Origin: Clostridia bacterium
GTDB lineage: Bacteria; Bacillota; Clostridia; Oscillospirales; CAG-272
Assembly (NCBI GenBank): GCA_017482495.1
Contig: JAFUMU010000034.1
Coordinates: forward strand, 1 to 51,648
Length of the DNA stretch: 51,648 nucleotides
Direction of reading: 5' to 3'
Part shown: one piece after another, positions 1 through 51,648 of the stretch
How positions within the stretch are numbered: the first letter of the stretch is position 1
How the letters are laid out: each line of letters begins with the position of its first letter
Program-made: the position numbers and the translations under genes
The notes under the pieces: model-generated
The model's database searches: none
The model's input: only the letters and a program-made list of their open reading frames with translations
Told to the model about the DNA's origin: nothing

Positions 1-287
1 CCCCCCTTGCCATCAAGGAAAGCGGAGTTCAGCTTGTTATCGCAAAGAGCTTTGCAAGAATATTCTATCGCAACTCCATCAATATCGGTCTTGCAATATT
101 CGAATGCCCCGAGGCAGCTGAAAAGATCGGCGACGGCGACACCGTTACCGCTGATGCAGATACAGGCATCATTACTAACCTCACCACAGGTGAGACCTTC
201 CACACCAAGCCCTTCCCCGAATTTATCGGCAAGATAATCGCAGGCGGCGGTCTGGTTGAGTCTATTAAAAACGGAAGCATTAAGTAA
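1..287 (+). CDS. leuD: 3-isopropylmalate dehydratase small subunit, 3' part (truncated by window start)
   Basis: Frame from nt 3 reads PLAIKESGVQLVIAKSFARIFYRNSINIGLAIFEC...PFPEFIGKIIAGGGLV, stop TAA 285-287. SFARIFYRN is the LeuD signature; directly upstream of leuB. Confidence 0.93.
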   Translation, partial: PLAIKESGVQLVIAKSFARIFYRNSINIGLAIFECPEAAEKIGDGDTVTADADTGIITNLTTGETFHTKPFPEFIGKIIAGGGLVESIKNGSIK

Positions 288-293
288 TTTATC

Positions 294-464
294 AGGAGGA
301 ACCTTTTAAGGAAAGGTTCCTCCCGAACCCACCTCCAAACCTTTTTAAATAACGCGTATAATGCTGTTTGGGGCTTATGCGGCTAAACGGATTTGTAAAA
401 GTAGCCTTACCCAAAAAGGTTTGAAGAGAGCTCGAGAGAAGCTTTCCTTAAAAGTTTCTCTCGA
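294..464. repeat. Core-less copy of the multi-hairpin element: two inverted copies of its right-end module
   Basis: Hairpins ggaggaaccttt-taagg-aaaggttcctcc (295-323) and tcgagagaagcttt-cctt-aaaagtttctctcga (432-464). 294-~395 is the reverse complement of the right end of the 14956-15292 copy (shared atacgcgtt...aaaaggtttgg...ttccttaaaa). Confidence 0.75.
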
Positions 465-496
465 AAAAACACCCTCTCAAAAAACGGAGAACAATT

Positions 497-1564
497 ATGG
501 AAATGAATATAGCACTTCTTCGCGGAGACGGTATCGGTCCCGAGATCGTTGACTCCGCTGTTGAGGTTTTAAAGAAAATAGGAACAAAATTCAACCACAC
601 ATTTAATTTCACCCCCTATCTTATCGGCGGCAGTGCCATTGATGCCTGCGGCGAGCCTCTTCCCCGCGAAACTGTTGAAGGATGTCTTGCATCCGACAGC
701 GTTCTTTTGGGAGCTGTAGGCGGCCCCAAGTGGGACAGTCTCCCCGGCGATAAGAGACCCGAGAAGGCGCTTCTCGGTATCCGCGCGGCAATGGAGCTTT
801 ACACAAACCTCCGCCCCGCCCGTCTCTATCCCGCACTCAGCGAGGACTGCCCTCTCCGCCCCGACATTGCGGCAAACGGATTCGACATTATGATCGTCCG
901 CGAGCTTACAGGCGGTATCTACTTCGGCGACAGAGGCTACAGAATGGGCAAGTACGGCGAGGAAGCATACGACACAGAATGCTACAGCCGAGTTGAGGTT
1001 GAAAGAATTGCAAGAGCTGCATTTGAAGCGGCTATGAAGAGAAATAAGAACGTTATCAGCATAGACAAGGCAAACGTTCTTGAAACCTCCAGACTTTGGA
1101 GAAAAACTGTTCACGAGATCGCAGAGGAATATCCCGAGGTAAAGTGCACAGATATGCTGGTTGACAATGCGGCAATGCAGCTTGTTAAGAATCCCTCTCA
1201 GTTTGACGTTGTTGTAACAAGCAATATGTTCGGCGACATCCTCTCCGACGAGGCTTCACAGATAACAGGCTCCATCGGTATGCTTGCATCTGCATCCCTC
1301 GGCAACACAAAGAGAGGTCTCTACGAGCCTATTCACGGCTCTGCTCCCGACATTGCAGGACAGAACAAGGCAAACCCCATCGCAACCATCCTTTCCGCCG
1401 CAATGATGCTTCGCTATGCATTCTCCCTTGAGGAAGAGGCAAGAGCTATTGAGAGGGCAGTTGACCGCGTTCTTGAGGACGGCATCCGCACACCCGACAT
1501 CTGCCACGGAGACGGAGCTGTCGGCACAAAGGAAATGACAGAAGAAATACTTAAGAGAATATGA
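497..1564 (+). CDS. leuB: 3-isopropylmalate dehydrogenase
   Basis: [50 protein letters not shown] motifs; GGAG RBS. Confidence 0.97.
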
Positions 1565-1624
1565 TCATAAAAGGGTAAGCCTCGAAAGAGGCTTACCCAA
1601 GGATACTAAAAGGAGGACGTCCCA

Positions 1625-2830
1625 TTGATAAAAGATATTGAGATGATGCAGAAGGAGCTTGCATCTATCGTTATATTCAGAAACGTTGTTAATAAGGATG
1701 TTCTCAGCAATCTGAGAGCTTACCTTGCCATTGCAAAAACAGATGCCGACGATTGCGACAAGATTCAGCGCTACTGTGATTTTGTATCCTCTCTGTATGA
1801 GCACGGATGCGACCTTGGAGCATACATTGAGGATTCATTGCGCTGTGACGACAATATCTACGTGCGCACCGTTGCCTGTGGCAAGGGGGTACCCGACATT
1901 ATGGACGAGTGCTACAGCGACGAGCTAAGGATATTCTCCCGACTCACCGAAATCACAGCACAGGAGCTTATATACTACGGAGGACTTCCCGACTTCGTTC
2001 CCAGATTTGAGAGCACAAAGAAGGAAATGATCCGCATAATGGGTCAAGCCCTGAGAAACACCTCGAAAAACGGCTACGGCATCTACGCCAGATACGGAAT
2101 GTTCCGTGTTTCCGACAACGCCGAGCTTCTTCCCATACTCTCTCCCGACCCCATCCGACTTTCACATCTTGTGGGCTACGACGAGGAGAGAAACAAGGTT
2201 CTTACCAACACAAGAGCTCTTATAAAAAATGCGCCTGCGGCAAACGTTCTTCTTGTGGGCGACGCAGGAACAGGCAAAAGCTCAACGGTCAAGGCTGTTG
2301 CAAACGAGCTGAGAGGCGAGGGCGTCAGACTTATCGAGCTTCGCAAGGATCAGCTTACCATGCTTCCCGATATTATGGGACACATAGCAAGCAACCCGCT
2401 TAAATTTATTATCTTCATAGACGATCTTTCATTTGCAAGTGAGGACGACGGATTTGCGGCGCTCAAGGCTATCCTTGAGGGATCTGCGGCAGCAAAAACT
2501 CCCAACGCAGTCATCTACGCCACAAGCAACCGCCGCCATATGATACGCGAAACGTTCTCCGCTCGCGAGGGTGACGAGGTGCACCTCAGAGACACACTTG
2601 AGGAAACTCTTTCCCTCTCTGCACGCTTTGGGCTGAACATTCTTTTCTCCAAGCCAAACAAAGCGCTCTTTACTCAGATCGTTACCTCCCTTGCCGCAGA
2701 AAATGGCATCGAAACTGATGAAGCTTCTCTTATGATACGCGCAGAAGCATTCGCTCTTGCCAAGGGCGGCAGAAGCGCAAGAGTTGCAGGACAGTTTATC
2801 GACAGCATCATCGTTGATATGAAAAACTGA
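1625..2830 (+). CDS. DUF815-type AAA+ ATP-binding protein
   Basis: Walker A GDAGTGKSS, Walker B IIFIDDLSF, YATSNRRH and SLSARFGL motifs; TTG start after AAGGAGG. Confidence 0.85.
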   Translation: MIKDIEMMQKELASIVIFRNVVNKDVLSNLRAYLAIAKTDADDCDKIQRYCDFVSSLYEHGCDLGAYIEDSLRCDDNIYVRTVACGKGVPDIMDECYSDELRIFSRLTEITAQELIYYGGLPDFVPRFESTKKEMIRIMGQALRNTSKNGYGIYARYGMFRVSDNAELLPILSPDPIRLSHLVGYDEERNKVLTNTRALIKNAPAANVLLVGDAGTGKSSTVKAVANELRGEGVRLIELRKDQLTMLPDIMGHIASNPLKFIIFIDDLSFASEDDGFAALKAILEGSAAAKTPNAVIYATSNRRHMIRETFSAREGDEVHLRDTLEETLSLSARFGLNILFSKPNKALFTQIVTSLAAENGIETDEASLMIRAEAFALAKGGRSARVAGQFIDSIIVDMKN

Positions 2831-2862
2831 TATAAAACTTATTATATAAAGGAATTAACACT

Positions 2863-4056
2863 ATGCTTACACTTGACAAAGTTTATCACGCAGGATATGT
2901 GCTAAAAAACGTTATCCGCAAAACTGACGTTATAAAGGCTCCCAGGATCAACCCTGAGGCTGACGTGTATCTCAAAACAGAAAATCTTCAGACAACAGGC
3001 TCATTTAAGGTAAGAGGCTCTTATTATAAAATATCTCAGCTTACAGACGAAGAAAAGTCTCGCGGCGTTATCGCCTGCTCCGCAGGTAACCACGCACAGG
3101 GCGTTGCTCTCGCCGCAACAAAGAACGGCATCAAGAGCATAATCTGTCTCCCCGACAGCGCACCCATCTCCAAGGTTGAGGCTACAAAACGCTACGGCGC
3201 AGAGGTCTGCCTTGTTAAGGGCGTTTACGACGATGCCTACAACCGCGCGCTTGAGCTTCGCGACAAGGAGGGATACACATTTATCCATCCCTTCAACGAC
3301 GAGCTCGTTATCGCAGGCCAGGGTACTATCGCTCTCGAGCTTATAGATCAGCTCTCCGATCTTGATGCAGTTGTTGTGCCTATCGGCGGCGGCGGACTTA
3401 TTGCAGGTGTAGCATACACTCTTAAGAACCTTAATCCGAGCGTTAAGGTTTACGGCGTTCAGGCTACAGGCGCTCCCAGCATGGCAAACTCTATCCACGA
3501 CGGCAAGATCGAGCGTCTCGACTCCGTTTCCACTATTGCCGACGGTATCGCAGTTAAGGAGCCGGGAGATCTTACATACGAGCTCTGCTCCAAGTACGTT
3601 GACGAGATCGTAACCGTTTCCGACGACGAGATCGCGGCGGCTATCCTTGCACTTATTGAACAGCAGAAGCTTATCGCAGAGGGTGCAGGCGCTGTATCCG
3701 TTGCGGCTGTTATGTTCAATAAGGTTCCCGTTAAGGGCAAGAAGGTTTGCTGTCTCGTTTCCGGCGGCAACATCGACGTTACCATCCTCTCAAGAGTTAT
3801 CAAGCGCGGTCTGCTTATGAGCGGCAGAAGCTGTCAGCTTACTATCGAGCTTATCGACAAGCCCGGTCAGCTTCTTGACGTTTCCCGCATCATCGCTGAG
3901 CTTGGCGGTAACGTGACCTCCGTTCACCACGAAAGAGCAAACGAAGGCTCCGATGTTAACGGCTGCTACCTGAGAGTTAATCTTGAAACAAGAAACGCTG
4001 ATCACAAGGATCAGATCAAGAAGGCCCTGCTTGACGCAGGCTTCAAGCTCATATAA
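2863..4056 (+). CDS. ilvA: Threonine ammonia-lyase (short form, C-terminal ACT domain)
   Basis: KTENLQTTGSFKVRG PLP-lysine motif, SAGNHAQG, GGGGL, SGGNID, ACT domain DKPGQL. Confidence 0.93.
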   Translation: MLTLDKVYHAGYVLKNVIRKTDVIKAPRINPEADVYLKTENLQTTGSFKVRGSYYKISQLTDEEKSRGVIACSAGNHAQGVALAATKNGIKSIICLPDSAPISKVEATKRYGAEVCLVKGVYDDAYNRALELRDKEGYTFIHPFNDELVIAGQGTIALELIDQLSDLDAVVVPIGGGGLIAGVAYTLKNLNPSVKVYGVQATGAPSMANSIHDGKIERLDSVSTIADGIAVKEPGDLTYELCSKYVDEIVTVSDDEIAAAILALIEQQKLIAEGAGAVSVAAVMFNKVPVKGKKVCCLVSGGNIDVTILSRVIKRGLLMSGRSCQLTIELIDKPGQLLDVSRIIAELGGNVTSVHHERANEGSDVNGCYLRVNLETRNADHKDQIKKALLDAGFKLI

Positions 4057-4071
4057 ACAAGGAGAATTATT

Positions 4072-4443
4072 ATGAACTATATTGCAACAGAAAACGCACC
4101 TGCCGCTATCGGACCCTACTCCCAGGCAGTTGTTACAGGTAATCTTATCTTCACATCCGGTCAGATCGCTCTCGATCCCGCAACAGGCAACGTTGTGGAG
4201 GGCGGCATCAAGGAGCAGACCGAACAGATCATGAAAAACCTCGGCGCGGTTCTCGCTACCGCAGGCTCCTCCTATGACAAGGCTGTTAAGACAACTTGCT
4301 TCCTTGCCGACATCGCTGACTTCGCCGCTTTTAACGAGATCTACGGCAAGTACTTCACAAGCAAGCCCGCAAGAAGCTGCGTGGCTGTCCGTGACCTCCC
4401 CAAGGGCGTTCTCGCTGAGGTCGAGGTTATCGCTGAGGTTTGA
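4072..4443 (+). CDS. ridA: RidA/YjgF family enamine deaminase
   Basis: APAAIGPYSQA, SGQIALDP, PARSCV, LPKGVLAEVE; co-transcribed with threonine dehydratase. Confidence 0.93.
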   Translation: MNYIATENAPAAIGPYSQAVVTGNLIFTSGQIALDPATGNVVEGGIKEQTEQIMKNLGAVLATAGSSYDKAVKTTCFLADIADFAAFNEIYGKYFTSKPARSCVAVRDLPKGVLAEVEVIAEV

Positions 4444-4461
4444 GATTGGTAGATATTTTTT

Positions 4462-4795
4462 AAGGGGGAACTCTCTTTCGCAGAGAGTTCCCCCTTTGAC
4501 CCCCTCAGAGAACTTTGAATAGGGGTAAGCTTAATATGGTGCGCTAACGTTCGCGTCTTCCCGCCCCAATGCTGTGCATTGGGGACAAAGAAAAGAAGAA
4601 GGATATGAAAACGAAAGCTTGTTTTCGTTTTCATATCCTTCTTCTTTTCGCGGCGACTATTGTCGCCTACGGGAAGACGAACTGTCCCTAACCTCTCCGA
4701 ATTCCATTTAGCTGTAGAATATTCTAACCACCTATATAAGCGTTATCCTAAAAGGTTTGGGGGGCGTGGGGGCCTTTCCTTAAAAGGCTCCCCGC
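4462..4795. mobile_element. Multi-hairpin repeat element, copy A (putative non-autonomous palindromic element)
   Basis: Left hairpin 4462-4496; closing stem cgtcttcccg (4554-4563)/cgggaagacg (4670-4679) enclosing three hairpins; right hairpin with ttccttaa loop 4764-4795. Collinear with 14956-15292. Mobility is inferred from dispersal. Confidence 0.7.
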
Positions 4796-4823
4796 AAAAT
4801 CAAAAAAGCCTCCTCAATTACCC

Positions 4824-5330
4824 TCATCGGTTAAAAGCAAACAGCAAAGCGGTGAGGGATAAGAACAGCCCCAAAAGATTTGCTGCCAAGATGTTGATTA
4901 TCCTGTCTGTTATTTTTTTGCTTTGAAAAATTTTTCTCATCAAGGCGTATATCAGTACACCAAAAAAAGTACCGAGAGTATTAGTAATAATATCCGTAAT
5001 ATCACTTGCGCCGATAGCAAAAGCAAGCTGAAGCGCTTCAAATGCAAGACTACATAAAGCTCCGATCAAGACCACCTTTTTCCACGGCAAGTCAAGCATT
5101 TTGAGGTACACACCGAAGGGAATAAAGATAAGCACATTCAGGATGACTTCTCTGGCGTGAAAGCTTCCAACATCTTTGTCATAATAGAATGGAATAAGAT
5201 TAACGTTTCTTTCGCCTGCAAACCAAGGAATATCGTAAAACGAAAACGCCATTTTAAAAAGCACCAGCCAGGCCAATATCAGGCAGTATATTAAAAAGAT
5301 AATTTTAGTTGCATTTATATGTTTTCTCAT
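4824..5330 (-). CDS. VanZ family membrane protein
   Basis: NLIPF, NVLIFIPFG, EALQ, GASDITDIITNTLG motifs; multiple TM helices. Confidence 0.88.
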   Translation of the reverse strand: MRKHINATKIIFLIYCLILAWLVLFKMAFSFYDIPWFAGERNVNLIPFYYDKDVGSFHAREVILNVLIFIPFGVYLKMLDLPWKKVVLIGALCSLAFEALQLAFAIGASDITDIITNTLGTFFGVLIYALMRKIFQSKKITDRIINILAANLLGLFLSLTALLFAFNR

Positions 5331-5384
5331 AATTTAGTTTTAAAGCTCGCGGGTGAGAGTTTATCCTCTCACCCGCAGAGCTTA

Positions 5385-7535
5385 TTAATCTATATAGTAT
5401 TCGTATTTGTAATACTCCTCCGTGTATTGCTCATCACTGAAAAAATGGAAATAGTCGCATTCAGGCTCGAAATCATCAGGATTGGGCATGTATACAACTA
5501 CATTCTTCCATTCCTCGCCGTATTCAGATTTATCAGACGCAATTGAATACTCGATATTTACAATAATGCAGTTTTCAGGATCAAACTCTGTGGACTTCAT
5601 TCCCTTAGCAAGCGCCTTGAAGTCGGCGTCAAGCTCATCAGGAATATTGTAAAGATCATAAAGCTCATAGGTGTTAATTGTCCACTCATTTGTGCCCATC
5701 TGAACATGTATATCGAAATACTTGTCTACAGTATTTTCGTAATCGGAAAGCAACTCGTATAAAACATCCATTTCATCCTTTGCACTGTCATTGATCTTAT
5801 CCATAATAAGCTCAGAGGTTTTGGGAAGAATGTCATAATTTATTTTGAAGCTGACTCTCTTGCTGGTTCCGTCCATAGTATAGCTGATTTCAAAGCCGTT
5901 GGAATCCATTGCATCATTTCTCAGGTTGTCGATCCACTTGTTGAAGTCAACATTCTCTATCTCTTCACAAACAGAGTCATATATCTCCTTCCTGTCTTCG
6001 TCTGTAAGAACGGGGCTGAACCAATATTCTCCTGTGTACACATTAAGTGTACGTACAATGGGATCAGGAAGCTCTACAAACTTATCCTTATATTCCTTGT
6101 TATCGGAAATTATCTCGATTATCTCATTATACTCTGTAAAATCTATCTGTATATTTCTTGTCTTTTTAATTCCCAGACCGGAAACAAAGGAAACCTCCAT
6201 ATATGTGGCAACATATGAGCTTGTTTCGGGATCGTATGTGTCTCTTCCGTAATATGTGCCTCTCTCTGAGAGTTCAACACTTTCTCTCAGCGCCTTAGTT
6301 GCTATTTTAATAGCCGCTTTATCCTCAATTCTGATAGCCGCCGCCTTTTCTGAAGCATATTTATAGAAGCTCACCTCATAGTCGCTGTCGAAGCCGTCGC
6401 TTTCAAGATATATAGCCTTAACATCGTCCGAATCGGGAGTGTAGGAATGAACGTACGCCGCTCCTCCCAGACATACGGCAACTATAAGGACATTAAGTCC
6501 TACAAGTACACCCAGACCGGGAATAGTTTTGGGAATAGATCTGAAGGTCTTCTGCGTAATAAGCTCGTATGCAAAATATACGATTATAGCAATGGGATAG
6601 AGGATTATTGCTGCACCTATTTCAAACTCCATAAGCAGTCCGCAGGTGGTAACACCGCTTATAACAAGACCAACGCATATTCTGATTACATGCTGTGTCA
6701 GCTTTCCGGGAGCAGAATGACCTGCTGTTTCACTCTTTCTGCGGCAGAAAAGGAACACAGCAAGAAGGGCATATATGATCGCAATGACAGTAGAATATAT
6801 GTCACAATCAAGATTATCACGGTAGAGATCATTATAACCGCCTCCGCCGAAAAACATATATATCATCGCCCAGATAACGTTGTATTTGTGACCGAATACA
6901 CCAAAGTTGCCGCCAAGGACGGGAGCGAGCTCTGAAAGTGTCATGGATATCATCGTTATCATAAGTCTGGGCAGGAACATTATAAGTCCGGCACAGGTAA
7001 TATTCGCAACAGGTGTACCTGTGATACTCATTGCCATAATGAGCACGAACACTACCATAGCTGTCTGAGCGGCGATCGTGAAAAGGATATCAAACATTCC
7101 CGCAAGAGACACTATAAATATCTTGGGCATCATCAGATACGTTACAATAGTAGCAATACTGTAGATGACTGTAAGTGCCGCGATCCAAGTAAATATAGCC
7201 GCTATGAAGCTGATGAACATACAGATTCGTGTGTAGGGCAATGAGTGATAGAAGTCGGATGTGCTTCTCTTATTGAATCCACCGAACAACACAAATGTAA
7301 ACACAGGTGCAACTACTATGGGCACAGCCACCATAAAGGAGCACATTGACATATAATCTACGACCTGAGCGGAATAATCGTCAATGTAGTATTCGTATGC
7401 CGTTGCGCTGATATACTGAATAACAGGTATGGCAATTCCGAAAAGAAGGAGAGCGGCAAGGAAAATAACACCTGTAAGTCTTAGCTGACGCAGACCTTCA
7501 ACATACAGTCCGCGGGAAAATAACTTTTTCTTCAT
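5385..7535 (-). CDS. ABC transporter permease with large C-terminal soluble domain
   Basis: Start MKKKLFSRG after AAAGGAGA; about 10 hydrophobic segments; DFYHSLPYTR motif; follows the ABC ATPase. Confidence 0.85.
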   Translation of the reverse strand: MKKKLFSRGLYVEGLRQLRLTGVIFLAALLLFGIAIPVIQYISATAYEYYIDDYSAQVVDYMSMCSFMVAVPIVVAPVFTFVLFGGFNKRSTSDFYHSLPYTRICMFISFIAAIFTWIAALTVIYSIATIVTYLMMPKIFIVSLAGMFDILFTIAAQTAMVVFVLIMAMSITGTPVANITCAGLIMFLPRLMITMISMTLSELAPVLGGNFGVFGHKYNVIWAMIYMFFGGGGYNDLYRDNLDCDIYSTVIAIIYALLAVFLFCRRKSETAGHSAPGKLTQHVIRICVGLVISGVTTCGLLMEFEIGAAIILYPIAIIVYFAYELITQKTFRSIPKTIPGLGVLVGLNVLIVAVCLGGAAYVHSYTPDSDDVKAIYLESDGFDSDYEVSFYKYASEKAAAIRIEDKAAIKIATKALRESVELSERGTYYGRDTYDPETSSYVATYMEVSFVSGLGIKKTRNIQIDFTEYNEIIEIISDNKEYKDKFVELPDPIVRTLNVYTGEYWFSPVLTDEDRKEIYDSVCEEIENVDFNKWIDNLRNDAMDSNGFEISYTMDGTSKRVSFKINYDILPKTSELIMDKINDSAKDEMDVLYELLSDYENTVDKYFDIHVQMGTNEWTINTYELYDLYNIPDELDADFKALAKGMKSTEFDPENCIIVNIEYSIASDKSEYGEEWKNVVVYMPNPDDFEPECDYFHFFSDEQYTEEYYKYEYYID

Positions 7536-7551
7536 TGCAGTATCTCCTTTC

Positions 7552-8445
7552 TCAATCAAGGTTGAAGGTGTAGCCCAAAGCTTCCATTTCGTAGGTGAAC
7601 ACCTCTTCAAGCGTGAGAGGAAGTACGTCAAGAAGTATGGGGTTGAGGGCGGACAGACGCATTACAGTCTCGCTTCTGTCTCCTCTTACTATCATATTTG
7701 TAACAGAACCATGACGGACGCTGTGTACTATGTCAATATCTCCGAATATCTCATTGGTGTAATCGTCACGGAAAGCTATCTGTATCTTAAACTGTGATGT
7801 TTTTAGATTCTGAACATCGCTCTCAAGTACAAGCCCTCCGCGGTGAAGTAGCGCCAGCTGATCGCATGTGTCCTCAAGCTCTCTGAGTGAGTGGGATGTA
7901 ATGATAGCACTTGCGCCTCTGTCAACAACATCCTGACAGATAAGCTTCTTTATATAGTTTCTCATAACGGGGTCAAGTCCGTCGAAGGTCTCATCAAAGA
8001 ATATATAATCAGGTCTTGCGGCAAGAGCAAGTATGGTCACCGCCTGACGGCGCATACCCTTTGAAAAAGTATTTAAACTTTTTCTTGTATCAAGGCCAAG
8101 ATCTGTTGCAAGCTGTCTGAATCTGTCGTAGTCAAAGCCAGGATAGATGGAGCGGTACATTACTGCCATGCGCTCCATGGTCGCTCCGGCAAGATAAAAG
8201 AGCTCGTCAGGTACATATGCTATCTTAGACTTAATTGCAGGATTCTCATATATAGGCTCACCGTCAAGGAGCGCTGTTCCGGAATCTGCTCTGTAAACAC
8301 CGGAAATCGTTCTGAGAAAGGTGGATTTACCTGCACCGTTTGAGCCGACCATGCCATAGATACAGCCTTCGTTTATGGTACAGCTTATGTTGTCAAGCGC
8401 TACAAAATCACCGAAGCGCTTCGTCAGATTTTCAGTTTTGATCAT
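7552..8445 (-). CDS. ABC transporter ATP-binding protein (YtrB-like)
   Basis: GSNGAGKST, FSKGMRR signature, FFDETFDGLD, TSH. Confidence 0.93.
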   Translation of the reverse strand: MIKTENLTKRFGDFVALDNISCTINEGCIYGMVGSNGAGKSTFLRTISGVYRADSGTALLDGEPIYENPAIKSKIAYVPDELFYLAGATMERMAVMYRSIYPGFDYDRFRQLATDLGLDTRKSLNTFSKGMRRQAVTILALAARPDYIFFDETFDGLDPVMRNYIKKLICQDVVDRGASAIITSHSLRELEDTCDQLALLHRGGLVLESDVQNLKTSQFKIQIAFRDDYTNEIFGDIDIVHSVRHGSVTNMIVRGDRSETVMRLSALNPILLDVLPLTLEEVFTYEMEALGYTFNLD

Positions 8446-8461
8446 AACCTATTTCCTTTCA

Positions 8462-8836
8462 TTAATTGTCTGCGGATGAAAATCCTTTTTCCACCGCTTC
8501 TCTTATTTCCTTCTCTGTCACTCCTAAAAGCAACATTTCACGAACAAGCTCCGTAAGCTTGCTAAGATTTCCCTTGGCTGCATCCCTGAGTATTTCTTCT
8601 GCATTATCTGCAATAAAGCATCCTCTGCCGGGTACAGAATGCGCTATTCCTTTGGCATCAAGCTCAGAATATGCTTTCTGTATGGTATTGGGATTGACCG
8701 AAAGCTCAATCGACAAGCTTCGTACCGAAGGAAGCTGATCGCCGGGACTCATTATTCCAAGAGTTATCAGCTTTTCTACCTGTTCTATGATCTGTTCATA
8801 AACCGGAGTTCGTGACATTCCGTCTATTCGGAACAT
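8462..8836 (-). CDS. GntR family regulator, YtrA subfamily
   Basis: PVYEQI, LPSVRSLS, VNPNTIQKAYSEL, PGRG; short C-terminus; heads an ABC operon. Confidence 0.92.
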   Translation of the reverse strand: MFRIDGMSRTPVYEQIIEQVEKLITLGIMSPGDQLPSVRSLSIELSVNPNTIQKAYSELDAKGIAHSVPGRGCFIADNAEEILRDAAKGNLSKLTELVREMLLLGVTEKEIREAVEKGFSSADN

Positions 8837-8858
8837 AATTACCTCCTATTCATCCGTC

Positions 8859-8918
8859 GTAACTGTACTATGTGTCTTAGTACAGTTACAGTATAACAGC
8901 ACATTTTTATCTTGTCAA
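8859..8918 (-). promoter_or_regulatory. Sigma-A promoter with overlapping YtrA-type operator
   Basis: Minus strand TTGACA (8918-8913)-N17-TATACT (8895-8890); perfect IR gtaactgtacta-N7-tagtacagttac (8859-8889) over the transcription start. Confidence 0.85.
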
Positions 8919-8973
8919 GGGGGTAGAAATAAAATTTCTCACATTTAGTGTATGCTAAAAAGTCCACAAGCAA

Positions 8974-8999
8974 AAAAGGCGGGGACAAGCCCCGCCTTT
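8974..8999 (-). terminator. Intrinsic terminator after miaA
   Basis: aaaggcgggg-acaag-ccccgccttt hairpin with A-run on the left (U-tract on minus strand). Confidence 0.7.
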
Positions 9000-9031
9000 C
9001 GAGAAAAACACAATGATCTTCTTAAAACGAT

Positions 9032-9991
9032 TTATTCAACAAATCCTTTCACAGCTTCAACTGCATCATTTACTATATCATCGAAATCCCGCATCCTCTC
9101 GCCGTCGTCGGGATGGATCATAACTGCATCTTTGTATCTTTTGAACCATGTTATCTGCCTCTTGGCATATCTGCGTGAATTCTGCTTTATGCGCTCAGCC
9201 GCCTCCGCAAGAGTCTCCTCACCTGCAAAATAGGGCAGCAGCTCCTTATATCCGATAGCCTGAAATGCAGGTGATCTTTCGCTGATAAGTCCCTTTTCGA
9301 AAAGCATGCGGGCCTCTTCTTCAAGACCGGCGCTAAGCATCATGTCAACTCTTTTGTCGATACGCCGGTAAAGCAGATCTCTGTTTTTAAATTCAAGCAC
9401 GATTATTTTCGCATCGTAAGGAGGAAGATCCTCCTTTGAACGTTTGTCCCATTCGGTTTTTGTTGTGCCTGTTGTTTCAAATATCTCAATAGCTCTTATT
9501 ACTCTGCGAACATTATTGGGATGAGTAGCTTCTGCCGCCTCGGGATCGATCGCCCTCAGTCTGTTATGAACTGCCTCGTTACCTTCCCTCTCCGCCATAA
9601 GCGCAAGCTCTTCCCTGAGAGCATCATCACGCACTCCCTCGGAGTAGCTTGAAATGGACGTGACTGCATCAAGATATAATCCCGTACCTCCGCAAAAAAC
9701 GGGAAGCCTTCCTCGCGCGATTATCTCATCAGCCGTTTTTTTGCCTATATCACTATAATCGGCGCAGGAGAAATCCGAGTCTGGAGTAAGTATCCCCACA
9801 AGATGATGGGGAACTCCGAGGCGCTCCTCCATTGTGGGTGCGGCGGTGCCGATCTCCATTCCCTTATATATCTGCATTGAATCGTTTGAAACGACTTCTC
9901 CGCCGAAACGGAGCGCAAGCTGTACTGCAAGAGCTGTTTTTCCCGAAGCTGTAGGTCCTGCAACAGCTATTAATTTCTTTCTTTCGTTCAC
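9032..9991 (-). CDS. miaA: tRNA dimethylallyltransferase
   Basis: GPTASGKT, DSMQIYKGMEIGTA, GGTGLY, AIGYKE, RRYAKRQITWF. Confidence 0.97.
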   Translation of the reverse strand: MNERKKLIAVAGPTASGKTALAVQLALRFGGEVVSNDSMQIYKGMEIGTAAPTMEERLGVPHHLVGILTPDSDFSCADYSDIGKKTADEIIARGRLPVFCGGTGLYLDAVTSISSYSEGVRDDALREELALMAEREGNEAVHNRLRAIDPEAAEATHPNNVRRVIRAIEIFETTGTTKTEWDKRSKEDLPPYDAKIIVLEFKNRDLLYRRIDKRVDMMLSAGLEEEARMLFEKGLISERSPAFQAIGYKELLPYFAGEETLAEAAERIKQNSRRYAKRQITWFKRYKDAVMIHPDDGERMRDFDDIVNDAVEAVKGFVE

Positions 9992-10092
9992 TTATATCTG
10001 TCCTTTATGATTTATGCAATTGCAGAATATGCATTTCCGCTCTATCATTTTATGCGATTGACTAAGTCTATATCCCCTTATATTTAAAGGCT

Positions 10093-11121
10093 TTATACAA
10101 CAGTTCCTCCGCCGATAACGATGTCGCCATCGTAGAAAACAACCGCCTGTCCCGGGGTTGCCGCCCTTTGGGGTTCATCGAATGTCACTCTAACTGTGTC
10201 ATCTGCTATAAGCTCCACCGTTGCGCCCTGCTCTGTGTGCCTATATCTTATCTTCGCCGCAGCTCTGAAGGGGAATGAAGGTGTGCTGTCGGCTATCCAG
10301 TTAAGGTCTTTTGCCACAACCGTTCTCGTAAAAAGCTCCTCATTTGATCCGAGAATGATCCTGTTATTCTCGGCGTCCTTTTCAAGAACATAGAGAGGTG
10401 TGTGTATACCGAGTCCAAGCTTTTTATGCTGACCTATAGTGTACCGTATGATACCCTTGTGTCTGCCCATGACCTTACCGTCACGAAGGACGAAGTCGCC
10501 CTCGGGAGGGATCTTGCTCGTATATCTTTCGATAAATCCAACATAATCTCCGTCGGGTACAAAGCAGATATCCTGGCTTTCCTTTTTCCCAGCATTACGT
10601 AGTGATGCTTCAAGAGCAAGCTCACGCACCTCGGATTTATCCATAGCGCCAAGAGGCAGGATAAGACGTGAGAGAACTTTCTGCGTCAGGTTATATAACA
10701 CATAGCTCTGGTCCTTTTGGGGATCCTTTCCCTTTTTAAGAAGGTATCTGTCACCGCATTTTTCTACTACAGCATAATGGCCCGTTGCAATTTTTTCAGC
10801 TCCAAGCGCTGTTGCTTTGTCTGCAAAAAGTCCAAACTTAAGCGTTTTATTGCAAACAATACAGGGATTAGGCGTTTCGCCTCTAAGATACGAGCTTACA
10901 AATTCTTCCATAACAAAACGTCGGAATTCCTCTCTCACATCAAGCACGTGAAAATCCATCCCCAGCGCCTGCGCTACCGCTCTCGCATCTGAAACACCGT
11001 CGCTGTCACATTCTCCGTGCATGACCATAGTTGCGCCGATGCACTCATATCCTGCCCTTTGCAGGCAAACAGCCGCCGCTGAGGAATCTACCCCTCCGCT
11101 CATACCAAGCAATACCTTCAT
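10093..11121 (-). CDS. mnmA: tRNA 2-thiouridine(34) synthase
   Basis: GMSGGVDSS, TPNPCIVCN, ATGHY, KDQSY, SQDICF, TPGQAVVFY. Confidence 0.97.
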   Translation of the reverse strand: MKVLLGMSGGVDSSAAAVCLQRAGYECIGATMVMHGECDSDGVSDARAVAQALGMDFHVLDVREEFRRFVMEEFVSSYLRGETPNPCIVCNKTLKFGLFADKATALGAEKIATGHYAVVEKCGDRYLLKKGKDPQKDQSYVLYNLTQKVLSRLILPLGAMDKSEVRELALEASLRNAGKKESQDICFVPDGDYVGFIERYTSKIPPEGDFVLRDGKVMGRHKGIIRYTIGQHKKLGLGIHTPLYVLEKDAENNRIILGSNEELFTRTVVAKDLNWIADSTPSFPFRAAAKIRYRHTEQGATVELIADDTVRVTFDEPQRAATPGQAVVFYDGDIVIGGGTVV

Positions 11122-11181
11122 AATTTCTCCTATAGAAAAGCGGCGCTAAAGACGCCGCTTTAAGTTATCATTTGCATTATC

Positions 11182-11613
11182 TCAGTCGCAATGACAGCAA
11201 TTAGAACAGCCGCTTTCTCCGAACAGGTCGGCATCGTATTCGATACCGTTTTTGTCGTAATAGTCCTTGATAGCCGCCTTAACTGCCTCCTCTGCAAGAA
11301 CAGAGCAATGGATCTTAACGGGGGGCAGTCCGTCGAGAGCCTCAACAACTGCCTTGTTTGTAAGTGTGAGGGCTTCGGAAACGGGCTTGCCCTTAATAAG
11401 CTCGGTTGCCATAGAGCTTGTTGCAATAGCGGATGCGCATCCAAATGTGTTGAACTTAACGTCAACTATACAGTCATCCTCTATCTTAAGATATATCTTC
11501 ATAATGTCGCCGCACTTTGCGTTACCAACCTCGCCAACGCCGTCGGCATTTTCTATTTTACCAACATTTCTGGGGTTCTGGAAATGATCCATAACCTTTG
11601 CACTGTATGCCAT
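11182..11613 (-). CDS. iscU: Fe-S cluster scaffold NifU/IscU
   Basis: MAYSAKVMDHFQNPRNVG, CGD, FGCASAIA, KIHCSVLAE; start after AGGAGA. Confidence 0.95.
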   Translation of the reverse strand: MAYSAKVMDHFQNPRNVGKIENADGVGEVGNAKCGDIMKIYLKIEDDCIVDVKFNTFGCASAIATSSMATELIKGKPVSEALTLTNKAVVEALDGLPPVKIHCSVLAEEAVKAAIKDYYDKNGIEYDADLFGESGCSNCCHCD

Positions 11614-11629
11614 CTCTATTTCTCCTGAA

Positions 11630-12811
11630 TTATAAAATTTCTTCTCCGCGAAGGATCTTTTCCCATACGGGGGACATTTCTCTAAGTCTTTCAACTACCT
11701 TGGGTACACATTCGATAATATGGTCTATCTCTGCGTCTGTTGTATATTCAGAAAAAGACAGACGAAGTGAGCCGTGAGCCACTGCGTGGGGAAGCCCCAA
11801 TGCAAGAAGCACGTGGCTGGGATCAAGTGAGCCGGATGTGCAGGCGGAACCGGACGATGCGGCAATTCCGTACATATCAAGCATAAGCAGAAGGCTTTCA
11901 CCCTCTATGCCCTGGAAGCACATATTAACGTTACCGGGAAGTCTCTTCACTCTATCGCCGTTAACTATTGTGCGGTCGATCTTTGAGAGGCTGTCTATAA
12001 GGCGGTCTCTCATTGCACAAAGCTTCTCAGCATTAGCGTCGATATTTGAAACAGCATCTTCAAGTGCTGTTGCCATACCCATAATAGCCGGAAGATTCTC
12101 CGTTCCCGCTCTCTTGCCCTTCTCCTGTGCGCCGCCGCTGATAAGGGATTCGATATATGCGCCTCTTCTGCAATAAAGAGCGCCGATACCCTTAGGTCCG
12201 TGGAACTTATGGGCTGAGATGGAAAGCATATCTATCTTCATTTCCTTAACGTCGATATGCAGATGACCTGCCGCCTGAACTGCGTCGGTATGGAATGTTA
12301 CCTTTCTTTCGCGGCACACTTCACCGATCTCGGCGATAGGCATTACTGTACCTATCTCGTTATTTGCGAACATAACTGTTACAAGGCAGGTGTCATCACA
12401 TATAGCTTCCTTAACCTGCTCTGCTGTTATAAGACCGCTTTTGTCAACATCAAGCAGAGTGATCCTATAGCCTTCCTTTTCAAGGCGGTCAAGTGTGTGA
12501 AGAACGGCGTGATGCTCGATCTTTGTGGAAATAATATGCTTCTTATTCTTCTTTGCTCCGAAATGAGCGGCAGAGATTATAGCCTGGTTATCAGCCTCGC
12601 TTCCGCCGGATGTGAAATATATCTCACCTGCGTCGGCGCCGATACAACCGCCTATTCTCTCTCTTGCCTCCATAAGCGCCTCAGCCGCTGACTGACCGAA
12701 GGAGTGGAGGCTGGACGGATTTTCATATTCCGCGTCCATATATTTGATCATTTCCGCCTTCGCCCTCTCAGAAATAGGGGTCGTTGCGGCATTGTCTGCA
12801 TAAACTCTCAT
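11630..12811 (-). CDS. nifS: Cysteine desulfurase NifS/IscS
   Basis: DNAATT, NPSSLH, HTDAVQA, SAHKFHGPKG, SSGSACTSG. Confidence 0.96.
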   Translation of the reverse strand: MRVYADNAATTPISERAKAEMIKYMDAEYENPSSLHSFGQSAAEALMEARERIGGCIGADAGEIYFTSGGSEADNQAIISAAHFGAKKNKKHIISTKIEHHAVLHTLDRLEKEGYRITLLDVDKSGLITAEQVKEAICDDTCLVTVMFANNEIGTVMPIAEIGEVCRERKVTFHTDAVQAAGHLHIDVKEMKIDMLSISAHKFHGPKGIGALYCRRGAYIESLISGGAQEKGKRAGTENLPAIMGMATALEDAVSNIDANAEKLCAMRDRLIDSLSKIDRTIVNGDRVKRLPGNVNMCFQGIEGESLLLMLDMYGIAASSGSACTSGSLDPSHVLLALGLPHAVAHGSLRLSFSEYTTDAEIDHIIECVPKVVERLREMSPVWEKILRGEEIL

Positions 12812-12861
12812 ATTTTGTTACCTTCCCAAAGGCTTTTTTTCTGCCTTTCTATCAAATAAAT

Positions 12862-12890
12862 AGTATATCATTACTGTCACATTATGTCAA
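12862..12890 (-). promoter_or_regulatory. Sigma-A promoter of nifS-iscU-mnmA
   Basis: Minus strand TTGACA (12890-12885)-N17-TATACT (12867-12862). Confidence 0.75.
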
Positions 12891-13034
12891 TGTTTATTAC
12901 GCATTTTATTATACTACCGTTTTGGTAGGATTTCAATAGTATTTACTGTATTTTTGTTATTTTTTACATCCTGTATGGTAAAAATTCAAAATGTATGCTA
13001 CAATTATATCAACAATAATCAAGGGAGCGATAAT

Positions 13035-14063
13035 ATGTCCACAAAAGACGAGCTTATAGCCGCACAGCTTGAAGTGATACGCACCATGACCGAGCGCAAT
13101 ATGCGCAATCTGGGAACAGATCTTTTCGGAAGCACACCTTGTCACAATGATAAGGTGGAAGAAGAATCTGAAGAAAAAGCTGCCACCGTCTCTAAGGCAG
13201 AGGATACTGCCAAAAAAGAAGAAAAAACCGTGGAAGCCAAAAAAGAAGATATCGACTCTCTCAAAAAAGAGCTTGAAACATATATAGGTCTTGGAGAGGT
13301 AAAAAATGAAGTAAAGAGTCTTATCAATCTTGCAACGGTATATGCCCTTCGCAGAAATAACGACCTTCCCACACCCGAGATGTCCCTTCATCTTGTTTTC
13401 TCGGGTAATCCCGGTACCGGCAAAACAATGATAGCCCGCTTTATGGCAAGAGTTTATCATTCTTTGGGACTTCTGTCAAAGGGACAGCTCATTGAGGTGG
13501 ACCGTTCATCTCTTGTGGCAGGATACGTAGGTCAAACAGCGCAAAAGACCACTAAGGTGCTTGAAAGCGCCCTTGGCGGAGTTCTTTTTGTTGACGAGGC
13601 ATACTCCCTCACGTCCAAAAGCGAAAACGACTACGGCATGGAAGCAGTTGAGACTATCCTTAAATACATGGAGGATCACCGCGACGATATAATAATTATT
13701 ATCGCAGGCTACAGCGACCTTATGCAGGATTTTATCGACTCCAACCCCGGACTTCAATCCCGATTCAACAAATACATCGACTTTGCCGACTACACTCCCG
13801 AGGAAATGCTTGAGATATTTAAGCTCAATTGCAAAAAGGGACAGTACACCGTCTCTGATGGCGCTGAAAAGCTGCTGCTTGAATATTTCTGTGACTGCGC
13901 TCTTACTCCTGCCGACTTCGGCAACGCACGCGGCGTTAGAAACACATTTGAAAAGGTCATCTCCGCTCAGGCTAACAGAATTGCCGCTATGGCAAATGTC
14001 ACTCGCGACGACCTTGTTTCACTTACAGACGAAGACGTTAAAAACGCAATATCCGACACTTGA
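13035..14063 (+). CDS. SpoVK/CbbX-family AAA+ ATPase
   Basis: HLVFSGNPGTGKT, LVAGYVGQTA, GGVLFVDEAYSL, NPGLQSRF, FGNARGVRN; start MSTKD after AGGGAG. Confidence 0.9.
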   Translation: MSTKDELIAAQLEVIRTMTERNMRNLGTDLFGSTPCHNDKVEEESEEKAATVSKAEDTAKKEEKTVEAKKEDIDSLKKELETYIGLGEVKNEVKSLINLATVYALRRNNDLPTPEMSLHLVFSGNPGTGKTMIARFMARVYHSLGLLSKGQLIEVDRSSLVAGYVGQTAQKTTKVLESALGGVLFVDEAYSLTSKSENDYGMEAVETILKYMEDHRDDIIIIIAGYSDLMQDFIDSNPGLQSRFNKYIDFADYTPEEMLEIFKLNCKKGQYTVSDGAEKLLLEYFCDCALTPADFGNARGVRNTFEKVISAQANRIAAMANVTRDDLVSLTDEDVKNAISDT

Positions 14064-14108
14064 CACATTTGACGCTATGTGATAATATAAGACAAATAGT
14101 TTAAAGGA

Positions 14109-14891
14109 GTGAACACTATGGGAAGATTTCTCGGTTCCTATGACGGAGAAGAGATAGACCGCCCCGACCTCAATAAATGTCCCGACTGCGGATGCTTTTT
14201 TGCTTCCGACAACTGTCCCCTTTGCGGCAAGCCCTGCCCCGAAGAATTTCGTGCAGGCAACCGCAAGCCCCTTAAGAAGAAAAAGAAAAAAGGCAATTCC
14301 TCATCGAGGACTGTTACCTTTATAGACTGGTATCATCAGTGGTGGGTCATTATCCTTGCTCTGCTGTTTTTCCCTATCATGGGACTTATCCTGCTGTTCA
14401 CAAGTCCACACAAAAGATCGATCAAGATAGGAGTGGGCATTGTTGCCGTTGTGTGGGGACTTATTTCCGCCGTCGGCGTCGGAAATATTATAAACGGCAT
14501 CAATCGACTTACATATAAGCCTGTCGACACCTCACTTTCAAGAGATGAATATATCTCCGCCTGTGAAGCTGTGACAAATGAAGATTTTTACCGTAATTCC
14601 GAGGAATACAAGGGCAAACACCTTAGTCTTACACTGACCGTTTCGGAAAAAATACGGGACGCCGAGGCTGAATATACAGGCAACGATTATCCCGTTTACT
14701 ATGAATGCGTGGATGCTTCAGGTGCCACATTCACAATTCTTATCCGAGACTGTATTATCGACCGCTCGGAAAACTTTATTCCCGGAGATGTTATTACCGT
14801 CTACGGCGAGGGCGACGGCGAAATATCAGTTTATGATGAATTCTATGAGATGCACACCGCGCCCTGCCTTAATGTGGCGTATGTCGAGTGA
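14109..14891 (+). CDS. Membrane protein: N-terminal CxxC zinc ribbon, two TM helices, C-terminal soluble domain
   Basis: CPDCG...CPLCG, Lys-rich stretch, two hydrophobic helices; AAGGAG RBS. Confidence 0.75.
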   Translation: MNTMGRFLGSYDGEEIDRPDLNKCPDCGCFFASDNCPLCGKPCPEEFRAGNRKPLKKKKKKGNSSSRTVTFIDWYHQWWVIILALLFFPIMGLILLFTSPHKRSIKIGVGIVAVVWGLISAVGVGNIINGINRLTYKPVDTSLSRDEYISACEAVTNEDFYRNSEEYKGKHLSLTLTVSEKIRDAEAEYTGNDYPVYYECVDASGATFTILIRDCIIDRSENFIPGDVITVYGEGDGEISVYDEFYEMHTAPCLNVAYVE

Positions 14892-14955
14892 AAATATTAT
14901 TCGTTTTTTTCGGTGGAAACCTCTCTTTCGGAGCGAGAGCCCCCGCTTGTTTTTT

Positions 14956-15292
14956 CGGTGGAACCTCTCTTTCGCAGAGAGGTTCCACCGAGCCCCCTCC
15001 AGAGAACTTTGAATAAAGGCTAATTTTATATGGTGCGCTGAAGTTTGCGCATTCCCGTATGCGACCGTAGGTCGCCTGAAAAAGCAAAAGGATATTAAAA
15101 AAGGAAACAAGCTTCCTTTTTTAATATCCTTTTCTTTTCCTTATCCCCAATACACAGCATTGGGGCGGGAATGCTAACCTACCTTATACTGCTCCGAATA
15201 CCGTTTCGCTTTAGAATATTCTAACCACCCAAATACGCGTTTGTTTAAAAGGTTTGGGGGTCAAAGGGGGGATTTCCTTAAAATCCCCCCTT
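14956..15292. mobile_element. Multi-hairpin repeat element, copy B (core inverted relative to copy A)
   Basis: Left hairpin 14956-14990, preceded by a degenerate duplicate at ~14904-14940; closing stem gcattcccg (15049-15057)/cgggaatgc (15166-15174); right hairpin ending 15292. Confidence 0.7.
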
Positions 15293-15308
15293 AAATAAAA
15301 ACTAAATA

Positions 15309-15686
15309 TTACTCTTCAACCTTGTCATCAGCGATTTTCGTACCGCAGATAGGACAGAAGCCGTACTCGCTTGAAACCTGAGTACCGCATTCCTTGCAGA
15401 TAATGCCTCTCTGAACAGAAGCGAGCTGAGCCTTAAGCGCAGCGATCTTTGTTTTAAGCTCGTCAGCTTCAAGAAGAAGAGCCGCAACCTCAGCAGAATT
15501 ATCAACATCCTTGCGGAGTATCTCGTAGTAAAGCTCACCCATTTCCTGATAGCATTTTTCAAGCTTGCCAACCTCGCTGTGAATAGCCAGCTTCAGCTTG
15601 GCAATAGCAGTGATCTCTTCAGTTTTCTTAACGGTGAAAGCAGCAGCGTCCTTAGCGCCCTTGGAAATCTCTCCCCAGATAGCCAT
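15309..15686 (-). CDS. Coiled-coil protein with C-terminal zinc ribbon
   Basis: Helical N-terminus then CKECG...FCPICG; GAAAGGA RBS. Confidence 0.8.
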   Translation of the reverse strand: MAIWGEISKGAKDAAAFTVKKTEEITAIAKLKLAIHSEVGKLEKCYQEMGELYYEILRKDVDNSAEVAALLLEADELKTKIAALKAQLASVQRGIICKECGTQVSSEYGFCPICGTKIADDKVEE

Positions 15687-15826
15687 AATATATACCATTC
15701 CTTTCATAAAGGTTAATTTCTATATTAATTATATGCCATATTGATTAAAAAGTCAAAAACATATTGTAAATAGTTTAAAAAGCTTCAAAGCGGACAAAAT
15801 AATGTAAAACCACTTCGGAGCAAAAA

Positions 15827-16276
15827 ATGAATATTGATAAAAAAGCATATAAGAAATTTGCCACAGCAAGAGCCACAAAAACCAATTCGAAAAAAAACTG
15901 TACAAAAGCATTTCTCTTCGGCGGCACCATCTGCCTTATAGCCCAAGTGCTGAAGGATATATACAGCATATGGCAGGACGAAAAAACATCATCAACCCTG
16001 GTGTCAGTAACACTGATATTTATAACGGCACTGCTAACGGGCATCGGCGTTTTTGACCGCATAGCAAAGCACGCAGGAGCAGGCACGCTTGTCCCTATAA
16101 CGGGCTTTGCCAACGCAGTTGCCTCCCCCGCAGTAGACTCAAAGGGCGAGGGATTCGTCCTTGGCGTTGGTGCTAAAATATTCACTATAGCCGGCCCCGT
16201 CATCCTCTACGGCACCGCCGCAGGAGTGGCTTACGGGGGGATTTATTGGGTTATTAAATGCATAACGGGCGCCTGA
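15827..16276 (+). CDS. spoVAC: Stage V sporulation protein AC
   Basis: AFLFGGTICLIAQ, AGAGTLVPITGFANAV, GVGAKIFTIAGPVILYG. Confidence 0.92.
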   Translation: MNIDKKAYKKFATARATKTNSKKNCTKAFLFGGTICLIAQVLKDIYSIWQDEKTSSTLVSVTLIFITALLTGIGVFDRIAKHAGAGTLVPITGFANAVASPAVDSKGEGFVLGVGAKIFTIAGPVILYGTAAGVAYGGIYWVIKCITGA

Positions 16277-16302
16277 GTGCGCCCGTTACTACTATATAAA
16301 GC

Positions 16303-16821
16303 CTATTCTTTAACAATATTATCAGGAAATCTATACTCCATTAAAGTCGTATCTGCCCAATTACCAAATCGGTCTTTTGCAATTCGTTCTCTGTATCCAA
16401 TGGTTCTGAAACCACACTTATTATGTAGCTTGATACTGTTTTCGTTTGTTGAAAAAATAGAGGAGTACAAACACCATATACCAATTTTAGGTGCTTCCTC
16501 AATTAGTTTTTTAAGCAAAATCGTTCCTACACCGTTATTGTGAAATTGCTCTTCAACATATACCATTACTTCCATAACACCGGAATAATGGGATTTGTTT
16601 GAAACGGGACTTACAGCAGCAAATCCAATGATTTCATCGTTGTGTACGGCTACATATCTGCAATTTTTGATATGTGCTGCATCCCATTCTTCCCATATAG
16701 GATAAGCTGTAGTAAATGTTGTTTTGCCTGAGTCTATTCCTTGCTTATATATTTCAAGCACCTTGTCCCAATCTTCAAAAGCCATATTTCGTATAATTAC
16801 ATCACACGTATCAAAGCTCAT
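16303..16821 (-). CDS. GNAT N-acetyltransferase (phosphinothricin acetyltransferase-like)
   Basis: IYKQGI..TTF, GVGTILL, NENSIKLHNKCGFRTIG motifs. Confidence 0.88.
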   Translation of the reverse strand: MSFDTCDVIIRNMAFEDWDKVLEIYKQGIDSGKTTFTTAYPIWEEWDAAHIKNCRYVAVHNDEIIGFAAVSPVSNKSHYSGVMEVMVYVEEQFHNNGVGTILLKKLIEEAPKIGIWCLYSSIFSTNENSIKLHNKCGFRTIGYRERIAKDRFGNWADTTLMEYRFPDNIVKE

Positions 16822-16838
16822 ATTTGCACAACTCCTTT

Positions 16839-17102
16839 TTACTTTTCGAAATGAGATTTGATTTTTTCATTTTCCTCCGCATACATAATTGGTACGATTT
16901 CCATATCATCTTCATGCACAGAAATAGTAGCAATATCAGGTCTGTCATAGCATTGTGGAAAATTTACAAGCCAATATCCATTGATACATTCATCAAAGCA
17001 AATCCAACCGTACATTCCTTTGTGTACACCCTCTTTAGTGTACTTTTCTTTTTCAACTCTAATTCTTACACAATCCATTTCTTTCATTCTATTCATCTCC
17101 AT
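16839..17102 (-). CDS. Small protein resembling DUF4926; putative immunity/antitoxin
   Basis: MDCVRI...GVHKGMYGWI...LVNF...ISVHEDDMEIV pattern; overlaps the 3' end of the upstream gene. Confidence 0.6.
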   Translation of the reverse strand: MEMNRMKEMDCVRIRVEKEKYTKEGVHKGMYGWICFDECINGYWLVNFPQCYDRPDIATISVHEDDMEIVPIMYAEENEKIKSHFEK

Positions 17103-17646
17103 AAGGTGTTGCTAATTGTATATGGCCATCAGGACGGACCATCCATCCTGTTATAAAAGAGACTGTTCCCGAGCCGTCTTTTCTCGGTATTTCTACCCTT
17201 ATATTTATTCGCTGGCCGTTGCAGTCAAGTTTGTTCAGGGTATATTTACCGTTTATATATTTTTGCAAACCTTGTCTTTCTATTTCAGCTTTTAACCAAT
17301 TTGAGTCTTCTACTGTATATCCCCAACTTATAAACATATCTTCTTTATGATGAGAATAACTACCGTTGGTGTTAAAAAAATACGGATCAAACTTACTGTA
17401 AGCAGCATTGCTCGTACAGTTATACATAACGTTAACATACGGAATATCCACAAAAATACAATGGCAAAAGGGATGATGAGGCCATTTAAGAGTTTTTTCT
17501 TTCGCAAACCAACATTCGTGAAGCTTTAAACATATTTCACAATGAGTCTTTCCTGTATTTCGGTGAATCCAAACGTTCCATTCAGGTTCTTGCGGAATAG
17601 GCTTTCCACTGCTTGCAGCTTTTACAACTTGTGATAAATAGTCCAA
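17089..17646 (-). CDS. MuF-like Cys/His motif fused to DUF6883-like domain; putative toxin
   Basis: HCEICLKLH...PHHPFCHC resembles the phage MuF CxxC/PxHPxCxC motif; C-terminal KFDPYFFN...HKEDMFISWGY...TGWMV...LATPY resembles DUF6883. Confidence 0.65.
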   Translation of the reverse strand: MDYLSQVVKAASSGKPIPQEPEWNVWIHRNTGKTHCEICLKLHECWFAKEKTLKWPHHPFCHCIFVDIPYVNVMYNCTSNAAYSKFDPYFFNTNGSYSHHKEDMFISWGYTVEDSNWLKAEIERQGLQKYINGKYTLNKLDCNGQRINIRVEIPRKDGSGTVSFITGWMVRPDGHIQLATPYGDE

Positions 17647-17845
17647 TAGTTCTACCTTTCTTATTATAACATAAATTTGACCAAGTGTATACAGAGCTCT
17701 TTGCTTGTTCGTTTACTATTATAATTAGCGCTTTGATGCTTTTCTCCCAACGTGGAGTAACTGATGCGGTTATGCAAAAAATATTTTTCGATTATTCACC
17801 GAAAAATATATAACCCGTGGTATAATAAAGGCGAGGTGATGAACG

Positions 17846-19981
17846 GTGGAATTTTTTGCAACTAACGGAATACGTCCCGTACGTCTCAGCGAGGATACAA
17901 GGCGCTTCGCACACGAATCAGTTAACCACAGATACGGAAAGGAAACGTGGGAATGCCCCGCCGTTTCCATGGACGATATCGACGGCTTTGACAAGCTTTC
18001 CGATATTGATAAATACGACAGGATAATAGAGCGCATTGCCAAAACTGCGCCCATCCGCATTTGCGACGGCGAGAAGATAAGCGGTGCGGCAACTCTCGGC
18101 TATGCCATCACGCACAACGTCCCCGCCACCTTCGGCGGAAACCTTATATTCGGCTCGGTAAGCCATCTTACCATAGATTTCGAAACGGTGGTGCGCTGTG
18201 GTGTTGACCACATTCAGCGCTGTGCAGAGGATGCATTTAAAAAGCATAAGGGCACAGAGAGAGAAAGATTTGCAAAAAGCTGTCTTAACTGCCTTGACTA
18301 TTTCAGAATTTGGCACGGCAGATATCTTGATGCGCTCAGCATCTTGCCGGAATACAAAGATAATTACGAGGCTCTGAAAAACGTTCCCTTCTCCCCTGCA
18401 AAAAGCTTCGCCCAGGCACTTCAAAGCATATGGTTCGTCTTCGCCTTCAACCGACTCTGCGGCAACTGGCCCGGCATCGGAAGAATAGATATGCTTCTGG
18501 GAGACTATCTTGAAAAGGACCTTAAGGACGGCGTCATCACCTTGAGCGAGGCAAGAGAGCTCCTGGCTCACTTCTTCATCAAGGGATGCGAATGGATCTG
18601 CGGCGGCGACTACGGCAGCGGAGACGCTCAGCACTATCAGAACATCCTCCTTGCAGGAATTGACGAAAACGGAAACGAGATAACCAACTCTGTTACCTAT
18701 CTTGTTCTCGACGTGCTTGAGGAGCTTGGAATAAGCGACTTCCCCACTACCGTGAGGATAGGTAAAAACACCGACCCCAAGCTTCTTCGCAGAATATCGG
18801 AGGTGATCCGTCTCGGCGGAGGAGTTATCGCGATTTACAACGAAGACCTTGTTATCGACTCTCTCACAATGAGAGGCTATTCCCTCTCCGAGGCAAGAAA
18901 ATTTGCCAACGACGGCTGCTGGGAGATACAGATCCCCGGCAAGACCTTCTTCACCTATGCTCCCTTCGACAGCCTGCAGATACTGCAGAGAGAAACTCTC
19001 GCAGAGTATAGCGAGAACGTGGATTTCCCCGATTTCGACTCACTTTACAAAAAATACATAAGCGACCTTGAGAGAAACGTTTCCAAAATATTTTCCGACA
19101 GAAAAAGATATGAATACAACGTAAAATGCGAAAAAGAGCGCAAGTGGTTTTGGGAGCCGCCCATCCCCTGCACAGTGGTTTCTCTCTTCGAGGACGGATG
19201 CATTGAAAAGGGACTTTCATATTTTGAGGGAGGCCCCCGCTACAACGTTGTTTCTCCCCACATAGGCGGTCTGCCTGATACGGCAAACAGCCTCTACGCC
19301 ATAAAAAAGCTCGTTTTTGACGATTGTAAGCTGTCCCTCTCCGAGCTTTTGAAAATACTTAAGAGTAACTGGGAAGATAACGAGCATCTGCGCAGATATG
19401 CCATGAATAAATACGTCTATTTCGGCAACGATAACGACGAGGTGGATACCATCGCCTCAAACATCGTCCGTGATTTTGCCAAAATATGCGATGATATCAG
19501 CGCCACCTGCCCATATGACACACCCGCAGGAATAAGCACCTTCGGACGTCAGATAGAATGGTCGGGCAAGAGATATGCAACCCCCTTCGGCAGAAGAGCG
19601 GGAGATATACTCTCGGGCAACTTCTCTCCCACACCGGGAACTGACAGAGAGGGCGCAACTGCCATCATCCGCTCCTATTGCAAGGCAGACCTGAGACACA
19701 CAGCATCGGGCGCAGCCCTTGACATAAAGCTTATGCCCGGCGTTGTTAAGGGCGACGTTGGACTTGATGCCATCAGCGCGCTTATACAGGGCTTTGCTTC
19801 CCTGGGAGGCCATTTCATGCAAATTGATATTGCAGATGCCGAGCTTCTGAAAGCGGCACAAGAACATCCCGAGGAATACCAGAACCTTTCCGTTCGTGTT
19901 TCGGGCTGGAATGCTCGCTTCGTGACCCTCAGCCGCGAATGGCAGGATATGATAATCGCCCAGACAGGACGCGACATATGA
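17846..19981 (+). CDS. Glycyl radical enzyme (PFL-like superfamily), substrate unknown
   Basis: C-terminal HPEEYQNLSVRVSGW radical loop; Cys loop NDGCWE; GRIDMLL, FGNDNDEVD, ATPFGRRAG motifs; GAGGTG RBS. Confidence 0.9.
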   Translation: MEFFATNGIRPVRLSEDTRRFAHESVNHRYGKETWECPAVSMDDIDGFDKLSDIDKYDRIIERIAKTAPIRICDGEKISGAATLGYAITHNVPATFGGNLIFGSVSHLTIDFETVVRCGVDHIQRCAEDAFKKHKGTERERFAKSCLNCLDYFRIWHGRYLDALSILPEYKDNYEALKNVPFSPAKSFAQALQSIWFVFAFNRLCGNWPGIGRIDMLLGDYLEKDLKDGVITLSEARELLAHFFIKGCEWICGGDYGSGDAQHYQNILLAGIDENGNEITNSVTYLVLDVLEELGISDFPTTVRIGKNTDPKLLRRISEVIRLGGGVIAIYNEDLVIDSLTMRGYSLSEARKFANDGCWEIQIPGKTFFTYAPFDSLQILQRETLAEYSENVDFPDFDSLYKKYISDLERNVSKIFSDRKRYEYNVKCEKERKWFWEPPIPCTVVSLFEDGCIEKGLSYFEGGPRYNVVSPHIGGLPDTANSLYAIKKLVFDDCKLSLSELLKILKSNWEDNEHLRRYAMNKYVYFGNDNDEVDTIASNIVRDFAKICDDISATCPYDTPAGISTFGRQIEWSGKRYATPFGRRAGDILSGNFSPTPGTDREGATAIIRSYCKADLRHTASGAALDIKLMPGVVKGDVGLDAISALIQGFASLGGHFMQIDIADAELLKAAQEHPEEYQNLSVRVSGWNARFVTLSREWQDMIIAQTGRDI

Positions 19982-19984
19982 TAA

Positions 19985-20018
19985 TAAAAAAGCAGTAGCA
20001 AAAATGCTACTGCTTTTT
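19985..20018. terminator. Bidirectional intrinsic terminator
   Basis: aaaaagcagtagca-aaaa-tgctactgcttttt between convergent genes. Confidence 0.85.
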
Positions 20019-20019
20019 G

Positions 20020-21510
20020 TTATACAAGCTTAAGTACCACGCCGGGCTCGGATGTATCAGCATCGGGCTGTGCTTCTCTTCCCACAAAGGATATAAGCTG
20101 ACCGGGGATCTTGAGCCTTCCGTTCTCTATCTTAACATACTCAGTCATATCATATGCCGCGTCTCCCGCAATATCCTGCATCAGCACCCGGCTGTATTCT
20201 GCTGTAGTTGTGAGAGAAAACGACTTATACTCTCCGAATATGCCCACTGTGTCTGCCGCACCTATATTGACTTCCACGTGACATTTCGGAATACAGTATA
20301 GCTTTTTCAGCGAGCGTCCCAAGGTTGCAACGGAATAAACGCCGTTTGGGTTAAGAGACGCAACGCAGAAAGGCTTCTCGCCTATATCCGAAATAACACA
20401 GGGAAGCTCTGTGTTTCTGGCAATCGCCACAGGCGCGGTCTTTGTCAGTACGCCGTCAACAGTATTATCTTTAATAATACCGTGCCCAAGCCACCAAGCC
20501 TCTATCTCCTCTTCCACCTTTCTGTATTCCCACACGTCGTCAAGAGTTTCGCTTGAAGCAATAAACGTTCCGCCGCTGAAGGCAGGAGCAACTCTGTGCC
20601 ATCTTGCGGCTCTTGCCACCTCAAACATTTTTGTTTTCAAATCTCTGTGAACTGCGGGGAAGGACATATCCGCTCTTCCGTCGGGGAGACATCCGCTGTG
20701 AGGATGACGCATGATTCCCATTGCATATCCGCACGCCGCCGCGATATACGCCTCGTCCTCGCAGTTGATAAGTCCCATTGCAGGATCCTTGGGCGCAGGT
20801 GCGTCGCTGTAGTGCACAAGCTTTTCGAGAGTCATGGGAATAGACATAAGGGCAGGAACGTCGTATGTCCTGAAGGTCTGCGCATAGGGGATAACTTCTT
20901 TTATGATGGAATGCTCTATAACAAGCTCGGGAGCATACTCCGCCGCAAGGTCGGTGAGCATTTTTCTATACTGAAGTGAGTGATCCTTTGCGCCCCAGTC
21001 AACCTTCCAATATGAAACCCCCGCTTCATTTGCCGCAATTATGCGCTCCTTCCAATATTCCGTTTCCGTTTTACCCTCGGAATATATAGACGATTCCTGA
21101 GCGCACACCCAGCCGCCCAGCCCCTTCCATCCAAGGCTTTTTATCTTCTTTGAAAGAGATTCAAGACTGTAGCTTGGAAATTTATCGGGGCTGAGGATAA
21201 GACTTCCGTGATATCTTTCATCGTTTGAAAGAGGTACGTCCCAACTGTCATCCATAACTATAAAAAGGTCGCCTCTTGCCTTTTCGTGAAAATATGCCCA
21301 TCCGTAGGGCTTCTCAGGGTTAAAAAGCGAGTTTTCATTTATTGCCCTTCTCTGCTCGCCCGGCTTGCCGTCGCTTGTAGCATAAAGCTGTGTTTGCCAC
21401 GTACAGTAATAATCAGGCGTCGGATTTACAACATCAGGAATAAGATCTATATCTGTTTTCTTCATAGTATATCCTCGTATGCTTTCAACACATTTTTCGT
21501 ATTGTACCAT
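20020..21510 (-). CDS. Putative glycoside hydrolase of clan GH-D-like fold (GH27/31/36-related)
   Basis: YCTWQTQ, MDDSWD, GLGGWV, YWKVDWG (KxD nucleophile-like), FRTYDV (acid/base-like); no signal peptide. Confidence 0.6.
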   Translation of the reverse strand: MVQYEKCVESIRGYTMKKTDIDLIPDVVNPTPDYYCTWQTQLYATSDGKPGEQRRAINENSLFNPEKPYGWAYFHEKARGDLFIVMDDSWDVPLSNDERYHGSLILSPDKFPSYSLESLSKKIKSLGWKGLGGWVCAQESSIYSEGKTETEYWKERIIAANEAGVSYWKVDWGAKDHSLQYRKMLTDLAAEYAPELVIEHSIIKEVIPYAQTFRTYDVPALMSIPMTLEKLVHYSDAPAPKDPAMGLINCEDEAYIAAACGYAMGIMRHPHSGCLPDGRADMSFPAVHRDLKTKMFEVARAARWHRVAPAFSGGTFIASSETLDDVWEYRKVEEEIEAWWLGHGIIKDNTVDGVLTKTAPVAIARNTELPCVISDIGEKPFCVASLNPNGVYSVATLGRSLKKLYCIPKCHVEVNIGAADTVGIFGEYKSFSLTTTAEYSRVLMQDIAGDAAYDMTEYVKIENGRLKIPGQLISFVGREAQPDADTSEPGVVLKLV

Positions 21511-21646
21511 AAATCTCCCTTAAAGTAAATATTCTCTCAGATATTCTGCATATCTACACATTTTGAGCCTTCCCATACACTAAAGATAAACTAAGATACA
21601 AAGCCTATCACCAAATAAGAAAAACTGACGAAAATGTCAGTTTTTC

Positions 21647-22651
21647 TTATTTCTCTTTAGCTTTATCGATCAGCGCAGTTATCCAGTGCCCTGTGAATCC
21701 CCACTTTGCCACTGCAGAGCCTATCTTGTTTCCAAAAACCAAAACTATAACAACAGAGATCAATGCAGTGACTATGAAAAAATGCAGAGCACTCATATGT
21801 GTAATATTATTTTTCATCAATATCTTTATGAAAAATCCGTGGAAAATATATATGGGGAAAGTATTCTGTCCTACTACTGTCAAAAGCGGCACCTTAATAT
21901 TTGGAATTGAAAACAGCAAAAAGCCTATCCATACAAAACCAACTACCATTAAGAATACTCTCAGATGCCACGTATCACCTGTCTTTACATATGCAAAAAC
22001 ACCGTATAGTTCGTTGAGCCCAACCGTTTTGCTTTTCAGGATAACCGTTTCAACTACCACAACAGCTATAGCCAAAAGAGCAGCGCATACTGATTTTATG
22101 CCAATTCTCATACCTTGTATCTTTTCTGCAAGTGCTATATCCTTTGCATAATGGCCTGCTACAAAGAAAGGAAGGAATGTGAAAAATCTACCCATAGCAA
22201 ATGAATATTCAATACCGGTATTGAATCCTGATATAATGGAAACCACTGCGCTTATTGCAAAAACGATCCATCTCAATACAGCCTTGTTGGTGGTGATAAA
22301 TGGGATAAGCATACAGTAAAATGCCATTGCTAACAAATACCACAGTGTAAACTGAGGCATGCTCATAATAAAAATATTTGATGCACCGTTAAGATAATAT
22401 TTAGTGAAAACATTATATATAAGCTGCAAAAGTACATAAGGATATATATATCCTATAAATATCCTTTTGGGATGAAATTTCGCAAAATAGCCTGATATAA
22501 AAACAAAAACAGGCATATGGAATGAATAAATAAATTCAGTAAGATATCTTATTTTCAAGCTGCCGGAAATTTCAAAAAAATGACCTATGACCACTAAAAA
22601 TATAAGTAGTGATCTGATATTGTCCATTTTATAGCTTCTGATGTTACTCAT
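21647..22651 (-). CDS. Acyltransferase-3 family membrane O-acyltransferase
   Basis: DNIRSLLIFLVVIGH, IYSFHMPVFVFISGYF, LWYL, IYIFH; about 10 TM helices. Confidence 0.9.
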   Translation of the reverse strand: MSNIRSYKMDNIRSLLIFLVVIGHFFEISGSLKIRYLTEFIYSFHMPVFVFISGYFAKFHPKRIFIGYIYPYVLLQLIYNVFTKYYLNGASNIFIMSMPQFTLWYLLAMAFYCMLIPFITTNKAVLRWIVFAISAVVSIISGFNTGIEYSFAMGRFFTFLPFFVAGHYAKDIALAEKIQGMRIGIKSVCAALLAIAVVVVETVILKSKTVGLNELYGVFAYVKTGDTWHLRVFLMVVGFVWIGFLLFSIPNIKVPLLTVVGQNTFPIYIFHGFFIKILMKNNITHMSALHFFIVTALISVVIVLVFGNKIGSAVAKWGFTGHWITALIDKAKEK

Positions 22652-23550
22652 TATTTTACATGTATAAAGTTTCCGTACGTTTCGTTTACAAGCTCGTAAA
22701 ATGCAAATGTGTCGCTGTAGCTGCCGATTATGTTCTTAACGTCTGTAAGCTGATGCTTGTTTACTACGCAAATAAGAACGCTTTTTTCTGTATTAGTATA
22801 TGTACCCACAGCATCCAGCTTCGTGGTGCTGTGCATAAGACGGTCGGAAACCTCTTTGGATATCTCATCGGGATGAGTTGTTATAATAGTGAATTTGTAT
22901 GCAGTCTTTGTACCCTTTATCATATAGTTACCGACAAAGTTGGATATGAAGCAATATGTGATACAAAGGGCAACAGGCTTGTAGTCTGCGCTTCCGCCCT
23001 CAGAGTATACGAACAGTGAAACAACCGCCACAATGGCATTGAGAATAAACGTTACCTTAAAGAAATTTGTCTCGGGTCTTACCTTGTTTATATATCTTGA
23101 AACGATGTCTGTTCCGCCGGTTGATGCGTTGCACTTAAGACACATTCCGTATACAAGACCTGAGATAACACCGCTTATGATAACGGGAAATATAGTGTCG
23201 TGACCCTGAGCGTTGTACTTGATAAAATCCGTGTTTGACTGCTGGAGAAGCAGATACGCCGCAGAATATACAAGGGAGAATACCAAGGTCTTTACTGCAA
23301 ATCTCCTGTCCACAAGAAAATATGCAAGAATACAAAGAGGAACGTTGATAATAAGAGACATATAGCTGATACTGAAGCCTGTTTTGAACTGTATCATAGT
23401 TGCAATACCGTTAAGCCCCGCAGGAGCAAAATGATTTTCAACGATAAAGATATGATAGTTGAAGGCGAGTATAACAGCCACGCCGATTATTATAGCGTAA
23501 GAAAAGATTTTTTTTATAGTATTATTCACGTCCATCACCTCGTAGAACAT
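22651..23550 (-). CDS. YitT family membrane protein
   Basis: APAGLNGIA, INVPL, ASTGGTDIV, C-terminal GTYT..K.VLICVV domain. Confidence 0.85.
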   Translation of the reverse strand: MFYEVMDVNNTIKKIFSYAIIIGVAVILAFNYHIFIVENHFAPAGLNGIATMIQFKTGFSISYMSLIINVPLCILAYFLVDRRFAVKTLVFSLVYSAAYLLLQQSNTDFIKYNAQGHDTIFPVIISGVISGLVYGMCLKCNASTGGTDIVSRYINKVRPETNFFKVTFILNAIVAVVSLFVYSEGGSADYKPVALCITYCFISNFVGNYMIKGTKTAYKFTIITTHPDEISKEVSDRLMHSTTKLDAVGTYTNTEKSVLICVVNKHQLTDVKNIIGSYSDTFAFYELVNETYGNFIHVK

Positions 23551-23691
23551 TTTACTACAAATCCCGACAAATGTAAATAGATTTAATATGGTAAAATCCT
23601 TTAATACTGCAAAGAGCGACGAGAACGGCCGTGCCCTAAAACAAAAGTGCCGGGCGGGGACGCATCGTCGCTCCTTACGGATATTAATCGA

Positions 23692-24810
23692 TCATCTCAA
23701 CACGACCTTATGGTCAACTATTCCAACAGTAGCTCCCACGGAAATGTTATTTCCAAGCCAATCGGCGCTTTTTCCGTGAGCGGAAAGGACAAAGCCACCC
23801 GAAGGAATTACTGTATTTCCAACTCCCCAAGGTCTTATCTCCAAAACCCTTCCGTCCTTTGAACAAGCCGCCTCCTTGCCCCATTTATTGGTGCCTGTGG
23901 TGCTCTTGCCTTTATAGACTACAAGGCAGTCTGTGGCTCTCGGAATATTTTCGCCCGAAACATATCCGCCTCCGCAAGGGATAACATATGCTCTGTTATT
24001 TTCAAAAAATACAGTATAGCCTGCACGGATATTTTCAAGCATCCACTTCCCTGCATCTCCGTGTCCCGAAAGGACACATCCACCATCAGGGATATCCAGC
24101 TTGCAGGCTCCGTAAACAGGGGACGATATAGCCCTGCCGTGGCGATCGATACATACCTCTGCGCCCCATTTGTTTGTGCCTGTTTTTCCCTTACCCGTGT
24201 ACTTTATAAGCATATCTGCACCTCTGTGGCAGTTTTCGCCGTTAAGCGCCTTGTTTGCAAGAGATGTAACACGCGTTTCGGTATATTCTATAAAGGGTAG
24301 CTTTCCGTGACAGGTCCAGTTCCGCCTGTTATATCCCGCAACATTCCTGTTACATGCTGTTATCTGTACATCACCCGAAAAGGATGGTGTGCACTCAACC
24401 GCAAGCCCGTCGCCTATGTAAACTCCCACATGCCCGGGCATATAAAGCAGCTCTCCCTCTTTGATATGGGAAAAGTCATACGATACATCGGTACATATCT
24501 TTATCATTTGAGAATCGGAAATGTCCCCCACACCGTTTGAAGCGTATACCGCCCCTCCGTAGGGCTTTCCCGCATCGCCGTTCCATCCCCAAAGCACCGC
24601 CTTGATAAGACAAACACAGTCAAAGCCGAAATATCCCTTGTTAATATGGTCCCGAAGAAGAGCTTCTCTTCCCTTGTTGTAGGAATAAGCGTTTAGGTAT
24701 CTTCCTATAGATGCAGAAGTAAGTGGAGCGCCAAAGCATCCAAGTACATAGACCGTTTTGTAGTCTGTTGCGATTTTTTTTAGCTTCTCAACAAATTCTC
24801 TGTCTGTCAT
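23692..24810 (-). CDS. Endolysin-like cell-wall hydrolase (NlpC/P60-type N-domain, two C-terminal repeats)
   Basis: GFDCVCLIK (Cys) and PGHVGVYIG (His); repeat TGTNKWG.E...IP.GG.VLS.HG twice; no signal peptide; follows two holin-like genes. Confidence 0.78.
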   Translation of the reverse strand: MTDREFVEKLKKIATDYKTVYVLGCFGAPLTSASIGRYLNAYSYNKGREALLRDHINKGYFGFDCVCLIKAVLWGWNGDAGKPYGGAVYASNGVGDISDSQMIKICTDVSYDFSHIKEGELLYMPGHVGVYIGDGLAVECTPSFSGDVQITACNRNVAGYNRRNWTCHGKLPFIEYTETRVTSLANKALNGENCHRGADMLIKYTGKGKTGTNKWGAEVCIDRHGRAISSPVYGACKLDIPDGGCVLSGHGDAGKWMLENIRAGYTVFFENNRAYVIPCGGGYVSGENIPRATDCLVVYKGKSTTGTNKWGKEAACSKDGRVLEIRPWGVGNTVIPSGGFVLSAHGKSADWLGNNISVGATVGIVDHKVVLR

Positions 24811-24811
24811 A

Positions 24812-25012
24812 TTAAGCCTCCTTGCCCGGCAAATTCATGACTGCCGCAAGTCCTGCTGATACAGCCGATATAAGCAGTCCGAAAAGCGCCGTTTTCATGG
24901 CGCCAAACTCCATATCAGCCGTTATTACCGTGGGGATGGCTACCACAGCATAGCCCACAGCAGACTGTAGAAATGTCCTGCCCGCACGCCAAAATGTTTC
25001 CTTCAAATTCAA
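24812..25012 (-). CDS. Phage-type holin-like protein (2 TM)
   Basis: RAGRTFLQSAVG motif typical of Firmicutes phage holins; 66 aa; directly upstream of the hydrolase. Confidence 0.7.
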   Translation of the reverse strand: MNLKETFWRAGRTFLQSAVGYAVVAIPTVITADMEFGAMKTALFGLLISAVSAGLAAVMNLPGKEA

Positions 25013-25275
25013 TCATTCCTTTCTTTTTCATAGTGTTCAAGATTTGACAGACGAATACCGTGACAAACAACATCCTTTTTAAGATGAGCTATCTCACGGT
25101 TCATCTGCCCATGCTCCTTTTCGCTTCTGTCAATGAAGCTCTGGAGAGCAGAATTCAGGGAATCAACAGAGCAGTTCAGCTTCGTCAAGGTCTTTGAAAG
25201 GTTGGCAATGACCCTTCCAATGGCAATACCGACCGTAACGATGGATATGAGCGCCGCTATCATCTCCCAAGTCAT
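25009..25275 (-). CDS. Holin-associated / XhlA-like protein (N-terminal TM plus coiled coil)
   Basis: N-terminal hydrophobic helix, LTKLNCSVD, H.IRLSNLE; 4-nt overlap with the next gene. Confidence 0.65.
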   Translation of the reverse strand: MTWEMIAALISIVTVGIAIGRVIANLSKTLTKLNCSVDSLNSALQSFIDRSEKEHGQMNREIAHLKKDVVCHGIRLSNLEHYEKERND

Positions 25276-25502
25276 CCTGTTTTACTTACAGCTTTTCTTA
25301 GTTTAAACATCTTATAAAAACTGTTCCTCCTTTGTGTTTTTCTTCCGACACTATGATCATATCAAATCTCACTCTGTATTTCTCCCCATCAGTGACAGTG
25401 AAATTTTTTTGTATAAATACAAGAAAAAACTTGCAAAATTCAATATATGGTGTATAATAATTAAAGAACAAACTATATGTGTAACGAGAGGTATTGTCCA
25501 AA

Positions 25503-25943
25503 ATGAAATGTCCTTCCTGCGGATCCGTAGATATTAAGGTAGTAGATTCCAGACCCGTTGATGAAAATAATTCCATCCGCCGCCGCAGAGAGTGCCTCTC
25601 CTGCCAGACAAGATTTACGACCTATGAGGTCATTGACGCATTCCAGCCCGTTGTAGTTAAAAAGGACGGAACAAAGGAGCTCTTTGATAAGAATAAAATG
25701 CTCACAGGACTTATGAAAGCCTGCGAGAAGCGTCCCGTAAATGCAGAAGCATTGGCAGCGGAGATCGAAGCAGAGATACATAATAGCCTGCGCCGTGAGA
25801 TCACATCCTCCGAGCTTGGAGAGATCGCAATGGAAAAGCTCCGCAAGCTGGATGCGGTTGCATACGTAAGATTTGCATCAGTGCACCGTGAATTTAAGGA
25901 CGTTGAAACCTTTATGGAAGAGCTTAAAACCCTTAAGAATTGA
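25503..25943 (+). CDS. nrdR: Transcriptional repressor NrdR
   Basis: MKCPSCG, VVDSR, IRRRRECLSC, RFTTYE, ATP-cone, VAYVRFASV. Confidence 0.97.
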   Translation: MKCPSCGSVDIKVVDSRPVDENNSIRRRRECLSCQTRFTTYEVIDAFQPVVVKKDGTKELFDKNKMLTGLMKACEKRPVNAEALAAEIEAEIHNSLRREITSSELGEIAMEKLRKLDAVAYVRFASVHREFKDVETFMEELKTLKN

Positions 25944-25976
25944 TAAAATAATACAAAAAGCCACAGCAGCTTTCTC

Positions 25977-26005
25977 TTGACAGTGGTAAGTTGCTGTGGT
26001 ATACT
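25977..26005 (+). promoter_or_regulatory. Sigma-A promoter for tRNA-Gln
   Basis: TTGACA-N17-TATACT with extended TG, embedded in IR ccacagcagct/agttgctgtgg. Confidence 0.8.
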
Positions 26006-26021
26006 TTTAGTTGCTTGATAT

Positions 26022-26095
26022 TGGGATATGGTGTAACGGTAACACACGGGACTTTGACTCCCGCTTTGCAGGTTCGAGCCCTGCTATCCCAGCCA
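26022..26095 (+). tRNA. tRNA-Gln (UUG)
   Basis: Acceptor TGGGATA/TATCCCA, anticodon arm cggga-cTTTGac-tcccg, T-loop GGTTCGAGCC, encoded CCA. Confidence 0.96.
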
Positions 26096-26096
26096 A

Positions 26097-26130
26097 TAGA
26101 AAAAGCACCCGTTGGGTGCTTTTTCTATTG
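26097..26130 (+). terminator. Terminator-like hairpin after tRNA-Gln (part of a longer IR)
   Basis: tagaaaaagcacc-cgttg-ggtgctttttcta. Confidence 0.75.
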
Positions 26131-26438
26131 GCTAGGATATCGCACAGGGCTCGAAAGCTGAGCTTCGCATGAAGTTTTGCTTTACCTCGTGGTCAATTTG
26201 CGAAGCTCCGAAAAGCTGCGCTTTTCATTTTCTTTAACTTGGCGGCGACAAAAATGCTCCGGTGGAGCATTTTTAGGACGTAGCGCCGCCACCTCATATC
26301 GTACAGTTAACATAGCTTGAGGTGGCACCAAAAGCTTCGCTTTTCACCTTCTTTTCTATGGCATGACAACAACAAGCCTCCTTGCAAACCAAAAGGCTGT
26401 CGCAAAACGCAACAGCCTTTCTTGCTATTATTGTTAAA

Positions 26439-28511
26439 TTACTCGTCGTCAGCCTCTGCCTTTGCCTTAGCGATGATCTTCTGAGCTTCGCTGTTAGGAA
26501 CCTCTTCATAACGAATGAACTTGAATGTGTAGCTTCCTCTGCCCTGTGTCATAGCGCGAAGAACTATTGCATAATCCATCATCTCTGCCTTGGGTGCTTC
26601 AGCTTCAATTATTGTATATCCCTTTCTCTCTTCGTCAGGTGTCATACCCATAACGCGACCGCGGCGCTTTGTGATATCGCCCATTACGTCGCCCATCATA
26701 TATTCGGGAACGGATATCTTCATTTCGCCTACAGGCTCAAGAAGAACAGGATTTGCATTGGGAAGTCCGTTCTTATATGCAAGCTTTGCTGCAAGCTTGA
26801 AGGAAATTTCGTTGGAGTCAACGTCGTGGTAGGAGCCGTCGTAAAGGTCTGCCTGCAGGTTAACTACTGGATAGCCTGCAAGTACACCCTTCTGCATTGC
26901 TTCAAGAAGACCCTTTTCAACTGCGGGGTAGAATCCCTTAGGTACTGCGCCGCCTACTACGGACTGTGTAAATGTAAGACCGTCAGCCTCGCCTCTTGAG
27001 AATGTGATCTTAACATGACCGTACTGTCCGCTACCGCCGGACTGCTTCTTATGCTTACCTTCAGCCTGAACGGATTTCTTAATGGTCTCTCTGTATGCGA
27101 TCTTAGGCTCAACAAATTCAACCTTTGTTCCGTAGCGGTTCTTCATCTTGGACTTAACTACATCAAGATGGATATCGGAAACGCCGGACAGTGTCAGCTG
27201 CTTTGTTTCAGCATTATTTTCATATACAAGTGTGGGATCCTCATCGAGAAGACGTGCGATAGCTGTGGAGATCTTATCCTCGTCGCCCTTAGCCGCCGCA
27301 ACAACTGCCTTTGTCATATGAGCCTCGGGAAACTTGATTCCAACGTATGTAATAGCCTTGCCTGCGCAAAGTGTGTCGCCTGTAGCTGTATCGGAGAGCT
27401 TAAGCAATACGCCGATGTCACCACAGCAAAGCTCGTCTACCTCTGTCTGCTGCTTGCCGCGTACTATATAGATATGTCCTGCCTTTTCCTGAGCACCTGT
27501 TCTTGAGTTGGTCAGAACCATATCCTTCTTAAGTGTACCGTTCATGACCTTAAACATTGTCTGCTTACCGAACTGATCGGCAACAGTTTTAAATACGAAC
27601 AGTGAGCAATCTCCCTCGGGCTCGATGGGCTTATCTGCAATAAATTCGTCAACGATGATCTTTTCGTTCTTCTTAGCTGTGATTCTGGGGAATGATCCCT
27701 TAATAGCTGAAACGAGAGTACGAACACCCCACATATTGGGAACGGAGCCGCAATATACAGGAACGATATCACCTGTGATAATAGCCTGGTGGAGCGCCTC
27801 GATAGCCTCGGCACTTGTGATGACCTCGCCGCCGAAGAATTTATCCATCAGCTCGTCGCTTGTTGTAGCGATGGCCTCATTGAAGGTCTCAAGATACTGC
27901 TCAACGATAGAATACAGATCTGCGTCCATATTGATATCGCTGCGGCGACCCTTTTCGTCAAATACGAATGCCATTCTCTCTGCAAGAGATACATATGTCA
28001 TTCTATCCTTGTACATAACAGGAACGCTTGTGAGACATACTCTGCGTCCGAACTTTTCACGGATCTCGTTGAATACTCTTTCGTAGTCAGCTTCGGGATC
28101 ATCAAGCTTATTGATAAAGAACGCTGTGGGAAGTCCTGCCTTTGTTGCTCTTTCCCATGCAAGCTCTGTACCAACCTCAACGCCTGCCTTACCGTCTACA
28201 ACGATAACTGCCGCGTCTGCCGCACGCAGACCTTCCATTGTCTCACCGATAAAGTCGGGGGAGCCGGGAGTATCGAGAACGTTGATCTTATGGTCGTGAT
28301 AATAGTAACCTATATTTGAAAGAGATACAGATGAGCCTCTTGCGATCTCTTCGGGATCAAAGTCAGAAACTGTGTTTCCATCAGTTACCTTACCCATTCT
28401 GTCAATATCGCCAACGCTGAAAAGCATTGCCTCAGCAAGCGAAGTCTTACCGCTTCCGCTATGTCCGAGAAGTACAAGGTTTCTGATGTTTTTTGTGGTA
28501 ATTGCAGCCAT
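26439..28511 (-). CDS. Elongation factor G paralogue (EF-G2 type)
   Basis: GHSGSGKT, DTPG, NKLD, YRETI, HKKQSGGSGQYGH, DGSYHDVDS, LLEP, LRAMTQGRG; G2 motif RGSSV instead of RGITI. Confidence 0.93.
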   Translation of the reverse strand: MAAITTKNIRNLVLLGHSGSGKTSLAEAMLFSVGDIDRMGKVTDGNTVSDFDPEEIARGSSVSLSNIGYYYHDHKINVLDTPGSPDFIGETMEGLRAADAAVIVVDGKAGVEVGTELAWERATKAGLPTAFFINKLDDPEADYERVFNEIREKFGRRVCLTSVPVMYKDRMTYVSLAERMAFVFDEKGRRSDINMDADLYSIVEQYLETFNEAIATTSDELMDKFFGGEVITSAEAIEALHQAIITGDIVPVYCGSVPNMWGVRTLVSAIKGSFPRITAKKNEKIIVDEFIADKPIEPEGDCSLFVFKTVADQFGKQTMFKVMNGTLKKDMVLTNSRTGAQEKAGHIYIVRGKQQTEVDELCCGDIGVLLKLSDTATGDTLCAGKAITYVGIKFPEAHMTKAVVAAAKGDEDKISTAIARLLDEDPTLVYENNAETKQLTLSGVSDIHLDVVKSKMKNRYGTKVEFVEPKIAYRETIKKSVQAEGKHKKQSGGSGQYGHVKITFSRGEADGLTFTQSVVGGAVPKGFYPAVEKGLLEAMQKGVLAGYPVVNLQADLYDGSYHDVDSNEISFKLAAKLAYKNGLPNANPVLLEPVGEMKISVPEYMMGDVMGDITKRRGRVMGMTPDEERKGYTIIEAEAPKAEMMDYAIVLRAMTQGRGSYTFKFIRYEEVPNSEAQKIIAKAKAEADDE

Positions 28512-28664
28512 TGTTAGATATTTCTCCTTTGTTATTTGTTCCATTTAACCAAAAGTCAATGATAAATTAATTATAAACTACCCAAAACAAATATGCAAGT
28601 AAAACCCACCGAATCAATGTAGAATTACTTACAGATTTTTTGTGCATCTTTCACAATTTTATAA

Positions 28665-29564
28665 TCAATTAATTGTTTTTGTGATGAAATATGCCAACAA
28701 AAAGCACACAGGCAAGGTTATGAGCCATCCCAAAACGATGGATAAAAGCTCTTTTATATCCACTTTTTTCCCGGATGCTGCCGCAGCTCCTGCGATAGCA
28801 CAGGTCTTAGTATGAGTAGTTGATGCAGGGATACCGAGAAGCGTTAAAAAAAGCAAGGAAGCAGCGCTTCCCATATCTGATGCCACAGCGCTTTTTGTAT
28901 CAACCGGCGTCATTCTTTCTCCCAACTTTATAACTATTCTCTTACCTCCCAGCAATGTACCGAGAAGCATTAAAGTTGCCACCGCCAGCACCGAAAACGC
29001 GGACTCGTTCATTATTCCCGTAGCAACGGCAAGGGCAAGAAATTTTTGCCCGTCCTGCGCACCGTGGACAAATGAACTGACAGCACAACCGGCTGTTACC
29101 AGCCATTTACCTGACAGTATTTTCAATGGAAGAAGCTTCACACATGCCCCTGAAAGTAACGCACCCAAAAGTGCACCTGCTACCGCTCCTACAGTTATGT
29201 ATATAAGCATATCCTTGTCAATGCTTTTGCCAAAAGCCGCGCCTGCACCTGCCATTGCGGCTATCATTGCATGACTCTCGCTTGTAGGAATTGAAAAGAA
29301 CCATGCACCTCCGGCAAATATGACTACAGTTAAAAGCACTGCCGCTCCTTCTCTCACATCTCCCGTTGACAGCTTTCCTACAGATTCGTACAACGAAGGA
29401 CTAAAGAAAGAAAAAACTGTAAGGCCCAAAAAGTTTAACAATGCAGATAATATTGCCGCTCTTCTGTAGCTCATAGCTCCGCCGCAAACTGCTCCCGTTA
29501 TGGCATTTGCCGCATCGGTGGCACCGTTGAGCATTACCGAGAGAATAAAAACTAAATATATCAC
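28665..29564 (-). CDS. Inorganic phosphate transporter, PiT/PHO4 family
   Basis: NGATDAAN, IPTSESH, HGAQDGQK, GIPASTTH; probable GTG start at 29564 after GGAG. Confidence 0.88.
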   Translation of the reverse strand: MIYLVFILSVMLNGATDAANAITGAVCGGAMSYRRAAILSALLNFLGLTVFSFFSPSLYESVGKLSTGDVREGAAVLLTVVIFAGGAWFFSIPTSESHAMIAAMAGAGAAFGKSIDKDMLIYITVGAVAGALLGALLSGACVKLLPLKILSGKWLVTAGCAVSSFVHGAQDGQKFLALAVATGIMNESAFSVLAVATLMLLGTLLGGKRIVIKLGERMTPVDTKSAVASDMGSAASLLFLTLLGIPASTTHTKTCAIAGAAAASGKKVDIKELLSIVLGWLITLPVCFLLAYFITKTIN

Positions 29565-29613
29565 ACTTCCATCTCCGATTGACAAAACTGCTTTAAGGTT
29601 ATATTATATATGT

Positions 29614-30216
29614 ATGAACGATTTTAGCTTTAATGAAAAAAACTCCTTCCGTCCTATAAGACTTATGCTCTGCGGCTTTTCTCCCGAATACAGAGAAATG
29701 CTCGCCCTTCTTTTCTCAGGAGAAGCCATCCTTTGCGACTCCGACGCTCAGGTCATTATCGCACAAGAAGGCGCTGAAATAAACCGCCCCAACATTCCCA
29801 CATTTATCTTGGGAACTACTGACACGAGACGCAGAAATAAAATATACATAAAGCGTCCTGTTGATCTGAGAAAGCTGAAAGCTGCAGTCCTCTCCATGGC
29901 GCGCTCCGACATTCACACGTCCGAATCCGCAAACGGTCTCACCTGTGACAGCGAGACATTAACGGTCTCACTGGGCAAAAATACGGTGCAGCTCACCTCT
30001 CTCGAATTTGCTCTTTTTTACCTGCTGTACGAGCACATGGGGGCTACTGTTTCAAGAGAGGATATAAACAGTACTTTGTGGCAGGAGGGTGAGGGATCTA
30101 ACGTTTGCGATGTGTACATCTGCTACCTGAGAAAAAAGCTGGATCCCCTTATAGGTAAAGGAAATATCCTGTCTGTCAGAGGACAGGGATACATGCTGAG
30201 AAAGATAGGCGGTTAA
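29614..30216 (+). CDS. OmpR/PhoB-type winged-helix regulator with degenerate receiver domain
   Basis: LTSLEFALFYLL, VSREDI..LW, SNVCDVYICYLRKKL, VRGQGY; N-domain lacks the acidic pocket. Confidence 0.82.
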   Translation: MNDFSFNEKNSFRPIRLMLCGFSPEYREMLALLFSGEAILCDSDAQVIIAQEGAEINRPNIPTFILGTTDTRRRNKIYIKRPVDLRKLKAAVLSMARSDIHTSESANGLTCDSETLTVSLGKNTVQLTSLEFALFYLLYEHMGATVSREDINSTLWQEGEGSNVCDVYICYLRKKLDPLIGKGNILSVRGQGYMLRKIGG

Positions 30217-30284
30217 ACTTATGCATTCGTCTAAAACGAGCTTTGGAAACACTATTTAATGCAATTGTCTAAAACGAGGTACAT

Positions 30285-31475
30285 ATGAAAGAAGTAATCC
30301 TTTGTAAATACGGAGAAATAATCTTAAAGGGCTCAAACAAGGGCAAATTTGAAGCGGCCCTTATGAAGGAAATGAAGAAGAGAGCAAAATATGTCGGCGG
30401 CTTTTCCGTTCGCTATAATCAGTCAACAGTATACGTTGAACCCACATCCGACGATGTTACCGAGGAGGATGTTGACGAGATGTATGCGCAGGCAAAGAAG
30501 GTGTTCGGATTTGCTTCAGTTACCCGCGCGGCTGTGTGCGAAAAGAATATGGATGACATCTGCAAAACAGCGAGAGAATACCTTCCCGAGAAGCTTATGG
30601 GCAAGAGAACATTCCGCTGTGAGGCAAAGAGAAGCGACAAGAAATTCCCCCTTTCCAGCCCCGAGATAGCCGCCGAGGTGGGCGGAGTTATCCTCAGCTG
30701 CGTCCCCAAGATAAAGGTTCAGCTTAAGAATCCCGAGATCACCGTAAGAGTTGAGGTCAGAGAAAAATACGCCTATATCCACGCAGGCCAGGAAAGAGCC
30801 GCAGGAGGAATCCCTCTGGGAACAGGCGGCCGCGGACTGCTTCTTCTCTCCGGCGGTATCGACAGCCCCGTTGCAGGATATATGATGGCAAAAAGAGGTC
30901 TTTATATCGACGCCCTCCACTTTGAAAGCTTTCCTTATACAAGTGAAAGAGCAAGAGAAAAGGTGCTTCAGCTTGGACGCGAGCTTACGGAATATTGCGG
31001 ACGTATCAGAGTTCACATAATCTCCCTCACCCACATTCAGGAGGAGCTTCGCGATAATTGCGAGGAGGACTACTTTACTCTCCTTCTCCGCCGATTTATG
31101 ATGGAGCTTGCAGACAAATGCGCAAAGGAAGAGGATTGCCGCTGTCTTATAACGGGCGAAAGCCTGGGTCAGGTTGCAAGCCAGACACTTGCGGCGATCA
31201 ACGTTACCGACTGTATGTCCACGCTTCCCGTTTTCCGTCCCTGCATCGGTCTTGATAAGGAAGAGATCGTTGAGAGAGCACGTGAGATCGGCACATTTGA
31301 AACAGCTATCCTACCCTACGAGGACTGCTGCACAGTGTTCACTCCCCGCCATCCCAGAACTCAGCCCGAGCTTGAGAAGGTTGAGGCTCAGGAGGCACTT
31401 ATCGACCGCGCCGCCCTTCTTGAAGAGGCTTGGCAGTCTAAATACACAGTTACGCTCCACCAGTTCGAGCAATGA
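30285..31475 (+). CDS. thiI: tRNA 4-thiouridine(8) synthase
   Basis: KYGEIILKG, THUMP domain, LLSGGIDSPVA, TGESLGQVASQT, EDCC. Confidence 0.96.
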   Translation: MKEVILCKYGEIILKGSNKGKFEAALMKEMKKRAKYVGGFSVRYNQSTVYVEPTSDDVTEEDVDEMYAQAKKVFGFASVTRAAVCEKNMDDICKTAREYLPEKLMGKRTFRCEAKRSDKKFPLSSPEIAAEVGGVILSCVPKIKVQLKNPEITVRVEVREKYAYIHAGQERAAGGIPLGTGGRGLLLLSGGIDSPVAGYMMAKRGLYIDALHFESFPYTSERAREKVLQLGRELTEYCGRIRVHIISLTHIQEELRDNCEEDYFTLLLRRFMMELADKCAKEEDCRCLITGESLGQVASQTLAAINVTDCMSTLPVFRPCIGLDKEEIVERAREIGTFETAILPYEDCCTVFTPRHPRTQPELEKVEAQEALIDRAALLEEAWQSKYTVTLHQFEQ

Positions 31476-31495
31476 TGATTTAATAGTTATTTATG

Positions 31496-31556
31496 CGGGG
31501 GAACCTCTCTTTCGGAGAGAGGTTCCCCCGTACCCCTTCCGGAGAACTTAAAATAA
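31496..31556. repeat. Solo left-end module of the multi-hairpin element
   Basis: cgggggaacctctct-ttcgg-agagaggttcccccg followed by taccccttccggagaacttaaaataa, matching 14956-15016 and 4462-4521. Confidence 0.75.
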
Positions 31557-31605
31557 TGGATATTTAATTCCGTTATTGCCGAATTTATAATTATTTCCCG
31601 AAAGC

Positions 31606-31638
31606 TGTAACTATTATCATCTTACGTCCGTATTAGTG
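31606..31638 (+). promoter_or_regulatory. Putative ECF-sigma autoregulatory promoter
   Basis: TGTAAC-N17-CGTATTAGTG upstream of the ECF sigma gene; matches the AAC/CGT ECF pattern. Confidence 0.55.
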
Positions 31639-31682
31639 GCAGAAGAGGATATTTCACTTCAGCGCAAAGAAAGGAAAAAGCT

Positions 31683-32222
31683 ATGATAGCATACTACCTG
31701 TCAATAGTCGAGACAGAAGAAGACAAAAATAGGATCACCCATATCTACACCGACTACTATAGCTTTATGTGCAGAGTTGCGGCAAAATATTTAAGGGAAC
31801 AAAGCGACATTGAAGACACGGTCCACAATGCAATGATGAAGATCATCGACAAGCTGGACACCATCGATTTTTCCGACGAAAAAAAGCTGAAAAGCTACAT
31901 AGGAGTTATAGTGAAGCACAAGGCCATCGACCTTATCCGCGCAGGGGACAAAAACACGACCCCACTTGAGGAATGCTTCTCTGTTGCCGACGACAGCCTC
32001 ACTCCCGAGGAAGCTGTCGTATCCGAGGACGCATACAGAGTGATCCTTGAAAGGATAGACAGCCTTGACGACATATACAAAAACGTGTGCATCCTTAAAT
32101 TCGTAAACGGTCTTAAGGAAAAGGACATTGCATCCCTGCTTGATATCACTGAAAATACCGTTGCGGTAAGGATATACCGAGCGAAAAAGATGCTGAAGGA
32201 ATCGCTTTCTGCCATCTGCTGA
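31683..32222 (+). CDS. ECF-type RNA polymerase sigma factor
   Basis: Region 2 (EDTVHNAM, KHKAIDLIR) and region 4 (EKDIASLLDITENTVAVRIYRAKKML); 179 aa. Confidence 0.92.
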   Translation: MIAYYLSIVETEEDKNRITHIYTDYYSFMCRVAAKYLREQSDIEDTVHNAMMKIIDKLDTIDFSDEKKLKSYIGVIVKHKAIDLIRAGDKNTTPLEECFSVADDSLTPEEAVVSEDAYRVILERIDSLDDIYKNVCILKFVNGLKEKDIASLLDITENTVAVRIYRAKKMLKESLSAIC

Positions 32223-32293
32223 AAAAAGCAGGTAATATTCTCTTCTTAACCTAATTACCAAGGGAACTCACCTTGGAGAAAGGCAGGAAATAT

Positions 32294-34348
32294 ATGAATT
32301 TCAGCAGTTTTGATATGCTTATGGAAAAGGCTTTCAACGATCACTGCGCTACAGAATTCAGCGAAGAAAATCTTTCGGTTGGCTGCTACGAAATACCGAA
32401 AAAGGAGCTTGCTTGGGCAAGGCTTCAGGACAGAATACGAAACAGAAGAAAGGCCCCTCGCCTTACGGCTCTGAAAAAATGCGCCGCAGTAGTATTGGTA
32501 TTTGCATCGGTGGCGGCGGCTGTTCTTGCTTCAAGCGTTGAGGTAAGAGCGGCTGTCGGAGAATTTTTCTCCTCCTGGTTCAGCCGCATCGCCGACATCT
32601 TCTATACAGAAGAACCGCATGAGGCAGAGGAAGCTGACCTTTATCTGTACGACGTTACATACGTGCCCCAGGGCTTTGAATTGGTCGAAAAGGCAGAGGG
32701 CGAGCTTCTCCGCCGATACGTATATACAAATATGGGCAAGGATCTCATCATAGAGATCGCCCGAACCGACAAGGCGACCGTTAAGCTTGACAGCGACACG
32801 AGCCTGTACGAGGAAGTGTGGCTGGGCAAAAACAGCGCATATTTCATAAGAGAAAAGGACGGCGAAAACTCTGCCGTTATATTCGGAGACAAAAATATAA
32901 CCGTCTATGCGGGAGGAGAGCTTGAACGGGACGAGCTGATCAGAGTGGCAAGCGGCATAAATACCAACGAAGCAACCGTCCTCGGATACGTGAGAAAATT
33001 CAACTCTCATACATCCGAGCTTCCCAATATTGCAACGTATGAATACACCCGTGCCGTCAGAGATTTTGATTATGCTTCTGAGACTGAGCTTGAAGCTCCC
33101 GTTAAAATGGGAATCAGACTTCCCTATAGCTGGAGACATGCAGGACTTAATTCCTGCGAAAGCATTGACCCCGAAGGCTTCTATACCCATATCGCATCCT
33201 CGTCAGCCGTGGTGCTTTTCAAGGTCGACAGCGACTTCGTCCTTGACTGCCGTTTCCACGAAACTCAGAGGAACAGATTTGCATTCTCCCTCTCCACCTT
33301 TGAAGGAAAGAAGGTTTCGCAGTACAGAACTGCCGGCGGATTTGACTCTGTTATCTATTACCGGTATGACGATGCAGACAACATCTTCCTCTACGCCTTC
33401 ATCCGCATTTCGGACGAGTATATAATGAGCATAAATTTAAACGACGACAGCAAAAACGCCGCAGTTATGCTTGATATTCTCGACAGCATAAAATACGGAG
33501 AATACGATCCTGCAGAGGAAGAAGCACATACTGTTATACGCCATAATTTCGAGCTTCTCACGGAAAGAGAAAAGCAGCTTTATATGATGCTTGAAAAGGG
33601 CGAGATAACTGACGGCACTATATTTTACGGAGAGGATGCAGAAGCCATCCGCATCGCAACAAAGCTTTACCGCTTAAATAACGAAGCCGAGGCTTGGCGC
33701 AACGGTTCAAGAATCTATTACACAGAGGTCCCCGATTACGGCAAGAGCGAGGCTATCCTCCATTTCGATACGGTGGATGCAAGTGAGGCCGGCTGGTATA
33801 ACAGCGCAAGCGAAGGATCATATCAGCTTACGAAAAACTATATAGTGAAGCTTGCAGGAGAAAAGAAGACCGACGTCGAAAAGCTTCGCTTCATTGCCGA
33901 CATTTTCTGTAAAAATGCAAATCTTACAGACACGGGCTACAGCGAGATAATCCCCTACACCAATCTCTCCGTTACAGCGCTTGACACTATGAGCGGCAAC
34001 TGCTGCGGATTTGCCTACGCATTCGAGGCAATATGCAATGCCGTAGGAATCGAGACTATCACAGTCTATTCATCCGAGTCTGAGGGTCACTTCTCAGACA
34101 ACAATTTCGCACCTCACGATCATTATTGGAATATGGTAAAGCTTGACGGTGAATGGTATCACATCGACCTGTCGCGAATGATGGCAAGCCGATACGATTC
34201 TGACCCCTACGAACTTTACTTCCTTATTTCCGATGACGATTGCGCGGAAATAAACGGTGGATTTTCACGTATGCTTTACGGTGATGTCATCACAAGCGAT
34301 GCCTTCGCCCTTCCCCGCGCCGCAGCAACCTACGGAAAGGAGAGCTGA
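32294..34348 (+). CDS. Anti-sigma-like membrane protein (DUF4367-like) fused to a C-terminal transglutaminase-like domain
   Basis: Short cytoplasmic N-terminus, one TM helix, YVPQGFEL...ELIRVA domain, then GNCCGFAYAF / HYWNMVKLDGEWYHID Cys-His-Asp triad. Confidence 0.75.
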   Translation: MNFSSFDMLMEKAFNDHCATEFSEENLSVGCYEIPKKELAWARLQDRIRNRRKAPRLTALKKCAAVVLVFASVAAAVLASSVEVRAAVGEFFSSWFSRIADIFYTEEPHEAEEADLYLYDVTYVPQGFELVEKAEGELLRRYVYTNMGKDLIIEIARTDKATVKLDSDTSLYEEVWLGKNSAYFIREKDGENSAVIFGDKNITVYAGGELERDELIRVASGINTNEATVLGYVRKFNSHTSELPNIATYEYTRAVRDFDYASETELEAPVKMGIRLPYSWRHAGLNSCESIDPEGFYTHIASSSAVVLFKVDSDFVLDCRFHETQRNRFAFSLSTFEGKKVSQYRTAGGFDSVIYYRYDDADNIFLYAFIRISDEYIMSINLNDDSKNAAVMLDILDSIKYGEYDPAEEEAHTVIRHNFELLTEREKQLYMMLEKGEITDGTIFYGEDAEAIRIATKLYRLNNEAEAWRNGSRIYYTEVPDYGKSEAILHFDTVDASEAGWYNSASEGSYQLTKNYIVKLAGEKKTDVEKLRFIADIFCKNANLTDTGYSEIIPYTNLSVTALDTMSGNCCGFAYAFEAICNAVGIETITVYSSESEGHFSDNNFAPHDHYWNMVKLDGEWYHIDLSRMMASRYDSDPYELYFLISDDDCAEINGGFSRMLYGDVITSDAFALPRAAATYGKES

Positions 34349-34349
34349 A

Positions 34350-35549
34350 ATGAAAAAAATTATCAGAATAATATCACTTTTTCTGTCGGCAATAATCTTC
34401 GCATCATGCACCTCATCTTATGCCGGTACAAAAGACAACGTAACAGAAGCGGAAATGCTCGGCTTTGAGCGATCAAACGGGGAATATGTTTCCACACTTA
34501 CAGCTGATGCTACTCTGACTTATTCCTCATATATAAGCGGGGACAGCTCCACAGCACTTACCGTCCCAACCGCAGTAAATATAAAGCTCCCCGAGAAGTG
34601 GGAGGCCGTGGATACAAATATCTATAAAAATACAGAAAAGGAAAGCTCCTCTGCACTTGTTCTGAAGGCTCCCTTTATCTACGAAAGCACCGACAGCATC
34701 ACTTGGGACAGGACCATACACGAAAAGCTTAATACATCCGGAATAACTGCCGATCTCTCAAGCTGGAGCACCTGCTTCTACAAAAACAAAAACAACTGCC
34801 AATGTATCATATATTACAGCTACGGCACAAACGACGTTTTCTCTCTGTATGCTTATATTGAATTAAGTGAGAGCTTCATTCTTGCCGTCAGTATGCAGGA
34901 CGAGGAACAGCTGAGGGGGCAAATGCTTGATATTATCGACAGCATCTCCATAGGCACGTATGATACAGATCCCCTTTGTACAACCACGGACCTGAGAGGA
35001 TATATGAGCTATCTGGTGAACTACTTTAACCGAGCATACAGAAAAGGCTATGACCTAACAGATATCAACATCACGTATCTTTGCTTCCTTTACGCCTATT
35101 CAAATAAGGAATGCTTCTATGATATAAGAACCGATCTTGCCAAGCAGCATATCCTTTTACCTGAAGATCGGGCGCAGGAGATATGCAAGGGGCTTCTCGG
35201 AGATGGTATAAAGTTAAGCGACTACGCTCAGATCTATCTTAATAATACCGAAACGGGAGACGGTATCTACGGCGGCGTCGACGGTATGGGATATGTGATC
35301 AATTATGCCAGAGACTATTGGCAGGGAGATATATGGGAGCTTGATTACACAAACTACGCAGATCCCCTGTCCATTACCGAAAACGGCAACATTGTACGGG
35401 TAACGGCGCATATCTGCTCAAATCCCATATACTCTGAGGAAGAGCCTCAGCAAAAAACATTGGAATACGTTTTCAACAAGGTTACTTTGACCGACAAAAT
35501 GGGCTACAGCCACACGTATTATCAGCTCACAGAGATCAACAAGATTTAG
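34350..35549 (+). CDS. Lipoprotein of unknown function
   Basis: MKKIIRIISLFLSAIIFAS-C lipobox; AAGGAG RBS; coupled to the upstream stop codon. Confidence 0.8.
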   Translation: MKKIIRIISLFLSAIIFASCTSSYAGTKDNVTEAEMLGFERSNGEYVSTLTADATLTYSSYISGDSSTALTVPTAVNIKLPEKWEAVDTNIYKNTEKESSSALVLKAPFIYESTDSITWDRTIHEKLNTSGITADLSSWSTCFYKNKNNCQCIIYYSYGTNDVFSLYAYIELSESFILAVSMQDEEQLRGQMLDIIDSISIGTYDTDPLCTTTDLRGYMSYLVNYFNRAYRKGYDLTDINITYLCFLYAYSNKECFYDIRTDLAKQHILLPEDRAQEICKGLLGDGIKLSDYAQIYLNNTETGDGIYGGVDGMGYVINYARDYWQGDIWELDYTNYADPLSITENGNIVRVTAHICSNPIYSEEEPQQKTLEYVFNKVTLTDKMGYSHTYYQLTEINKI

Positions 35550-35563
35550 TAACAAACAAAAAT

Positions 35564-35594
35564 GAGGGGGCGGGTTTAGTAAACCCGCCCCCTC
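35564..35594 (+). terminator. Hairpin after the ECF operon
   Basis: gagggggcgggttta-g-taaacccgccccctc perfect IR; no U-tract on the plus strand. Confidence 0.5.
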
Positions 35595-35865
35595 GTACGG
35601 CTTAAACTTATTCTTGCGGCGGCTTTACGGCAAGGGGTCCTCAAAACGAGCGTGCCGAGTTTTGGGGTTCACGTGAGGCCGCCCTACAGGGACCTTGGGT
35701 TTGTGTAGTTTAAATGGACTTCAACGGCGGGATGAGGGCATCCCGCCCTACAGGTGTTTTGGGTTTGTGCGGTTTAAACGGGTTTCAACGGAGCGACGAG
35801 GGCGGCCGGGGTTCCCCAACGCGAGCTTGCCGAGCTTTGGGGGTTCGCGGCGTCGCTCCCTACAG
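35594..35865 (-). repeat. Tandem array of three GTAG-type REP palindromes
   Basis: Palindromes ending in CTAC at 35618-35687, 35726-35751 and 35790-35863, separated by related spacers (ttgggtttgtg...tttaaa.gg.ttcaac). Confidence 0.8.
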
Positions 35866-35904
35866 AATCACGGATCGTACAGCTAAAAAATAAGCCCTTT
35901 TGAT

Positions 35905-36180
35905 TAAGCAAAATTCGTAGCGGTTACAGTATTTAAGCCTGCCCCAATGCGACGTAGGCGCATAGGAAAAAGAAAAGGATATGAATAACGGTAGTTCGCT
36001 TCCGTTTTCATATCCTTTTGTTTTTCCGTAAAAATCTGCCACCGGGCAGATTTCGGGCAGGCGCGATCTTCGCTGCACCATTCCACCCCCATTTAGCTAA
36101 AGAATACCTTTACCACAATATAAGCGTTAATTAAAAAGGTTTGGGGGTGCAGGGGGGATTTCCTTAAAATCCCCCTTGCA
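35905..36180. mobile_element. Multi-hairpin repeat element, copy C (left end missing, larger segment inverted)
   Basis: Closing stem gcctgccc (35937-35944)/gggcaggc (36055-36062), central aaggatatga...tcatatcctt hairpin, right end catttagc...aaaaggtttggggg...gggggatttccttaaaatccccc as in copies A and B. Confidence 0.68.
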
Positions 36181-36236
36181 TAAATCCCTGCCAAAAAAGG
36201 GGGACCTTTCGAAAAAGGTCCCCCGAACAATATTCG

Positions 36237-37481
36237 TCACTTATTATACTTATCAAGGTCAAACTGCTCGCCGCAGCCGTAGTTTTCGTAAACGTAGTCG
36301 ATATCCTTATCGCCTCGGCCGGAGAGGCAAACCAGGATAGATCCGTGCTTATGAGTTTTTGCATACTTGATGGCATACGCAACAGCATGGGCAGATTCGA
36401 TTGCGGGGATGATTCCCTCGTAGCGGCTGAGAAGGAAGAATGCTTCCATAGCCTCCTCATCGGACACAGCCTCGTAGTGAACTCTGTTCTGGTCGCGCAG
36501 GTATGCGTGCTCTGGGCCGACGCCGGGATAGTCAAGTCCGCTTGCGATAGAATAAACGGGAAGAGGCTCGCCGTTTTCATCCTGAAGAACGTAGCTGTCA
36601 AAGCCGTGGAGTCGTCCCTTGGTACCGAACTTCATTGTTGCCGCGTGGTCGCCCACAGCCTCACCTCTGCCAAGAGGCTCAACGCCGTATATCTCAACGG
36701 GGTCTGCAAGGAAGGGTGTGAACATACCGAGAGAGTTGGATCCGCCGCCTACGCAGGCACAAACTGCATCGGGCATGATTCCTGTCATCTCAAGGAACTG
36801 CTCTCTTGCCTCGATTCCGATAACAGACTGAAAATCGCGGACCATCTTAGGGAAGGGATGGGGTCCAAGGCAGGAGCCGATGCAATAGATGGCGTCGTTA
36901 TATTCCTTGCTGTACGCTTCAAATGCTGCGTCAACAGCTTCCTTAAGAGTTTTAAGTCCGTGGGTTACGGGAACTACGTTCGCTCCCAGCATCTTCATTC
37001 TGATAACGTTGGGATGCTGCTTCTCTATATCAACCTCGCCCATATAAATGTCGCATTCAAGTCCGAAATATGCCGCAGCTGTTGCAAGTGCAACACCGTG
37101 CTGTCCCGCACCTGTCTCGGCGATAACCTTCTTCTTACCCATAAACTTCGCAAGAAGTCCCTCGCCCATGCAGTGGTTCAGCTTATGGGCGCCTGTGTGG
37201 TTAAGGTCCTCTCTCTTAAGATATATCTGGCAGTTGCCGAAGAGCTTGGAGAGACGCTCGCAATGGTAAACGGGAGTGGGACGTCCCTGAAATTCCTTGC
37301 GTATTCTGCGAAGCTCGTTAATAAACTGAGCAGAATGGCAGATAGCCTCGTATGCGTTGTCTGCCTCCTCAAATGCGGGCGCAAGCTCGGGTGTGAGATA
37401 TGCTCCGCCGTATTCACCGAAATATCCCTTATCGTCGGGGAATTCCTTCAAATAATTATCAAAATCCTTGTATTTATTCAT
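36237..37481 (-). CDS. trpB: Tryptophan synthase beta subunit
   Basis: [52 protein letters not shown]. Confidence 0.96.
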
Positions 37482-37581
37482 TATAATATCCTTACCTTTC
37501 TTTATTTAAAATCATTTCAGCTCGCTTACTCTCAGCCACGCCATCGTCCGGATAAAATAAACATAACTTTTCTCCTGAATA

Positions 37582-37832
37582 TAAAAAATCCCAAGCGTAA
37601 AACAACGCTTGGGACGAAATAACTAATTTCGCGGTACCACCCAAATTGACTGTCAGGTCCACTCTGCCGCATACTGACATATGCGCTCCGCTGTAACGTG
37701 CGTTCACGTCGACGCCTACTTGATTCGGGCCGCCCTCAAAAGCCCATTCACCGCTTCTCCGCTACCGACTCCCACCAACCGTCGGCTCTCTGAAAACCTG
37801 CAAAGCAGCTACTATCCTTTTTCATCGGTTTA
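37582..37832 (-). promoter_or_regulatory. T-box riboswitch (Trp specifier) with terminator
   Basis: Minus strand: agagagccgacggttggtgggagtcgg (AG box/stem I), specifier loop gaaTGGg, T-box aatttgggtggtaccgcg, terminator tcccaagcgt..acgcttgggatttttt; promoter TTGACA (37865-37860)-N17-TAAAAT. Confidence 0.92.
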
Positions 37833-37958
37833 TATTATTTTATCACAGCCCTTCTGCCTTGTCAAGGGGAAACATTCACCTTTCGGGCAAAAGTAACGGC
37901 TATTGACATATTGTTTTAAATAAGGTAGAATATCTTATATAAATATAAGGAGTACCCC

Positions 37959-38873
37959 ATGAAAAAAATCCTTTCAATTGTAATATGTATGCTTCTTGTG
38001 CTCGGCACCCTTCCCCTTTCGGGTGCGGCATCCTGTGCTCACAGCTACTCATCCAAAAGCGTTCCCAGATCCTGTATCTCACGGGCAAAAACTGTATACA
38101 CCTGTCAAAAATGCGGCAATTCTTATTTTACATCCTCATCCGTCTACACCAAGCCGGACGGCTTCTATTTTGCAGTTGACGGAGACCGCGACGCAGATAC
38201 CCTTTCCGTTAAAGTGGTGGTGGGCAACAATCCCGGTCTTTGGGCAAGCAGACTTACACTAAGCTACAACGGAGAAGCGCTTCAGGCACTTACAGCCTCC
38301 AACGGAACAGTATGGGAAGAAACGGCGTCTGTAAATATCAATCACGATCAAAGCTACATAAGATTCTATTGCCAGAACAGCGAGCTCAGCGATAATACGG
38401 CCAACGGTACGGTCTTCACGGCTACATTCAAGATACTTGATGTTATGGACAAATGGAACGTGGAGCTTACTGCGGGCAAAAGAGATAATGTCAGCTACAC
38501 AAACGGTGTGCAGATCTTTGAAACTGTCAACGCTGTAACCCTTGGCTACGGTGAGCATGCCTATGACAGCGGAGTGGTATCAGTTGCTCCCACAGTTACA
38601 AGCGAAGGACAGATGCTCTACACCTGCACACTTTGCCCTGCAACAAAGACAGAAAAGATCGACAAGCTCATTGCATACGCTAAGGGCGATATCGACGGCG
38701 ACGGCGACGTGACTATGCTTGATCTTTTCAAGGCAAAGCTTTTTATCAAGCAAATGGCAATCCCCACTCAGCTTGAAGCAACTGCCGCAGATATTGACGG
38801 CGACGGCGAGGTCACCATGGTTGATTCATTTGAGATAAAATACAGGATATCCAAGGGCAACTGGAGACAGTAA
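37959..38873 (+). CDS. Secreted cohesin-like plus dockerin protein with Cys-rich repeats
   Basis: Signal peptide; cohesin-like VVVGNNPGL...LSYN...NGTVFTATFKI; duplicated dockerin Ca-loops GDIDGDGDVTMLD / ADIDGDGEVTMVD. Confidence 0.78.
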   Translation: MKKILSIVICMLLVLGTLPLSGAASCAHSYSSKSVPRSCISRAKTVYTCQKCGNSYFTSSSVYTKPDGFYFAVDGDRDADTLSVKVVVGNNPGLWASRLTLSYNGEALQALTASNGTVWEETASVNINHDQSYIRFYCQNSELSDNTANGTVFTATFKILDVMDKWNVELTAGKRDNVSYTNGVQIFETVNAVTLGYGEHAYDSGVVSVAPTVTSEGQMLYTCTLCPATKTEKIDKLIAYAKGDIDGDGDVTMLDLFKAKLFIKQMAIPTQLEATAADIDGDGEVTMVDSFEIKYRISKGNWRQ

Positions 38874-39004
38874 ATAAATACCTTTCAATACAAAAAGCGG
38901 ATATTTCCTAAGTGGAAACTCCGCTTTTTTTGATAATTTTTTGTTTTTGTACAGTTTTAACAAACTTATTTTTTTGCGAAAAAATCTCTTGACAAGCCGT
39001 TTTG

Positions 39005-39099
39005 TTTTCCACAGGCTGTTGAAAACCGTGTTGAAAAGCCCGTTTTTCCTGCAATTCAAGGGGTATTTTTCAAAAAACTTTTCCAAAGCCTGTTGAAAA
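39005..39099. promoter_or_regulatory. Cluster of DnaA-box-like 9-mers
   Basis: ttttccaca (39005), tgttgaaaa x3 (39017, 39029, 39091), ttttccaaa (39079) next to an AT-rich tract. Confidence 0.5.
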
Positions 39100-39204
39100 C
39101 TCTGCTGTCGGGAAATGATTCCATAAAATGGTATTTGTCAAAACGTAGAAAATAATATTTTGCTAAAAAATCCCTTGACACGCCCCGACACATTGTGCAC
39201 ACTC

Positions 39205-39957
39205 TTATCCCAAAAGCACATCGGAAATAAGCATGATACAAAAGCCCACAAGCAAGGAGTATGTTGCTCCGCTCTCATTTCCGTGAGCGTGAGTTTCAGG
39301 TATCATCTCGTCGCTTATAACATACAGCATGGTTCCTCCTGCAAAGGCAAGGGCAAAAGGCAGGATAACAGAAGCAATGCTGACCGCAAAATATCCGATA
39401 AGCGTTCCCACCACCTCTACAAGTCCTGTAGCCATAGCGCAAATAAATGTCTTTCTCGGACTTACTCCTGCCGAAAGCATAGGTCCTATTATTACCATGC
39501 CCTCGGGAATATTCTGAAGCGCGATACCGCCCGCTATAAGAAGCGCCTGTGATGTATCTCCCGAACCAAAGCCAACACCTGCCGCAATACCCTCAGGCAA
39601 GTTGTGTATGGCGATAGCCATAACAAACAGAAGAACCTTATCAAGACTTGTTTTGTTATGAGCTTCAATATCCCTCCCCACCATTTTGTGTAGATGAGGA
39701 ACTAATTTATCCACAAGATTGAGACACAATGCACCTGCAAATATGCCTGCTACAGTTATGATGATACCGTATTTTCCACCATATTCAAGTGAAGGCAAAA
39801 CAAGCCCCAGTACAGCCGCCGCAAGCATTACCCCCGCCGCAAATGATAATACAATATCAGAAAACTTATGCGATATCTTCTTAAATATAAATCCGATCAC
39901 CGAGCCGAACATGGTTGCTCCGCCAACGCCGATCGCTGTTAATAATACCAGCTTCAT
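39205..39957 (-). CDS. ZIP (ZupT/GufA) family metal transporter
   Basis: FAAGVML, HNLPEGIAAGV, QNIPEG, AGGTMLYVISDEMIPE. Confidence 0.93.
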   Translation of the reverse strand: MKLVLLTAIGVGGATMFGSVIGFIFKKISHKFSDIVLSFAAGVMLAAAVLGLVLPSLEYGGKYGIIITVAGIFAGALCLNLVDKLVPHLHKMVGRDIEAHNKTSLDKVLLFVMAIAIHNLPEGIAAGVGFGSGDTSQALLIAGGIALQNIPEGMVIIGPMLSAGVSPRKTFICAMATGLVEVVGTLIGYFAVSIASVILPFALAFAGGTMLYVISDEMIPETHAHGNESGATYSLLVGFCIMLISDVLLG

Positions 39958-40105
39958 ATAATACCTCCGTTACTATTCTATACTGATTATAGCATATCTT
40001 GATGCGATTTCAGTAACAATATCACAAAAATACAGTTCGAATGCTATATTGAGCAAAAAACTCCCGACCGTTCGGTCGGGAGCTGATTACTATTATAAAC
40101 TACAA

Positions 40106-40969
40106 TTAAGCCTTGCCAACAGAACCGAAGAGCTCCATCTTTTCCTTAACAGTTGCCTTGATAGCTGCTGTACCGGGAGCGAGAAGCTTTCTGGGGTCGA
40201 AGCCCTTACCCTGGAGATCCTTGCCTGCTTCAATGTATTCACGAACTGCAGCAGCAAAGGAGAGCTGGCACTCTGTATTAACGTTGATCTTAGATACGCC
40301 AAGAGAGATAGCCTTCTTGATCATATCAGCGGGGATACCTGTACCGCCGTGGAGAACGAGGGGCATATCGCCTGTCTGCTGCTGAATTCCGTCAAGAGTC
40401 TCGAAGGAAAGTCCTGCCCAGTTTTCGGGATATACGCCGTGGATGTTACCGATACCTGCTGCAAGCATTGTTACGCCCAGATCAGCGATCATCTTGCACT
40501 CTGCGGGATCTGCACACTCGCCTGCGCCGATAACGCCGTCTTCCTCGCCGCCGATGGAACCAACCTCAGCCTCAAGGGACATATTCTTCTCTGCACAAAC
40601 TGCAACAAGCTCCTTAGTCTTTGCGATGTTCTCCTCGATGGGATAGTGAGAACCGTCAAACATGATGGAAGAAAATCCTGCTTCGATGCACTTGTAGCAG
40701 TCCTCGTAAGTACCGTGGTCAAGGTGGAGAGCAACGGGAACTGTGATGCCCAGAGAGTCAACCATAGCGTCAACCATAGCAGCAACAGTCTTAAATCCTG
40801 TCATATACTTGCCTGCGCCTGCGGAAACACCCAGGATAACAGGGCTTCTGAGCTCTTCTGCGGTCTCAAGAACGGCACGTGTCCATTCAAGGTTGTTGAT
40901 ATTGAACTGGCCAACTGCGTATTTGCCTGCTTTAGCCTTTGTGAGCATATCTTTTGCGTTTACTAACAT
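40106..40969 (-). CDS. fba: Class II fructose-1,6-bisphosphate aldolase
   Basis: FNINNLE, HLDHG, MFDGSH, GGEEDG, GNIHG, VLHGGTG, KINVNT, FDPRK. Confidence 0.97.
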   Translation of the reverse strand: MLVNAKDMLTKAKAGKYAVGQFNINNLEWTRAVLETAEELRSPVILGVSAGAGKYMTGFKTVAAMVDAMVDSLGITVPVALHLDHGTYEDCYKCIEAGFSSIMFDGSHYPIEENIAKTKELVAVCAEKNMSLEAEVGSIGGEEDGVIGAGECADPAECKMIADLGVTMLAAGIGNIHGVYPENWAGLSFETLDGIQQQTGDMPLVLHGGTGIPADMIKKAISLGVSKINVNTECQLSFAAAVREYIEAGKDLQGKGFDPRKLLAPGTAAIKATVKEKMELFGSVGKA

Positions 40970-41229
40970 TTCAAATACTCCTTAAAAAAGAAAATTTTGT
41001 TATCAAACTAATTTATTATAACCTATATCCCACACAAAAATCAAGAGAAATGCAGTAATTTATTTACGTAATAACAAAATCATTCAAAAAGTACGAATTT
41101 TGTGTATCAAACAGTACAATTTTTATTTGACTTTTACTCTGTATAGAGTTATCATATATGTATAAAATATCACAAATAAGGCGGAATCTTGCTTTATTCT
41201 CTCCGCCTTTAGAAAGATTTGGTACTCAT

Positions 41230-42660
41230 ATGCGCAGAACTAAAATAGTTTGTACTCTCGGCCCCGCCAGCTCAAATGAAAAGGTTATTGAAAAAATGCT
41301 TCGTGCAGGAATGAATGTTGCCCGTCTTAATTTCTCCCACGGAACTCATGAGGATCATGCAAAGACGCTCGAAACATTCAGAAGCGTACGTGACAGACTT
41401 GGCCTCCCCGCGGCTATCATGCTTGATACCAAGGGACCTGAGATCCGTTTGAAAACTGTTAAGAATGGCTGTATCACCGTTGAAACAGGTGACAAGCTTG
41501 TCCTTACTTCAAGAGAAGTGGTTGACGGCGAGAAGGAGATCACTATCACCTACGGCCGTCTTGTTGACATAATCAAGGTAGGTACTAAGATCCTTATCGA
41601 CGACGGTAAGATCCATCTTTTAGTTGAAGAAACAACAGACACAGACATCATCTGTAAAGTAACCGACGGCGGAGAGATCAGAAACAGAAAGAGTATCAAT
41701 ATCCCCAACTTCTGCGTTGATATGCCATACCTGAGCGAAGCAGACAAGTCCGACATTCTCTTCGGAATCGAGCAGGACGTTGACTTTATCGCCGCATCCT
41801 TCGTCCGCTCAAAGAAGGACGTTATAGATCTTCGTAAGTTTATCGACTACAACGGCGGTCACAGCATCAAGATCATTGCAAAGATAGAAAACATGCAAGG
41901 CGTTGACAACTTCAACGAGATACTTGCCAACTCCGATGGTATCATGGTAGCGCGAGGTGACATGGGCGTAGAAGTTGATTTTGAAAAGCTTCCCGGTATT
42001 CAGAAGTCCTTTATCAAGCGCTGCTATCAGGCAGGCAAGATCGTTATTACAGCAACACAGATGCTTGAATCCATGATAAGCAATCCCATGCCTACAAGAG
42101 CCGAGATATCCGACGTTGCAAACGCAGTATTCGACGGAACAAGTGCAGTCATGCTCTCAGGCGAGACAGCAATGGGCGTTAACCCTCCCCACGTTGTTGA
42201 GGTCATGGCAAAGATAGCCCGTCAGGCGGAGACCGACGCAATCAGAATGGGCGCATATAAGGGAGTGATCGAATTCGACGACGACGAGGATACAACAAAT
42301 GCAATCTGCGATGCTGCTTGTACAACTGCTCAGGACCTTAAGGCAAGAGCTATCATCGCCGTAACCAAATCCGGCTACACAGCACGCCGAGTTTCCAAAT
42401 TCCGTCCCCGTCAGGCGATCGTTGCATCCACACCTGTTAAGAAAACATATCACCAGCTTTCAATGTCCTGGGGTGTACTTCCTGTTCTGTCCCTTAATCA
42501 GACAGATACAGACAGCCTGTTCCAGCACGCCATCGACTGCGCAAAGCAGGTAGACGTTGTAAAGGTAGGCGACAGAGTCGTTATCACCGCAGGTGTACCT
42601 CTCGGCCGCTCCGGAACTACCAACATTCTTAAGGTTGAGACTGTAGAAGGCTCAAGATAA
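41230..42660 (+). CDS. pyk: Pyruvate kinase
   Basis: RRTKIVCTLGPAS, RLNFSHG, DTKGPEIR, AKIE, ARGDMG, ATQMLESM, MLSGETA. Confidence 0.97.
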   Translation: MRRTKIVCTLGPASSNEKVIEKMLRAGMNVARLNFSHGTHEDHAKTLETFRSVRDRLGLPAAIMLDTKGPEIRLKTVKNGCITVETGDKLVLTSREVVDGEKEITITYGRLVDIIKVGTKILIDDGKIHLLVEETTDTDIICKVTDGGEIRNRKSINIPNFCVDMPYLSEADKSDILFGIEQDVDFIAASFVRSKKDVIDLRKFIDYNGGHSIKIIAKIENMQGVDNFNEILANSDGIMVARGDMGVEVDFEKLPGIQKSFIKRCYQAGKIVITATQMLESMISNPMPTRAEISDVANAVFDGTSAVMLSGETAMGVNPPHVVEVMAKIARQAETDAIRMGAYKGVIEFDDDEDTTNAICDAACTTAQDLKARAIIAVTKSGYTARRVSKFRPRQAIVASTPVKKTYHQLSMSWGVLPVLSLNQTDTDSLFQHAIDCAKQVDVVKVGDRVVITAGVPLGRSGTTNILKVETVEGSR

Positions 42661-42663
42661 CAC

Positions 42664-42695
42664 AAAAAAATAGCTCCGTTTGGAGCTATTTTTTA
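42664..42695. terminator. Bidirectional terminator between pyk and the convergent gene
   Basis: aaaaaatagctcc-gttt-ggagctatttttt. Confidence 0.82.
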
Positions 42696-42762
42696 TATGC
42701 AGAATGAAATCTGCGAGCAGCCCGTCCTACGGAGCATAAAAGATCGGGTATACAAGCTTTTG

Positions 42763-43356
42763 TTATTCTTCATTTTTCGCAGCTCTTGAGAATATTTCCA
42801 TAGAAGTACCCGAGTCACGCACAAGGATATCCTGCGGCAGGCGGAGCATTTTATATGTTACGTAAAGATCACCTGCGGCGCCTGAAATATTCATTATCTG
42901 AATAAAATATACGCTCCAGAAAAAGTCCCTGGGAACAAAAATACACAGCACGGAAAGAACAAGTCCCCATATGATGACGGGAGAAAGGGCTATAACAAGA
43001 TAGCTCTTTTTATCGTAGAACCATTTACTGCCTGCGTAGGCATACGAAAGCTTGAAGCCGTAAAACGCCTTTTCTCCGCTGTACATCCTGAAGAAAAATC
43101 CGTGCACCAGTTCATGGAGGATTATATACACAACGCTTCCTGCTATTATAACACTGAAACGCAAAGCGTACATAGTCATTCCCGACGACATATCAAAAAG
43201 CATACCGATACTCTTAAAGGGGAGCACCAACGCCATCATAAGTATGGCGATAACCGCTGCTCCCACATTTACAAGTAGAAAAAGCTTTTTATTGTTTGAC
43301 AGGTCAATAGTGAATATCTTCTCATAGCCCTCAGGCAGATTCTTACAAGGTCTCAT
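42763..43356 (-). CDS. DUF3267-type membrane zinc metalloprotease-like protein
   Basis: HELVHG zincin motif in TM context; NISGAAGDLY motif. Confidence 0.8.
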   Translation of the reverse strand: MRPCKNLPEGYEKIFTIDLSNNKKLFLLVNVGAAVIAILMMALVLPFKSIGMLFDMSSGMTMYALRFSVIIAGSVVYIILHELVHGFFFRMYSGEKAFYGFKLSYAYAGSKWFYDKKSYLVIALSPVIIWGLVLSVLCIFVPRDFFWSVYFIQIMNISGAAGDLYVTYKMLRLPQDILVRDSGTSMEIFSRAAKNEE

Positions 43357-43361
43357 ATTTT

Positions 43362-45293
43362 TTATTCCTCACTAACGCTTCCCACAGGCTCGGGGGCGGC
43401 TTCCGTTTGTGCTTTGTTTTCCGGCTCAGCGTCGGACTCATTTGCTGGCTCCGTTTCAGCATCACTCTCGCTCTTCGCTTCCACCGCACGCTCCGCTTTC
43501 TCAGCCTCTGACATGGGGGCATTTTTCTTTTTCTTCACAACAAGGATCACCACCGTTGCCGCAAGGACGGCTATGACCAGCACCACACACACTGCTGTCA
43601 GCTTTGATGTGGGAGCATCCCATCCTGACGGAATAGGCTCCTCATATGCATCTCCGCAGTTTGCGCACACGGTCTTCCTTTCGCCTCTTTCAAAGAACGA
43701 GGCTTCCTCTGTTATTTCTGTATTATAGCTGTGTCCTGTTGCACTTATTGTCTGTTTCTCTGTATGCTCACAGGCTGTACAATTATATTCCGCATAGCCA
43801 TCAGAAACGCATGTCGCCTTTTGCTCTGATACAAGCTCTGTTGTGTGTCCCGTTTTTGGAACCGTCACCGTTTCCTCAACACCGCATCTGTTACATACAG
43901 TATGTGTACTGCCGTCCTGTGTACAGGTCTGCTGTGAAAGGACCGTGACCGTATTATCATGACCTAAGGCTTCAATAGTCTCCTCTATATCCTCTCCGCA
44001 AGCTGTGCAGGTATATTTCTTATATCCCGCCTCAGTACAGCTCGGTTCCTTTTCTTCATTGAGCACCGGACTGTGTCCCAGAGCAGGAAGACTTTCGTAT
44101 TTATTCTCCTTGCAGGTCTCACAGTAGTAGGTTATCTTACCCTCTGAGGTACATTTTGGTTCTATGCGCTCGGCCAGCGTCCACGTGTGCCCCTCGGACT
44201 TGATCACCTCTCTGTATGTATGATTACAGTTGGAGCAGGTGTACTGATAGTACCCGTCGACTGCGTGAGTGACCTCTCTTTTATCGGAAACATAGTAGCT
44301 GTGGGGCTTTGCCTCGATATACTTTATCTCTGTGTGGTTTTCACACTCAACGTCCTTCTCGTTTAAGTTGAGCGTTATCCTGCATTCCTTCTTTACATAT
44401 CCGTCAACTCCGCATTTCGCTTCTTGACTTGTTTCATTTATCCAATAATGAGCGTCAGGCGCCGCCGCAAGTAATGTGATGTTCTTTCTGTGACCGCAGA
44501 CGGTGCAGTGCTGTGACTGCTTGCCCTGAAACATACAGTTGGAGGGGAAATCCTGTCTCGGTGTGTCCTCATAGGTGTGAACATGATTGGTGTAGTAATT
44601 GATGATCGCCTCCGCATCACCCTCAGCCAGCTTCTCGATTCCGCCGTCAGCAAAGATTATTGCCGCATCGGATGCGTTGGTAAAAAATCCGTGCTCGATA
44701 AGAATGGAGCCGATACCGAATTTAGAACACCATGTGGGTATACCGTAGTAATCGGAAAGAACTCCCAAAGAGGGGTCCTTACAGTCCCACTGCTTCTCTG
44801 AATTCCAATAATATCCCTCGTTGTCCTTTCTCTGTATAACTCCCTTGACGGGAAGCCCTGTCTTGGCAGAGAGAGAATTGCAAACATCCTGCGCCAGGTC
44901 TGCCATTTCATATTCCGGAAGGACAGAGGTGATAACAGAAACGCCTCTGTCATAATATGTGCTTCCGTCAAAGTGCAGGCTTACAAGCAGGTCGGCATTA
45001 ACAGTGTTGGCATAGATGCCTCTTGCAGCAAGGGGAAGATCGTAGTCTCCGTCCCTTGTCATATGTACGATAAAATTACCGTTAGCCTCTAATTTCTCCT
45101 TGAGAAGCTGAGCCAGCTTGAAGGTCATCACCTTTTCTCCAACACCGTTTCTGGCAGTACCTACATTAACACCGCCGTGACCGGGATCAAGCACTATTAC
45201 TATCTTATCCTCTCCCTCAAACACGGCGCCCGATACGGGCACCAATTGGATAAGTAAGATCATACAAAGTATGATCGCTGATATTCTCTTCAT
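43362..45293 (-). CDS. Membrane-anchored N-acetylmuramoyl-L-alanine amidase (Amidase_3) with Cys-rich repeat stalk
   Basis: Signal peptide; LDPGHGG, EK, SLHFD, IEHGF Zn/catalytic residues; about 8-9 repeats H...xCT..G...y.C..C; C-terminal TM + KKKK + acidic tail. Confidence 0.88.
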   Translation of the reverse strand: MKRISAIILCMILLIQLVPVSGAVFEGEDKIVIVLDPGHGGVNVGTARNGVGEKVMTFKLAQLLKEKLEANGNFIVHMTRDGDYDLPLAARGIYANTVNADLLVSLHFDGSTYYDRGVSVITSVLPEYEMADLAQDVCNSLSAKTGLPVKGVIQRKDNEGYYWNSEKQWDCKDPSLGVLSDYYGIPTWCSKFGIGSILIEHGFFTNASDAAIIFADGGIEKLAEGDAEAIINYYTNHVHTYEDTPRQDFPSNCMFQGKQSQHCTVCGHRKNITLLAAAPDAHYWINETSQEAKCGVDGYVKKECRITLNLNEKDVECENHTEIKYIEAKPHSYYVSDKREVTHAVDGYYQYTCSNCNHTYREVIKSEGHTWTLAERIEPKCTSEGKITYYCETCKENKYESLPALGHSPVLNEEKEPSCTEAGYKKYTCTACGEDIEETIEALGHDNTVTVLSQQTCTQDGSTHTVCNRCGVEETVTVPKTGHTTELVSEQKATCVSDGYAEYNCTACEHTEKQTISATGHSYNTEITEEASFFERGERKTVCANCGDAYEEPIPSGWDAPTSKLTAVCVVLVIAVLAATVVILVVKKKKNAPMSEAEKAERAVEAKSESDAETEPANESDAEPENKAQTEAAPEPVGSVSEE

Positions 45294-45528
45294 CTCATTC
45301 TCCGATATATAGTTTTTATCACTAATACGACATAAAACGACAATACCTTACGATTATAACAAAATCATCCTATAAAGTCAACGATTTTGACAATTTGAAT
45401 GTAGTTATGTTCACTAAAAAATATAAAAAATACACATAATGCAGTTGACGAGGAAGGAAAAATATAGTATAATTGTGTAAAGTGCCGCAAGTAGGATATT
45501 GGCAAAAATTCGTCTGTTGGAGGTTTTC

Positions 45529-46344
45529 GTGAAAACTAAAGTAATCATGATAGCGTCCTCAAAAGGCGGTGTCGGCAAATCCACAGCAGCTCTCGGCATC
45601 TCGGTCCAGCTTGCATTGGCAGGAGAGAGCGTTCTCCTGTGTGACCTTGACTTCGGCAATGCCTGCCTTGATATTCTTGCAGGCGTGGAGGATAGAGTTA
45701 TATATACGGTCAGCGATGCGGCCAACGGCAGATGCACAGCAAAGGAAGCAGTTATAACTGACAGTGATACAGGCATAGCGGGTCTAAGCCTTATGCCATG
45801 CCCTGCAGGCGGAACGGTCATAATATCCGACAAGGAAGACAGCGATTCCGTCTCAGCAGGAAATGTAGCTGACGCCGTAAAGAAAGCGGCTGCAGAGATC
45901 GGGGCAGGATATGTAGTTATAGATACAGGCGCAGGAGTCAACCCCATCACCGATGCTGCATCCGATATTGCAGATACGGTTATAGTAGTGGCAAGCCATA
46001 ATCCCATATCTCTTCGCGCGGCGGAGGGAACAGTAGCACGGCTCAGCGAAAAGGGACACGGAGATATCCGCCTTGTGGTCAATTCCTTTGAAGCAGAAGC
46101 AACAATAAAAAGAAAAGGCCCGAGAAAAGGCCTGCTTGATATTATAGATATGTCCAAAGCACCTCTTGCGGGTGTCATACCGTACGATTATTCCCTTATG
46201 CTCTATCATGAGGGAGTCGGTAAGATCAGCGCTACATCGGAGCGTGCGTTCAGAAATATTGCCTACCGTATAATGGGCAACGATGTTCCTCTTTTTGAGG
46301 GTATCAACAGCATAAGGAAAAGAAGAAAAAAGTTATATCAATAA
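45529..46344 (+). CDS. minD: MinD-family ATPase
   Basis: KGGVGKST deviant Walker A, DLDFGNACLD, YVVIDTGAG, AFRNIAYRIMG..VP; GTG start after GGAGG; followed by mgsA as in Clostridia. Confidence 0.78.
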   Translation: MKTKVIMIASSKGGVGKSTAALGISVQLALAGESVLLCDLDFGNACLDILAGVEDRVIYTVSDAANGRCTAKEAVITDSDTGIAGLSLMPCPAGGTVIISDKEDSDSVSAGNVADAVKKAAAEIGAGYVVIDTGAGVNPITDAASDIADTVIVVASHNPISLRAAEGTVARLSEKGHGDIRLVVNSFEAEATIKRKGPRKGLLDIIDMSKAPLAGVIPYDYSLMLYHEGVGKISATSERAFRNIAYRIMGNDVPLFEGINSIRKRRKKLYQ

Positions 46345-46360
46345 ATAATGGGGGTACAGC

Positions 46361-46795
46361 ATGGAAATAGCAATCATAGCAGACGATTCCAAGAAAGAAT
46401 TGATGACGCAGTTCTGTATAGCATATTGCGGAATGCTTTCAAGACACAGCATATGCTCCACAAGCATTACAGGTAAATATATCGAAGATGCTACAGGACT
46501 GAAAATAGAAAAGCTCCTTCCCGGAAGCCACGGCGGCGTTCAGCAGATATGCTCCAGAGTATCATATAACGAGATCGACCTGGTTCTCGATTTCCGTTCC
46601 TCCGACCCCAACTCATCCTTCTATGAAGAAGAGCTCAACCTTCTCCGCATGTGTGATGCACAGAATGTCCCTGTAGCTACAAATATAGCAACAGCGGAGG
46701 TCCTTGTCTGCGCTCTTGACCGCGGAGACCTTGATTGGCGTGAGATAGTTAACCCCGCCTCAGAATATAACAAAAGAAAGAGAAGCAAAGTCTGA
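46361..46795 (+). CDS. mgsA: Methylglyoxal synthase-like protein (degenerate active site)
   Basis: IAIIADDSKKE, TGKYIEDATGL, GG.QQI, NEIDLV, VATNIATAE, GDLDWRE. Confidence 0.8.
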   Translation: MEIAIIADDSKKELMTQFCIAYCGMLSRHSICSTSITGKYIEDATGLKIEKLLPGSHGGVQQICSRVSYNEIDLVLDFRSSDPNSSFYEEELNLLRMCDAQNVPVATNIATAEVLVCALDRGDLDWREIVNPASEYNKRKRSKV

Positions 46796-46870
46796 TAATA
46801 ACGGGTTGTCTATTCAGAGCATAACTCTGAGCCGGCAGCCCTTTATGTTGTTTTCAGCTTGAAACATTAT

Positions 46871-47653
46871 ATGGCAAAAATAAAAATACTCTGCGTGGGA
46901 GACGTGGTTGGCAACGCAGGCTGCCGCTATCTTGAAGGAGGCAGACTTCGCAGATGTGCATCTTCCCTTGGCGCAGACCTTGTTATCGTTAACGGAGAAA
47001 ATTCCGCCTCGGGCAACGGAATGAGCCGCGAAAGCGCCTCGTCATTGCTGGCAAGCGGAGCCGACGTTGTAACAGGAGGCAACCATACCTTCAAGCGCAG
47101 AGAAATATATGATATGCTGGATGACGAGAGCTCATTGCTCCGTCCTGCAAACTACCCGGGAAGCGTCCCCGGCAACGGATATACTGTAGCAGAGTGTATG
47201 GGCTATCGTATCCTTGTTATCAACCTTCTGGGATGCGTTTATATGGAGAGCCTGGCAAGTCCATTTGAGACGGCAGAAAGGATACTCCGTGAAATGAAAG
47301 GGAAATACGATATTTCAGTTATAGATATACACGCAGAGGCAACAAGCGAAAAAATGTGTCTTGCAAGATATCTTGACGGTCGTGTCAGCGCAGTATTCGG
47401 TACACATACACACGTGCAGACCTCCGACGCACAGGTGCTTCCCGCCGGAACGGGATATATAACAGACCTTGGTATGACCGGCAGTATGAACGGAATTCTT
47501 GGGGTTAAAACTGAAAATATAATTCATAAATTCACAGTTAAGACTCCGATTTTCTTCGAAGCGGCAGAGGGTAACGTCTCAGCCCACGGCGCCGTTTTCA
47601 CAGTAGATACAGATACGGGACTCTGCATTAACGCAGAGTCAGTGATATTCTGA
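46871..47653 (+). CDS. YmdB-like (TIGR00282) metallophosphoesterase
   Basis: GDVVG, NGENSA, TGGNH, RPANYP, HAEATSEK, GTHTHVQT, TDLGMTG. Confidence 0.93.
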   Translation: MAKIKILCVGDVVGNAGCRYLEGGRLRRCASSLGADLVIVNGENSASGNGMSRESASSLLASGADVVTGGNHTFKRREIYDMLDDESSLLRPANYPGSVPGNGYTVAECMGYRILVINLLGCVYMESLASPFETAERILREMKGKYDISVIDIHAEATSEKMCLARYLDGRVSAVFGTHTHVQTSDAQVLPAGTGYITDLGMTGSMNGILGVKTENIIHKFTVKTPIFFEAAEGNVSAHGAVFTVDTDTGLCINAESVIF

Positions 47654-47689
47654 TAAAATAAATAGCTTTTGCATAAAGCGGAGGTTATT

Positions 47690-48976
47690 ATGAATATAAC
47701 AGAACTCAAAAACTATATAAAAAACGGAGAGCTTGATGCACTCCTCTCAGATTCTTGCGCAATTGATCCCGAAAATGCAAGGGGGAAATATATTTCCCTG
47801 TGCGACAGCTTCGAGAAGCGCTTCGGCGCAGACAGAGATGTATATCTCCTTTCTGTCGGCGGAAGAACAGAAGTCTCAGGTAATCATACAGACCATAATA
47901 AGGGCAAGGTAATGGCAGCCGCAGTCAATCTTGAGCTTGTGGCAGTTGCCGCAAAACGTGACGATGGTATTATCTGCGTCAAAAGTGAAGGATTTCCCGA
48001 GGACACAGTCCCACCCGATGCTGCAGAATTCCCCGACGAAAGCAAATATTTCACATCCTATTCCCTCATCGCAGGTATGGAAAATGCATTCATCCTCAGA
48101 GATCTTAATATAGGCGGATTTGACGCATATACAATGTCAAGCGTCATGAAGGGATCGGGGCTTTCATCCTCTGCCGCATTTGAAGTGATGATAGGTAATA
48201 TCCTGAATCACCTTTATAACGACGGTAAGGTGGATAATGTCGAGATCGCAAAAATGGCGCAGTTTGCCGAAAACGTGTTCTTTGGCAAGCCTTGCGGACT
48301 GATGGACCAGATGGCTTGCGCAGTGGGCGGATTTATAGCAATAGACTTCAAGGATACCAATGCACCTGTTATCAAAAAGTTGGACTTCGACCTTGATAAG
48401 GCAGGATATTCCCTGTGCATAATCAATACGGGCGGCAATCACGCAGACCTTAATGAGGACTATGCATCTGTGCCGGCTGAAATGAAAAAGGTAGCAAAGC
48501 TTCTGGGCTGTGACGTACTCCGCCAAACAGACCGCCACACACTTATAAAAAACGCCCCATTGGTGCGCCGGGAAGCAGGCGACAGAGCATTTCTTCGCGC
48601 ACTCCATTTTCTTTCCGAAAACGAAAGAGTGGATACAATAGCCGAAGCTCTTGAAAATAACGACATTAACGGCTTTCTCAACGGTATTAAAGCCTCAGGT
48701 GACTCAAGCTTTAAATATCTGCAGAATGTTTATACAACAAAAAATGTAAGCGAGCAAGGGCTCTCAGTTGCACTTGCACTTACAGAGAGCTACTTCGGTA
48801 ATAATTCCAATGCCGCATGGAGAGTACACGGCGGCGGATTTGCAGGAACCATACAGGTCTTCCTTCCCGAAAGCGAAAAGACAAAATATGTTGAATATAT
48901 GGCAAGCGTGTTTGGAGAAGGCTCCTGCCACCTGCTTTCCGTAAGAGGGGCTGGTGCAATATGCCTCGCAAGGTAA
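47690..48976 (+). CDS. galK: Galactokinase (GHMP kinase family)
   Basis: GRTEVSGNHTDHN, GSGLSSSAAFE, CGLMDQ, RVHGGGFAG. Confidence 0.85.
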   Translation: MNITELKNYIKNGELDALLSDSCAIDPENARGKYISLCDSFEKRFGADRDVYLLSVGGRTEVSGNHTDHNKGKVMAAAVNLELVAVAAKRDDGIICVKSEGFPEDTVPPDAAEFPDESKYFTSYSLIAGMENAFILRDLNIGGFDAYTMSSVMKGSGLSSSAAFEVMIGNILNHLYNDGKVDNVEIAKMAQFAENVFFGKPCGLMDQMACAVGGFIAIDFKDTNAPVIKKLDFDLDKAGYSLCIINTGGNHADLNEDYASVPAEMKKVAKLLGCDVLRQTDRHTLIKNAPLVRREAGDRAFLRALHFLSENERVDTIAEALENNDINGFLNGIKASGDSSFKYLQNVYTTKNVSEQGLSVALALTESYFGNNSNAAWRVHGGGFAGTIQVFLPESEKTKYVEYMASVFGEGSCHLLSVRGAGAICLAR

Positions 48977-49287
48977 AAAACGGGACTAAATATGCCCTTC
49001 TGATCATCGTCAATTTCATATGGATGTTCGTTGTGTACCGCGCAATTCTGATGCTCAGTGAGCACTACGGCACCCTCATCCCATATATCATCTGCGCATC
49101 CGTATACCTCGTTGCGTCCGCATTTCTCCTGGGATTTTATTACTTCAGTACATCAGGAGAGACAGACCCGGTAAAAAAGGAAAAGTATAAGCCCATGCTG
49201 CTGTGGGCATTTCCCATAGTAACAGTGCTTTTGCTTGATGTGCTGGAAGCAGTGGTCCTTGACTATTTTATAAATTTGTTTTCATAG
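48961..49287 (+). CDS. Small membrane protein (3 TM)
   Basis: Fills the gap between galK and pgsA on the same strand; three hydrophobic segments. Confidence 0.65.
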   Translation: MPRKVKNGTKYALLIIVNFIWMFVVYRAILMLSEHYGTLIPYIICASVYLVASAFLLGFYYFSTSGETDPVKKEKYKPMLLWAFPIVTVLLLDVLEAVVLDYFINLFS

Positions 49288-49299
49288 GAGTTTTTTGAA

Positions 49300-49878
49300 A
49301 TGAAGCTGAATCTTCCCAATAAGCTGACACTTTTAAGAATAGTGCTCGTTCCCGTGTTTATGGCATCGATGCTGGCTATTCCCGATGATACGATCTCTCG
49401 CCTTGTGTCCTTTGCAGTTTTTGTAGTAACATCACTGACGGATATGCTGGACGGCAAGATCGCAAGAAAGTATAACCTTATCACAAACTTCGGTAAATTT
49501 ATGGACCCTCTGGCAGATAAATTTATGGTGTTTGGCGCAATGATAGCAATACTGGTAAGATACACCTATCTGACCCCTGTGTTTGTATGGGCGGCATCCA
49601 TCGTAATGTTCAGAGAGCTTGCAGTAACATCCATCCGCCTTGTAGCCGCAGGACAGGAGCATCTTGTCATCGCCGCAAGCTGGCTGGGTAAAGTAAAAAC
49701 AGTAAGCCAGGTGGTGTGCATCTGTACAGTGATCCTCGAGCCCTGTATCCCCTTTTTCCTGTTCAATGATCATCACGTTCTTTCTTACGTAACAATAGCA
49801 TTTATGATAGTAATGACCCTGTGGAGCGGTATAGATTACCTTAAAACATATTGGAAGTTCATTAAGCCCACAGAATAA
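49300..49878 (+). CDS. pgsA: CDP-diacylglycerol--glycerol-3-phosphate 3-phosphatidyltransferase
   Basis: NLPNKLTLLR, TDMLDGKIAR...FGKFMDPLADK, GKVKT. Confidence 0.95.
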   Translation: MKLNLPNKLTLLRIVLVPVFMASMLAIPDDTISRLVSFAVFVVTSLTDMLDGKIARKYNLITNFGKFMDPLADKFMVFGAMIAILVRYTYLTPVFVWAASIVMFRELAVTSIRLVAAGQEHLVIAASWLGKVKTVSQVVCICTVILEPCIPFFLFNDHHVLSYVTIAFMIVMTLWSGIDYLKTYWKFIKPTE

Positions 49879-49887
49879 AGAAAAAAT

Positions 49888-49927
49888 AAACGGGGCCGTC
49901 GCCTTTTGCTTGCGACAGCCCCGTTTC
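49888..49927. terminator. Terminator between pgsA and the convergent small ORF
   Basis: aaacggggccgtcgc...gcgacagccccgttt. Confidence 0.7.
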
Positions 49928-49931
49928 TATG

Positions 49932-50123
49932 TTAATTATTACATTCCTTAAGCTTCATTTCCGCACCGGCTCTTCCTAAACGAACAAGAGCGGCGTATAC
50001 TGCATTATGTATTTCCGGATCGTAATTGCATTTCAGATGCTCCTCCAGCAGCTCAACGTTGCCCTCGTTTTCCGCTTTTTCAAGACGACGCAGAACAGCA
50101 CTGTTGATAAGCCTGTCGCTCAC
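49932..50123 (-). CDS. Small hypothetical protein (63 aa)
   Basis: GTG start preceded by AAAGGGGTGA RBS; helical charged sequence; ends at a terminator. Confidence 0.5.
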   Translation of the reverse strand: MSDRLINSAVLRRLEKAENEGNVELLEEHLKCNYDPEIHNAVYAALVRLGRAGAEMKLKECNN

Positions 50124-50374
50124 CGTTTTATCACCCCTTTCTTTACTATTATATTACTCCGTATTTGTGAATTGTGTGTGAAAATCTATGGTTATTTTCA
50201 TTAATTTGGGCAATTTACACAATGTTCGTAATTTCGACTGAATCGATTCATAAATAACGGCATATACTTTCAGTAGGCGAAATAACGCCGCTTCCCTCTC
50301 ACCTGTAGTTGACCACGCCTCGGGACTGCATACGAGAGGGATTTTTTCGTCCCCCCGAAGGATGGGGGACGGAA

Positions 50375-50860
50375 AATGCAGAATTCAGAGTGCAGAATGC
50401 AGAATTGAGCTACACAAACCCAAGACCCTGTATCCAAGGCTCCCTCCGAGAGGGAGCTGGCGCCGAAGACGACTGAGGGAGTATGCGCAAAGAATCAATT
50501 ATGGCTATCTTCACCCCCCGAGCGATAAGGATGCACGTTTATCCGTTGGGCGGCTTGCCTTCAAGCCGCCGCAACGATAGGTTTAAGCTCGACGAAACGG
50601 CGGGATGAGGGCATCCCGCCCTACAGAGACAGAGGGCACGTTCACCGAAACCAAGAGTGCAGGCTTGTGAAGTACAAACCCAAGACACCTGTAGGGCGGA
50701 GAAAAACCTGACTTTGTCAGGTTAATGCAGAATTCAGAGTGAAGAATGCAGAATTAAGCTGCACGTTCCCAAGCCCCCTGTAGGGCGGCTTGCCTTCAAG
50801 CCGCCGCTTGAATAAATTTAAGCCGTACGAAGCGGCGGGATGATGGCGTCGCTCCCTACG
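50375..50860. repeat. Repeat cluster: two REPIN-like GTAG-REP doublets, GCAGAAT short repeats and other palindromes
   Basis: Inverted REP pairs 50545-50624 and 50780-50859; atgcagaattcagagtg.agaatgcagaatt at ~50375 and ~50725; ggctccctccgagagggagct...gactgaggga at ~50438-50480. Confidence 0.8.
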
Positions 50861-51101
50861 ATAAATGTGCGCCATTCGGCATCGATTTTGCTCTTCCGTA
50901 ATATCTGTGCGGTACGCCGCTGAGAGAAGTGCATAAAAAGGATGAAATGTGTAATATTTTTTTAATATATTCTTATAAAATTGAAAAAAACTATGGAAAA
51001 GTGGAAAGATGTGTGGTATAATAACGTGACGATATCTGTAAAGATATCTTTTTCCTGGTGGTTAGAAACAAACAAAAATATAATTTTGGAGGAACAAACA
51101 A

Positions 51102-51648
51102 ATGGGAAAGAAATTTGTGTACCTTTTCTCTGAGGGCGACGCATCCATGCGCGAACTCCTCGGCGGTAAGGGTGCAAACCTCGCAGAGATGACAAAGATC
51201 GGTCTTCCTGTACCTCAGGGCTTCACAATCTCCACAGAAGCTTGTACACAGTACTATGAAGACGGCAAGATGATCAACGACGATATCCAGGCAGAGATCA
51301 TGGAATACGTTGAAAAGATGGAAGGCATTACCGGCAAGAAGTTCGGCGACCTTGAGAATCCCCTTCTCGTTTCCGTTCGTTCCGGTGCAAGAGCTTCCAT
51401 GCCCGGTATGATGGATACAATCCTCAACCTCGGTCTTAATGAAGAAGTTGTAGAAGTTATGGCTAAGAAGTCCGGCAATGCTCGTTGGGCATGGGACTGC
51501 TACAGAAGATTTATCCAGATGTACTCCGACGTAGTTATGGAAGTTGGTAAGAAGTACTTCGAGGAGCTCATCGATAAGATGAAGGAAGAAAAGGTAGTAA
51601 CACAGGACGTTGACCTTACAGCAGACGACCTCAAGGCTCTCGCAGGCC
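51102..51648 (+). CDS. ppdK: Pyruvate phosphate dikinase, 5' part (truncated by window end)
   Basis: [48 protein letters not shown]...[27 protein letters not shown]; GGAGG RBS. Confidence 0.97.

What the first reader, a model, noticed from the sequence alone, without database searches (positions are those of the whole stretch)
4462..15292. Dispersed ~335-bp multi-hairpin element whose internal core is flipped between copies
Seen: copies A (4462-4795) and B (14956-15292) have almost the same length and collinear flanks (left hairpin + cagagaactttgaata + atatggtgcgct; then ctccgaat..tagaatattctaaccacc..aaaaggtttggggg + ttccttaa-loop hairpin). The ~107-bp core between the closing arms is reverse-complemented. 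A reads ccccaatgctgtgcattgggg / long aaggatat..atatcctt hairpin with gcttgt loop / ggcgac..gtcgcc. B reads gcgac..gtcgc / long hairpin with acaagc loop / ccccaatacacagcattgggg. Stems covary (closing stem cgtcttcccg/cgggaagacg vs gcattcccg/cgggaatgc; left hairpin ggggg/ccccc vs cggtg/caccg). Established: flip/flop isomers of branched hairpins mark rolling-hairpin replication by HUH endonucleases (parvoviral ITRs), and REP/REPIN elements are spread by HUH RAYT transposases. Inference: this is a non-autonomous ssDNA-structured mobile element, or an invertible structured DNA/RNA switch, served by an enzyme encoded elsewhere. Tolerance of strand inversion argues for function as DNA structure rather than as a conventional ncRNA. 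I do not recognise it as a named family.
Basis: partly seen in the sequence, partly recalled or inferred. Interest (0 to 1): 0.82.

Follow-up and report, generated by a model that had tools for sequence, protein, structure and literature searches.

The report
Dispersed nested-palindrome repeat with flipping core
This is a real, many-copy family of non-coding hairpin-rich DNA repeats that fill the gaps between convergent genes in an uncultured gut Clostridia genus, and its central hairpin cluster has been turned around repeatedly, most likely as a side effect of its own inverted repeats.

Summary
Copies A (4462-4795) and B (14956-15292) have collinear flanks. The segment between CCCG and CGGG is reverse-complemented.

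It is a large family. A model of the core finds 86 matches, about 43 loci, in this 1.57-Mb, 80%-complete draft genome. Related families occur in 12 of 31 other genomes of the genus. None was found in 150 genomes of the order.

The core is a 9-bp closing stem around three hairpins. Pairing is almost purely Watson-Crick: 98.2% of cells are paired, with 118 double-change cells against 8 G-U cells.

Both core orientations occur in two subfamilies, 14:7 and 3:3. The long hairpin also flips on its own, with variable breakpoints.

Seventeen of 24 loci lie between convergent genes. The long hairpin scores as a terminator on both strands.

I found no Rfam match, no Y1/HUH gene and no Hin-type invertase in this genome.

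Best reading: a REP/BIME/MITE-like structured DNA repeat whose flips come from inverted-repeat-mediated inversion. What mobilises it is unknown. The HUH rolling-hairpin idea is not supported.

The parts
4464..4494 (+). Copy A, left end hairpin H1 (13-bp G5/C5-clamped stem)
   Evidence: More than 20 further copies of this module were hit in the genome.
4499..4563 (+). Copy A, left flank L. It holds the conserved CAGAGAACTTTGAATA motif (4506-4521), a small covarying GCG/CGC hairpin and the 5' closing arm (4554-4563).
4564..4669 (+). Copy A core in 'flip' order. Hairpin a is at 4564-4584, the long A/T-flanked hairpin b at about 4587-4652 and the GCGAC hairpin c at 4652-4667.
   Evidence: The core model R1 scores 133.7 bits on the + strand. 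Hairpin b is terminator-like on both strands.
4670..4763 (+). Copy A, 3' closing arm (4670-4679) and right flank R. R holds CTCCGAAT, TTTAGCT..AGAATAT, GCGTTA and AAAAGGTTTGGGGG (4750-4763).
4768..4793 (+). Copy A, right end hairpin H2
   Evidence: H2-like modules were also found alone in this genome and in relatives.
14956..15057 (+). Copy B, H1 (14956-14990), left flank and 5' closing arm (15049-15057)
15058..15165 (+). Copy B core in 'flop' order: hairpin c first (15061-15075), long hairpin, hairpin a last (15145-15165)
   Evidence: R1's best hit is on the - strand at 119.6 bits.
15166..15290 (+). Copy B, 3' closing arm, right flank (AAAAGGTTTGGGGG at 15247-15260) and H2 (about 15266-15290)
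35937..36175 (+). Third, partial copy. It has a variant three-hairpin core closed by GCCTGCCC/GGGCAGGC, a right flank and H2, but no left flank. It resembles the right half of the long variant on contig C11.
31497..31555 (+). Solo 5' module: H1 plus CCCC..GGAGAACTTAAAATA
298..401 (-). Partial 3' module (end of the right flank plus an H2-like hairpin) in reverse orientation

Best explanation
A and B are two members of a genus-restricted superfamily of non-coding, modular, nested-palindrome DNA repeats. In kind they resemble REP/BIME mosaics and MITEs.

A unit has these parts, in order:
- end hairpin H1
- a conserved linear 5' motif (CCCC..CAGAGAAC)
- the left flank
- a 9-bp closing stem around a three-hairpin core: a short hairpin, a long hairpin flanked by an A-tract and a T-tract, and an invariant GCGAC/GTCGC hairpin
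- the right flank
- a conserved 3' motif (AAAGGTTTGGGG)
- end hairpin H2

The family has amplified to dozens of copies in some species and stays single-copy in others. Copies sit mainly in the whole spacer between convergent genes. There the long hairpin is the only terminator-like structure for both genes (inferred function: a bidirectional terminator/insulator cassette, tolerated or used by the host).

The flipped core is real and recurrent. I attribute it to inversion mediated by the element's own inverted repeats. That means polymerase template switching, or recombination between complementary arms. The same process would keep the arms perfectly Watson-Crick. Because the core folds the same way in either orientation, flips are neutral and drift.

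Shown: the anatomy, copy number, distribution, Watson-Crick covariation, both orientations in two subfamilies, nested flips and genomic context.

Inferred: the inversion mechanism, the terminator role, and mobility by an unknown trans factor.
For: Copy number. nhmmer finds 36 left flanks, 39 long-hairpin loci and 35 right flanks. Core model R1 gives 86 matches, both strands counted, about 43 loci in G000.

Distribution.
- 13 of 32 genus genomes match.
- There are bursts in G045 (44 matches), G018 (25) and G014 (30, mostly the long hairpin only).
- Five close relatives hold a single locus each, between eno and icd.
- None of 150 other genomes of the order matches.

Structure. 98.2% of 1101 cells are paired, and 0 of 500 shuffles reach that. 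25 of 46 pairs show double changes. There are 118 double-change cells against 8 G-U cells.

Orientation.
- Of 20 canonical copies, 13 are flip and 7 flop.
- A wider census gives type I 14:7 and type II 3:3.
- The type II flip copy C64 is closest in its flanks to flop copy C46. So there was at least one inversion in each subfamily.
- Trees give 5 changes on the flank tree (random expectation 6.0) and 4 on the core tree.

Nested flips.
- The long-hairpin loop is GCTYGT in 13 and ACRAGC in 7 of 20 copies, independent of core orientation.
- Breakpoints differ. In C42_6858 only the loop is inverted. In C24, C86 and C71 the loop and the bulged base are inverted.
- Small-hairpin loops also occur in both orientations in the sister family of G045 (TTTCA 5, TGAAA 3; CTTTG 2, CAAAG 1).

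Literature. Template switching between inverted-repeat arms homogenises the arms and inverts the spacer, reversibly and recurrently (PMC8604942, passages). It gives multi-base compensatory changes and loop inversions (PMC8794818, passages).

Context.
- 17 of 24 loci with two called neighbours lie between convergent genes.
- Gene ends lie about 45-70 nt from the flank models, which leaves room only for H1 and H2.
- Terminator-like sites within element A and within element B fall only on the long hairpin, on both strands. One further + strand site (14931-14948) lies just upstream of B.
- In relatives the RidA gene instead has a canonical terminator.

No coding capacity or known family. There is no Rfam hit and no plasmid or phage hit.
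Against: - Hairpin a has 9-bp arms and a 3-nt loop but never flips on its own, in 0 of 20 copies (alignment). The whole core has arms of the same length and a 107-nt spacer, yet is flipped in 7 of 20. A pure arm-length/spacer-length rule would predict the opposite.
- In the sister family of G045/G018, none of 24 oriented cores is flipped, although the closing stem is also 9 bp.
- TTCCCG/CGGGAA and GCGAC/GTCGC are invariant in all 24 aligned cores, across species. That looks like protein recognition and leaves room for an enzyme-driven inversion.
- A single origin of the type I flop state is not excluded by well-supported branches.
- No transposase, target-site duplication or clean empty site was found, so mobility is inferred only from copy-number differences and non-orthologous sites.
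- No copy pair exceeds 88% identity, so there is no sign of recent movement in the assembled contigs.
- The terminator role rests on a consensus scan and on spacing, not on RNA data.
Confidence: 0.55

Rival explanations
1. The element is a non-autonomous ssDNA-structured transposon. It is moved by a Y1/HUH enzyme (RAYT, IS200/IS605-like) or by a rolling-hairpin process. Flip and flop isomers arise by hairpin transfer during copying.
For: - It has a branched hairpin architecture with both isomers.
- Copy number bursts in some species only.
- End modules are almost invariant across five species while neighbouring genes are 73-82% identical. That fits recognition by a conserved trans factor.
- Full-length Y1_Tnp genes exist in 8 of 32 genus genomes, including the burst genomes G045 and G018.
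Against: - No Y1_Tnp and no TnpB zinc-ribbon domain were found in G000, which is 80% complete.
- The Y1 genes of relatives are roughly 700-bp IS200-like units with their own hairpins. They share no significant similarity with any element type (best E 0.21).
- They occur in genomes with 0 or 1 element (G015, G010, G047, G013, G017). They were not found in the burst genomes G000 and G014.
- There is no conserved tetranucleotide 5' of the left end.
- Orientation shows no bias relative to local gene strand: 7 co-oriented, 13 anti-oriented, 15 unclear.
- The palindromes are internal, not terminal.
- The nested flips have variable breakpoints.
Confidence: 0.12
2. The cores are invertons. A site-specific recombinase acting at the invariant TTCCCG/CGGGAA arms flips them in living populations, giving phase-variable control of read-through between convergent genes.
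For: - The closing-arm hexamers and the GCGAC hairpin are invariant in 24 of 24 cores across species.
- Orientation shows no phylogenetic clustering on the flank tree: 5 changes against 6.0 in shuffles.
- Whole-core flips are frequent in G000, yet hairpin a, with equal arm length, never flips alone. No core flip was seen in G045/G018, which have a different closing stem.
- Two tyrosine recombinase genes, both cut by contig ends, are present.
Against: - No promoter-like site lies in the core.
- The core folds into the same structure and the same bidirectional terminator-like hairpin in either orientation, so a flip has no obvious output.
- The only resolvase-domain protein is a 409-aa large serine recombinase of the CcrB/XisF type, not a Hin-type invertase.
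- The inner hairpin flips have variable breakpoints, unlike site-specific crossover.
- No population data were obtainable. The runs held only contigs, and these break at the element.
Confidence: 0.1
3. The unit is a multi-copy structured RNA: an sRNA gene or a 3'-UTR element. Its function lies in the transcript, and the DNA-level flips are incidental.
For: - Asymmetric linear motifs are conserved among copies that are otherwise about 75% identical. AAAGGTTTG is invariant in 25 of 25 right flanks.
- The + strand MFE fold is a closed rod with long-range pairing of the left and right flanks, some of it G-U.
- Flanking genes must be transcribed into the element.
Against: - There is no Rfam match, even at E up to 10, beyond generic hairpin and miRNA-like hits.
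- The scan found no sigma-70-type promoter on the + strand of either copy. Its single hit is on the - strand of B.
- The flank helices have no double compensatory change. All 12 pairs with double changes lie in the core, the closing stem or a small local hairpin of the left flank.
- Core stems avoid G-U almost completely and tolerate strand inversion.
- Orientation relative to tandem genes is 3 sense to 3 antisense.
- The one RNA run laid gave no contig over the element, which is only weak evidence.
Confidence: 0.15
4. The inverted cores are assembly artefacts of a metagenome-assembled genome.
For: The genome is an 89-contig MAG. Many copies lie at contig ends. Palindromes can confuse de Bruijn assemblers.
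Against: - The closing arms are 9-12 bp, far shorter than assembly k-mers, so the junction k-mers fix the orientation.
- The flipped copies differ from the others by many substitutions and by covarying closing stems.
- Both orientations recur in a second subfamily.
- Contigs from other samples cover the junction between the core and the right flank of A with 0-1 differences (X2 4588-5990, X3 4621-5427).
Confidence: 0.02

Closest known systems
REP / BIME mosaics and REPINs of Proteobacteria (mobilised by RAYT/TnpA-REP)
   Same: - Extragenic and high in copy number.
- Built from GC-clamped hairpins combined with conserved linker motifs into mosaics.
- Concentrated at 3' ends and between convergent genes.
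- Vertically persistent within a lineage, with species-specific expansion.
- Proposed roles in termination and 3'-end protection.

The family features here are recalled. The REPIN/RAYT and REP papers were seen only as listings and abstract starts.
   Different: - The unit is 10 times longer (about 335-750 bp).
- It contains a four-way-junction core with a long A/T-flanked hairpin.
- H1 and H2 are not inverted copies of each other.
- No RAYT was found in this genome.
- The Y1 genes of relatives are unrelated IS200-like units.
- The host is an Oscillospirales (Firmicutes) genus.
MITEs (for example Correia, RUP, BOX; review PMC3184786, seen as a listing only)
   Same: Non-coding, structured, dispersed and intergenic. 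There are subfamilies and composite or truncated derivatives that themselves propagate. An example is the 'double-L' variant at three loci.
   Different: - The terminal inverted repeat is only weak (CCCC..AACCT / AGGTT..GGGG).
- No target-site duplication was seen in the aligned flanks.
- No parent IS was found.
- Copies are old, with a median identity of 75.5%, yet their stems remain perfect.
Template-switch (quasipalindrome) mutation: arm homogenisation and spacer or loop inversion
   Same: It explains the perfect Watson-Crick arms, the multi-base compensatory changes, the recurrent and reversible inversions and the variable breakpoints (PMC8604942 and PMC8794818, passages read).
   Different: - The cases in the passages I read have spacers of a few bases. 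The yeast inversions changed 2-5 bases, and only with arms over 9 bp.
- Here a 107-nt multi-hairpin spacer is inverted between 9-12-bp arms in a third of copies.
- A hairpin with a 3-nt loop and equal arms is never inverted.
Parvoviral flip/flop terminal hairpins (rolling-hairpin replication, HUH Rep)
   Same: A branched hairpin exists as two isomers that are reverse complements of each other.
   Different: - The palindromes here are internal to chromosomal repeats, not genome termini.
- No Rep/HUH gene was found.
- The sub-hairpins flip independently.
Bidirectional intrinsic terminators
   Same: The A-tract, stem-loop and T-tract geometry is scored as terminator-like on both strands. The element occupies the whole spacer between convergent genes.
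   Different: The stem is long and AT-rich (4-6 G-C pairs of 20 counted). It is embedded in a conserved 300-bp unit with further hairpins and linear motifs.

Membership tests
Rfam families (any) | Match to a curated covariance model at its gathering score | tested here: not met
   Whole window at gathering score: only a T-box and a tRNA, both elsewhere. Window 4400-4850 at E up to 10: only sub-threshold miRNA-like hairpin hits and other weak matches.
REP/REPIN-RAYT | A single-copy Y1 (RAYT) gene flanked by the repeats | tested here: not met
   PF01797 gives no match in G000, which is 80% complete. The Y1 genes of relatives show no similarity to any element module; the best E is 0.21.
REP/REPIN-RAYT | The unit is two short REP hairpins in inverted orientation (feature recalled) | tested here: not met
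   H1 and H2 differ in sequence and are not inverted copies. In A's self-matches only the palindromes themselves match on the reverse strand.
REP/BIME | High-copy extragenic hairpin mosaics at gene 3' ends | tested here: met
   About 43 core loci plus solo modules. 17 of 24 loci lie between convergent genes.
MITE | Terminal inverted repeats and a target-site duplication | tested here: inconclusive
   There is only a weak, interrupted inverted repeat (CCCC..AACCT / AGGTT..GGGG). No direct repeat was evident at the aligned ends. No empty site was available.
MITE | A related autonomous IS with the same ends | tested here: not met
   No ORF of 90 aa or more lies in the long variants. No matching ends flank the Y1 genes. 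There are no hits in plasmids or phages.
IS200/IS605-derived PATE | A conserved target tetra- or pentanucleotide 5' of the left end, and strand-biased insertion (features recalled) | tested here: not met
   The bases upstream of H1 are AT-rich but not one conserved word. Orientation against local gene strand is 7 co-oriented to 13 anti-oriented.
Parvovirus-type flip/flop hairpin | A terminal palindrome of a linear ssDNA replicon resolved by an HUH Rep | tested here: not met
   The cores are internal to chromosomal intergenic repeats. No Y1_Tnp (HUH) domain was found; Rep-type domains were not searched.
Site-specific invertons | Inverted repeats around a segment that carries an orientation-dependent signal, plus an invertase | tested here: inconclusive
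   Invariant 9-bp inverted repeats are present. There is no promoter in the core and no Hin-type invertase. Two partial tyrosine recombinases remain uncharacterised. Population heterogeneity could not be tested.
Bidirectional intrinsic terminator | A stem-loop followed by a T-run on both strands | tested here: met
   The consensus scan gives 4 sites in A and 5 in B, all on the long hairpin and on both strands. The shuffle means are 1.0 and 0.8. Function was not tested.

The most novel reading that the evidence does not exclude
The elements are substrates of an undescribed machinery conserved across the genus. It would recognise the near-invariant end modules (H1-CCCCC-TCAGAGAAC and GGTTTSGGGGG-H2) and the invariant TTCCCG/CGGGAA + GCGAC/GTCGC four-way junction. 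It would copy or invert the elements through folded DNA. This would be a new kind of structure-guided mobile or invertible DNA in Firmicutes that does not use a Y1/HUH transposase. The whole-core flips would be its footprint rather than a passive replication error.
Probability: 0.12. Interest if true: 0.85.

Novelty: new variant of a known kind. Interest (0 to 1): 0.5.

Why it matters
- It adds a large, architecturally distinct family to the small list of bacterial dispersed structured repeats (REP/BIME, REPIN, MITEs). The host is an uncultured gut Oscillospirales genus in which, in my four literature searches, nothing of the kind turned up.
- The copies are a natural experiment. Dozens of diverged copies keep perfect Watson-Crick nested palindromes and show inversions at three nested scales. 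That makes it possible to test how far template switching alone can maintain and invert complex hairpins.
- The mismatch I could not explain is that the whole core flips often while an equal-armed small hairpin never does. Together with the near-invariant end modules, this points to a still unknown trans factor.
- On the practical side, these repeats break assemblies of this genus. They probably also act as the terminators of many convergent housekeeping genes.

Tried and rejected
Searches that found nothing
- Rfam at gathering score and at E up to 10: nothing relevant.
- Exact two-motif pattern over 185,579 species genomes: 0 hits. The window's own genome may be left out of that collection.
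- BLAST of A against 40 relatives found only the end-hairpin modules. This first suggested a species-limited element, which was wrong: reading those loci and the covariance model showed diverged homologues.
- Plasmid and phage collections: no match.
- TnpB zinc-ribbon domain: none.

Empty-site comparison
- Relatives are only about 70-82% identical in coding DNA.
- Synteny breaks right after RidA, and for the loci on C14 and C74.
- So no clean filled-against-empty pair was obtained.
- The eno-icd spacer carries a full element in five relatives. In G000 it carries only a reversed 3' module plus a canonical terminator.

Sequencing runs
- All 20 runs are kept as Logan contigs.
- The four runs laid (three DNA or unlabelled, one RNA) gave contigs that stop inside the element.
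- They gave no joint across it, no isomer information and no RNA contig on it. That is no evidence either way.

Flank structure
- Long-range helices between the left and right flanks came out of the MFE and alifold runs.
- I rejected them as unsupported because none of their pairs shows a double change.

Promoter readings of CAGAGAACTTTGAATA-N17-GTG (sigma-70, ECF, sigma-54) were checked by eye and with the scan. None fits.

Other
- Replication-strand bias, using local gene strand as a proxy: not significant.
- Supplementary files of papers were not consulted.
- Prior description: four searches returned nothing on such elements in Clostridia. This is a limited search, not proof of absence.

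Full report
**1. The observation**

A (4462-4795) and B (14956-15292) share collinear flanks. The segment between CCCG and CGGG is reverse-complemented: A 97-214 matches window 15171-15052 on the minus strand at 82.6%. Both strands of A fold far better than shuffles, with z-scores of -12.4 and -11.9.

**2. Size of the family**

The window is contig C23 of a 1.57-Mb, 89-contig, 45% G+C genome that is 80% complete.

- Iterated nhmmer finds 36 left flanks, 39 long-hairpin loci (78 hits over both strands) and 35 right flanks.
- These combine into 25 loci that hold both flanks.
- Twenty are canonical, about 265 nt from flank to flank and about 335 nt with the end hairpins.
- Four are long variants of 600-750 nt with two three-hairpin cores.
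- Three share a propagated 'double-L' composite.
- A second subfamily (type II) has the same end modules but a closing stem of about 40 bp.
- A covariance model of the core (R1) gives 86 matches in G000, about 43 loci when both strands are counted.
- Many copies abut contig ends, so the true number is probably higher.
- Copies are old. Median pairwise identity is 75.5% and the maximum is 88%.

**3. Distribution**

The nearest named records are MAGs labelled Candidatus Avispirillum sp. and Acutalibacteraceae, from animal guts. The runs that hold the window come from ruminant and other animal gut metagenomes.

- R1 matches 13 of 32 genomes of the genus.
- G045 (44 matches) and G018 (25 matches) carry a sister family. 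It has the same plan but a CCGCAGGGG/CCCCTGCGG closing stem.
- G014 has 30 matches, mostly the long hairpin only.
- Five close relatives (G006, G013, G017, G019, G023) each have one locus, between the convergent genes eno and icd.
- In those five copies H1-CCCCCTCAGAGAACCTA, the closing stem, the GCGAC hairpin and GGTTTCGGGGG-H2 are almost invariant. The neighbouring coding DNA is only 73-82% identical to G000.
- The long hairpin in those copies is completely rewritten with compensation.
- In G000 that spacer holds only a reversed 3' module and a canonical terminator.
- No match was found in 150 other genomes of the order. That search used strict filters and scored 23 candidates per genome.

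**4. Structure**

On 24 cores, four of them from relatives and flop copies entered as their reverse complement:

- The structure is a closing stem around three hairpins, with 98.2% of 1101 cells paired. None of 500 shuffles reaches this, and slid controls give 43-56%.
- 25 of 46 pairs carry changes on both sides.
- There are 118 double-change cells but only 8 G-U cells.
- TTCCCG/CGGGAA and GCGAC/GTCGC never vary.

The flanks hold conserved linear motifs: CAGAGAAC, CTCCGAAT, TTTAGCT..AGAATAT, GCGTTA and AAAGGTTTGG. AAAGGTTTG is invariant in 25 of 25 right flanks. The flank helices proposed by folding have no double change. So the element combines strictly Watson-Crick palindromes with asymmetric sequence motifs. 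This argues for constraint or maintenance at the DNA level and against a classical structured RNA. No Rfam family matches.

**5. The flips**

- Of the 20 canonical copies, 13 have hairpin a first (flip) and 7 have the GCGAC hairpin first (flop).
- A regex census of 28 classifiable cores, out of 41 GCGAC hairpins in the genome, gives type I 14:7, one type Ib flip, and type II 3:3.
- In type II, flip copy C64 is nearly identical in its left flank to flop copy C46, and both differ strongly from flop copy C57. So at least one inversion happened within each subfamily.
- Trees need 5 changes of orientation on the flank tree, against a shuffled mean of 6.0, and 4 on the core tree. Both trees are weakly resolved, and a single origin within type I is not excluded.
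- The long hairpin flips independently. Its loop reads GCTYGT in 13 and ACRAGC in 7 of 20 copies, in both core orientations.
- The breakpoints of these inner flips differ. In C42_6858 only the loop is inverted. In C24, C86 and C71 the loop and the bulged G/C are inverted. In C34 both arms carry the extra base.
- In the sister family no core flip was seen in 24 oriented cores, but small-hairpin loops occur in both orientations.

**6. Mechanism**

Variable breakpoints inside the arms, perfect arms with multi-base compensation, and recurrence are what template switching between inverted-repeat arms produces. PMC8604942 describes arm homogenisation and reversible spacer inversion. PMC8794818 describes compensatory changes and loop inversions from single events. 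I read passages of both. I take this, or recombination between the arms, as the most likely cause.

One result does not fit simply. Hairpin a has 9-bp arms and a 3-nt loop and never flips alone, in 0 of 20 copies. The core has equal arms and a 107-nt spacer and flips in a third of copies. With the invariant junction sequences, this keeps an enzyme-driven inversion alive as a minority reading.

**7. Enzymes**

- G000 shows no Y1_Tnp domain, no TnpB zinc ribbon, two tyrosine recombinases cut by contig ends, and one large serine recombinase of the CcrB/XisF type.
- Full-length Y1 genes occur in 8 of 32 genus genomes.
- They are IS200-like units of roughly 700 bp, near-identical between some species (99.6% and 96.3%).
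- They share no significant similarity with any element type.
- They do not track element copy number.

**8. Context and likely role**

- With crude ORF calls (90 aa or more), 17 of 24 loci lie between convergent genes.
- Three loci are sense and three antisense to tandem genes, and one lies between divergent genes.
- Gene ends lie about 45-70 nt from the flank models, so H1 and H2 abut the stop codons and the element fills the spacer.
- Terminator-like sites within A and within B all lie on the long hairpin, on both strands. One further + strand site (14931-14948) lies just upstream of B.
- In relatives RidA has a canonical terminator instead.
- I infer that the elements serve as, or at least replace, bidirectional terminators. 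Because the core is symmetric, its orientation would not matter. This is not shown by RNA data.

**9. Verdict**

This is a real and large family, and a new variant of the REP/BIME/MITE kind of dispersed structured DNA. Its recurrent nested inversions are best explained by its own inverted repeats. The HUH rolling-hairpin inference is not supported. The mobilising factor, and the reason whole cores flip so readily in this species, remain open.

Noticed in passing
window 37607-37834 (-) and 26022-26092 (+): A T-box leader (129.5 bits) and a tRNA gene. They place the organism among the Firmicutes-type bacteria.
   Followed up: no
L017 and L019, about 1875-2090 (G017, G023, downstream of RidA): A multi-hairpin stretch of about 200 nt lies between RidA and its terminator in two relatives. 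It is unlike the element studied here. It may be another structured repeat or RNA.
   Followed up: no
L060, L074, L078 (G018) and L067 (G045), beside the sister-family elements: Tandem arrays of small GC hairpins (GGGGCTCCGCCCC-like) are spaced by GGTATATAC-like words, with a period of about 40 nt. These are REP-array-like clusters adjoining the large elements.
   Followed up: no
L196 vs L197 (G017/G013) and L198 vs L199 (G010/G045): IS200-like units of about 700 bp are 99.6% and 96.3% identical between different species of the genus, while the housekeeping genes compared with G000 are 72-82% identical. This points to recent horizontal movement of that IS.
   Followed up: partly
window 35800-35850, and G000 C74 about 9480-9516 and C42 about 1290-1340: A further hairpin repeat (CCCCGG..GGGGTTCCCCAA..CTCGGCAAGCTCG..) sometimes replaces H1. 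A 35-nt piece of it occurs at 10 or more places in G019 and several places in G006.
   Followed up: no
G000 C43 18104-19265: Two full elements, one flop and one flip, lie about 630 bp apart in the same intergenic region. They are each other's close relatives on the flank tree (support 94/76).
   Followed up: partly
window 4750-4763, 15247-15260, 36134-36147 and tandem repeats after several copies (C42 6504-6545, C46 3958-3994, C51 1989-2013): The 3' module (AAAAGGTTTGGGGG plus H2) is often duplicated in tandem after a full element, and it also occurs alone.
   Followed up: partly
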